From the NCBI GenBank assembly GCA_045837725.1, contig JBEWZL010000121.1:372001-436000 (forward strand): a stretch of 64,000 nucleotides of DNA, read 5' to 3'. The stretch comes from Vermamoeba vermiformis. Lineage: Eukaryota. Positions 1 to 64,000 of this stretch are shown one piece after another (the stretch's first letter is position 1; each line of letters begins with the position of its first letter). The notes under the pieces were generated by a model that saw nothing but the letters and a program-made list of their open reading frames with translations, was not told where the DNA came from and ran no database searches. The translations under genes and the position numbers were made by a program.

Positions 1-273
1 AACATTCAGCCTGCGGAGTACTCAATGGACCTCGCTGTAGATGTCGCAAAGAATGAAGTGAAAATTGTGGAATTCAATCCGTTTGGCAGGCCGAATGGTC
101 TGGGTACAGGCACAGTGCTGTTCAACAACAAAGACGACACAGACCTGCAAGTCTTGTTCGGAGAGCGGCCCTTTGAGTGTCGCGTCGTTACCAAACCGAC
201 TTACCCTGACTTTGCTGCGTTGAATTTGCGCGGTGAGCTGAAGGATTGGTTGCTAGCAAATAAATTCTTTTAA
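1..273 (+). CDS. 3' end of a Cdc123/D123-like ATP-grasp (R2K family) protein, truncated by window start
   Basis: ORF end ...DLAVD...IVEFNPFG...GTGTVLF...PFECRV resembles the Cdc123-family C-terminal D...[DE]xNP[FW]...LF motif; stop at 271-273. Confidence 0.6.
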   Translation, partial: NIQPAEYSMDLAVDVAKNEVKIVEFNPFGRPNGLGTGTVLFNNKDDTDLQVLFGERPFECRVVTKPTYPDFAALNLRGELKDWLLANKFF

Positions 274-319
274 TCAGTGTTTGTCCATCTTAATTCCGCA
301 AGTAAAAAGTTTATTATTT

Positions 320-2655
320 TTATTCTCCTTGGGCTTGACTGAAGCCTGGCTTGCCATCCAACAAGTAAAGATTTTCCATTTTGATGAAGTCAAATCCGGC
401 GTTGCGGATGCGCATCAACAAAGAAATGATTTGCGAGTGCTTGATAGGTGCGTTGTTTTGAGATTTGAATCGTAATCGCCAGTGATCAGTGCAGAATGTT
501 TCAGGGAAGCCATTGGGCCACACTTTGACACCTCTGTTGGTGATCAATGTCAACTTCATGCCGTCACCGTTCAGCTTTGAAATAGCGTTGCCCAAGTCTT
601 CAGGCGTGCCGTTCTTAGGACTCCAGTGCAAGAAGATATCGCAGCCGATAGTCTCTTTCTTGGCAGGCGGTAAGTCAGTCAGGGTCGGCTTCCAGTCGCG
701 CATGTTGGTGTCGCCCTTCGCGTAGTGCACGGGCTTGAGTTGCACGGGCTTCTTGCCCAATCGTTCGACAACAGCCTTCGTGAACTCGGTCGTGCTGACT
801 TTCTGCTTCGAAGTGCCCTCGCGGTAAATATCAGTCGTGTGCACTCCGTCTTCAATCGTCTTGAGCCACGCGTTGTGAATGTTCTCTGCGACTTCAGGCT
901 GACCAATGTGCGACAACATCATCACGGAGGACAGCAACAGACCGGAGGGGTTGGCAATGTTCTTGCCGGCAATTGGCGGGGCTGAGCCGTGAATAGCTTC
1001 GAACATGGCGCCACCGTCACCAACGTTGACTGAGCTGCCGAGGCCGACTGAGCCTGTCAACTGCGCAGCGACGTCAGACATGATGTCACCGTAGAGGTTG
1101 GGCATGACAATCACGTCAAAGATCTCGGGAGTGTCTGCGAGACGTGCGGCACCTAAATATAAAACACGTGTTAGGAGTGATGTTTGGAGCATTAAAAATC
1201 AGTCTAATTACCAATATCAACGATCCAACGGTCCTTTTGAATATCAGGGTATCGGGCACCAATTTCTTCGAACACTAAAATAAAAGATACATTAATACCA
1301 CCGTATGACGGAATAATTTTATTACGCTAGATCCGCCTCTCTGCATTTTTCTTAGCTTACCTTTAGCGAACAAGCCGTCGGTCATCTTCATAATATTGTC
1401 CTTAATAAAGCACGAAACTTTCTTTCTGCCGTGTCTGCGAGCGTATTCAAATGCGTACTGGATAATGCGCTCACATCCAGGTCTTGAAATCAACTTGAGG
1501 CATTGCACGACTTGATCTCTATACTCTGATTAGCACTACTATTTATATTTAATATGATCAACTTACGTTTGGTGATGTTCGATACCGGCGTAGAGATCCT
1601 CTTCGTTTTCTCTAACAATAACTACATCCATGTTGGGATGTCTAGTAGCGATGAAGGGAGAATAGACATTGCAAGGACGCACATTAGCGAACAAGCCTAA
1701 TGTCTTACGAATGGTCACGTTGAGTGATTTGTAACCACTGCCGATTGGTGTCGTGATCGGGCCTTTTAAAAGCACTAAAAGACAAAGAATATTTTAGTAA
1801 GGGTTAGCAATACCATTTTATTAATTAATTAATATCAGGGAATCATTTGGTTAATATTGCGATTTTTGGTAAATTTTTTCAGCGCGTGGATCTACTTTTC
1901 CAAAATTGTAACGGTCATATTTGTATGTGAACCTTTATAAAATTAACTATTTAACTCGTACCTCTCGTCTTTCGGATGGAGTCCCATGATTCAGGTGCAA
2001 TACCCGAGGATTGGCCCTATTAATTTAAATCAGCAAAGAGTCGCGCGATCTGATCGTGTCAAAGATTATTGCAGCGTTATCGAGACAATTTCAATGCATA
2101 TGCACGCACATCATGAAGTACTATTTTTGCGATGCTAAGCCTTAAATAAATTATTGGAAGAATTTGCAAAAATAAACCTCCGGATGTGAAAGTGAATTTA
2201 CTCCATAATAAACCGTCTTTTATCATATAAATGCCCGAATATGGTACTTACCGATAAGTAGACCTTCTCTCCTACATCAATATGTTCCCATTTAATTGCT
2301 GCGCCAGCACTTTCAAGGATTTCGATCGTCGAGTTCGTGATCTCAGGACCTAATATTTAAATTGTAAGAATTATGCAATGTTTAATAACCGTGCATATAA
2401 TAACCGAGGAAAAATAACTTACCAATTCCGTCACCCTTAGCAATAGTCACGGGGACCTATTCAAAATAAAGGCGCAAATTAGTTAACATTAGGCAAATAA
2501 ATTACTGAATTAATTGCTTATATTATGCTCGATATCAATTAGGTACGTACCTTCTCTTGACGAGCGAACAATGAAGTCGAAAACCCTCGTGCAGCTTGCT
2601 TTGTGGTTACAGATGCACCAGCTCTTCTGGCTAAAACGCGAATGTTAGACAACAT
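320..2655 (-). CDS. icd: Isocitrate dehydrogenase, alphaproteobacterial/Thermus long type with C-terminal extension, mitochondrial presequence; multi-exon
   Basis: Exons give [74 protein letters not shown], then [10 protein letters not shown]...TDHWR...[12 protein letters not shown]. Exon 1 is [35 protein letters not shown]. Confidence 0.93.
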
Positions 2656-2740
2656 TGTTGTGTCGTTTGGTTGATTAGAATAAATTGGGTAAATCGAATA
2701 ACAGCCGAAGAAAACACGCAGCGGTGGACGTGGCTTTGCA

Positions 2741-2755
2741 TTTCCTTTTATAGAA
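2741..2755 (-). promoter_or_regulatory. TATA-box-like element (TTCTATAAAAGGAAA) upstream of IDH
   Basis: About 85 nt upstream of the ATG; the identical 15-mer recurs at 18648-18662. Confidence 0.5.
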
Positions 2756-2961
2756 AATTATCCTGATCGCGTGCTTCGTAACGGATTTTTCGTCGGTCGC
2801 TCCGATTTAAAAATGATATTTTAGATGAACGTAGCGTACCTTTAGGCGAGGGACAATTAAATTGACATGCCGGTAAACCCTCCGATCTCGATCGGACCCT
2901 TTTCCGTTACGATCCATTGCAACTCTTCGTCAGGACGTTGGCTTTTAATTCTTTCCATCGG

Positions 2962-5861
2962 TTAAAAAGCGAATTGGTTGGCATAGTTGTAATTGTAGTA
3001 AATAATATACTCGGGATAGCTAGCAAATTGTCATTAGTAAGCTTCAAGCGAAAAATGAATCAGATGTAGCTTTCGTAAGGTGTGTAATGTAAATGTTTGT
3101 ATTAATATCAGCATAGCACGTTAATATTTAAAAATAATTTTTACCTTTGGTGATTATCGAAGATGCAATATATTTTGTTGACGCCATTGATTAGCGTGGA
3201 TGATACGCTGTCGTACATGCGATCTGTGCCGGGAATACTTGGCGGTACTCTTAAGCCACTGTAGCCCTATACATTACGCTATTAGTATAGCTATTAAAAT
3301 AATACTGAAACCACGTACATTGGTCACAGATCCGAGTGCAACACGACACAAAAACATTCTTGGTGTTTGACCGAATGATGCCTAATAAGTGCAAAAGTGT
3401 TAATATGGTACTTAAAGTGTCAATTTAGGCTATTATTACTCACAGTGACATAGCCCATGGAAACTGAACTTTGTTCCGCAAAATAAATTCCTGCTCCTAA
3501 AGCAGCAGAGTCAGTCCCGGTCAATTTCCAAATAAGGAAACGATTCACCGTACCAATGGCTCCATTCAAATTGGCGACTCTAAAGTCCAATCCATCCTTG
3601 GTGATAATAGGCATGTTGTTGGATGCAGTCCCGTGGAACAAGTACGTTTCTTTCGCGTTGTTGTTATTGCTCTTCGCTATTTCATCGCGCTTCAGATAGT
3701 ACCACTTCCATAGTCTAATGTCGTAGTATTAATAAACACGTAGGTAGCAATACCAGCTGAGTGAGATCTTACCGCTTGTTCTGGATGCGCTCAATCTTGG
3801 TGACAGTAACGTTCCCGTTGACGGCCATGGTGCTCATAAATCTGTCGCACACTGATTGGAACTCGTCGCTGTTTTGATCTAAGTTTACAATCTGCAACGG
3901 TTCTTCTTGATCCGACCAGTACGAGGGGAATTTCACTTGTTCTGTGATCTACAACGCCAATGATTAGCATTAATATATATCGTAATATTAAATTAAGTTT
4001 GTTGCACGATAGGTGTCTATTAAAAGCAGTACTTTGACGTGACTTACAATTTTCTTATCTTCAACGGGCTGTACGGCCTTGTTCTCAACTTCTACGATAG
4101 TTTCATTAATATTAATATGTAATGATTAATAGCAATACGTACTAGCTTCATTATGACTGACCACTGCCGGTTTGTCCTGCACCTCTTTTTTCTCGTCTTG
4201 TTTCTCTTTCTCTTCTTTTTCTTTCTGTTTCTTGGCCTGTTCTTCTTTCCACAACTGTTCAGCCAATCGTTGATCTTCTTCTTCGATCTTTTTCCTCGTC
4301 TCTTCCTCTTCAGCTTCGAATTCACGCTGCAACTCTCGTGCAAGATCCGAATCTGTTTTTTTCACAACGACTTTGTCCCCGTCATTTTGTTGCTCGTCAT
4401 TTGCAATATTTTCACTCGTCTTGGCGAGGCCTCTCTTAGCAGCCAATTCGTCTTCGAGTAACCGTTGAATGGCAATATCAACTGAACCTTTGCTCATGAT
4501 CAGTGCTTTCAAAATATCTCCGTCACTGGATTGTGGCATCAAAAGCTTCACACTGGCAATCTATAAGTGTGTTCATTAATAACGGTGTTAGCTGTGTAGC
4601 GTAGATAGATATTTTATACCTCTTTGGAAAAATCTCGATTTTCATGGTTGTCTTCTTTTTTGTTCTCAACGTGATTTTCTTCGTTATTCTTATTATCGTT
4701 GTTGCTATTATTCTTCGTCTCGAGTTCGTTTTCGGTCTTTTCGTTCAGATTTTTCAAGTTCTCAGCGAGCCTGTCAATTCTTTGACGTTTTCTTTTGTGA
4801 CGCGTGTCAGGTGATCCTTCGCCATCAGAATACTCATTGACGTCTTCATCTTCATCTCCTTCACTTGCATTATTATTGTTATTGGCCTCTTCATCCGTCG
4901 TTTCTTTCTTTCTGTGCTGTCGTTTTGACGGTGCTTTTCTTTTTCTGCCGGTCAATTTAACTTCTTCAACTTGCATCAGTTCAGTCTTATTATCATTGAC
5001 ATTGGCGTTTTCATTGGTTTCTTTGCTTTGGTCTTCATTAATATCGTTTTTGACTGGCTGCTCGTTGATTTTTTCGTCCTCATGCACACTCATTTCTTTT
5101 TCTTCTCGTGCATTGTTGTTCGAATCACTACGTTCATTTTGTTTGTTTTTCTGCGAATCATTGTCTATTGTTTTGTCGACTGAGTTCTCGTGCTCGACTT
5201 CTCGCTCGATGACGTTTGTATTGTTATTGTTGGTGTTGATCTTGTTCCGAACGCTATCTTGAATATCACGCTGCATGTACGAACTTAAATTGCTGCTGTT
5301 TTTTCTGCTTTGCGATTGACTATCACCAATGCAATCGATCAGAATGTCCAGATCTGACACCGCGAGTGTTTGTTCGAAATCCGTTGTGACTGGCTGCGAG
5401 TTGTCTTCAGGGTCAGGAAAATGCAATCTAAATTTGCCTTTTTCTTCGTGTTTAGTGCATAACAAGGAAATAATGTCGCCTTCTTTCAGCGGATAAGTTT
5501 CACCGCGTTTAGTGACCGTTTTTTCTTTGGATCCTCGATTGGTAATTGACGACGGATTTAAGCCCAGCTGAATTTGAAATAATTAATAAAAATTTTGCAG
5601 TGTGTAACAGCAGGTTATTAATTAATAATTTTAAATTTTCTAGGTATTGGTCCCGATCTGGATCCGTGATAGACTTACTTGTTTCATCACTAAATTATTT
5701 TCCTCGTTGTATTTAATTTCAACTTGTTGTCTGCTGATTCTTTTCTCTTCTTCCATGTTGATATCGGTTCTGCCCAAGATCAAAGGCTTCTCTCGGTCGA
5801 TCCAGAAGCGATCAAACGCTTCGTCATCGATAAATATGACATAGGGTTTTCTGTTGTCCAT
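2962..5861 (-). CDS. FHA + low-complexity linker + CUE/UBA-like + PARP catalytic domain (mono-ADP-ribosyltransferase-like); multi-exon
   Basis: N-term ILGR...KRISRQQV...KQLGLNP (PNKP/APTX/APLF-type FHA); middle LLMPQSSDGDILKAL.MSKGSVDIAIQRLL (CUE/UBA-like); C-term KIERIQNK, LFHGT, GAGIYFA, MFLCRVALG, YDSV, IYCIFDNHQSYPEYIIYY. Confidence 0.85.
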
Positions 5862-6145
5862 CGTCGTAAGATAAGTTGGTTAGCGAAATAAACGCGCGAA
5901 AAGACCAAGATAACTAGACACGTGATTTTTTTTCGTTCAGAGAATCAAGTTGCGAGCCCAAAGCCAATATTCTTGATTTGTTAAATATAAGACTACAAGA
6001 GGAGGTAGTGAATCCAAGGTGAGCTAAATCGAGTGCATAAAGAGTTCTCTTTCAAAATAAGGAAGTTGTTAAATTTCCAAGATTGACGCGAGTAAAGCAG
6101 TAGACCACGTAATTTAATATTAATTCATAATTAATTACAGGAGAA

Positions 6146-7582
6146 ATGTCGGACACATTGCGATTGAAATTACGAATTGCAGAAAATAGAGTAAAATTCA
6201 TTTCCCTGCCCCAAAAAACTGTGGAAAGCCTTCAACGCTGCGTAAAAAATCTAGTAAATGACGTAGATCAAAATTCTTGCATTGTTCTTCAAGAAGGAGA
6301 AAGCTGGTTCAGTGTGGATTCGGATGCAGATGTCTCTTGCTTGAAAAGTGACGAAGTTCTCACTATTGCTCGGCCATCAATGAACATTAAGACTTTACCA
6401 TTACACGAGCATCGCCACCAAGAGTCGGAATCACCTATGGATGTCTGCTTGCAAGTTGAAATTCAAAAGCTAGATCGACCTCGAGTTAAATACCCTCAGT
6501 ACGATGAGATCAAGACGTACAAGACCTCTGAACTGCATAATATGACTCAAAATCAGAGAAAAGAATTTATGGAGACACTACGAAGACATGGTTACATTTA
6601 TTTGGAGTTGGCTTCAGATGAGCTCGCGCAAGTTCAAAAGTGCGCTAAAGAAAGCAGCGAATTCTTCGAAATGCCAGTTGATTATAAGAGCCAATTTACT
6701 ATCGAAGGCAATCGAAGGACTTGGGGCTACAAATGGTTGCCTTCCTTGCGAAAAGAATACGTCAAAGTAAGATCTAAGCATTTCTTTCTCCAAATTAATA
6801 CTAATATATTAGTATAGGTACGTAAAACCACGCATCAAAAATGGCATTCAGAGGTCTACAAACAAACATGTTACGAGACCTACGACAAAATGAATGCGCT
6901 GTCAGTCCGTTGCATGCGCATGATCTGCGAGTACTTGGGCCTCAACGAAGAGTCATTCACGCAATTAGTGCGCAATGAACCTCCTTACGCCGTACATTAC
7001 GAATATGCCACTAGTTTCTTAGAAATCTTCCATTACTTGGACAACCAACAAGATTGCGATGTCGTGCCTTGTCCCGATCACGGTACGCTACAATAACACT
7101 TATGACTCCTTTATTAATACGCATTATATAGTGGATGTCGGTCTCATTACGTTGATACCTCGTGCATCGACAGCAGGTCTAGAGATGTACGATTGGATGA
7201 CCGGTGATTGGCACCCTGTCGAACGTGACAGGGCCTCAAATCAATGCGTGTTATTGGTCGGTGAAACTCTTTCACGATTGTCGAACAAGTACTTCTCTCC
7301 TACTATTCACCGTGTAGCCGTAAGTCCTTCCTATTGTTCCATAGTCCCTATTGACTGACCGTTGGCACAACTAAGTTGGAAAAACAGTCTGCGGATCGCA
7401 ACTCGATGATTTACGAAATTCTGCCCTACCCATTCTACACAATAGACTGCAATGAACTCAATACTAATGTTGTGGGGCCTGTGCGCGACGACTGTTCGAC
7501 CACTCTGCGAAGTTACGAGTACATTCAAGAAATCAGCAACGGTCGTATTTCTGTGAACAAGGAATATCCTGCAATGAAATAA
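6146..7582 (+). CDS. 2OG-Fe(II) oxygenase (IPNS-like) with an extra N-terminal ~80-aa PB1/ubiquitin-like segment; multi-exon
   Basis: LRRHGYIYL, EFFEMPVDYK, spliced DH|VDVGLITL (HxD), GLEM, VGETLSRLSN, TIHRV. Confidence 0.85.
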
Positions 7583-7602
7583 GTACTTTTAAATCACAGT
7601 AT

Positions 7603-9345
7603 TTACACAGTAGCCAGAGTGATTTTGACTTCTTGCGGGGTATTGAAGCTCGGATGATTGTTGGTCGATGGTTTGAATGCCGTGACCGAGTCAGCTTTGA
7701 AGTGTTGCAAGAAAGTCGCAAAGAAAACGATTTGCTCAACTAACGAGAATTGATTGCCAAGGCTGCCATCGTAAGAAAAATTAGAATCGAAATAATGATG
7801 AAAGAAATATTAGTGCAGCATACCATGCTCGTGACTTGAGTGAGAAAGGCAGGTATGAAAATGGCACGGTAGGCTTGTCAAATCGACTCGGATTGAATTC
7901 TTCGGGGTTTTCCCACAGTTCAGGAGAGTGATGAATGGCGTAGATACTAACACCAACTCTGACCTAATTCCATACTGTTACATCCATCCGTCCAATGACT
8001 AAGGATACACTTACGCCTTTAGGAATTATCTTGCCTTCGTATTCTACATCTCTTTCAGCATGCGCGGTAGTTGTCATCGCCAAAGGAGGTTGCATGCGCA
8101 AGTTTTCTTTGATCACGTTGTTCAAGTAATGCAGTTCTTTCATCGACTCAGCGGTGATTGGCTTGTTGCCCAACACTCTCTTGACTTCTTCAATTGCTCT
8201 ATCTTGGACCGTTTTGTTCTGTGCCATGTGATAGAGCAACCAAGTCAGCGCTGTGGCCGTCGTTTCGTGGCCTGCGATGAACAAAACAAAGGCGTTTGCA
8301 ATAACCTACGTTAGATTATGAGTCTATATTCCAAGAATATTTTTAAATGGCTTACCTCGTCTTCATTCCACTTAGGGTCGTGAGCGTTCAGCATGACGTT
8401 GATCAAATCAAATTTTCCTTCTGTGCTTTTGTTATTTTGTCGATCCTATATAGTGGGTCGTTAGAAGAGTGTAACAAATAGATACGCAATGCTTACTTTT
8501 AGGTTTTCGACAATAAAATTTTGAATGGTGTCAATGCTGGCGTACAGTTCCGTGAGAAAAGGTTTGCCAGTAATTTTCTCGAGCTGTCAGATAGATGGTG
8601 TCAATAATGACATTGGATGGATATTGAGGTCCACTTACAATGGCTTTGACAACGGTGGATGGCTTCTGACCAACTTGCAACATGAAATTGATGGCTTCGA
8701 GCTCTTTCTCGGCCTTGCCTTGCATGGCATTGAACGAGCGACTAAGGACTGTTGTTCCGAGCACGTCCAATGTGAAAAGTGGCAACCAGTGAAGAAGGTC
8801 AACGGAGTCTTTGTGGACAAGTGGCTTCCAAAGTTGCATCAGTTCGAGAGAGAGCTGGTGGAATTGTGGGACCCATTGTCTGACAGCGTCAAAGTGGAAC
8901 GGTGGTGACAAAACATTTCGATATTGTCTAAAGCATGTTAGTATTTTTGAGTTAATAAGTTTGATGTCTTTACCTCCATTGCTCGCCATTTGCAAACAAG
9001 ATGTTGGTGCCCATTGCTGCAACCTTTACTGCTCCTTGTCTCCGCGGCTCCTTCGGAAAATTGTCCGTATTCGATAAAAATAACTGAGATACAGCATTAG
9101 AACGCAATATCAGACTATCAGCTCCTTACCTTTGCTGTGTCAGGATGAGTGGCAACAACGGAATTGAATAGCATAGTTCTAACTGAGACTAACTTCTCGT
9201 TGCGGAGAGCAGTCACCATTTTATGCATATCACTACGTTGGAAAATGTGTTGCCATAATGACAGGCCTTTGAATTGATCTATCGGAGCCTTTCTAGATCT
9301 GATCAAGATGATCAAAACGAGAACCAAACCTACTATTAACCACAT
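7603..9345 (-). CDS. Cytochrome P450; multi-exon
   Basis: N-terminal TM anchor MWLIVGLVLVLII, I-helix AGHETT, K-helix ENLR, FNPSRF, spliced heme motif FSLKSRAC|LG. Confidence 0.93.
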
Positions 9346-9552
9346 GTTGTGCTTGTGCTTGATCTTGTAGTGAAAATGATTGCTTTTATTCATCTCCCAC
9401 GGTATTTTTAGCTCCGATATTTTCGCCGAGGCGCTCCGCGGCGCTCCGTGTTGCAAGGTCACGCGACCTGGCGAGAGAATTGTGTGAATTGATTGAGTTT
9501 ATTCGCTGTACAGTATTTTATATAATGACATAGTTACATTGTTTACAGTGAG

Positions 9553-12547
9553 TTAGCGTTGAAGCCCAAACCACGACCACGCGGTCTAATGACAGGTTGG
9601 ATCGGCTCTTCAATGCCTTGCTTCTGTGAGCCTAAGCCACCACCGACCCAGCCCATACGCATCAACATGATGTGACCGAGGTTGGACTCGGGGATGGGCA
9701 TCGAGTTGCCAACAAGAACACGGGCTGCAAAAAAACAAAGTTAGATCCGGTTTTGCAAAGGTAAAAAGGTTTGAAGTTCTACGTACTATGCATGTCCTTT
9801 CGGGTATTGACTTTCGTTCTGGGGCCTTGACCGCTACGACCGTAACGAGCTTCTCCGTTGCGACGAGTGATTTCTTCTTCTTCAGGGAAGAATCGGTTCA
9901 AGAATTTCTTAAAGTCTTCCTCGGTGCGCATGCGAGTGTGATCTGTCTTGTGCACGACAGCGTATCTGCGCTTGCCTGAACCTGCCATAGAGGCCCTGAG
10001 GTTGTAGAACTTGGCAAGTTTGGCCAACTGCATCAATTGGAACTTGTTCATGTTGGACACAGATTTACTGTGAAAAAGTTAGATCCGTGTTCAAGATCGA
10101 GTTTTAGAGGCTTGCTTACGTTTCCATAGTCTCGTCCTTGATGAATTCAACCATAATCTGACTCCAGTACTCGATGTCATTGCGAGTAAGTCTTCTCTTT
10201 TTGTTTCCTTTCTTGTACAGCTTGTTGAGCTTCTTGATCTTCTTCTTGGAGACTTTGACTCCCGGTTGATTGTTGCGAGCCAGTTTGCGTTGCTTAGCGC
10301 TCATTGGCTTCTCTTGGCTCCTGTTGTTAGGAGAAGGCTTCTCCTCGTCAGGGAAGCCAATACCATCACGTGGCATTCGCTTGCCTTTCGGTGACGGAGT
10401 GAACTGACGTTGGTCTTTAGGACTGTAGTTCGAGTTGAGAATACGCTCAAATTGCTCGTCCTCTTCACTCGACTCCTCGTCACTGCTAATAAGTCAGTAC
10501 GAGTAAGCGCAAAACACTTGTCGTGTCTACGTACTCGATGTCCTCCATGTCCAAGAACTCTTCTTCGCTGAGTTCAGAGTCTTCGGACTCACTGCCTGCT
10601 GGGCGACGGTTACGACGGCGGGCTTGTCGCTTCAACTCGTCTTCTTGGGCCCAGTAGAGCATCAAAGATTGCTACACGAATGTCAGATTAAATGTGTCAC
10701 AAATGATTGTGCGCGTACCTCTTTCTTGGAGAGACCAGAGTCACGATCAAAGACGTACTGCACGGGCATGTCTTCTTCGCTTTCGCCCTCCTCGTCCTCT
10801 TCATCTTCCTCGTCGTAGTCGTCTTCTTCGATCAAGTCCGCGACGTCAATATCGCTGAGGTCATCTTCTTCGTCTTCTTCATCGTCCTCTTCAATGTCCT
10901 CGTCAATCACAATGTCGTCTTCGTCTTCATCGCTCTCTGACTCTTCGCCAACCCATTCGAACTGAATTTCTTCCTCTTCAACGGGTTCAACCTTCTTGTT
11001 GCCTTTCTTGTTTTGGTTCTTGGCCGGTTGTTTAGGCGTGTTATTGTTGCTGGTGGCAGGAGTAGTCGAAGTGACAATCTTAATTTCAGTGACTTGTTCG
11101 TAGCGGTACTCGGGCAGCTTCTCCTTGAGCACCGGTGCTTTGTCCTTGAACTCTTCCATATTTACATCAGGCTTCTCTTTCTTTTCTTCGACAACTGTCA
11201 CTGTTTCAGTCTTGACCTCTTCATTGCTGTTCTTGCTAATTGAAAATGTTTCAACTTTCTGAATGATCGTGTCAGTGTTGACAGGGGTCATTGTTGAGGT
11301 AGTGGTCATAGTGACAGTAGTGACAGAAGGGTCCATGGCTGGTTCTAAGAAGCTAGCGGGGTCTTTGGCTCGTACGAACGAAGTGTTTGCCAACATTTTG
11401 AGGTACTTGTTGCGCAGCTTATCGGCGTTGGACAAGACAGTCTCGGGTACCTGGTAATAGTCCTCTTGTGCGTAGTACTCGCGATCAGTGCCCAAATAAG
11501 CATCGAGCGAGGGTCGTTCGTCCTCAAAGTCCGCAGGCTCGACGAATCGATTGTTTTGTTTGTTCACCACTGCATGCACGAGATTTTGTCTCTTTTTGGC
11601 TTTCTTCTCGCGTCTCTTTCGGACTAAATTAAGAAAAAAAGTTAATTAGCCACGTGATTTGGCGTAATAATGTTGCGATTCGGACTTACTTTTTTTAGAT
11701 AAATTAAACTTGCTGACTTGGTTCTTGATCTGCTTCTCCTCGTCACTTTCATCGCTTTCTTCATCCTCTTCTTCATTTCCAATAATTTCTTCGTCATATT
11801 GACGCAGCACGTTGAAATTCTCGTCGGCTGTAAGTCCTTTCATCGAGTCATGAAACGAACCAAGATCTTCATCAGAGCTTATGTTCTAATTATATGATCG
11901 TAATTAATAACTACGCCTTCAGTATCATAGGAAGATAAGATATTACCATAGCATAATCAGCAACAACGTCGCTGTCGATGCTGCCGGAGTCAGATTCGCT
12001 CTCGCTTTCAGATTGTTGGCGTTGATTAAATGGTCTACGAGAGGCTATTTATAGAACAATATTCGCGTTAGATAATCAATATTTGATCGCATCTGAAGTG
12101 AAAAACTCACGTGACTCCTTTTGCCGTTTTCGTTGGTTAACTCGCATCATATTGGCGAGCAATTCTTGTTCCTCAAGGAACTTCATTCGGAAATAGGCGT
12201 CTGAAAGTCGTAATTAATTTTTTGCAATTCGAAAAAATAATTTCTATTATTTTTAGCAAGATCAGCAGAAAACAAAAAAAGACTCGTTGAAGCTTGATTA
12301 ACGACTACACTAAAATTATCGATAAATAGGGTGTACCTTCACGCATGAAAGATCGTCCGGTAGGTGATGCTCCATCCAAGTTTCTTGTTCGTTCGTTTGG
12401 TAACGAAGATCTGCGTTGTCTTTGGTTGTTATTTCCACCGCGGCCTTTACCAGTGCTATTAGGAGCTTGGCCTTTCTTGCCCTTCTTTCCTTTAGTATTG
12501 TTCTTTCGTCCGGAGCCACCGCCACCGGATTTTCTTCTTCCGCTCAT
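9553..12547 (-). CDS. R3H + G-patch domain protein (Sqs1/Pfa1-like); multi-exon
   Basis: Basic N-term, long acidic tracts, R3H-like LAKFYNLRASMAGSGKRRYAVVHKT, terminal G-patch IPESNLGHIMLMRMGWVGGGLG...GIEEPI...RPRGRGLGF. Confidence 0.82.
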
Positions 12548-12836
12548 CTGAAGCTTAGCTTGTGGAGCGCTTGTGCTGTTGATTAATATAAATCAAGAAT
12601 TGTAATGACGATCAGATTTAAACGACAAAAAATCGGCCTGAAATAAATTGGCTCAATAAATTCTGCAGTGCTTCTCAAATTTCTCAGAGCTGCGGAGTTG
12701 ATTGCACGTGTTGTTGGAACGCGCAATTTCATGGACACTACTCTTTGCAAACATAGTGAACTGTTTACGGAGTTATTGTTGCACATCTAAAGCTTAGTGG
12801 TGTTCGTGTTTTTGTCATTTTATTTTTCAAGTAACG

Positions 12837-15800
12837 ATGGACGAAGACGAGTTACACGAGTTACACGAGGCACCGCGACCGCAACATAGCAAGGCGCGTC
12901 CTATTATAATATCAGTGCTGATTGTGTTTGTTGTCTCGATCGTTGTTGGATCGGTCATTTTAGGCGCTCAAATCGCCAGCAAAAAGGATTCAACTGAAGG
13001 ACCGAACTCTCCTTCTCCACAAATTCCTGCACCTACAAACCCACCGCACGGCAATGGAGAACTGCCAAAAGTAAGTTTGCAATAATTTTTTTATTTATTT
13101 TTGAATATCCTTCTTTGATTTTGTATCTTGGAGCAAGTTCATTAGCAGGGTTAAGTTAATTAATACATTTTGGGATAGGAATGCGAATTTCAAAAACCGG
13201 TAGAGAGCGAAGGAGGAGATGCGGACTATGAATATTTGTATAGAAACGCACGCATAATTGATAGAGCTATTGAAGATAAAAATTTACTCGATATTCATGT
13301 TGCTGGAAGAAAGATTAAAAAGGTAAGTGTCGGGCACACCAAATCTGTCACTTTTTAGAAGTCTTACACGTTGGCTCTAGATCGGTCAAAATTTACAAGT
13401 CGGTGGTCGCGTTAAAGAGATTGATCTCAAAGGAAATATCGTCACTGCTGGCCTTATTGACATGCACAGTCACGCGGGTGTCTATGCTTGGCCAGATTCG
13501 TTCGGCAACGACGATGGCAACGAGAATACGAACCCCACTTTGCCCATGGTATTGTTTATTAGGCCATATTTGCCTATTGTTCTCATTTTTACGGTTTTTC
13601 GTGTTTTAGGTTCGTGCGATCGATGCCTTTAACCCGAATGATTTAGCCATCCCAATTATGGTTCGAGGCGGAATTACCACTGCCCAAGTGCTACCCGGCA
13701 GTGCCAATATAATGGTAAGATGCGTTGGCTTAATGCTCTTTATGTGTCTTAGACTGACTTGTTGCAAAGGGTGGTCAAGGACAAATCATGAAACTTATTC
13801 CTGTGAAGAATGTTGAGCAGATGCGCGTCAAGAATGGTAAGCACTATTTAATGTATGCATATTGTCTAACAATAGTAGCCCCTGTTGTGCTCAAAATGGC
13901 TTGTGGAGAAAATCCCAAGAAAGTATACGGTCGATGGCGCGAAGGTGAAATGCCGTACACTCGCATGGGCTCAGCGTGGTTAATGCGCAAGAAATTCGAA
14001 GAGGCACGAGCCATGATGCGATTGCAAAACAAGTTCTGTGCTAATCAGACGAATTTGACCGAGTATGTTTTACTTGTGCACAAAGACTTCTTCTTTCAGT
14101 ATGCCTAACTCTATTTAAGATTCCCTCAATCACTCGAGCTTGATAATTTGGTCCAATTGCTTCGAGGCTATGCTATTCTAAACGTACACTGCTACAAAGT
14201 AAGAAACGGTTGTCAGAAAAGGTAGAAATTAACACGCGTCACGTGCCACAGGTTGAAGACATGGAAATGATGATTCGTCTGTCAAAAGAGTTCGACTTCA
14301 CCATCACCACGTTCCATCACGCATTAGAGGCCTACAAGATACCTGAAATCTTGCAAGAGAATCGCATTAAAGTCGCCATCTTCAGTGACTTGTGGGGCTA
14401 CAAGATGGAGGCTCTCGAAGGATCTGTTTGGGCCCCGAGCATCTTAACCCAGCGGGGCATTGAAGTAGCGCTCAAATCTGATCATCCAGTACGTAGTTTC
14501 GGCTAACTTGAGTCCGTGAAACTAATGTGTGCGGGCAGGTTATCAATGCCAAGGACTTGATCGTTGAAGCTCAAATCGCACACCACTTTGGCATGCAAGA
14601 GATGGACGCACTAGCTGCTGTTACCCGTGTCCCTGCTAAAGCTCTTCGACTTGACAGACGTATCGGCTCTTTGCAAGAAGGCTACGACGCGGACTTTGTG
14701 GTAAGTTTTCAATTTTTCTCTCCGGATAGTTAGCTTAATCAAACTCTTCTTGACAGGTGTGGAACAAACATCCGTTGCAAATGGCAGCCAAGCCATACTT
14801 AGTATCAATTAACGGTTTGAGGGCATTCGAAGACGTGGAAGATCCACTTGCTGCACCGTCTGGTGATCTTCGTGCACCTGAAGTGATATTCCCTCGTGCA
14901 TTCACTGAGCCTACAGGCATGAGTACTGTCTTAACACCCAAGCCCATGAGTACGCACTTATCATATCATATTCATTGACGTGTTTGCTAACCTCATCTTA
15001 GTCTCACTAGACACAGTGAATATCGCTGCAGTACACGCGGTTAATGAGTACGTTAACTTTCTTTAGGATTCCTATTCATCCTAACGTCCCCTTTTAGTTA
15101 CATTATCCTCAATGCTCGTGTGGTCTACACGCTCGATGAGACTTCTAACATGGAAGTGCGCGGCGGTGCGTTTGGCAATGTCAACATTCGTGTCACTGAC
15201 GGTATCATTGTTTGTGTTGGCTCGCACAGGTAAGTCTTCCTTCATATGTATGTGAAGTACTCACTAGTCGCCAGTCAATGCACGCCTGAGCGTGACCTGG
15301 TCTCAATCAACATTGAAGGAGGTGTTGTAGCCCCTGGCCTTATTAACGTAAACAGCCTCGGTGTGCAAGAAATTGATCAGGAATCGACGTCTAATGACGG
15401 AACTATCGGTGGCAGCACCGCTGAACTAGCAAATGTCGTTGCTGCCAATGGAATTATTTACAACTCCAAGCACCATTATGCCGCCGCTGTAAGTCCCATC
15501 ATCCATCGTTATCGCACTATTTAGCGTCCTAACCATGCTATAGGCCGGTGGTGTTTTGACATCAGTCACCAATCCCAAATCAAGCACTGTGGGTAGGTTG
15601 ACTTGACCTCTGACACGTGTCAAAGTCCAGCGCTTAACTTTTATTCCTAGTTGCCGGCCAATCAACAGCGTACTTCACAATTGGTGCTAATTCACTGCGC
15701 AATGAAGCAGATCAAGTCCTGATTAGCTCTCGTGCAGCACTCAACTTGAAGATCGGTCAAAAGTTCAAACAATCTGACATCACCAAGTCAATCTCGGGAC

Positions 15801-16660
15801 AAGTAAGACCCTATCCAATATGTCACCCTTGGTGGCTAGTATTAATCGCAGCTGTTAGATTGGTCACATTCGATCACTGTTCTTGTCCGCACAACAAAAG
15901 ATCAAGGCCGATGACAAGCCAGTCAACAATTCTATGAACATGGAGTACTTCAACGGCGGTGATTTCAGCGATGAAATTGTGCCTGAAGAAGATCCGTTCG
16001 TGCGTGTTCTCAGAGGTGAAATCCCCGTTGTGTTCTGGACGCATCAGGCAGATCAAATTTCATCGGTCCTGCAGCTAGTTAAGACCTTTAAAATTCCCAA
16101 GCCTATTATTGCTGGCGCTTCTGAGATACACCTCGTAAGTCTACCCGACACGTGCTATTTAAAAAATATAACTATAATAATGTGCGCTATTTCTAGGTGG
16201 CAGATCAGGTCAAACAACTGAACGTGTCAGTGATTTTCACACCGATCACGTGTCAACCCGAGAACTTTGAACGCGTGCACTGCGACAACAGAAGAAATGT
16301 TCTATCGATGATGAAGGCCTATGAGACGAAGGTGGCACTGTCTATTGAAGATCCTGATCTCGTCCGTAGATTGCGCTGGGAAGGCGGAATTTTCAAAGCG
16401 GAATATCACTTGGATGACATCACGGCTTTGCGAACTGTCACGAGCAACATTGCTGAGTACGTATAGTAATTTAACTGGCATCATTCGCACTAGAGCTAAC
16501 TATTCTTAGTATGTTTGGTTTGCCGTACGGTGTTGGACGCATTGTGAAGGGAACCAAGGCAAACTTTGTGGCTTATTCAGCAGATCCGCTCTCTTACGAA
16601 GGACACATTGAAGTATTGGCTGTGAATAACAAAGTCTACTTCAAGCCAAAACAATTGTAG
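12837..16660 (+). CDS. Membrane-anchored tandem (two-barrel) amidohydrolase-family protein; many exons
   Basis: N-term TM helix; GLIDMHSHAG, GITTAQVLPGSANIMGG, KMACGENPK, TRMG, VHCY, FHHALEAYK, KSDHPV, GSLQEGYDADFV; second barrel PGLINVNS lacks HxH, ends GRIVKGTKANFV. Confidence 0.88.
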
Positions 16661-16721
16661 AGGATATTTTGATAAACAGATACTGTTAAGGTTGCAAGAG
16701 TTTGAAGCCATTTATTCTTTC

Positions 16722-18458
16722 TCAAAACATAAAAGCTGTTACACTAGCCACACTAAGAATTAATCCGCTGTAGATAATAGCCGGGGCGGAGTTGGTCTTA
16801 GAACCGGGAGCGTTGGTTCCTTGAGGGGAGTTAGAAATTTGAGGTGAATTAGAGGTTTGAGGAGCAGTTTGTGGAGATGTAGGAGTAGTAGATGGATTAT
16901 TACCTTGAGGAGAGTTCGAAATAAAGTTTGGTGCTCCATTAACTAAATGGTAAGACTTTTGTAAGCAATAGATCCATAAAAAAATTCGGGGAATTATTTT
17001 CGACACAAAATATTCGCTTACGAGGGCATGTTTCGAGTTTGATATTGTTTCTAACGCAGTCATATGTCAATGCAATGCGTTGACCACCATCGACAACTTC
17101 GAAGTCTGACGCTTGGATGCCCCACAACGAATGACTATCGAAATTGAGTGCATCCCATTTGTGAGTTGTGAACTGATCGCTCATTGCTGAGAATGGAACG
17201 TTTCCTCCATCGGATAAGAACATTCCTAAAAATAAAGCGGATTAATCAGACTAGGCGAGTTTGTCGTAACGGATGGCGATCCATGAAAATTCAATTTCGA
17301 ATAGAGCGAGTTTGTACACCTTCTAATATCCTAATATTCTCATACCGTATTTTTTGAGGGCTTTAATCACAACCTTAGCTGAATCGCCGAACTTAGAGTC
17401 ATCAAAACTAGCCTTTAATCTGAATCGATTGCCGTAGATTGGCGCAGTACCAGTTGCATTGGGAGCGCCGGCATGACTAGCAGGATGTACATAGGTGTCT
17501 ATAAAGGGAATGTTAAACTTGGGTAGCGGACCGGATGTAGCAGACTTACATTCGCGCATTCTCCAGTTGGGCAAAATGAATCGGAATGCATGATCAATCT
17601 CGCCAGAGGCCACTTCATCAGGGTTAAGGAGCAATTGAGATATAGGGAACCTACGTAAATTGAATTAGACTAGATTTCGATCGAATCACAAATCTTCTTG
17701 AGTACATCCAGAGTAAATTCAATATTCAACGTTTATATTTAGTAAAATCATAATACTTACCCAGCAGCGTCAGCGCTCGTGCATTGTTCTCCACGACCAT
17801 TGGCAGGATAAGTGGTGCACATGTCCCACACGACCAAGCAAGTCGTTTGAACTTTGCCGTTCAACACATTGGTCTGATAAGTCTCAAAGATCAGACCTCT
17901 GTATTGATCAATCACAATCATATGACAGTCATCGCTCTGCCAATCACAAGTGTAATCAGTTGAGCCTTCGATCGCGCCTTGAGTCGGAAGTGGTATGTCA
18001 GTGTAGCCAGTCTCGCAATCGATGTCATTATATTTTGGAAGTCGTTCAATGGCAGCGCGAGGAGTATTTTGATCGGCATAGAGGATGTGGAATGACGGAT
18101 CTACTTGAAATTCACCGTTGCCTCCTAAAGTTGAAAAATAAATGCAATTACATACGTGAATCTTTTATGCTTCGATTTATCTTGAGTAAAACACTTAATT
18201 ACAGTGACATAATTTTGGTAATTTCTGGCTAAATTTTATTTTTGGGTGAAGATAAATCAAATTTCATTAATTATTTAAATAATTACCCCAACCACCATGA
18301 GTCGACAGCCAGTCGATAATTTGCGTCGACTCTGAATCCAGAGCAGCGTTTGTAACGTCTTGAAACCAAACTGCGTCATTTGGAAAGTAGCGTAAAGCGG
18401 ATGCCGTGCACAACAAAGTGCTTAATACAACTAATACGCACACTCTAAGGCTAAACAT
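16722..18458 (-). CDS. Secreted, probably GPI-anchored surface protein, tandem copy 1; bacterial-like uncharacterised domain
   Basis: Signal peptide, FPNDAVWFQDVTNAALD, PLPTQGAIEG, DCHMIVID, TSADAAGFPI, EVASGEIDHAFRF, YGNRFRL, ALKKYGMFLSDGG, S/T/P/Q stalk, hydrophobic C-terminus. Confidence 0.8.
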
Positions 18459-18647
18459 GATATCTAGTCGCGTATTATTGCACGATGGATGTTGTTGCTG
18501 TTACGCCGATAAATTTTTTTTTTGACGAAATGATGCAAAAAATTTTTCTCTTTTTACGCGTAAAGTGCAATAAATAAATGTGAAATGAAAGATTCTGTAC
18601 GTTGACAATTTAAAGAGGGCCGAACTTAGTGAGTTCCCTCCGTTCCG

Positions 18648-18662
18648 TTTCCTTTTATAGAA
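18648..18662 (-). promoter_or_regulatory. TATA-box-like element upstream of tandem copy 1
   Basis: Identical to 2741-2755; the equivalent site for copy 2 at 20655-20669 has one substitution. Confidence 0.45.
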
Positions 18663-18790
18663 GTGTCACGCATGTCAGTCAGATATTTTGATACTTCTCC
18701 AGTCTATCCGTTCATTGGTCTAGACCAAAAAGAGCTGCTCTGACAAATTGCCGATCGAGGTCACGGCTTCAGTACTTTATTCGAATTAAG

Positions 18791-20544
18791 TTAAAACATA
18801 AGAAAAATAGACACAAGAAGCATTAACACGCTGTAGACGATGGATGAAGCAGTACTAGTCTTCGATGAACCGGGAGAAGTGGATCCTTGAGGCGAGTTAG
18901 AAGTTTGTGGCGCGTTAGAGGTTTGAGGAGCAGTTTGTGGAGAAGTAGGAGTAGTCGATGGATTATTACCTTGAGGAGAGTTTGAAATAAAGCTTGGTGC
19001 TCCATTCACTAAATTGTAAGACTTTTGTAAGCAAGCAATAGATCCAGAAAAAAATTCGCGGAATTATTTTCGAAACAAAATAATCGCTTACGAGGACACG
19101 TTTCGAGTTTGATATTGTTTCTAACACAATCATATGTCAATGCAATACGCTGGCCACCATTGACAACTTCAAAGTCTGACGCTTGGATGCCCCACAACGA
19201 ATGACTATCGAAATTGAGTGCATCCCATTTGTGAGTTGTGAACTGATCGCTCATTGCTGAGAATGGAATGTTTCCTCCATCTGATAAGAACATTCCTAAA
19301 AATAAAGCGGATTAATACAAACTGAAGCCGTTGGAGGTCCATCCAAAAGCAGATCTCAAATTTACAACCGCGCAGGAATTCCAAAATATTGTTAGCTTAC
19401 CATATTTCTTGAGTGCTTTGATAACGACCTTAGCTGAATCGCTGAACTTAGAGTCGTCAAAACTAGCCTTCAATCTGAATCGATTGCCGTAGATTGGTGC
19501 TGTGCCTGAAGCGCTAGGAGCACCAGCATGGCTAGCAGGATGTACATATGTCTCTATTCGTACAATATTACTATTAGAAACGAGAAATTGAATCGATGTG
19601 GCTAAACGTACTTGAGCGCATCCGCGCGTTAGGCAAAATGAATCGGAATGCATGATCAATCTCGCCAGAGGCTACTTCATCAGGATTAAGGAGTAATTGA
19701 GATATAGGGAACCTACGGAAATTAGTTCAGAGACGCGGAGTTGAATAAGAATCACAAAAATCTTGTACGAGATCATAACGGAAAGTCGAACAAAAGTTTG
19801 AATATGTAAATCTGGTTAATTAGATCATTATATATAGGACTTACCCAGCAGCGTCGACACTCGTGCATTGTTCTCCACGACCATTGGCAGGATAAGTGGT
19901 GCACATATCCCACACGACCAAACAACTCGTTTGAACTTTGCCGTTCAACACATTGGTCTGATAAGTCTCAAAGATCAGACCTCTGTATTGATCAATCACA
20001 ATCATATGACAGTCGCCGTTAGAGTAGTCGCAAGTGTAATCAGTTGAGCCTTCGATCGCACCTTGAGTCGGAAGTGGTATGTCAGTGTAGCCGGTCTCGC
20101 AATCGACGTCGTTGTACCCTTGCAGGCGTTCAATGGCAGCACGGGGAGTATTTTGATCGGCATAGAGGATGTGGAATGACGGATCTACTTGAAATTGACC
20201 ATTGCCTCCTGGAGTTGAAAATAAACGTAAGTAATCCAATTCAGTAAAATGTATCTATTTAGCAATAATAAGGATGCTACTCCTTCAACGATGATTTGTT
20301 TACGTGAGTCTTCAAACTCCAGTAAGTATCAGAGCCAATAAGAAAAATCAAATGAGAACTCACCCCAGCCACCGTTATTGACCAGCCAATCGATGATTTG
20401 TTGCGATTCAGAGTCGAGCGCTGCATTTGTAACGTCTTGAAACCAAACTGCGTCGTTCGGAAAGTAGCGGCTTGCAGATGCCACGCACACCGTGCAAAGG
20501 AGCACTAATACGGCACAAAGTCTTGCGTTCAACATACCTTTCAT
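18791..20544 (-). CDS. Secreted, probably GPI-anchored surface protein, tandem copy 2
   Basis: Near-identical exons and the same intron positions as 16722-18458. Confidence 0.8.
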
Positions 20545-20804
20545 GTGTTTAGTATTGTTTTGTAATTATAATAAACCGTTCATAAGCAAAACAATTTAAG
20601 GAGGACAGGACTATGAAATTACAGCAGGACTTCGAGTCGAAACTAACCTCCGTATTTCCTTTTATGGAAAATGTCAATCGTAGAGTAAGAAAAAACAAAT
20701 AAACGTACGTTTACCTTACCTACAAAGCAGAAAGATTCAAGATCCGCAGAAGAGAGGGGATCGGATGGGGTTGACAGGTCAGTAATTTTTGTTTATTACT
20801 GGCC

Positions 20805-22406
20805 TCAGTAGTATTTATTCCGATAATTTACACTTTCGAGGATTGGTTCGCGATTTACAATTTTTACATTTAAGAGTTTGAGATCGAGCAGATCTTGAAA
20901 ATAGGCAATGAGCTGCTTGCTCCAGCCCGAGAGATCTATTCGACGGAGTTGCGTATGCTTCGTGAGCTGTTGGAGTATCGAGGGATCACTTTGTATACCA
21001 AAATAGGACAAGTCTAAATTTGTCAGTGCTGGCAGTGCTTCGATAAAGTCAAATGAACTCGTGACTGAACGTGAGACCGACAAATCAGTGAGTGCAGTCA
21101 AGGCTGTGAGGGTCTTGAGTCCGCCCGTCAATTTGACAGGTGTCGAAATGTCAAGGGACCGCAGCTTGGTCAATTTGGCTATGTGCGGCAAGGCATCGTA
21201 AATGCGTGACATAATGCCAGTGTAGCGCAAATAGGTCAAATTTGTCAGTTGTGAAATCCAATGCACCGTACTCGTGTCCACGTGACAGTTGACGAGCTCC
21301 AAATGGCTCAGCTGCGTTAACGAGCGTATGTGATGCAATACGCGGCCATATTTAGGCGTGAATCTAAGTGTCAGCTTCTTCAAATTGGTCATCTGTGTCA
21401 CGTGACTCAACTTGCTGGCCACAAAGGAACAGTCGGCTAAATATAGACTCGTCAAATTGCTGAACGATGGCAACGTGTCCAAATAACAGTCGCCGACAAA
21501 GAGTGACTCTTCTAATGCCAGCTCGCGTAGCGAACTAGTGATAGGCAGGCACTTCAAGCCCCTGTCTGTAATGTACTTGCGCGGCTCAAAGCTGAGCGAG
21601 ACCAGATTCGTCAAATGATTGGACAGCTGTAACAGCAAGGCGTCGTCTGAGTTGAGTGGCAGTGAAAGGCGCCGTAGAGTAGATAAGGGGTATATATAAC
21701 GCAAAATTGATCCTTCGTTGACGCAGTTGTGCAAATAGAGCTCTTGCAGATGTGTAAATCTAGACAAAAACTCGAAGTAGGACACATCCATGATAGCAAA
21801 GCTCCTGCAGCCTGTTAAGTTGAGGACCTTCAAGTTGGTGAATGGTTGTAGGTATTTGATGCACCTATGAGTGATCTGCTCGCAATGGCTGAGGTCGATC
21901 GTGTGCACTTTGTGATGAGGAACGATTTCAGATATAAACTTGATTGTATCATCTGTTATAAATTTGGAGTCGCGCCATAGTCGAAACTTGAAGCATTCTA
22001 CGCGCTGAAGGAGGGTCCGGCTAACTGATTTGGAAACTAGGTAAAATCTGGAGAGCGAATTAATTAATTTCAATTTTGAAAACATAATTAGGGAAAAAAT
22101 AGCTCCTGTAAAAATAGACACTACAAATTGACGATAATTCGCACTCGGAAAGTGTTTGTTGTTGAGGATATCGAGAAATATTGCATATTAGTTAGATGGG
22201 ACTTACTGAATGATGCCTCGATAATTTAACCCACAGTACTTCAATATTTCGTTGATAATCTCTGCGGGGAACTGTTCTAATAATTCAAAACTGAAATTGG
22301 GCTCTTCGATCTGATCTGAATAGGCCAAACTCGAGCTGCTGCCAGAGGAATTAGAACTTGAATCGAGTTCCCTCTTCTGGGTCTTCTTTGGTGGTCTATT
22401 GCCCAT
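20805..22406 (-). CDS. F-box/leucine-rich-repeat protein
   Basis: MGN.. start, F-box LEQFPAEIINEILKYC...YLVSKS across one intron, then many LxxLxLxx repeats. Confidence 0.85.
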
Positions 22407-22710
22407 CCTCTTGTAAAAATATCATATCTGCTATGTTCGAATTCTTTGTTGAAAATAAAAATAATTAAAATCGCGACTGCCTGATCTGGTTAAAACCAAG
22501 AAGACACGTGGAACAGACCTTTGGGAACTCGGAATCTGCGGTAAAGGAGATACTATTGCCAAGGACCTTATTGCTTGATTTATCATCAATTTGGCACATC
22601 TGCCGGCAAACGAGCCGTTCCGCTTTCTCAGTATGACAGGAAAAATCAGCGGAGGACCAAGCAGTACATTTTTCATGAACCAAATATCATTGAGCAATCT
22701 AAATTTACTC

Positions 22711-25700
22711 CTATTTCTTCGTTGCCAGCCAATCTACATAAATAGTTCCGTTAATGGATTCGTCATCCAGATTCGTTTTAGCTCGCTTAGTAGCTCGTCT
22801 ATCATCAAGATGCACATCTTCTTCGCCACTTCGATCACTATCTTCTTCTTCACTATCGTCAGCTTCAGCAGACACGTGAAACTCATCAATGCGGGCTTCG
22901 TCTCCCGACAACGATGCCTCATCACTATTGTCGTAATAATAATTGATCGGACGAGGCTTATTATTATTTTCTTCTATACTCTGTGACTCTTCTTCGTTCA
23001 TATTGTCAGGCTCGCTGCTCTGTTCTGAACCCGCAGATCCCCATTCGTTCACTGAAACATTGATCAATTTCAATGCATTTGCTTCACGTTCGTTCTTATT
23101 TAGCCTATTAGTCTTCGCTATTTTCTTGCCCGCTAATCGTTGTTGAATTTGTTTCTCGAGTTCTTTGTTATTGATCGTCGTTTCAATGTGGTGTGATCCG
23201 ATCATTTCTGCAACATCTTCGCTGAATTTTTCCACGTGATAAATCATCCGAGGCAAAGTATCATTTACAGCACTCTAATATGAGCGATTAGTTTAAAATG
23301 ACGCTGAGCCAACGTATAAAAGTTTCACGTACTCGTTTGCGTTTCTTGGTTGCGTCTTGTTTCACTTTTTTCACGCTCAATTTGAGTACTGAAGTGATTT
23401 CTAAGCTAGCGTCAAATAGTGGCACCAAATTATCGACAGAATAAATGTCATTATCGTTCTGATCATCGTTAAGGTCCTCGACTTCCTCAGTTCTCCACGT
23501 GACGCAGTACTCGAGCCGTTGTTTGAGAATAGGAATAAGTTTGATACTTAACTTAAAAAGGAAATCCCATGGCAATCTACGTGTGAAACAATTAAGTAAC
23601 TGGATTCCAATGTGGATGAAGGAACTCCATCGATCGAGACTTACATAGGCGTAGATTTCTTCGCGCAGAGCTTGTCGATTAATATGTACGTTGATTGCAC
23701 GAATAATTGCAGAAATTCTTTCAGTGGTTCGAACGGGTTGCTACGGTGATTTTTGCGCAGATCCTTTTTTGACACTTTGAAGCGAGAGACGCACTCTACT
23801 AACTGATTTGATAATAGTACCATAAACTAATATACACGTTAATACTAAGAATAATGTAAACTTGATGATCTTACGGAGTGGATGGTCGACGTGGAAATGG
23901 CGGGAAAAGTTTTGTGTTCATGCAGATCAGTCTCTTCACGCTCCTCTAAGAAGTCTTCAATGACATTTAACAGCTTACTAATTAGGGAAATCATCTAAAA
24001 CAAGGGATTAGCCTTCAATTACCCGAGAGTTACGGGATCGTACCGTGTCCGAATCTCTGCTTAGCATGTCAAATAAGTTCTCAAGGGTCACTTTAATCCA
24101 TAATTCATCGCTGGGCCTGTTTTATAAATAAAAATTAACTCTTTACTCAGGCGTATTAATTATAAATAAAATTCGGTGACTTACCGAGATACTGCCAAAT
24201 AAGGCAAGTACGAAACTAGAACTTTTTCATTCGCGATAAATATTTGTCTCAGCGATGAATATGCCAGATTAATAACATCTTTGGTCTTCTTAGTCCCTTT
24301 CGTTACTTGGAACTGCCAGATCTGTTAGAGCGAATTGAAAACACGTAGAATTCGTACCATTAACTTGACTAGGATAAAGCTCAGAAACTTGCTTGGCAGT
24401 TTGTCGAACTGCTCGGCGAATGCATTATACAAAAACATGCGCTTTTCTCTTGCCATGTCTCCGCTAGTAATTGTCTAAAAATAGAACTTTTAATTACCCG
24501 AGTTTATACCGTCCAAATATTACCTTGAGTTCTTTCTCATCGATAGATCGGTTAATTATCTCTTCTACAGTGCCTTGGAATTGTTGGGCATATTCAAATA
24601 AGCGCCATAAGATCAAATAGATCAAGCTGTCAGGGAGGTCATTATTACGAGTCCGAAACTTTTAACAATAAATAACAGATACTTACAATAGGCCCTTCAG
24701 TGCTTCCGACCAACAGTTTTCTGCGTCTTTATATTTATCATTGCCCTACAGAAAAAGTTAATCGAAATTGAAAATCGGATGTGGATCGGAATTTCGCTCA
24801 CCTTCGATTTTAACGTTGAAATGTCTTTTCTTCCTTTCTCTAATTGCTCCAATAGCAACTTGGTTTGCTTGAAGAACCAAGGGAAGAAACTAAATTTGTG
24901 CAAAGACTGCAGGAGCGTGTGGCCGTTTAATCCATCCGCGCCATTTAAGTTCAATTGCGTCAAACTGCTCGTAGTTGCTTCTAATTCGAAATTAACGCGC
25001 GAGGAGCTGAAAAACGGTTGAAAGGATTGATTCGATCCGCTTGTAACTTTCTTGAGGAGATTTCTCTTAGCTGCAGCACTTCGACTATATTGTATTCCCT
25101 TTCCATCAGTAGCTCTACATGAATATTGGTTATTACAATGCAATTCTGCTGGATTACCGGCAGGATGAAAAAAAATTGCCTAAAAAGGAAATTCTCCATG
25201 TTATTTCCCGAACGGATTAGAATTACTTACATTAGCAATATGCTGTCGGTGATTTGTTGGTAGATCTTGCCAAGAAAGTCGTTTTTGATTTGCATCAATT
25301 GCAAAGAATTCAGATCCCACGCACCGCTCGACCAATCCAATTTTTGAGGCATTAGTCGCAATATGGTCATTAATCTATCCCATTCTATTTGCGGGGCTAT
25401 TTTTAGCAGCAATCCTAATAGCTGAACCATACTCGACTTTTCTTGCTTCGCGTTGTTCAGTCGCTCGAGAATTGAGTTCCACACGGACTTGAAAACAGTC
25501 ACGTGGTTCAATTTGTTCATGAACTGCTTGTTCAGTTCAAATGCCTCGATTCTATTCATCAAATATCGATTTGAAATTATCGTGCTCCAACTTTGTCCTA
25601 AGTAACAGCAGATCGCCGCCTCAATTAGCCCTATAAATGCAACGTCAGATCCACGATCAAAAATAAATTAGTGTAGCTTACTAGGCTCAGTATATGTCTC

Positions 25701-28218
25701 TTCATCATCATCTTTTTCGTCTTCATTTGTTACTTCAAACTCCTTGAAATGTTTTTTCACGTGGATCGGCACGCGAAATCCGGACATCAATAACGAGTCC
25801 CAAGACGTCAGTACCTATTAATATTATTATTACTATATTAGTAAAGTGGATTTACTTCGGGACCACTACTCACGTTTGAAATTTCATTGTGGTACGCCAA
25901 AAAGCAGTCTATTAATAGCGTGTAGTAATTGAGTTGATTGAAGTCGTAGCTGTGCCCTTCAAACGTTTCTTTCCTCGACAATTCAATGATCTGTCCGATA
26001 TCAAACACCGGCACTCGTTTGTTGTTCTCTGCAACGAACAAATTGACTCGGTCTTGCTGACTTTTTGATTTGTTGTTCGATGAAATTTTTGATTTTCGTC
26101 TGTGCACAGCGACCTCTTCGAGAAACTGTACGATTTGAGTGTCACTGATTAACGGCAATAAATGTTGATAATAAATAGATTCTTTGAGTTCTTGCGGGAA
26201 CTTGTGAATGTTTGTGACGAGCATGTCGAAAATAAATAAGCGCACGTGAAATGCACACGAGTCAATCATACGCAACATCCACTGCACTAACGATGCTTTT
26301 TCTTGTTCTGACAATATTGACGTCACGTGGCTGCTCAGGATCAAGCCTATGATATGCAAAGTGTTATTACCAAATAAGGAAAAAAATTGTTTTAACGTAC
26401 CGCAACGTTGAGAATCGATATTTCCGCTAAATATTTGTTTTTGGATATAAATCATGATCGAATTGGACATGGTCGGTCGATGAGCACACAACGAGACCAA
26501 GGACTCGCTCAATGCGTGCAACACAAAGTAGAAGTCATCTGCGCAAATAAATTAGCTGTAAATATCTTACACTATTCTTTGTCGTACCTGTGATGTTGTT
26601 GTTATTGGCGTCAACAGCGGCCAATGAATGCGGATGCATTAATACTTCCTCAATTAACGGTGCCTATTCAAATCATTATTAAGCTATTCGATTAAATTAT
26701 TCTCTGCACTTACATTAACGACAACATAATCGCCATAGTTCCTCGACAACATCAACAGAATGGCTGCACTGCCTCGTGCTGCATTTGAACTAAAATTGAC
26801 ACCTGTCAGAAATATATTTTTCACCTAATCAGTTTACGGTGTTATTGTTTCTTACTCTTTTGAGCTGTTGCCAGTGGCCGCTTGTTGAAAACATTGCACG
26901 CAGCTTGTCAGCAAGTTACTAATTACCTGTGAAAAATATTAGATATTTTATTTTTGGGTAGTAAGTTTAGAACGTACCTCAGCTCGCGACGCCTCGTATT
27001 TTAAGAATAAAGTGAGAAATAAATCCGAGGCCCATGAAATGAGCACTTTGTTCGATGATTGCAACAAAGTACTGCAAAATGTCACGAGTGCCTGTTGATG
27101 CTCTTTCAACACATTTTTTTCTTCAATAACACTCCTATAATATTCCTTATTAGTATACATTATAATAATAACAATGTAATTATTACTTTAATAGAGCTAG
27201 GTCTGCCGCTTGTCGTGTTAAACTTTGCATTAAAATGTTCAGCGCGTTCGTTGAAATTTTGACTTGAGGGTTATTAACCATAATTAACAATAGTAATATA
27301 TCTAGCTTATATAACTTTGACGTTGATACGGCTTTGAAGAATCTATTCACTGAACGGCAAAAAAAAAAGAGGTTAGGATCCACGTATGAAATTTCCTTTT
27401 TAAAGCGTACCAGCTAACTTGCTAATTTTGAGTGCATTTGACAATACTTCAACTATCATAGGCAGTGCTTTGCTCGACAAGTTTCTAGTCTCTTTTCTAA
27501 TGGCCTCAATGATGTCGCTAGCAAGTTCTAACAATGACGTTAATCTCAGTTTTAATAATAGACATCGTACCTTTCGTCATTGAATGTAATAATGTGCGCA
27601 CTACGGTAGGTAAGTCATCTTCTTCGACAATATTCAGGGCTGATACGGTCAACAAAAACACATCCGTCTAAAAATAAACAGATCAGCATTTGATGTTAAT
27701 GATTGATGCAGTGTTTGTACCTTCATTTTTTCTGGTAATTGTAGTTGTGATAATGAGCCGATAATAGGTAACAAAAATGAGCGATCTACAGTCAAGATCT
27801 GCTTGTACTTCTCGATCACCATTTGAATTTCTTTTGTAGACGTGCCAACGATCTCGGGCAACGCTTCAATAATTAAAATTGGATTTTGATAACATTCTAC
27901 CAGCTCAAGTAGCTATAATTATAATTAGAAATTGTGAACTGTTGGATCGGGATCTTACCTGCTCAGTGATAGCCGCATTAGGCGTTAAATTTCCTGCCAT
28001 GGTTCGTAATATTCGCTTTACATCTTGTTCAGTATCGTTGGCCATAATAATTCGATTTATCAAGTGAGATGCAGTTTCCACCTTTTGGAATAATCCGTCA
28101 ATAATTTTGTAAAATAAGAATATGACTATATAATTAATACCTGTGTATCTGCATCTCGTAATAGTTCGGGAATTATTTTTAATAATTCGTTGATGTCGAT
28201 TGAATCGATAAATTCCAT
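22711..28218 (-). CDS. Fanconi anaemia group D2-like protein (divergent); many exons
   Basis: IEALPEIVG, LLPIIGSLSQLQL, VEEDDLPTVVRTLL, YIQKQIFSG (matches the FANCD2 IRKQLS ubiquitination-site context), late LPRMIYHVEKF, acidic tail. Start codon tentative. Confidence 0.7.
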
Positions 28219-28521
28219 ATTTTGTAATCAAGCTCTTCAGGGTTGAATGGGAAGGTAATTTAGGCAAATAATAATAATATTATCTAATAAGACATCGTCT
28301 ATTGTCGTTCCTTTCGTTTTTAATGAATAATAGTTGCGTAATTTGGCGGGCTTTTTTTAGGCTGACAAAAATGGCTGAAACAGAATGAAAATTCTTTCAA
28401 TTATTTGTGTGGAGATGGCCACCACATCAAATTGTATATAGTATTTATTTTAATTAATATCAAGCATCAGTATTTTCCGAAGATATTTCAGAAGATTACC
28501 TTGTGACATCCATCTTTCATA

Positions 28522-30374
28522 ATGGAAGTAAGTGCGCTAATTTATCAATAAAAATCATAATTTTTATTTCGATAATTAATTAAATAAATCTAAGCTTATT
28601 TCCGATTTTATGCGTAAAAATTTTTTGATCAAACAAAATAAAATATTCTAATACGGTATTTATCTGTTAGGCCGATCCTGCACCTACCAACTTACAAAAT
28701 GTTAACGAGAGCACGCCTCTTTTAGTTCCGGCAATTAATACAGAAGCGGATCCAGAACTGCAACCAATAATTGGTTTCAGACCAGCCCCGAAGGCTCGCG
28801 TGCGCAGCTTAGATGTATTTAGAGGAATTACTATAGTCGGAATGATACTAGTTGATAATCAAGGCGAACTAATGAACAAAGACAAGCACATTCTGTGGCC
28901 GATCGACGAATCTGCTGTAAGTGCTAGACTCAGTTTAGATTACACAATAGGCTAATTATATTGTAGTGGAATGGCTTGAGACCTAGCGATTGCGTATTTC
29001 CGTTTTTCTTATTCATTATGGGCATGGCCGTAGCTTTTGCGTTAAAACGAGAGGATCCGAAAAAACTTGGCAGTACGTCTTTACTTAACAACCTCCATAA
29101 ATTAAAGCTAACATATTTATAGCATGGCTAAGAGTACTAAGAAGATTTCTAATCTTGTTTGCCGTTGGTATATTTTTCAATTTGTTTGGCAGCAAGTTCA
29201 ATTTTGCTCATTTTCGCATTCCTGGGTACGTATGAATACGATTCTATTCATATCATAATATGCTCATACGTCTATAGAGTACTTCAACGCATCGCTGTAT
29301 GCTACACATTGGTCTCTATCATTTATTTAGCTATTCCCGTATTTTTGGGCCGTCTGGCTGTTATCTTAGGCATGACGGGGCTCTATTTAGGCATTATATA
29401 TGGCTATCCAGTGCCTGAATGTGGACGCGCTATTTTAACACCCGCGTGCAATGCTGCTGGTCATATTGACCGCGCGGTATTTGGTCCAAATTATATGATC
29501 AAACCAACGGATCCAGAAGGCGTTTTATCCACTTTAACAGGTAAATGTCGATACATTAATACGACGTAATTCAAATCGATATACAATAAGTCAATACAAG
29601 CATAATGAACTCTCGCGCAAGATCCGGATCTTTTTTTTATCAGATGTATTTTGTTGAGGTAAATACTAATGATCGTTTTATTATCGTAGCCACCCTCACT
29701 ACATTCTTGGGCCTATGCTTCGGTCTGATTATGAACAAATTCAAAGACCGCAGACCTACAGTTCCGTCATTCCTAGACACCGAGGACGAGAAGCGAGTGA
29801 AGCAGACAGCAGTTGAAGAGAGCAATTTGGACACGTTGAAGTGGTGGGTGGTATTAGCGACTTGCCTAGTCATATTCCCAGTCTTGTTGGAGATCAAGTT
29901 GCCCATCTTCGCCTTCAACAAAAAATTATGGTCGTTCACATTCGCGTTGATTACAGCAGGTATCGCTGGCCTAGTGCTATCATTGTGCTTCTTTTTTGTC
30001 GATGTTATCGACTATTTCCTCGAAAAAAGAGGCAAAAAAGTTGTGGATGTGATCATCGCGCCGTTCTTATGGCTTGGAATGAACTCGCTGCTTATATTCT
30101 TGGCAATGATATTGTTAGAGATCTTATTGATGGTATGTATTGCATTATTGATGTCGATTTTAAGGCTAATAAGGCTTTTTAGAGCATTTTCCATGTGGAT
30201 CTGGACGATCAAGGCACTACGCAGTCATTATGGGCTTATTTATACGAAAATGGTTTCCATTCATGGATCCCTAGCGCACCATGGGCCTCACTAGTCTTCT
30301 CACTCGCGCATTTGTTGTTATGGCTTGGAGTTGCTGCCCTTTGCTATTTTAGGAAATTTTTCCTCAAGATCTAA
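28522..30374 (+). CDS. HGSNAT: Heparan-alpha-glucosaminide N-acetyltransferase-like membrane protein; multi-exon
   Basis: RVRSLDVFRGITIVGMILVD, WNGL.PSDCVFPFFLFIMG, RIPGVLQRI, CNAAGHIDR, DPEGVLSTL, NKKLWS, WLGMNSL; 6-nt first coding exon ATGGAA|gtaagt. Confidence 0.88.
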
Positions 30375-30819
30375 AAAAAGGATCCTGAGGCCAACAAACG
30401 GTCAGTGTACATTTTAAACTTATTTTTAAATAAATTTTGTCGAGTTAACAATAACCGCTGCATCATTGCGGTGAAGGCAAGTTGGATCCCGGGCAGTACA
30501 AGGTAACAAAAATACTTCTTCTTTCTAACGTTCATGAAATGGAATTAGAATCGACTTTAAACATTCAACATGATAATATTATTACTCTACGCAAAATTTT
30601 AATGCCAACAATCTAATCGAAAGCAAGAATTAGTCTTTATAATTATTGAATTTTTAAAAATAATACTATGCACTGGCAGATATTTTAAACAGCCTAATTA
30701 TAATATTCAATTGTGTATATAATATACAAATTATTTAAACGGCGGTAATAGATTAAAGGCTAAAAATTCAATTTCAGCGCCACCAAGGAAATTTTTACTA
30801 CACTAGCAACAATAATAAT

Positions 30820-32491
30820 ATGGCAGAAGAAGTACAAACCGGCTTTGTGATCGATAATGGAGCTGAATTTACGCGAGCTGGGTTCTCGGGGGATCCGATG
30901 CCGAGAGCTGTTTTGCCTACAGTCGTGGGACAACGCCGACATAATGGTATAATCGGGTCAGAGGATAAACAACATTGTAAGTATCATTTTAATTATTTTT
31001 TGCTTCGACGGGTATTTCATCAACGCATCTAACTTAACTTTATTTTAGATGTGGGCGATGATGCTGAGAGTCACCGAGGAATCCTTAATTTAAGCTTCCC
31101 TATGCATAGAGGTAACTTTACAATATTTCTTTGCTCTTACTAATTGGTAGTATTAATATAGGGCTTATAAATAATTTCGACGACATGCAGCGGATCTGGC
31201 ATAACATCTTTTACGAACAACTCAAGCTCAACGTATTTGACGCACCGACTATAATGACCGAGTCACCTTTAGCACCTGCAGCGCAGCGCGAGAAGACTAC
31301 TGAAGTCATGTTTGAGTACTTCAGCTCCCCTGCCTTTTTCATGAAAGACACTGCTTCATTTGCTATTTTTAGCTCGGGCCATGACTCGGGCGTGTTAGTG
31401 GAGTCGGGTACGATACGATATTGCCTTATTCGGAATATACTGATGCGCTCGTACTGATATTTTATCGTGCGAAGGTGCTGGTACGACGACCGTGGTGCCG
31501 TTTTATAAGAACAATATTATTAAGTCTGCTATTGTGAGCATGGACATTGGCGGTGAAGATTTGACCGCTTACCTTGTCAAATCATTGGCTAATAAGAAGT
31601 AAGTCTATAATAATCATTTTAGTGGTACGAAAAAAAAACTGTTATAGCAATGGTATTTATCGCTCTTTTAATTATTATAGCATTGACTTAACAAATACTG
31701 TCGGTCAAGCACTAGCGGGCGCCTATAAACAAAAGCATTGCTTTGTGGCGCTGGATCCAACTACTCAACAGCCTCAGACTGTCACTGTTGAGCTACCGAC
31801 AGGAGAAATTGTACAAATAAGTACGTACTTATTTACATATATAGTTAGATTATTTCTTTTTTTAAGTACAATCAAACTGGAAAGTATTGTTCCGTAAGAG
31901 AAATCAAAGCGGATCTACTGGGCTTTAATTTATTAATATTCAGTGAAATTATTCATATCGGTAGTATTTTGAACATTAATAGTGTTATGATTGCTATATT
32001 AGATCTAAGTTCCAATTTTTCTTGACTTTTTTTTTTATCAAATTTATTTCTTCCGTTCAACTACTAACACGGTACAAATAGCCGATGAGCTGCATACAGT
32101 GCCTGAAGTGTTGTTTCAACCACCACTGCTCGGTGTTGAATGCGATGGTGTTCATCAACTGATCTGCAGTGCGATCAAGAAGACAGATCCGGCCATTCAG
32201 TCCAAGCTCTGGAAGACTATTATATTATCTGGCGGCAACACGTTGTTCAACGGCTTCGAACAACGGCTGCAAAAAGAATTGACGCCATTAGCGCACGCCC
32301 CACCAGAGAGGCAGATCCGCGTGATTGCAGAGCCTAACCGCAAATACCTGCCATACAGCGGTGCCTCGATGATTGCGTCGCTCGAGTCATTTCAACAGTT
32401 TTGGGTCACAAAAGAGGAGTACGATGAGAATGGGCCGGGCATCATGGCTACGCGACAGGAGTCCGTCGATAATGAGTTTAGTACCGCTTAA
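30820..32491 (+). CDS. Divergent actin / actin-related protein; multi-exon
   Basis: VIDNG..TRAGFSGD..PRAV.PTVVG, YVGDDA, DDMQRIWH, TESPL.P..QREK, IGGEDLT, PEVLFQP, ILSGGNT, WVTKEEYDE.GP. Confidence 0.92.
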
Positions 32492-32788
32492 CATGTTGTA
32501 TATCATTTATTAATATAAGTCAAATGCTTAGTAGTGGATAAATATTGCTAGTAAAGCACTATTAGATCTTGCGCCACTGTAATGAATATCAGTACTGGCC
32601 GTAAATCCGTTTCTTTTGCACCATCCTTTTAAAATAAGACTATTATATGTATAAATATAGTGAGATGTCTGTAGTTCAACAGTTTTTGTTCGCTCTTGCC
32701 GGCAAGTCTTGAGTTAAAATCAATTTCAATATTTTTTCGAATATTTTCGAGTCAACCGACTAGTGTAATACAACAAAGTAATAACAAT

Positions 32789-35117
32789 ATGGCCGACAAG
32801 CCTCAATTAACCTTGCTGCACTTTAATGATGCCTATCATATTGAACCGCGCGATAAAGAACCTGTGGCTGGTGGTGCAAGGTAAATAATAATTTTTAATT
32901 ACTTTATAATTATTATTGTAATATTATTTGCGACGATCAAACGAATACTCCTCAAATCCAGAAAATTTGAAATAATATCTTTGTTTTAGATTCGTTACCG
33001 CCGTTCGTCAATACAAAGAAGAAAATCCATTAATAATATGCAGCGGTGATTTATTCAATCCCTCGCTTAGTAAGTGATCTAATGCTCAAGTCGGGTGATC
33101 TAAATTTTTAAAAATAATTTTAAATTTCCAGTGAGCACCGTATTTAAAGGCCGACAAATGGTTCCAGTGTTAAATGAGGTAATTTAATTATATTAATATT
33201 AATATTGCTTGATATTAACAATGAACAGATTGGCATCCATTACGCGGTGGTTGGAAATCACGACTTTGATTTTGGAATTGACAATTTGAACAAATTAATT
33301 AAGCAAACTAAATTCGAGTAAGTAATAATAAAATCAACACTAATAATCACGATGTAGAGCGGATCTGACGGAAATTCTAGAATTTGCAACAAATACTAAT
33401 CCTTAAATTTAAGATGGTTATTATCGAATGTCGTAGATACTAAGGGCGAACAATTAGTGAGCACTATTCGTTCAAAAGTTGTGGATTGGAACGGCGTTAA
33501 AGTTGGCTTGATGGGCCTCGTGGAAGAAGAATGGCTCGTGACCCTCAACATTGACGTCACTCAATTGAAGTACACAGGTATGATATAGACGCCTATAATA
33601 TATTGTTCTAATATAGGTCTCGGCTATGTATTAGATTTCGTTACTGAAGGCCGAAAACTCGTGCAAGAACTTAAATCCCAGGGTGCTGAAGTCATCCTCG
33701 CCGTGACTCACATGCGCGTACCTAACGACACCAAACTCGCTGAACAAGTTGAAGGCATCGATGTCGTATTGGTAAGAGTCCTATTATAATGATACTTTAC
33801 TATCTGAACCTGGTCCCGTGTCACTGTAGCTCTTGATGATGTCACTTGGATCTCACTTTGTGATATTCTAGGGCGGTCATGATCATCACTACGAGATTAA
33901 AGAAGTCAATGGCACATTGATCGTTAAATCGGGCACTGATTTCAGACAATTGACCAAAGTTGATCTGTTCAAGAAACCACGCGAGGAGTTGAAAGACATG
34001 AAGAACTATACCTTCAAAACCACCACCATTGATATTGTTGGCAGCATTCCTGAGGACCCGAAGACGAAACAAATTGTCGATGGATTTGACGAGCAGTTCC
34101 GTGCACGAATGGACAAAATCATCGCGCAAGCTGAGGTCAAACTGGATGCGTCAAACGAAGCTGTCAGAACTCGCGAGTCTAACGTCGGTACGTACATTAT
34201 TTGTATTGTATTAACATATATATTAACAATTTTGAAGGTAATTTGGTCTGTGATTGCATGTGCCGAGAATTGAACGCGCAAATTGCCATTTTGAGTAAGT
34301 GACATTTAGCAATAAAAACTCCGTGTCTAATGATTTTTAGACGGTGGAACAATTAGATCTGACGATACCTATGGCCCTGGACCTATTACCGTAAAAGGCA
34401 AGTTCTTGTTAAAATTTCTAACGTCGTACTTACGGTCTCAAACCAGATCTGCTCTCGCTCTTTCCCTTCGAAGATATTTGCGTGGTAATTAAAGTTAGCG
34501 GCAGTGATGTTATTAAAGCTCTTGAGAACGGCGTTAGGTAACATTAATATCGTTCATTATTAATATAAGAAGTATGCTAATGTATCCTTTGATGCAGCCA
34601 GTACCCCAAGTTCGAAGGTCGATGGCCGCAAGTCTCTGGCATTAACTTTGAATGGGACCCGACCAAACCACCAGGCAGTCGTATTGTCAGTGTTACTTTC
34701 GGCGATAAGCCTCTGGATCCGAACTCTGAGTACACGCTCTGCACCAAGTCTTACATGACGCAAGGCAAGGACGGATATGACATGTTGATGAACAAGCCGA
34801 TGATTGTCGATGAAGAGAATGGACTGTTGATCTCGACAATGATGCGCAATTACTTTAGAAAGTTGTGCGTGGTCAATGCATTGAGCGAGCATTTGAACTT
34901 GAAGAAAGACGTCGTGTCAACTTGGAAACAATTTGCAAAGGACAAACACCACGAGCACGAGCAACAAAAGGCTGCCGCTGCCGCTCCATCAAGCGAGAAT
35001 CAAACGAGCATTAAAGAATTGTTGGGCTTGTCTAATAAGTACTTGGATCGAGCGCACCATTGCCCGATCATTAATGTTACTGAACAAGGACGCATTAAGA
35101 TGGTTCAAAATAAGTAA
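32789..35117 (+). CDS. 5'-nucleotidase / bifunctional metallophosphatase (cytosolic, no signal peptide); multi-exon
   Basis: HFNDAY, SGDLFNPS, GNHDFDFG, THMR, GGHDH, KSGTDFR, RTRESNVGN, GGTIRSD, ALENGVS, EGRWPQVSG, GKDGY. Confidence 0.92.
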
Positions 35118-35221
35118 TTAATATTACTAATAAACTAATGTACCTTTATTTACAAATATAAAGCCTAAAGATCAGCAGATCAAGGTTTATTCGAATCCGA
35201 AAACCAAAACTCCGATCCGAT

Positions 35222-36340
35222 CTACACCTTGGAAGACAACTCGCTGTAAACTTTACCATTTACAGTAGTAGTGCTGGCACTAGTCTTGCCTTCGAGCATG
35301 AGACGGCGAGTGTGCACGATCGAGAGCACGAAGATGGCAAGGTTGAGACCAAAAGTCCATAACGAGATGCCCCAAGCAATGAATGGGGCGGTGATCTCGA
35401 GGGGCGAGGGGCTCTTGACGCCCGTGCGTGCTTGTTGAGTGCGTGAGTTAGCGGGATCTGACTCGCGTTGATTGGTCTCTTGCTCGTTGTTAGTGTTTTG
35501 ACCAGGACGACCAGGGCGACCGTGGCGAGGACCTTGGTGATCACGCTGTTGTTGCTCATTGTCACCTTGACGAGGCTCTTGGTCATTGTTGTCGTCACGT
35601 GGATCTTGACCTTCGTGACCACCAGGATGGCCGTGATGACCAGGGCGACCAGGGCCACCAGGGAAACCAGGACCACAGTGACCGGGGCGACCAGGACCGC
35701 CAGGACCGCCGGGGAAAGGAGGCAAGTCGCCAGGGAAGGGTGGGAGTTCACCAGGGCCAGGGAAAGGAGGCAGATACGCAGGGAGAGGAGGACACTCGCC
35801 TGGACCACCAGGACCACCAGGGCCATGAGGACGAGGAGGACGTTGACCTGGACCACCGGGACCGTGAGGATGAGGAGGACGATCGCTGCCTGGAGCGAAA
35901 GTAGGGAACTCATCCGAAGGCAGGTTGTATTGAGTACGAGTCTCGTCTTCATTGGGCAAGTTGGTTCTGTTGCCCGTGGAATATCGTCCGGGAGCAACAA
36001 ACAAATGGAACAATAAAAAGGTGAAACCAACGGCGCGCAAGATCGTGTTGACACCAGAGACTGAAAATTCCAAATAAAATTATTAACATAATCTAATAAT
36101 TATTATAAACCAAGTATGGTACTTACAGACTGATGAAGTGATCAGGCTCTTTTTGCCGTATTTTTTCGCCGCGGTAACAGCCATAATCGAAACAGCCAAG
36201 TCACCGAAAGAGGTGAAGTCAAATAATATCAAGGCAGGCAACATAGAAACAACTGCTATAATAGCAAATGATGAGGTAGCAATGCTTACGCCCATTAGGA
36301 ACAGGCCGACTCCAAACAGGCCTTCAGATCGAATAGTCAT
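35222..36340 (-). CDS. Multi-pass membrane protein with a large Pro/Gly/His-rich loop; two exons
   Basis: Hydrophobic ORF 36083-36340 joined by a GT-AG intron to ORF 35222-36073 carrying GPGGPG/PPFPG repeats and a C-terminal TM helix. Confidence 0.7.
35600..35880 (-). repeat. Coding low-complexity Pro-Gly repeats
   Basis: Recurrent GGACCACCAG/CCAGGG units encoding GPGGPG, PPFPG, GRPGH. Confidence 0.8.
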
Positions 36341-36517
36341 CTTTGCTTGCTATTCTTGGACTACCTTTGTTCGTTGAATAACATTAACCGTGTAAAGAGC
36401 TATTTATATTCTCTCTTTCCACGTGTATGCGTTATGGTATGGTATGCATTTAGAAAAACGGAAATTTGGTAGGATCTGTATGAGCACGTGCGTTACATTT
36501 ATTTTAGATATGAGGAT

Positions 36518-37566
36518 TTAATAATCCACACCAGACCAATTCAAATCGACATTTTGACCACATTGCTTAACATCTCCAGAGAATTGCTTGATGGTCGGGA
36601 AGGTCCATCCGCCGAAAGCGCGGAAGTCATCAACTGTACGAGCAGTGTATGAGCTTTAAATCACATATATATTGATGGTATGTACTTACAGTTTTGTTTG
36701 CCGTCATAGCGAGCATACCAAAGGGGGAACTCGCCGCCGTGGGCCCAGTCCAGACCCATGATCTGCTGCCATTGATACAAGCTAGTGTAAATGCCAACAT
36801 TGTAGCCTATGGTACGATCATATAAGGCTCGATACCTATTACACAATGATATGCTTGATATGCGTACCTTTGTTAACAGTGGCCTCGACGAGCTCGTCAA
36901 AGAAGGCTCTGTTCTTGGTTTGATCTTTGTTCCAGAATTTCAACTCCTAATAATCAGTTTAGAATAGGCATGTTGGTATTATTATAGACACAAACCTCGA
37001 TATCGAGCCACATGGTATTGAATATAACTTGATTTGTGTTAAGGTACGTGTACATCTCTTCAACTTGATCAGTGGCAGATTTAGAGCAGAGAGGGCAAGG
37101 GAACATGTAGAGATCAACCTGAGGCATATCTATTGAATGTTAGTCTTTGTATATCGTAAATCATCGCAATCCAACGTACTAGCAGCTTGGGCACTAAAAA
37201 AAGAATAATATCAGAAACTGAATCCAGTACGGAAGAAATTATCTCGCAGTATTAGGCTTACTTCGCAACAGTTTGAGCAGCATTAACGTCGGGCTTGCCA
37301 TTGCTCTGGTAGGCCTGCAAAAAACGTATGATTAGTACGCGTACCGCGATTTTTTGGGTAGATCCGTTTTGGCTCGTAAGAAACGAGTCTTAATTTAATT
37401 CCTTATTATTATTAGTACATACTCTAACACCAGCGAAAGTATATCCCGAGGCGACAAAGCATTCGAATACTTTTTGAGAGGTGGGCTGGCTAACATCCAT
37501 ACCTAAAGTAGCCGCCATGGCGATGGTGGCCATGCCGAGTACTAAGCAAGCAACTGCAACCTTCAT
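36518..37566 (-). CDS. GH25 lysozyme (amoebozoan/nematode Lys type), secreted; multi-exon
   Basis: Signal peptide MKVAVACLVLG, GMDVSQ, VRAYQSNGKPD.N, DLYMFPC, MWLDIE, GIYTS..QW, LWYARYD, FGGWTFPTIKQF. Confidence 0.92.
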
Positions 37567-38054
37567 AGTAGTGTTATGTTGTACTAGAGTGAAGTAATCG
37601 GTACAAATAAAAATTTTGTCGAGCCCGAAAGTCGATCCTTTTTTTTTTTGACGCAGGGCATTCTGCTAAGTTTCAACCTGCTTTGTAGCAACATATCTTA
37701 TGTTTGAATTAAGGTTAGACTCTAGGCCGAGTTATGCCAGAACGATGATGAAAAGCCACAGATTGGCTGCCTGTAACGGCTAGTTCCTTAGAAAAGATTT
37801 TCAACGATTGGTAATTAAAGATAGGCATCAAAATTTACTATTTTAATTAATTTACCGAGCAACTGTTCAATTAAAGTTCGCTAGTAATTTAGTTGAGTTT
37901 TAGATTAATTTTCTTCGTGCAACCAAAAAACGTAAAATTCAGTCGCAATAATCAATATTATTATTTGTCGAAAGCGTCAACCATACGAATTAATTTACCA
38001 AATACGAAAGTACTTTTTGACAGATTAGATTCGATTCCACAGTTATTAATCAAT

Positions 38055-40281
38055 ATGGAAGTCACAAATCTTGCAGATATATCACTAGATCATTATAAAG
38101 ACATAATTACCGACGAATTATACAATGATCTGCTCGAGAAGGTCAAACCATTTGTAGGCAAAACTGTTGTGCACTTCAATGCCACGGCAATTGGTGGTGG
38201 TGTCGCGGAGCTCTTGCAAGGCTTGGTATGTGTTATATTTAAATATATGATACCAATACATCGCCTTTTGTGGCTTACATTTAAACCTGAGTTCCATAAA
38301 AGCCGATCTGAAAAATGACACGCGAAAATTATTTTCCTACTAGGCCGTATTTTACAGCGACCTAGTCGTATAATTCCTTATTTAATATTGTTCTATTAAT
38401 ATCGCGGCTTATTTTCATTCCGTCGTGCATAATTGCGTTGCGAAAATTCGTCTCGAGACGACATCATTGGACTCACGTCTGACAGTTACTGACCAACCGA
38501 TTACAATTAGGTACCACTCATGCGCAGTGTCGGAATTAATACTCGATGGTTCGTAATTCCGCCAAAGTTCGAATCGTTCTTCAAGATCACGAAGAAGATC
38601 CACAACTGTTTGCAAGGCTCTGTCTCCTCGGAATTAACGAAAGAAGAGGAAAAAACATATATAGAGACTAGCAAGCAACTCGCCGAGGTTATGAAAGAGG
38701 TCCACGCTGATTATTGGTTTGTGCACGATCCGCAACCTTTAGGCACCATTTCGTACCTGGCTCAGAAGGTTAGTCTTTGCAAAAATTTATTCCACGTGGC
38801 GATTACTAAATTAATAACAGAGGGCGGATCTGAAGGCGATTTGGCGGTGTCATATTGACTTGGCTGATGCCTCGTGCGAGTGCTGGCATTGGCTCCAGAG
38901 ATTCGTCCGACACTGCGACATCACGATATTTTCAATGAAAGAATTCGTGCCACGTGGCTTCAGATCGCCGCATTTCATAGTACGTTCAGTGAATACTTGC
39001 AAAGATGAATTAAGTCTTCTAACTCGAACGGTTTTTTTCAGATGTTCCCCGCGATAGATCCGCTTCGTCCTAAGAACAAGGAAATGTCGAGCGATGAAGC
39101 CAAGAGGATATTGAGGTACTTCGGGGTCGACACTAATAGGCCTGTTATTGCACAAGTCTCGCGATTCGATCCGTGGAAAGATCCAGTCGGTGTCATCAAG
39201 GCGTATAAACTGGCGAAGAAGCAGATCCCTGACTTGCAATTGATTCTCATGGGTCTCATTCAAGCACGAGGTAGATTTATATATCTATATTTAGGCCTTA
39301 CCGTCGATACTAATAGTGCGCTAATGTGTCTAACATGGTATCTTTGTGCAGACGATCCAGAACAAGAAGAGTACCTGAACAAATCGAAAGAGTATGCAGG
39401 CGATGACAAAGATGTGATTTTCATCTCAGATCCGAACAACTTGCCCGCTGACAATGATACAGTCGTGAATGCAGTGCAGAGTGGATCCGACATCGTCATT
39501 CAGAAGTCGTTGCGCGAAGGATTTGGCTTGGTCGTCACTGAAGCAATGTGGAAAGGCAAGGCTGTAATCGCTGGAAGGTAAGCACCCAAAATTAGATTGG
39601 GCCATTTGAAATTTGACTTTGTCGTGGATGTGGGGCTGAAATCATTCTTTGTGGTGGATCCGTGCCCAGGCTCGGAAATAGGGACCCGAACTCTGAGTTG
39701 CGGAGCGTCTCGGGCACGACCACACTAACAAGAATGCACCGCTTCCCGTCCGATCAGCGAAGTTAAGCTTGTTCAGGCCTTCTTAGTACTGGGGTAGGAG
39801 ACTACCTGGGAATCGGAGGTGTTGTGCTCTTTACTTTTTTGCTTTTTACTCTTTGATCCTTCCTTCGCCGTAGTGCCAATAGTACTTACGTCTGAGTTGT
39901 TTCCAGTCCTTCCGCTGGATCTGCTGAATTTTTTAACTCAAGATCCAATTTTTTGTGCAAATAACTCGCAGTAAAATTAGTACTCATACTTTAATCTTTA
40001 GGGTTGGTGGCATTAAAGCCCAAATCGATGACGGCAAGACAGGTTTCTTGGTGGATCCAGTCAACATTGAGGAGACAGCTGAAAAGATCGTGTATTTGAT
40101 CTCTAACCCCGCAGCGTGCCAAAAGATCTCTGAAGCGGCACGAGAGAGTGTCAGAATGAACTTCTTGTTGCCGAGAATGATGTACAATCATTTGTTGCTG
40201 TTCGCTGAACTTGACAAGATCAAGTACGAAGAACCGAGCTCCGAATCGGAGTCTGAGGGTACCGTTGTACAGCAGTCATAG
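38055..40281 (+). CDS. treT: GT4 trehalose synthase (TreT) / trehalose phosphorylase-like glycosyltransferase; multi-exon
   Basis: HFNATAIGGGVAELL, FFKITKKIHNCLQG, VHDPQP, IWRCHID, PAIDPL..KN, QVSRFDPWKDP.GVI, DDPE, QKSLREGFGLVVTEAMWKGK.VI, VGGIK.QI.DG.TGFLV. Confidence 0.9.
39600..39667 (+). repeat. Degenerate inverted copy of 5S rRNA nt 1-68 (left arm of a fold-back)
   Basis: Ungapped hand alignment to the reverse complement of 39712-39779: 35/68 identical plus 8 G-U-compatible differences; exact blocks GGCC, CATTCTT, CGTGCCC. Confidence 0.65.
39712..39830 (+). rRNA. 5S ribosomal RNA gene, nested in the last intron (39578-40001) of the TreT-like gene
   Basis: 119 nt with eukaryotic 5S landmarks CCCGTCCGATC, GAAGTTAAGC (A box), TTAGTACT, GGAGAC (C box), TGGGAA; terminal helix GGGCACGAC/GTTGTGCTC; T-rich Pol III terminator immediately after. 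Confidence 0.95.
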
Positions 40282-40651
40282 TCAAGCATAGGATAATATA
40301 CTATAGTGTATTCTCAAATAATAAACGCTTATTTATTCTCCTATTATACAAACTTGAGTTACTTGTACTGACACTGTCCATCTATCTTGTAATGATAAGA
40401 ATGTCACATTGGAACTTATTGCGCGTTTACTCAAATCGATTTAAACGCTCTCTGATTGGTCAATTTTGTTACGAAAATGGAAATTGCGAAATCATCGACA
40501 AGCTTAAAATCGAAAACGTTTCTATCCATTCCAACTCAGTTAATTGTACAGAATACCGCATAGGAGGTGCTTATTGTAGTCATTTGATAGACTCTTTCGG
40601 ACCTTCTTATTGTCATAATTCTTTAGTTTTGTATTTTATATTTCTTTCGAT

Positions 40652-42194
40652 ATGTCGCAACAGAACTTGTATCCGCCAATTGAAGGCGAAACTAGCGTGC
40701 CTACTGATTACACTCCGACTCCTGGCGCTGAGCCTGTGAGCAATGTCGATGAAGATGTAATCCAGGCGGGATTGAACAAGTTCAAATCCATCAGCCGTGC
40801 TTTCCAATTGCACTTATTGATTGCATTCAGCGTTTGTAGTTTATTATTTTTCAGTAAGTACTCTTCTAATTAATTTCTATCTTTTTTTCGCATCCGAAAA
40901 AACGAAATAAAAATCTGATTTATTTGCTTATTGGTTATTTTATTAAAAATACTATGCGCATAGCATGAAGATGATTTTCATCATGATTAAAAAATATTTT
41001 AATTAAAGAAACTTTTTTTCGATTGATTTTGCGATCTAACCCGTATCTTTAGTTTGGCATTGGTCTGTTGAACCCAATCCACAAGACGGTTTTTGGTGGT
41101 AAGTGCTCGATAACAATCGTTAAATCGATCACATTCTTCGTACTCTTTAATCGATCAGAAATTTTCGATCCGGATTCCTTGCCCACATTTCAGGAAAACC
41201 AAATGGTTAATTAATACTTATATGAATAGGTGGGTCTATCCTTTCTTCTTCTTCGCGATGACTTTGAGTGCACATTACTTCTTTGGCGCCAAGCAATATT
41301 ACGAAGGAGTTTTGGCGCTTGTTGTGATTGCTAACGTGATGATGTTTATGACTTGGGGCCTTACTAAGTCCACTGGTAAGTACTACATATCATTCATATT
41401 GATCGTGCAGCCGTTGGACTGAGATCCAGCCCGTTACAAATTTATTGATCCTGGATGTGGTTGCTTACAAATGATTCCAGGTTGGTGGTTTATCTTCCCT
41501 ATGTTCGGCTCAGCTATGGTGCTCGTTGTCATTCAAAAGCTGATCACTGGCAGCAAGACCTGGTTCCAAGTTATTACGCACGAGTACGCTTTGATCAACG
41601 GCATGTTGTTCTTGACTTGGCTCACTTTCGGCCAGGTAATTAATACTACTTATAACAATATTATAGGGTCTATGCTATTATTTGCGGAGTTGATTCAATT
41701 TTAAGAAATTTTTTGTACACGCGTTAGATGCAGATCTGCAGTTTATTTTTCTACGAACAAAGAGGTTTTTAATCAATATACTTATTTAATTATATTAGGG
41801 CTTCCCTTGGTTCATCTACCCGTTGTTCTTGCTCGCTCTCCCGTTGATTGTGTACCGTTTGAAGTACGTCCACAATGAGACCCGCACGTGGGTTATGGTC
41901 GGTGTAGTGCTGTTGGACATCAACATCGTCTTGTTCCTCACTTGGGGATTCACTAACGTCGCCTTCCCCTGGTGGCCCTTCCCTGCAGCTGCTTCTTTGG
42001 CCCTCGTCGTGTGGTTGTACATGCGCTGGAAGAACGGTGTCGGACAATTCGAGCGCGTTGGTAATTACAACCCGTCGCAAGTCTACGATCCTGTAGATGC
42101 TACTCCCCAAGCTGCCCCTCAATACTTTGTGGCACCACAGAACGATGCTGTCGCTGAGGTCTATCCGCCTTACAACAGCGCTACTAACGTCTAA
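40652..42194 (+). CDS. Polytopic membrane protein with repeated 2TM-like units; multi-exon
   Basis: About four to five repeats of helix-(T/I)W...W[WF][IVP][YF]P-helix, e.g. FQLHLL...WVYPFF...AHY, WFIFPM, WFIYPL, WWPFP. Confidence 0.72.
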
Positions 42195-42570
42195 AAGTAG
42201 ATCCGATTATTAATTACCTTGTACGTATTGCGATTAAAATTTTTGCTTATTAATTGTACAACGGCGTTTATTATCATTGAGAAAGCAAAGCATAATGCTG
42301 GTCAATTCCATATAATTTACAAGTTGACATTCGGATCGGACTTGATCCGGATCGCGAAACTATATTGTGGATTAGATGTCCGTAAGGGGTTCTACCATAG
42401 CATGAAACGCATTATATAGAAGATTGGTCTCAAACAATTCCACTGCTTTATTATAACACAGAACGTACTACACGACCAAGTGCGTCTTTCGCTGACCAAT
42501 CACGGCTCAGAATACCGCGGCTTAAAGGCTAGAATAAGTGTCAGTTCATCGCGTGTGTGCCGGCACAGTG

Positions 42571-44198
42571 TCAGCCAGTGGCAATGGTAGGTTCGGGCAG
42601 ACTAACACCAATCGATTGTAATATCTGCCGCGCGTATTCTGTGAGTGCTGCGACGTCTTTTTCGTACAAGAAGCACATGAACAACGAGTGCCGGTCTGAA
42701 AGTCTTGGTTTCAGGCCAATTGACAGCCAGTACGGAATGTAGCTCGTCAAATCGTCCATTGAACTTCCGCTATGCACGGCGCTCACTTCAAAGTTTTTTG
42801 TTGGTTCGTTTTCTTTCTTAATCAAGGTAACCAATACTTGCGCGTCCGCAGAAAGAGATTTTACGTGGATGCTCTCGGATGCACCAATTGTCGTCAATAA
42901 ATTCAGCTTGCTGCCATCAAAAAATTCAATATCCGAGACCTCGTAATTTCTATCGTTCTGTTTGGGCAATAATACTAGCACTCCATCGACTAGCGACAAT
43001 TGTTCTTTAAGACTTAATAACGTCTCTATACCAAATTTGGTAATAACGAGCACGTTCCATTCATGAATAGTACGACGCCTCCATAGTTGAAAATTTCTTG
43101 AGGCTACTTCTTGTGTAAATTGCTGCTGCTCCAATACTGTTCGTAATAACTGGATGTGCTCTTGACTGAACGAAATTATATTGGCTTGAAAAATCGTTTG
43201 CGTAGCGTTGTTGTCGTATTTGAGTGTACTTTGCTGGTCCAGATCTCGCCGCATCTGATCCAGAGTGATATTGAACCGATGAAATTTCATTCGATACGGT
43301 CCGTGACGTGCTGACGTAAATAATATAATTATTACTATATTCAATAATAATATTATTATTGCATTAAGCAAAATTAAGCGGAAAAATAATAGGCAACGAA
43401 AATAAATTTGTACACTAATGTACGCGTTAAACATACCTGTCGGGCGGTATTAATACGTCTATTATAAAACTGAAGTTGAAATTTCCGCTGGTAAACTCAA
43501 AATAACGTGGTCCTGTTTGCTTCGGAGTGTGAATCTGAAACAGCGTGGAGCTTTCTAGGGCATTGACTTTTTCAATTTTAACTGGATTCCTCTCAGGCTG
43601 TATTTTTAATGAGCAATTGGCTATGCCTATCAAAATCCAATAAACGGTGCGGATCTGCAGCGTTGTAGAACTGTCAAAGATTCTGCCAATTTGTTTGATT
43701 TTGTTGCATATATCGTCGACTGATTTTCGTTTAGTGCCTATTGATTTCTTGTTTGCATATAAAATTAGCGTTTGATGGGCCAAGCTTGTTTCATTTTGTT
43801 CGCTACTTTCGGAAAAACCATTGAAACTGAAGGAAGGCTCGACTGCGTAGCTAAATTGCGTATCATATTGAAAAGCCTCTGATAAGGCAGTAATTATGTT
43901 GGCATCAGAAGTGCCCTCAACGTCCACTCGCGCTCGTTTTGGTTGTGTTTGCCTTTCGAAAAACAATTAATTAATAGTGAACTTACGAGAAGTTTAGCGA
44001 CGTTATAATGCTTGTTAATGCTAGATATAAGGTATTCTAAAGCAAATAGTACCCGTTCTCGTCTTCGTCCTGCGCATCAGATTCAGTTATTTCTGAGTAC
44101 TTCCTTTTCATAGACGGGGCTTCTACTGTCATTGCCGACCCGATTGTGGTTCTAGTCGTATCGTTTCTGTTATCTTCAACCATGTCTCTTGTTCGCAT
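42571..44198 (-). CDS. Hypothetical protein; three exons
   Basis: Long ORFs 43427-43966 and 42571-43434 separated by an AT-rich GT-AG intron; short upstream exon with an NLS-like KRK; no family recognised. Confidence 0.55.
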
Positions 44199-44731
44199 CT
44201 GTGTTTATTAAAATTTAAAAAGTCCGGCCGGAACAGAGCGGCCGTAATACCACAAAAATGAGTACAATGATTGCTCATTGTTGGATTGAAGATTACTGGG
44301 TGATATCATCAAATAAATGAAACGATCCAACGTCGATCCGGGCCAGCTTTGACCGATCAAATTATCTGTCCTCCAAAAATTGTTCTGTTCGTGTTGGTAA
44401 AATGAGCGCTAATATTACATTTATTTTTTTACCTCTATGTCAAGTCACTACCACAATGCAGCACAAACATGTTGTGTTTCTCTTTGCTTTCCGGATGCTG
44501 CCTGTCAGTAATTCTAAATTAACTACCCAAAATGGCGTGCCGGTATTTTCTATGTCGTGTTGCATCGTTAAAGAATATTTGTTTTCCTTGGGCATTCCTA
44601 TTCTTCAGCCACGTGCGTGTCATTTTTTTTCTTTTAGGAAAGGCAAGGTGAAACTTCAAAGCTAGTTGCGAGGATACCACCAATAGCACATCTTCTGTTC
44701 GGATATTTTTCTATTTACAGAATCTGCCATC

Positions 44732-44971
44732 ATGAGCCAAAATACGAATTCAAATCCAATCCAAAACATCGTCTCAGAACTAGATGAGGCCAAGAATAGT
44801 TTTGAGAGTCTTAAAATACAAGGCACGAGTAGCGAGCATCAAGGTCAGTAGAAATCATAACATTCAGAACGAAATTTTCCTTTACTGATCGCAGATGTTC
44901 TTAGAGCTTGTAGCGCTATTGCTTGGTATATGCTACAACCGGGTCGACATGTTAAACAAGATCATCACTAA
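44732..44971 (+). CDS. Putative small (~62 aa) two-exon protein
   Basis: ATG at 44732, intron gtcagt...tactgatcgcag preserves frame: MSQNTNSNPIQNIVSELDEAKNSFESLKIQGTSSEHQ|DVLRACSAIAWYMLQPGRHVKQDHH*. Confidence 0.45.
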
Positions 44972-45102
44972 GCAAAACGAAGACAAAGAGAATAATCCGA
45001 ATTAAATTACAAAAAAAATTGCTGTATACTTTGTAAAATACGAGCCGCGGATATTTGTAAATTCAAAATCGCTTTATTTAATATACATAATAAATATTTG
45101 AA

Positions 45103-45589
45103 CTAATTGTTGTACTCCAAAATATGGTTGTCTTTGTTGGATGAAGAATTCAAACTCCATCCAAAAAGGAGCGCTAGGCTGCGAAATAAATCCCAACATT
45201 CGTTGTTATTCAAATTTTCGGCTCTGATTTCGTCTTCTGCAATTTGCTTCAATTCATTTGGCAACCAGTCCGAATTTGCTTGCAAAATTTGTTGGGCAAA
45301 TACATTCGTGTAGTTGGTCTTAGGAGGTTTGTCTGTTTCTATATATATTATTACTATAATCAAATATATATATTTGACGCTGCTTACCATCAACGGATAT
45401 GTTTTTGGGGACCGCGGTCTGAGGACAAGGCATCTTCAAGTGAATGGGCGCAAAGAGGAGCTTGTTGGAGATAATTTCGAGGTCGTTATTCAGTTGCTGC
45501 AGCTCCTGAGTAATAGCTGCGTCTATAAATAAGGATTGAGCCCGCTGAAAGATCTGGATTTTGTTTGACTTACCTGCTGCGTTGTCCAT
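45103..45589 (-). CDS. Hypothetical small protein (~125 aa); three coding exons
   Basis: MDNAA|DAAITQELQQ...ISVD|ETDKPPK...YNN* joined by two canonical gtaag..ag introns in frame. Confidence 0.55.
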
Positions 45590-46219
45590 AGCGTTGGCTT
45601 AATACAAATAGCAGCTAGCATTGCTAGTCTCTTTAAATACGTAGCCTGTATCGGAGCAAATTTGACGAAAGTCACGTAAATTTCGATCAGTTAAAGATCT
45701 GGCAACAACGGTTCGGCGTTTCCCGAGCTAAACGAAAAGGTTATCTCGAAGTACGTACTTCAAATTAATGCAAGGACGCGAGGACGTTCAAGAAATTAAC
45801 GGTTGCGAAAGGCGGGAGTGACATGAGGTATGGATGCGTGCGGATGAAAAAAATTGAACTATAACGGCCAGCAAAAAAGGTAGAAAACTAGGGCAGGTAA
45901 TTTTTTGAAATTATCTGTTCGGCCACATAATACAAAGAGGTGAGTATTACCTTGAATTTCTTCGTTTTGCCCTGTCACTCCGAATTTCCGGGAGTTCTCT
46001 GCCAGTTATTTTTATTCCGCTGTCACCTGTGAACCTGATTATGCTGCTAAGAGCTTCTTAGTTGCGTAGGAGGACGTTATCAGACATAATATCAGTGAAT
46101 TCAACATAGTAGAAGAAAAAATTGAAAAGGATTTTTTGGGCTTGACCTGTCAAGTCCGATTGCAAACTGGTAATAACAGCCTGCTATATAAAGGGAACTG
46201 CTCAACGCAAAATAACAAT

Positions 46220-47839
46220 TTATTTGCTTATAAGTTGCGTTGCTAGCTCGACGTTGTAAAATTCAAATATTTTGAGCCAGATCTCCAACGGCAGCACGGA
46301 TCCAGTCCTCAATATATTCGACAATATAATAGTAATAACACCTCGCTGTTGTATGTTCCGTCGAAGCCACAAGTCAATTCTGTAATCGCTTGACCAGGGC
46401 TTGAAGTACAATAATGTCGTGTTAATAGGGATCAATTCATTAACAACCAACTCTATGCACGAATTTACGCTTAAAGATGCTGCTAATGACATTTCCAAAT
46501 ATAGTAATGTTTTGTTGACTTTGAGAACTTCGACAATTATTTTGAATCGATGTACTTCTACTACTCGCGACGGTGATTCAGTGAGTGTAAGGCTTTGAAT
46601 GTGCTTATTGACTAGTAACATATTACATATAGCACTGATCTTGGGGTCTGATAATGAAGCATTCCTAAATGATAGTTTTTTCAGTTTGGTGTTGTTTTTT
46701 AATCCATTTGCCAAGTCAGTCATTGTCTCTAGGCTGAGTGCAGTAACAATGTCTAATTCGTTCACGTGACAATTCTCTGAATTTAATCCTTCGACTAATG
46801 TTTGCATGTCAACACCGACCATCGTGTGCAAGTGTAGTTTGGTCAAGTTGCCAGTCATAACTGCTTGCCCCAAATTACCTGGCTGAAATGCTGTATTTAC
46901 GCCGTTATATGCGAAAAGTGAGAGTGATCGGAGGTTGACACTTAAAAAGTTGACACTTTGACACTTTGACGCTGTCAACTTGAAAAACGTTCCTCGTTCA
47001 CACGTCAAATCAGTAATTGTAGTATTTGATTGCAGAGCCTCGGTCAATGGTTCGGTTAAATAGAAGTTGGTTATATCTAATGTCTTGAGCTTGGTCAGTT
47101 TGTAAAGGGATCTCGCAAATTGATTGGACAAGTGTTGCTGTTTGACGTTGTTAATAACGAGCTTTGTGAGGTTAAAATATCCCTCGATGGCTTCTAAGAA
47201 TTTACTACTCTTAGCGTCCATCCACGTAAAATCTCTAAGCTGAAGTTCGACCAGATTTGTTTTCGGATTTACTTTTTCGAGATCTACAAGGTTGTAACCA
47301 ACGTCTTTGCCGCTAAGAATTAACTTTGTTAGCGAGGTATTAGCTGCTATTGCTGGAATCGTGTCATGTAGTGCATGTTTAACGTTATCTATTTTCAAAG
47401 ATTTTAAGTTGGAGCAGATCTTCATTGTTTCGACTAATTGCTGGCAATATTCCTTGCTTATACCTCGTATTAGCCTTAAATGTATCATCGCTGGTTCTTT
47501 GAGCAGTAATTTGCATAAATGCGAAACAGCGTGGCCTCGCAGATCCACGACCAAAAATGCTATCTCTTCCAGTGTGCTTATTTTCAATAATTTTGAACAT
47601 ATAACTGCACCATCATCTACAAATCTTGTATTTTTGAATATTATAGACTTGATTGACGGCTTGATAAGCTTGAAGAATCGTTCATTAGAGGATTTGCCAA
47701 AACTGCAACGGATGACCTCGATCTTGTTGACTGATGCGAGCAATTTTTTGTTTTTTTCCAAGAAGGTAATTATTTGCTGCAAATTAGGCTCGTCTAGCTG
47801 TTGAAATACGATGCTGGATAATTTCTTGCTGATCTCCAA
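46220..47839 (-). CDS. RNI-like leucine-rich-repeat protein with a C-terminal F-box-like motif; true start probably in a small upstream exon
   Basis: 539-aa uninterrupted ORF; repeats L..NT.LT.L.L; ends LPLEIWLKIFEFY. Confidence 0.8.
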   Translation of the reverse strand: MEISKKLSSIVFQQLDEPNLQQIITFLEKNKKLLASVNKIEVIRCSFGKSSNERFFKLIKPSIKSIIFKNTRFVDDGAVICSKLLKISTLEEIAFLVVDLRGHAVSHLCKLLLKEPAMIHLRLIRGISKEYCQQLVETMKICSNLKSLKIDNVKHALHDTIPAIAANTSLTKLILSGKDVGYNLVDLEKVNPKTNLVELQLRDFTWMDAKSSKFLEAIEGYFNLTKLVINNVKQQHLSNQFARSLYKLTKLKTLDITNFYLTEPLTEALQSNTTITDLTCERGTFFKLTASKCQSVNFLSVNLRSLSLFAYNGVNTAFQPGNLGQAVMTGNLTKLHLHTMVGVDMQTLVEGLNSENCHVNELDIVTALSLETMTDLANGLKNNTKLKKLSFRNASLSDPKISAICNMLLVNKHIQSLTLTESPSRVVEVHRFKIIVEVLKVNKTLLYLEMSLAASLSVNSCIELVVNELIPINTTLLYFKPWSSDYRIDLWLRRNIQQRGVITIILSNILRTGSVLPLEIWLKIFEFYNVELATQLISK

Positions 47840-48165
47840 TACACGCGCTGTATTCTTGCCAGTGCGCTACTTTGCTTTCTGTGATTACAATCGTATCCTA
47901 ATAATTATAAAAATTATTATTTCGATAATTATCAACCTTTTGGCAAAGTTCTAACTCGCAATCCCCGAGGAGATGGCAGGCGATCTGGTTGTCTTACCAT
48001 TCCTTTCGCTGCATCTATTAAATTATGTACATTGCAGCAACTACAAGTCGTTAGTTGTGCCTGTTTTCTTATTAGAAAGGTTAATAATGAAAAAATTACG
48101 CGAAAATCTTTGGCCTTGGAAACAAAACTATCCGCACTATATTTACATTATCATATTTACAATAT

Positions 48166-50759
48166 TTACGACTGATAAGTCATCGTATAAGTAACAACCT
48201 TCTTATATCTCGTATCAGGATCGATCGTGTGTTCACTGAAATTCGGATTCAGATCCGTCGGTGTCGAACTCAACAACGCTCTGTAATATTTGCTGCATTC
48301 TTCAGCGGCTTTTTCAACACTTTTTCCATTCTAGGAAATAGCAAATGATTAATAAAGAGCTTAAAATAGCCTGAGAAAGGGTGATCTAACTTACCTCGAA
48401 GAAATGTTTTACGACCCACGTGACATCAAGAGCGGACAATACGGCTCGATTAGCGCCTGTTCCGATTGGCCAAAACGGTTCAACGAGCGCGTCACCAACA
48501 AGAGCCACTGGCAAAAAGTGACCAGTGCGGTCATCTTTGATGAACTTGAATTCTTCTTTGCTCTCTTGTCGCGACGAAAAATCAAAAATTTGAACGTCGT
48601 CTTGGTCCCTAGAATACATTGTTAGTAATGTGAACGTGTTAATATCATTGTGAAACGTACTTATGGTTCTTCGAGAAAGGCACATCCGCGGGCAAGTTGA
48701 CTTTGTTTGCAACCTCTCGAACGAGTGATTTGAGGCTATTATAGTCAATGTTGCTCTGACTTAACATGTCTGGACCTTCAGACTGTTATAATAACAAAGT
48801 ACGTTAGAAAGGGTACATCGATTTGAAGTGACATGTTGACACGTGTCATGCTCGGTTGGTACGTACCTTAATGACACCTCGCTTCAGAAGACTCTCGCGC
48901 TTGGCAGTCATGACGAAGTAATGTGTTTCACCACGATAATAAACGAGGTTCTCGAGATCAATATCGTATTCATCTCGCAGGTGCGCAAAGAACTAAAAAA
49001 CGGATCTTGTCAACCTTTTGCACCAACGCTAACTAAAATAGTACTTACAGGCTTATTATAAATGGACATGAGTCCGAACTCGTTGAGGGCAATCTCATCG
49101 CGAGATTGATTGTTGACAAAATTGGCAGTAATGCCGATGGCTTCTGAACCCTTGAATAACTTGCGATCAAACTCGAACAGCTTAGCAACATTTGAGTTTT
49201 GACCGTCAGCACCAATTAAGACATTGCAGCGCAAATCCTCTTTTGGAGGCTTTGTTTTCGATGTTTCTTTGATCTGCAGATCCACGAGTTAGTCACACCT
49301 TTGCAATAATTCTATGACCATATCGTTTCTAATATATGCTTACCTTGGCGGTCCAAACAGTTCCAAACTCACTGGTGCGCTTAGTATTTCTTTTAAGACC
49401 TGAAAATATGACGCCAGAGTGGATGTGCACACCGTTAATTAAAGCAACTTTTGTGAGCAATAATTGCAAGCGACGAATAGACACGTGATGAATACCACCA
49501 GTGCAGAACTTGGGGAAGAAGAATTTAGCGCCGACTGACTGCAATGAGCGAAGGTTAGTTGGTTCAGTGAACGAGAAAAAATAAATTTGATAAAATTACG
49601 TACTGTTAACTCGCTAATTGTAGAGTCCCAAATGTGCACCAAGTTGTGTCTAGTGAATGACTTTCTCATCTCGAGAATAGTAGCCTATAAAGCAACAAAT
49701 GAGTTTGATTTTTAACGTAAACCGGATGCCGAGTACGTACAATACCGCCTAAGAATGAAAATTCAATTGCAGCTCTCAACCCGGCTATTCCAGCCCCGAT
49801 AATAACGACTTTCGGCTTTTCATTGCATTTCCATTCATATTCAGCCTAATAGAAAGAATTAGACCTTTAGACCCACATCCGAATCAAAATAGATTCCATT
49901 TTGTTGCAATACTGTTCATACGTACCCCTGATCGTTTTTTGTCTAATAATCTCCATAATGAATTAAATCTAACGACGTTTTCAGTGTTCTGCTTCAATTT
50001 CTCGTAGAGTTCATTATTGTTAGCTGGATTGATGACTAGAAATTTCAATTAATATTAAAATCAACGCTAATAATATTAATATCTATAATATAGTACTTAC
50101 GCTCACGAATCTTGTCGAAAATTGATAAAGTCGAGCGCAGATCTTCAGCGGCCACAAAGCTTTCGAAAAGCGAGGAAATTTCGTTATCGTTGGTTTGTTT
50201 CGGACTACCAGTGCCCGTATTCTCAATATTCATAGCATTGCTCGGACTATTATTGCTCCAGGAAGACTTTCTTGGTGAGTTAGATCTGCTTCGAGCTCTT
50301 GTAAACGACTTTTCAACTGGATCTGCTTGCCAGTTTGCTGCAGCAACACATGTATCCTTTAAAGGGGATGTAGGTCGAATATCTATGTGGAAAATAGAGC
50401 ATAAATCAGTATTTTAGTACAAGATCCGGATTTGGAGAATTTCTCGATAAATGGATTTGGGCCCTGACCTTGAGTTTTTAAAGGACTAGCTGATCTCGAG
50501 TCTGTATCGCTACTATTATTGCTGCTATTAGCACTTGCACTATCGCTGCTGTTCTCTTTGCACAGATCTTCAAACTGCGCGATGCGATTACGAACAGATT
50601 CAGTTCTAATAATACCTGGCTCTATATAATCAATTAGCTACGATGCAAAAAGAATATAGACGCACCTCTCGTATTAGTAGGCGCAGTATTTGAGTTGAAA
50701 GGCTTTGGTGGTTCCGAAACTGATCTGTTTCTTGTTCGGATGTCGACAACGCTTGTCAT
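48166..50759 (-). CDS. MICAL-like flavoprotein monooxygenase without CH/LIM/coiled-coil domains; multi-exon
   Basis: [116 protein letters not shown]. Confidence 0.9.
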
Positions 50760-51399
50760 TTTGGTTGATTCTATTTACAGTATGTACAATTACGTGTGGT
50801 GTTGTGATCGTTGAATTAAAACAATGTGCTCCAAACGAGGTTTTTGGTGTCAAATCTGTTACTTCAACGAAAATACAATTTGCCCGCAGTAAAGAAACAA
50901 GCGGCAGAAAAATTGCAAGCATTTAGCAAGAAATTCGGCTATTACCATATTTACACTAGCACCGGTCGTTGCGTTTTGACATAATTTTTAAGAAATTCAA
51001 AAAAAAATTAGATGAAATTCAACGTAAAATTATTAAATCGCAGGACATTGCTTGGCAAGATTTTGTGATGCGGCTTACCGTACAGTAAACAGCTCACTTG
51101 TTATTGTTGGCTAGCTGCCGTATTATTTATCCTTTCCTTGCCGATCGACTTCTTTTCATTCTCGCTTTCCACATGTATTACTGCATTAATTAGCAGTATG
51201 CCTTACGCGATCAAATTAGCTATTACGGACAGCAACTATGTATTCATTGGCCGCGAATAAACAAAAGACCGTTTTTTATCGTCGGATCAAGTTTTGGGCG
51301 GGAAAGCAACAGAAAGCGAGTTTTGGGCCAAACGGAAAAAATCAAGAATCAGAGTTCAGGCGCGCTTGCAAACCAGCTGGCCCATTAATTAATTTAAAA

Positions 51400-52100
51400 C
51401 AGTTCAAGTCAAGTCTCAGCACAACTAAAGAATGGAAGGCGTCAGTTGGAGCAGTTTCTGCGACATAGATCCGGCCTCAGGCAACGCAACCGCTTGCAAT
51501 TGGAGCGTAACCGTCACTGTCGCAGCCCCACAAGTTGAAACTCATACCTATGGACTCGATAGAGGACTGCAACTGAATTGATAAACCAAGGGCCGGCTTT
51601 GGAGAACCAGATCTGATACCGTTAGAATAATTGGAATTGTACCGAAATAAAATAAATTAACTCCGAATTGTAGTATTAATAGAATAGTTCAAGGAGGATA
51701 GTAGTGCTAACTTATGAGAGGCCAGCACTCTTTCTTTACCTCCTTCTCGTAAAATTAATCCAATGTCGTCCGCTTAATCCGGTTTATTTGTAAGTTATTC
51801 ATGGAGGCCTAAGGGAGGCAATGTAGTGAGCAAGTTATATAGCACTAGGTATTGCCGACAAGCGGTGGCCTAAACTTCAGAAAATTCTTAAATTTAAAAC
51901 GAAGGATCGTTTCTGTAATCCAGCTCCAGTAGTTTCATTTTGATAAAATTATAATTATGAGCCACTGTCGTCAGTAGTGCTTAGGTTGGACTAATCTTTG
52001 ATATTAAGGAAATTATTGCCTCAAAGGCAGAGTTGCTGGGTTGAGCCACGATCTGCTATGTCGCGCGGCCGATCGAGAGCTTAAGCTCCAAATAGCATAT
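51400..52100 (-). other. Unassigned GC-enriched, stem-rich intergenic region; candidate structured ncRNA
   Basis: Several long helices found by eye, with G-U pairs favouring the minus strand; no convincing ORF; no known RNA family recognised. Confidence 0.35.
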
Positions 52101-52245
52101 TTTGGTATTAGAATTAGTAAATTATAGCTAGTTATGTTAAAGCTGTTTGCATCCGTCATCAAACAAAAATAATCGGAACATTTTTCAATGTTGAGCAGAA
52201 TTGACAACAAGCGTAATATATATTTTATAATTAATAAAAATAATA

Positions 52246-52622
52246 ATGGTAGGAAAGGCGTCATATTTCAAATGCTATGAAGCTGATTAATTTTAACATC
52301 TGGATTTAAGGCGAGTAGACAGGCGTTAAAATCAGCTTTAGCGGATCCAACGTGCCACGAAAAAATTAAAGCAGCGTTTAATATGTACGACCTCGATGGC
52401 AAAGGAATTTTAAACCGGATCGAGTTTGGAGAGTTTGCGAAACATCTATTATCAATTTTAGAATCATCTGAAGACGCGCCCATTATTACCAAACAATTAG
52501 AAGCTGATTCACCAGCCCAATTTGCAGATAAATTATTTAACAGGTCAGATCTTAACGAAGATAACGTGATCTCATTTTCAGAATTCGAATCAATAGTGCT
52601 TTCGATGGAAATAGATCACTAG
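52246..52622 (+). CDS. Small two-EF-hand calcium-binding protein
   Basis: ATG|gtagga micro-exon, then AFNMYDLDGKGILNRIEF and DLNEDNVISFSEF loops. Confidence 0.8.
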
Positions 52623-52713
52623 AATATTTTTTGTAATTAATTGTATGTATTTTGGCAGTAAAATTTGATTTAGTAATCAATTTAAAAGACAGATCGGATC
52701 GAAGTACCTATAA

Positions 52714-55490
52714 TTATTTCTTTTTCATCGCTTTACATTTGTTGCCGGCACCACAGTCACTAAAATCGCATTAATATATTATTTAGCGCCTATTCATATT
52801 ATTTTGAGGCTTACCAATAAAAGAGACTGTTGTTTGGTTTAGATGAGATAAAATGACCTTCATGAGACGTCTTTACGCACGTTTCGCACACTCCTGAGCT
52901 AGTGCATAGACCACACGTATAGCATTCGTACCTAATCATATTATTAGTCCAACAAAATGGCCAATACTAAAAAATTTCGTAACGACATCTGAATCCACCC
53001 GCCAAAATGACATATTGATGGCGATTTAAGGATTAAAAATAATATAATATCGTCATTTAGAACAATTCTTACCAATTTTGCTCGCTAAAGTTCGCATTAG
53101 TCGCTGAAAAAGTGCACAGATTTCTCGCGATAGCCACATCCACGTTCCTCGCTAATTTTAAATATTAGACAGAATAAAATTTCTATATGATGTGCATTTA
53201 TGCTTACCTATAGTCGATGGATCGTCTCCTTCAGTATACAACATCTCATAATCGGCTTTTTTCTTCTCTTCAAACACGCAATTTGTTTGATTATCTTTAA
53301 TAGTGTTGTTTTGCAATATATATTCACTCGATAAATGCGGTTCTTCTTGTTCGGGCATTTGAAGGCCTATAATTATAGTTAGAACTTGGATCTATAATCG
53401 AACTTTAGATTCGGATCTTAGTTTTGAACCACAAATAATCTCTGTGGACCAATAACTTATAAAAGATATTAATGTCCGCCTAGTAATGCTATTAGACATT
53501 ATTGAGAGGAATAAGCCTTATAAATATACTAGATCCGGATCTGATGTTTACGTACCAATATTTTCGTTATTAGTGATCGTATTTCCAGTAAATTTTTCAA
53601 CTTTAACGTCGTATCTGATACTAACGCCCCAATATTGGTTTCGTCTAATAATATTGTCTTCTAAACTAACTGTCGTGTTTTCAAATGCGATCACGCCGAT
53701 TGGATTTTTATCCATTTCATTTCCTTTTATGGCAATCTTCGAGAAATGCTTGCAACCAATCGCAAGCTCTTCGCACTTGGTAAAATAACATTTTTCGACG
53801 GTAATATCTGCCGCGCAGTCATAAGTAAGAACGCCGCTTTTGTTGCCGTCAAATTGACAGCTTTCAACGCTTGATTTTTTGTCTTCGGTGCATTCTCTGA
53901 ACTCGACGCCGGCCAGATTTCCAGTGAATACTATAAAATGAAATAAAATAAGACATCCACTAAAAAAAAAAATATTAAAATCCGATCTTTTTTTCAATTT
54001 TTTCACAGATATTTTTGCGTCAATATTCGGTAGATTTGTTCAAGTTCAATATTATTTCCTTATTTGGAAAGTGCACATATATGATGATTGGACGTACCGC
54101 AGTTTCTGACAGTTAGAGCACCATTGATAGCAAAAATTCCGTTCTGTTTGCAGTCGTAAAAGTTGCTGTTTTCAACGACGGCATGAGCTCCTTCTCTGCG
54201 CACAATAAAATATTAATATTCTTTTCTTGGAATTCGATACCGAATAAGCGGATCTGGACCTCTGATGATTGATTTTTAGTACGTACCTCACTAACAATCC
54301 CGACAATGAACCAGAATGAAACTCGCAGTTGTCAATATGAAATGTAAATTGTCTTAATATACAAGCCGAATGGCCAGCCTGTTTTGTCTCCTGCATTCAC
54401 CGTAATATTCTGTATTTTAATAAGAAAGTGTCAGATTTGCTCTACTCTCGAATGGAAATTATTGTAATAGAATTACCTTGATCTCAATAACGACCTCTTT
54501 TTCTCGCGCCGAGCCGTAAAAATAAAATGGCGTGGTCATGACCGGATCCGTTTCTTTGATAAAAATTGTTTTTTGCTCAGGCATCTTCTCGCTCCAAGGC
54601 ATATCATATAGTCCATAGTAATTGTTACCGCCAAGAACAAAAACAACAAAAGAACAGCCAGAGACCAAAGTGAAAAAAAGAAGAAGAAAGCAAGAAAAAC
54701 CAGGGAAAGGATTAAAAAAATTCTCCCTTGTTCTACGTTTTTCGTATTTATTTTTTTAATTGGAGTAATAAAATTGGAAAGGGGGGGAGGCGGTAAGGAA
54801 CTTCCCGGTTTTTATATAGCGTATTTAGGAGTAGAAACTCTCACCGGGAAGGAAGGATAAAAGAGAGGAATAGAAAGAAGCCAGTGGGCCCCTCGGCCCC
54901 TGACCCTTCTTTTGCTATTCCATGATTCTGTTCTTGCCCGGCACTCAGAGCCCTCCAATTCCGCCCCTCAAAGATCAAAGATACAAACGGAAACACTTCT
55001 AATAGGCCTTAGTAAATTCCGGAAGAACCGCGGTATTTGAGTGGTTTTGGCCGTGGTTGAAAAAAACAAATCCCCTCGAGGCGTGTGGAAAAAAGCGTTT
55101 TGATGGTTTCGAAGTTTCAATGTGGCGGTAACAGTAATTACAATAAGGACGCAAAATGAAGGATTCTCCCTCAGGAATTACGTAATTGCCTGGAGCAAAA
55201 ATGTATTTAACTGGATTCGCTTTTGTTCGTGTAGCTGAATCATCATGCACTTCTGCAATTGTTGGTAGCTCTTTAGCAGTCTTAAATATTTCTTTCCAAT
55301 CTAAATTATTCATTAAGAATATCGAAGATTCTGATTTATTTTCGATCTAAACTAGAATTCACTAAATCCGCAATTTTTTGATAATTTAAAAGCATAATAA
55401 TAAGGGCAAAAATTAATGATATAAATACATCGTAATATTTACCTGTAATATCTGCTGGCACGTAAATTATCGGCTTTTTTTCATTGACGT
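52714..55490 (-). CDS. FBXO11-like protein (right-handed beta-helix + C-terminal UBR-box zinc finger); 5' part garbled
   Basis: GI/GV.. N.. beta-helix repeats (DGNKSGVL, RNQYWGV, NNENIG); C-term AIARNLCTF...YEC.TC.....GVCETC...HEGH...FYCDCGAG; degenerate F-box-like segment near 55310-55470. Confidence 0.7.
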
Positions 55491-56507
55491 AAGATTGAAC
55501 TTCAGTTTATTAAATTTCTAACACCAGAATAAATATCAAAGTTTCAAGAAGAAGAGAGGGAGCGGCCTTGGCTGGAAACGCAATGCGCAAAAGATAAAAA
55601 CATACAAAAGTACCCCCCACCCCCAACCAAAAAGACTCCCCCCCCCCAAGACCTCCTCCCGCGCTCTCGGCGCTCCGAAAATACTCCCCCTTACTCCCCC
55701 CCCACCAATATAGCCATCACTAATAATATACTCTACTAAACTGCTCCCCCCCCCACGACTCTTTCTCAAGAAAAAATACCCTAAAAAAACCCTCCTTCAA
55801 AACCCACGCCAGATTAAACCACTTGTACCTATCAGCTCGCCAGATTTAACTACCAGGATAAAGCTCCGCCCCCAAAAAAGACTGAAGTCTCCAACTCTTC
55901 TCCCAAAACCGTCAACCGAATCAGCATATCCCTCAACCCCTCACAACAAACTCAACAGGTACTCCTCCCCCCCCCCCTCCCCCATACCAAAAGAACGCTG
56001 TTCAGCTGCCCCAATAACCTCCTTCCAGACCTATACCGCCTTCTACTGATGCAGAAAAGAGACTCCAACAAAATCTAAGATATAAACGAGCTCACAACCT
56101 TGCAAATCATAAACCCCTGCCACCCCCCTCCAAAGAAACAAAACTATAAAACCGACTCCCCCCCACGAACGACTTGATTTCACGCCCCCAGACCCACCCG
56201 CAAAACAAAACGGTTTAACTGTCCCCCCCCAAGAACAACCCCCCATGCACCGGCCCCACATGAAGACCCCGCCCGACGCCCCCGCCCCCGGAGAAAAAGA
56301 AAAGCGAAAGAAGGAAGGGTGAAAAAGATTGAGCAAATGATTATCTAAAATAAATGAAATATACCCAACTGGGTTTTTACAATACCTTTCGATCAGAATA
56401 AATAAAGGGACTGATACTATAGAGGGTATAAAAAAATTTTTATATACAGGTTGTTTTGCGAACGTTAGAAGTTTGCTGACATGTCAAGCTCGGATGCAGA
56501 TCCGAAA

Positions 56508-58886
56508 CTAAATCACCTCAACAGACCTCGTAGTGCTGGGATAACTCTCATTGGGCGAGTCACTTTCACTTTCAATTTCACTATCTTCATCATCGTGATC
56601 ACTCGTAATATTGCCTTGCAGTTTGTTTTCATCAATGTTGCTGTCATACGAACTGTCGCTGATCTCGCTCTCGTAACTTTCACGGTCACGTGACACATTA
56701 TCATTAGGAGCCGTGTCGGCATTATTCCGCTGTTCTAACTGAATGACAGTGTCATTTGCAGGTGCCAATAAATCGCGACTGCTCACAGCAGCGTGGATCG
56801 AGTCTTCAGTTCGCGGTGACTGGAGCGTACTTGGCGACGATAAAGTGGTCTTAGATTGACCGCCCTCGAGCTTAGCCGATGCATTGGGTGTACTGCCCGA
56901 GGTCTTTGGTTTGAGCAAGGGCACGGAGAATGCGAGAATTTGCACGAGACTGATGGAAATGAGCATCAAAGTGCTGATGAAGTTCGATGCAAATAATCCC
57001 CACGGCCAGTAGAAATATTCTGTCGCTCCAAATGCCAATAATAACACATATACTAACTCCAATATAGCACTAGCAATTAATAACTTGATCGCCTGATAAA
57101 TGCATTAGTCATTGCAAAAATTTTCGTGAGAATTTTGTTCCGTACTCGATATTTGCTCTGTCCGCGTTCACTGATTCGATTTTTCACTGATTTCAACGTC
57201 TTCATTAACTTAACGCCATAATGCAAGAAAAATATCGCGGTGAAGAGCGCTACCACGGCATACAACACCGTGACTACGATGGTTAAAATTCCAACCGGTC
57301 CCGCACCAACTGCGCGTAGCACTGACGTCACTAGTTCAATGGTCCATATTAGCGGCACTATGACAAAGAACGGCACTTTCATTCGGCTCAAAAATATTCT
57401 TGTTCGTGTTTGCTTGGACGACAACAGCTCTTTCCTAAATAGGAAAATTTTGATCAGATTGGATGTCACCGTATTATTTATCTATAAATTTTGTAATCTT
57501 ACCAATAGAGTGTGATTAATAAGGATGTTGTGACAAATACGGGCAATGATAAAGTTAATAAAATATGACCCGCTGTCAACGGGAAAGAATCGACGGCTCC
57601 ATAACGGATCTATTCCATGGTACACCATTCGCTCTAAAAAATCCTTCGTTAATTCTTTGCACGTATATTTATAACGGAATTCACCGGATCTATGACTTAC
57701 CGAGATTGCCAAATATCTCGATCCAGAGACATATTTGCGGAATTGAATTTTGAAATCCGAATACTCTCGAATAGGTCTACATAATTTGATAATTAGTTGT
57801 TTTGCAACGTGTCACGATGGCATATGCTCCTTCCAAAAAAGGAAAATGTTATGTTTAGCCTTATCGTTAAAATAAAGCTTTAAAATTAATCCAATCTGAT
57901 GCTAACTAATGCTTACGTGTAATTTATATGTCGCTAATATTGCCACTGCTAAAGCATAAGCGCCAAGAATTGCGCTGTAGATCGGATAAGCTGGTGTCGC
58001 ATAGACTTCTTCCCAAGCGTTATAACCTAAATTATATCATTAATATATGTCATAATTATTTTAAGTATTAACAAGTCGAAGATCTAACTCCGGAGTTCAG
58101 ATCTGAAAAACCCGTGGCGTGTCTATTTATAGCTTTGATTATCGGCCACTTCTATAACTGCTTACCATTAAAGTCCATCTCTACTATAACTGTATTATTA
58201 TTGTCCGGATTATCTGACTCCATGTATTGGATTAGATCCGTAATGTCCACGTAACCCACATCCCACACCGGAAGACGCAAATCAGAACGGTCAGTTCCAT
58301 CTCTAAGGTGAGATATAATACCAGGGAATCCTATTATAATTTTGACATTAGTAATGCATCAAACGATTAAGAAATAAAGCGGATCTTACGAGAGAAACGA
58401 GCGCAGTTTAAAAATCCAACCGCTCCTTGCGCTTGAATATTTCTTATTTGATACTCCATGCTTAATATTATCAAGATTAGAACAATGATGTGGATTATTT
58501 AAGTCTAAAATATGAACGAATTTCTTAACGAAAAATGGATCCGATTTTTAATCTCGTAAAAATCCTAATCATACCTGCCACTATCAACTAAACATGCTAA
58601 TACTATAGCTCCTTCCCATGGACCTGGTTTATCCGTCCAAGTTCCTGCCAAGCGAGCAACAAAGGGCTTATCGGTGGATCTGAATTTCAAAATTAATAAA
58701 TTTGAAATTATTTGATTGTATTGTCATGCTAATAATAATTACTTACACTTTATCATAAAAATTTGGGATCCATGGACTGTTGTACGTCTTATTTGCGAAC
58801 TGTGGCGGGTAAAGTACTCGAAAGCCCGTTGCCGAATTCCATAACGAGCAGACCGCTAAAAATAAATAAAAATAAGAGTATTTCAT
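56508..58886 (-). CDS. Signal peptide + PA-like ectodomain + multi-TM (about 7) receptor-like protein; multi-exon
   Basis: MKYSYFIYFLAVCSLW signal; IRKIQAQGAVG and LPVWDVG (PA-like); successive hydrophobic helices; Ser/acidic cytoplasmic tail. Confidence 0.68.
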
Positions 58887-59081
58887 AATTGCATCTTTTG
58901 TGGTGTATTGGCCAAACTGTAAACGTTAAAAAATTTGTTTTTCGATTAACAAAAAAGGCAAAGTCTCGCGATGTTGCCTACATTTTAAAATTCAGTTAGA
59001 AAGTCACAAAACTATTAATGCATTACTAGTAAATTGCTGTTCATTTGAAGTGTACAATTCTTTTGAATTGCACGAAGGATC

Positions 59082-62000
59082 TTAGATCATAAGAACCACG
59101 GCGAAAAGAACCGCCAAAACGGATGCAACAATTGATGTAGCGCTCGAAGCAACACCTCCTTGGCATTGATCAGGGGTCATGATAACTTGATTGGCAGGGC
59201 AAGTCGCCAAAGAAGGATCTTCATTAACGAGAGCAGGATCGATCGTGCAGCTGTGAGTAGTCAAACACCAACCGCAAGCATCTAAAAAATATACATTAAT
59301 TAATAAATAATTTAAATAGCCATAAATCGTGAAAGCTGTTTGATTCAAGTTATTTGGCGCGGATTTGCCCTGCTTACCGTCAACACGAGTGCAGCTATCG
59401 CAATCACTCTCAAAGTTGTTGCAATCGAATCTCTCTTGCACGGGGAGTTGGCTAGCAAAGCCAGTAACGATGTCTTGTTCAATACCAGAGCGGCTGTGGA
59501 TCTCAACGAACGAATCCACAAGGTTGCTGCCGTTGGTGCGAGAACCGTCGGTGATTTCCAAAGTAACAGACAAAATTTCACCAATGTCATTGACGCGCAC
59601 AATCTCGTGGAGATCACTGTTGGTCAAAGTGACGTCTTGTTGCTCGCCGGTCATGCCGTGAAGAGTCATGTGAACACCGCGCAAGGTGTTGATGGCGTTT
59701 CTAGCGTGCACGGAAACGTCAAGCTGAACAGGCTTGGAGATGACAAACACATCAGAGAGATCGCTGTTGGTCGGATCGTTCATGGAGGTAACGCGCACTT
59801 GATAGTAGACCCAGCTGCCACGGACCTTGTTGTCCAAGAACCAGTCGAGTTGACCAGTGTTGGGGACTGCAATCGGTTAGTTGGCGTGTGCTACTGACCT
59901 ATAACACGTGATACTCACGATAAGGAGTCTCTTTGGAAGTACCATAAGGCTCAACAACATTCAACCAGGAAGACCTACTTCGTGTTAGCGGCGAACAATA
60001 CAGCATGTTATTTAACGTACCAAGCGTATTCACGGAAGTTAATATGGTCCTTGTCAGCATCAATGTCTTTGTTGTTCGAGTAAATGGCATAGCGGTATTG
60101 AACTACGACGTTAGAATCAACGCGTCCACCAGTCCATTCGATGTTCACGGTATCACCATTGTGGAACATTTCACCAATAAGAGGCTTGTTGATGATAATA
60201 GGATAGTCGTCGCAAGGGAATGCATTGCACGAAGCAATTGTCAAGCTGAAGATAAGTCAGTTTGACACGTGTCAAGTCTGGAGGCGAGAATCAACTTACT
60301 CAGAAGCCAACATAGCGCAAATGTCCTCGGCCATAACAGTGCCGTCTTGGGCCAAGCACTTGATCGATCGTTCTTTGATACCAGAACCACATTCTTGAGA
60401 GCAAGAAGACCAAGCGCTGTAGAGCACAACAGGCGAGTCTGACATGGACTTGGAGCTCAAAGTGACTTCAACGAGGGCGTAGTTAGCGTAGTCCTCAGAA
60501 AACACGGCAATTTTCATGGAGCTGGCAGGAATGTTCGAAGGAATAGTCCAAGTGTAAGATCCGGTGTTCAAGATGGCTGCAGTAGGAAGACCAGCACCGT
60601 TGAACCTACGGGCTAAGTAAGTACCAGATACCTATAATATACCTGTAAAATGCGAGACTTACCAGTTTTCACCGTCCCAAGAAATGAAGAGCCAAACCTT
60701 GCCGTTGCGAGTGTTAGAAGCACCGCCAGTCCATCGAATCTGGACTTGGTTGGCAACAGAAGAGCGATCAGCCGGGCTAAGGATTCTGATAGCAGGCTGT
60801 GCCTCGCAAGTAGCGTACTTAGGCTCAGCGCATGTAAGATCAGAAGATGCACGCAACGCATGAGGACGAGCTGCCGCACCAGTAGCCTACGACGGAGTTA
60901 GCAATGATGAGCACAGAGAATGGAAGAATTGGACTTACAGCTAGCAGAAGAGAGACACTCGCCGCAGGTTGAGAACGAAGGGCAGCGAGCCTCACCGCAG
61001 CCAACAGTTGAAGCACAAGTTCTGTTGGTGTCCGGTCGAAGTTCGGGCACGCACAAGCTGCAACAAACTGTTATTCAAGCCTTACAAGAGCACGAACCAA
61101 CAGTGCTTACCTGTCACTAACGACATCACCGAAGTTGCTGACGCAAGAAATACGGCGAGTTTGCACACCTTCACCGCAAGTGCTCGAGCAAGCTGTCCAA
61201 TCTTCAGCATTCCAGAAGAAATACTCTTCAGCAGCACGCTTTCTTCTGATAGGAATGCAGCCACGGCAACGAGCGCAGTTCAAATCAGTTTGAGGGATGA
61301 GAGTGGGAGTCATACTCCAAGGCAAACGGCCACCAAAGTTCCAAGTGGCGCGCATCAAGCTGATCGGATCCAAACGCAACAAGCCATCAACACCGTAGTG
61401 GGTAGAGAAGAACGGGTTGACTTGAGGAGTGCAGAGTGATTGACGGCCAGCCAAGAGATTGGCACCAATGTAAGGACGGATTTGGATCACGAAAGGCACG
61501 GTGTCCCAAAGACGCAGAGTCAACTCAGGGTTGATGGTCACTCTGAAAGTCGCCGAACCAGTAGCAGTGAATTGTTGGTTGGTGATGGTGAAAGCGGGAG
61601 GGTTGAATTGGCGGAAAGGCTCAAATCTGGCCAAAAGTTAGACCTGCATCTGAATCTCGAGCAAACCGAACTTGCCTGTTGCCATCGCGAACGAAGCGAA
61701 CACCCATGTTAATGCTAGTAGTGCCAACGGCGGTGATCGAAGCGTCAGCACGGCCAGCAGCTTCCAAGCGACCAGTAATGGAAAGAGCAGCGCGAGGAAC
61801 TGAGATCAAAAAAAAGATTAATGAAGGTAATAAATGGAATATTCCTTCCAAGCGAACGACTAACGCGACATGATCGAGCATTAGACATTAAAGAGAAAGG
61901 TTAAGACAACGAAGTAGGCGCTTGAGTTCCATGTTTTTCGCAACGGATCTCTCGTCAGAATTGATTATGGGACTCTTGGACTGCTTCCCTAAAGCATTTG

Positions 62001-63398
62001 TAACCGTTTCATGGACTTACCAATGGTCACGGGAACAGGACCAATCGAGAAAGCAAGAGTAGGCAAGTTAACGCCATTAACAACAGTAATGGTACGAGTG
62101 TTGGTGACGGCGAATTGGGCGAAGGCAGCAAGTGACACCTGGAGTCGGTTGCAATGAGTTACATATTCAATGAACGAAGCATGACGGGGTGTACGTACAC
62201 CTAATTCAGCGTTACCAAAAGCGCGCAACATGAAGCGATCCAAACGAGGCAAGATCTGAGTCAAGCGGAAGGCAGTGATGCCAATGTCGAACTCAACACC
62301 AACGTTGCTGGTGAAATAGCAGCGAGGGCAAGTGATTTGGAAGGCAGTACCTGACAACCAACGTTAATAACGATGCACATCCGGCGTCAAAGTGTCTGGG
62401 TATTATGATCAATGACGTACCACTTTGCACGATGGTATGGGCACGAGGATTGGGGAAGTTGACATTCCAGGGCACGTTCCATCGTCTGTTGAATCGGATG
62501 TTCTCGTCACGCTTCAAGCTGGTCTCAGCGGCTTCAACGCGCAACTTGATGTTGGCCTCGACGAAGCAGTCAGTGAAGTCCCTATAATATTGCAAATCCG
62601 TTGAGATACGCACATAGCCGACAAGTACTGTCACATTTGTGAATCTGAAAGTTCTACGTACTTTTTGACAGTAGCAAGAGTCAAGGTTTTGACGTCGGAT
62701 GCGATGACTTCGGTGACCTCTCTGTAGAAAGAGATAGGAGCCTCATCGACTTCAGACAAGCAGTTCCACTTCAAACCACCTGCCAACAACTTTCCAACCC
62801 AGTTGTCTTGAGGAACATCTTTGGCGTTGGAAAACTCGATCTAAAAATGTGTTGACATTTTGGAACATTCCATATTCGTGCCCAAATGTGACCTACCTTG
62901 ATACTATTAGCGAAGCACGAAACCGATTGAACTGAGGACTCGTGGTCTAAGCTGATCAAATTCTCGACAGTCATGACGTCGTATTTGAGCTGGAATGCAG
63001 GTAATTCATCGCTGTCATCATTCTTGACCGATAAGTCCAGTGTATAATTGCGAGGAGCATCTTTAACTGGAATAATGTTGCTGTGCACCAACGTGTCAAA
63101 TTGATCTTGATCTTCGTGTCAAAATAAATATTATCAGTATTCAATCATTTATGCTACAAAGTTGTCTATTACGCTATTAAAAATTAAATATTAACGGTAT
63201 TGGCCGTTATTAATCGTAAATGTCCTTTCCGTAATCAACTAAAAATAAATATCGGCAGATGTGGCTTTGTCGCCTAATGCTGAATTAACTTGTGGCGCTT
63301 TCGTCATATTATATACTATCACATATCCTCCTACCTAAAGTCATTGCTTGAACTCCGAAAGCGAAGACCAAGCAGATGAGCAACACCTTCATGAACAT
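59082..63398 (-). CDS. Large secreted/GPI-type surface protein with thrombospondin-1 repeats and PSI-like Cys-rich modules; many exons
   Basis: Signal MFMKVLLICLVFAFGVQA; WTACSSTCGEGVQTRRISC, WSSCSQECGSGIKERSIKC; DCDSCTRVDACGWCLTTHSC; hydrophobic C-terminus. Confidence 0.82.
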
Positions 63399-63664
63399 TG
63401 TTCGTCGTTGTTGAATCAACTAACAATGTAGATTGGTGAGTGTTGGTGTCACGTTAAAAAATAATTGGCAGATAGATTTTCGAGACCTGGTGAAGTTTCC
63501 TATCGGAGAAATTGCTGGGCTGTCGTTTTTTTGGCAATTTTAATAGACGTGCATAAGAATATAACGAGCTAATATAAATGGGCAAGTAGTATTTGATATT
63601 GTATTTGACAGCTAGATTACAAGGCAGTATGGTATAATACACGCTAACGATGATTTTTTTTTGC

Positions 63665-64000
63665 TCATCCGCCGTGTTTGCCGTGCTTGCCCTCGAGTTT
63701 CAAATATCTCTTGGCGAATTCGTAGGTGAGATAAGTGACCCAGTTGGCAGGAACAGTCTTCAACAAGGCAGGACCAACACCGCGGTACAAGCCGAACGCT
63801 CCTTCCTTGCGCACAGTCTTGACCATCACATCCATCAGACCGCTGTACTTTTCTTGCCCAGGCAAGTGTTGACAGATCAGTCGGGCCTTGAACACGTGCA
63901 AAGGATACGAGACTAATTGGCCACAAATGCTGGAGGCAGTGCTGCATGCCAACAAGTGCCACACCTTCGGTTGCTTTTCACCAGTGACCTTGAGAATGTC
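63665..64000 (-). CDS. Mitochondrial carrier (SLC25; SCaMC/ATP-Mg/Pi-like third repeat), 3' end only
   Basis: LLACSTASSICGQLVSYPLHVFKARL...YSGLMD...EGAFGLYRG..P.LLKTVPA...Y.TYE. Confidence 0.88.
   Translation of the reverse strand, partial: DILKVTGEKQPKVWHLLACSTASSICGQLVSYPLHVFKARLICQHLPGQEKYSGLMDVMVKTVRKEGAFGLYRGVGPALLKTVPANWVTYLTYEFAKRYLKLEGKHGKHGG

Follow-up and report, generated by a model that had tools for sequence, protein, structure and literature searches.

Pol III genes such as those for 5S rRNA and tRNA can lie nested in introns, and among the papers listed in literature searches for intronic 5S genes, none treats 5S genes in introns, or antisense flanks of such genes, in its title or abstract opening. 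In plants, the P5SM element controls a suicide exon in the TFIIIA pre-mRNA. P5SM is a 5S rRNA mimic carried by that transcript, as outlined in PMC3378873. Long yeast introns of the RPS17B type contain stems that, in the outline given by PMC2536676, shorten the distance between the 5′ splice site and the branchpoint. Replication template switching produces arms that are perfect or nearly so, and it is outlined as a source of hairpins in PMC8794818.

The locus described here, found in a 64,000-nt stretch of DNA (the window), resembles each of these systems in part. As in nested Pol III genes, a complete 5S rRNA gene with an upstream element and a T-run sits in a spliced intron, and a second locus (L001) has a single putative intron that contains both a tRNA-Ile gene and a 5S gene. 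As in RPS17B-type introns, complementary segments are predicted to loop out ~180 of 424 nt; unlike in those introns, one arm is a functional-looking 5S gene rather than dedicated intron sequence, and the stem, which is predicted only, ends ~220 nt before the 3′ splice site. The likeness to P5SM lies in a 5S-shaped RNA element within a pre-mRNA, but the element here is a genuine 5S gene rather than a mimic, its host is unrelated to 5S homeostasis, a cassette exon was not seen and the predicted structure hides the 5S fold rather than presenting it. Finally, the inverted repeat is local, has a short spacer and adjoins its presumed source sequence, as template-switch hairpins do, whereas its arms are 51% Watson–Crick identical.

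A sequence-only reading of this DNA had proposed that the intron segment upstream of the 5S gene (the arm) is antisense to the 5S 5′ half and was selected to form a fold-back in the pre-mRNA. Here we confirm the fold-back as an observation. The interpretation placed on it is partly supported: its physical prediction holds in folding models, and its claim of selection and function is not supported. We consider it probable, if well short of certain, that the arm arose without adaptation, as an imperfect inverted complementarity next to a dispersed 5S gene, from composition and chance with some local rearrangement. It is doubtful that the arm is a selected pre-mRNA structure, which would either sequester the 5S in Pol II transcripts or act as a 'zipper' compacting a long intron. 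That it is a decayed relic of a local inverted partial 5S duplication (−4 to +68), made for example by template switching and now drifting neutrally, seems to us quite unlikely.

A 5S rRNA gene within a spliced intron

The host gene occupies 37893–40281 (+), and its coordinates and those of the 5S gene and the arm are collected in Table 1. The nearest database relatives are named trehalose synthase, one at 77% identity and others at about 45–54%. Relatives that carry an organism name are few and all bacterial (candidate phyla radiation and others). Since the named relatives are bacterial and yet spliceosomal introns are present, the gene is a candidate for horizontal acquisition, and its introns, including the 5S-bearing one, would then have been gained later.

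Table 1 Features of the 5S-bearing intron and its flanking exons
Feature	Position	Strand	Remarks
Exon upstream of the 5S-bearing intron	39352..39577	+	Trehalose-synthase-like GT4 host; Glycos_transf_1 Pfam match
Spliceosomal intron carrying the 5S gene	39578..40001	+	424 nt, GT..AG
Antisense arm	39600..39667	+	Locus-specific; G+T 66%; in-register complement of 5S nt 1–68
Direct repeat inside the arm	39607..39659	+	39607–39629 and 39637–39659, 18/23 identical, spacing 30
Spacer (loop of the predicted hairpin)	39668..39711	+	From ~39674, upstream element common to other 5S copies (GGGACCCGAAC..CTGAGTTGC..GCGTCTC)
Complete 5S rRNA gene	39712..39830	+	RF00001, 104.7 bits, E 6.6e-22, model positions 1–120
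T6 run, likely Pol III terminator	39835..39840	+	Inside 15-nt tandem duplication 39822–39836 / 39837–39851
Segment predicted to pair with the 5S 3′ half (MFE)	39847..39876	+	Helices 39786–99::39861–76 and 39808–21::39847–60
Last exon of the host gene	40002..40281	+	ORF and Glycos_transf_1 C-terminal match; joint in contig

Exon–exon joints of the host gene are present in contigs of runs X5 and X7. Across the 5S-bearing intron, a run X5 contig joins 39575 to 40000, skipping 424 nt with GT..AG borders when the cut is placed at +2, and in run X7 a loose end at 40000 that bears upstream exon sequence marks the same junction. The constitutive joint 39577|40002 is the only one seen there, and no cassette exon was seen. 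The neighbouring intron (39271–39351) was likewise seen spliced; at 81 nt against 424 nt, this one verified neighbour makes the 5S-bearing intron look long, which favours a compacting structure. RNA support for the hairpin or for intron retention was sought in the reads of run X21, none of which covers the arm (depth zero on 39584–39647 and 0.09 on 39648–39679), and this counts against a selected structure. Over 39200–39540 the exon reads of X21, a run labelled as the same species, have 6–18 differences each, which suggests that their source is a diverged version of the gene (a second copy, an allele or another strain) rather than this one.

The 5S rRNA gene is the sole RNA gene that Rfam detects in the window, lies in sense orientation relative to the host intron, is not truncated and exceeds the RF00001 gathering score of 38 by a wide margin (Table 1). 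Its sequence is that of the organism's expressed or majority 5S: a 124-nt contig of run X6 with a depth of 314 shows 0 differences over 39709–39832, the gene is identical to the L001 5S at 119/119 positions, and run X21 RNA reads pile up on 39712–39839, although these could derive from other identical 5S copies. The +1 position at 39712 agrees with both the Rfam alignment and a jump in RNA read depth at 39712. The gene is followed by TTAC and then by the T6 run, which we take to be the likely Pol III terminator. The 15-nt tandem duplication across the 5S 3′ end and the terminator reads TTGTGCTCTTTACTT / TTTTGCTTTTTACTC (39822–39851). Position 39833 is A in the window and in L001 and T in most X21 reads. 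In two X21 RNA reads the 5S 3′ end region (39831) is joined to 19 A residues, which may reflect oligoadenylation of the 5S or an artefact of the library.

Contigs and reads of other 5S loci align with this locus only from 39674–39683 to about 39839–39853. Because the other copies share sequence only from ~39674–39683 on, the repeated 5S unit does not include the arm. A blastn search with the intron found no copy of the arm elsewhere in the window, in L001 or in L002, another 5S locus; only the 5S unit matched, and on this ground we dismissed the idea that the arm belongs to a repeat or a mobile element. A target-site duplication (TCTGAGTTG at 39693 and 39891) was also rejected, as its first copy falls inside the upstream element common to other 5S copies.

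Complementarity between the arm and the 5S gene

We reproduced the ungapped alignment that the sequence-only reading had made between the arm and the reverse complement of 5S nt 1–68 (39712–39779), with 35/68 identities and eight further G-U-compatible differences. The chance level that it had put at ~17 agrees with a window-wide mean of 16.7 (sd 3.5), and the segment said to pair fully, UUUGACUUUG(U)/(G)CGAAGUUAAG, forms an uninterrupted 11-bp helix in RNAduplex. With bulges allowed, RNAduplex predicts a duplex of arm and 5S at −55.7 kcal/mol, in which nine helices, all colinear, contain 48 pairs (9 of them G-U).

An ungapped, in-register match that is anchored at both ends (GGCC and CGTGCCC) and extends 4 bp into −1 to −4 speaks for a decayed inverted duplication, as does the share of transitions among the mismatches (15/33). 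Small local duplications do occur at these loci, namely the tandem repeat of 15 nt at the terminator and, at L002, the upstream element copied in tandem along with GGGCAC, and template switching is a documented source of hairpins according to the outline in PMC8794818. Homology searches tell against such a relic. No − strand 5S was found at E ≤ 10 over 37000–45000 by cmscan, and none by blastn with word size 7; the opposite-strand 5S homology of an inverted 5S pseudogene was thus not detected, and the ungapped 35/68 match is the only unusual feature. When gaps were allowed, a local alignment of the flank with the reverse complement of the 5S scored 12, and 42/700 shuffles reached the same score. 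The arm also has an internal direct repeat that the 5S does not have; by hand comparison, the 5S segments pairing with the two repeats are about 7/23 alike. To judge from its sequence, this repeat would fit repetitive G+U-rich intron sequence better than designed antisense or copied 5S.

Predicted folding of the pre-mRNA

RNAfold places the fold-back in the pre-mRNA model, as the sequence-only reading had anticipated. Both the MFE and the centroid structure of the intron contain an arm–5S hairpin of 48 pairs and the ensemble expectation is 49.0 such pairs, a result in favour of a selected structure. The MFE is −122.3 kcal/mol against −85.6 kcal/mol with the arm held unpaired, a cost of 36.7 kcal/mol. 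Helix I of the 5S has a probability of 0.99 in the 5S alone and, in silico, of 0.00 with the natural flank attached, so that the hairpin is predicted to out-compete the native 5S fold in the pre-mRNA, in line with the earlier proposal that it stops the embedded 5S from folding. As the arm is located upstream of the 5S start and within a spliceosomal intron whose removal was verified, the Pol II pre-mRNA is the only transcript that can contain it, and here too the earlier account stands.

The predicted hairpin (39600–39779) makes up the 5′ 40% of the intron. Intron-compacting stems have a precedent in the long yeast introns outlined in PMC2536676 and PMC12350175, and the remainder of about 220 nt between the hairpin and the 3′ splice site argues against a selected structure. 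Two minor parts of the earlier proposal failed. The spacer's own stem (GGCUCGGA/UCUGAGUU) is absent from the MFE, which has 39672–75::39686–89 and 39691–95::39701–05 instead. The downstream complementarity to the 5S 3′ half proved to be at chance level (−29.5 for 39839–39888); the best energy in the downstream flank, −34.1, is equalled or beaten by 91/18,201 background windows. A 16-nt inverted repeat, 81% complementary, links the intron start (39582–39597) with a site ~45 nt before its 3′ end (39943–39958); it may form another end-to-end intron contact and is absent from the modelled MFE.

The predicted loss of helix I also means that no 5S-like fold would be shown to uL18/L5. The host is a Glycos_transf_1 gene in which only a constitutive joint was seen, and not a gene of the 5S pathway such as TFIIIA with a regulated cassette exon in its pre-mRNA. 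The 5S-protein-sensing splice switch that had been proposed by comparison with P5SM lacks a rationale in a trehalose-synthase-like glycosyltransferase gene, and a P5SM-like sensor is not supported.

Pairing relative to chance

The chance tests were post hoc, made at a place picked for looking unusual. Among 63,932 + strand offsets the arm alone reaches 35/68, and the unrelated site 43168 reaches 34/68. Of 25,462 background 68-mers, taken from both strands at a step of 5, the strongest pairs with the 5S at −51.1 kcal/mol against −55.7 kcal/mol for the arm; this site, 34943 on the − strand, is G+U-rich antisense of coding sequence. The shuffled-flank controls that the earlier note had called for came out in favour of unusual pairing: 0/2000 dinucleotide shuffles of the arm reached its energy (minimum −54.1), and 3/700 shuffles of the flank did so. 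Among composition-matched natural windows, 2/461 were as good as the arm locus. We also calculated a net interaction energy, ddG = F(flank150+5S) − F(flank150) − F(5S), which was −14.4 for the natural flank and −2.5 ± 2.4 for shuffles; none of the 250 shuffles was as low, which supports a selected structure. Together, these values put the pairing moderately beyond chance, at roughly a 1-in-100 to 1-in-300 event for a gene neighbourhood, which is noteworthy and no proof of design.

A large part of this pairing is due to composition. The 5S 5′ half is 59% C+A, and because it is C+A-rich, G+U-rich sequence pairs with it readily: dinucleotide-shuffled 150-nt flanks average −42.1 kcal/mol, against −30.8 kcal/mol for natural 150-nt windows. 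In 35–37% of composition-matched shuffled flanks (37% of 120), the probability of helix I fell below 0.1. Since random flanks matched in composition abolish helix I in about a third of cases, a special arm is not needed for the predicted 'masking', and this weighs against a selected structure. More generally, folding programs will show a C+A-rich structured RNA gene in a G+U-rich intron as 'masked' in roughly one case out of three, and an in-register complement of 35/68 is expected in about 1 in 100 gene neighbourhoods. The stability of the intron as a whole is ordinary, with a z of −1.24 and 12/100 shuffles folding at least as well.

Tests for selection on the structure

The sequence-only reading had pointed to eight differences between the arm and a perfect complement that allow G-U pairs, and had named the lack of a G-U bias as an outcome that would tell against selection. 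We found no bias: 8 differences are G-U-compatible, against 7 non-pairing transitions and 18 transversions, and by its own measure the proposal of a selected hairpin is thereby weakened. The sense duplex is 13 kcal/mol better than the antisense duplex (−55.7 vs −42.6), and this advantage at first looked like an RNA-level signature (7/1500). Sense and antisense energies correlate among shuffles, however (r 0.57), and the antisense energy expected given the sense energy is −42.3 ± 3.4, so that the observed value of −42.6 has a z of −0.09. The candidate signature vanished after this conditioning, and the z of −0.09 marks the asymmetry as a by-product of picking the site on its sense energy. Neither G-U bias nor sense-strand bias is left after selection on energy is accounted for, which counts against a selected structure. 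The pairing possible on the antisense strand is itself unusual, with 7/1500 shuffles reaching its energy, as would be expected of a relic of inverted duplication.

A conserved structured RNA would show covariation or a G-U strand bias; here the transition counts are near equal and the conditioned strand asymmetry is null. With the whole-intron stability added, the claimed selection for the hairpin finds no RNA-level signature.

Other 5S copies and a close relative

A scan of metagenome contigs yielded two further 5S loci, L001 and L002; scans of genome contigs and viral contigs with a 26-nt 5S pattern gave 0 matches. L001 holds a full-length 5S at 13–131 (−). A GTAAGT 5′ splice site lies 438 nt upstream of it, in a Peptidase_M24 gene whose Pfam match ends at profile position 96/208, at the exon end; this 5S is probably sense-intronic as well. 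Between the splice site and the 5S lies a tRNA-Ile(AAU) gene at 388–461 (−). The two RNA genes are ~260 nt apart in the one putative intron, with a T-run after each. At L002, a PIP5K exon ends at a GTAAGC site, and a 5S truncated at about nt 50 (1319–1368, +) lies ~160 nt beyond it; here the upstream element is tandemly duplicated together with GGGCAC. In a MAFFT alignment the upstream flanks of the three loci share only a short upstream motif, with no homology beyond about −40.

The window-derived test was applied unchanged to these loci, pairing −150 to −1 with 5S nt 1–68. The check proposed in the earlier note, whether other intronic 5S copies have antisense arms, gave a weak echo at L001 (P 0.012–0.08) and none at L002. 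The L001 flank is unrelated to the window arm and pairs colinearly over 5S nt 1–68 at −54.3. Among natural windows 5/6336 pair at least as strongly, as do 12/700 shuffles and 2/170 matched windows. At L002 the energy of −30.7 is the median, with 3129/6336 background windows as good. The tendency towards complementarity thus replicates weakly at L001, the sole other full-length copy examined, and the shuffle and matched-window counts there lend some support to a selected structure. Several features of L001 run against that account. Its ddG is not significant (21/250 shuffles), its antisense strand is the more stable one (−57.1 vs −54.3), and the geometry of the pairing differs between the two loci. 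The upstream element is present a second time at L001, at about −148, and this copy supplies part of the pairing.

A close relative of the locus is represented by a 151-nt contig of run X6 (depth 2.6) that covers 39527–39670 with 7 indel events in 39585–39624 and 5 substitutions. The indels from 39599 on sum to zero, and a reconstruction from the indels alone retains pairing at −58.0, a point for a selected structure. The variant fits maintained pairing and G+U-rich promiscuity equally, and we draw no conclusion from it. For a decayed relic these 7 indel events are awkward, as they make the survival of an ungapped register surprising at ~0.8 substitutions per site, a divergence calculated from the 51% identity.

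Origin of the arm

We favour the non-adaptive account of the arm because of the composition effect, the near-equal unrelated sites (34/68 and −51.1), the ordinary stability of the intron, the chance-level downstream pairing, the position of the arm outside the shared 5S unit, the lack of a homologue of the arm in L001 and L002, the direct repeat inside it, the median value at L002 and the lack of an RNA-level signature of selection. Counting against it are pairing beyond composition-matched nulls, colinearity in register over all 68 nt, the echo at L001 and the pairing retained in the indel reconstruction from run X6. The 5S unit in the intron comprises the ~40-nt upstream element, the 119-nt consensus-identical gene and the T-run, and the 68 nt upstream of the unit are locus-specific, G+U-rich and internally repetitive sequence that pairs readily with the C+A-rich 5S 5′ half. 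Their in-register match to nt 1–68 could have arisen by chance, or could be the trace of an ancient duplication nearby, inverted or made by template switching. A hairpin of ~48 bp would form in the Pol II pre-mRNA once the 5S 5′ half is transcribed, and the Pol III transcript would be free of it. Such a hairpin would keep the 5S from its native fold and take about 180 nt of the intron into a loop; we infer that it is incidental rather than a mask that evolved.

Selection of the arm, if real, would mean that RNA structure is used by a genome to settle the conflict of a nested Pol III gene with the Pol II transcript of its host, and the arm would be a new kind of cis element. There is only a slim prospect that sense-intronic 5S genes recurrently and independently gain an upstream complement of nt 1–68 that masks the 5S fold in a compact, splice-competent pre-mRNA, a proposal prompted by the colinear upstream complementarity of 2/2 full-length copies examined.

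The more useful lead may be the position of the 5S elements. Each of the three seen is sense-oriented and follows closely on a GTAAG 5′ splice site, in trehalose-synthase-like, Peptidase_M24 and PIP5K genes; with three loci, and with the downstream exons of L001 and L002 missing, this is a lead rather than a result. The 5S copies also share a conserved motif 10–40 nt upstream, (A)GTGACCC(T)GAAC ... GAGTT ... (GCGTCTC), found at 39681–39711 in the window, at about 140–205 (−) in L001 and at 1231–1318 in L002. The motif is a candidate upstream Pol III promoter element. Its core resembles, by eye, the reverse complement of 5S nt 60–68 (7–8/9).
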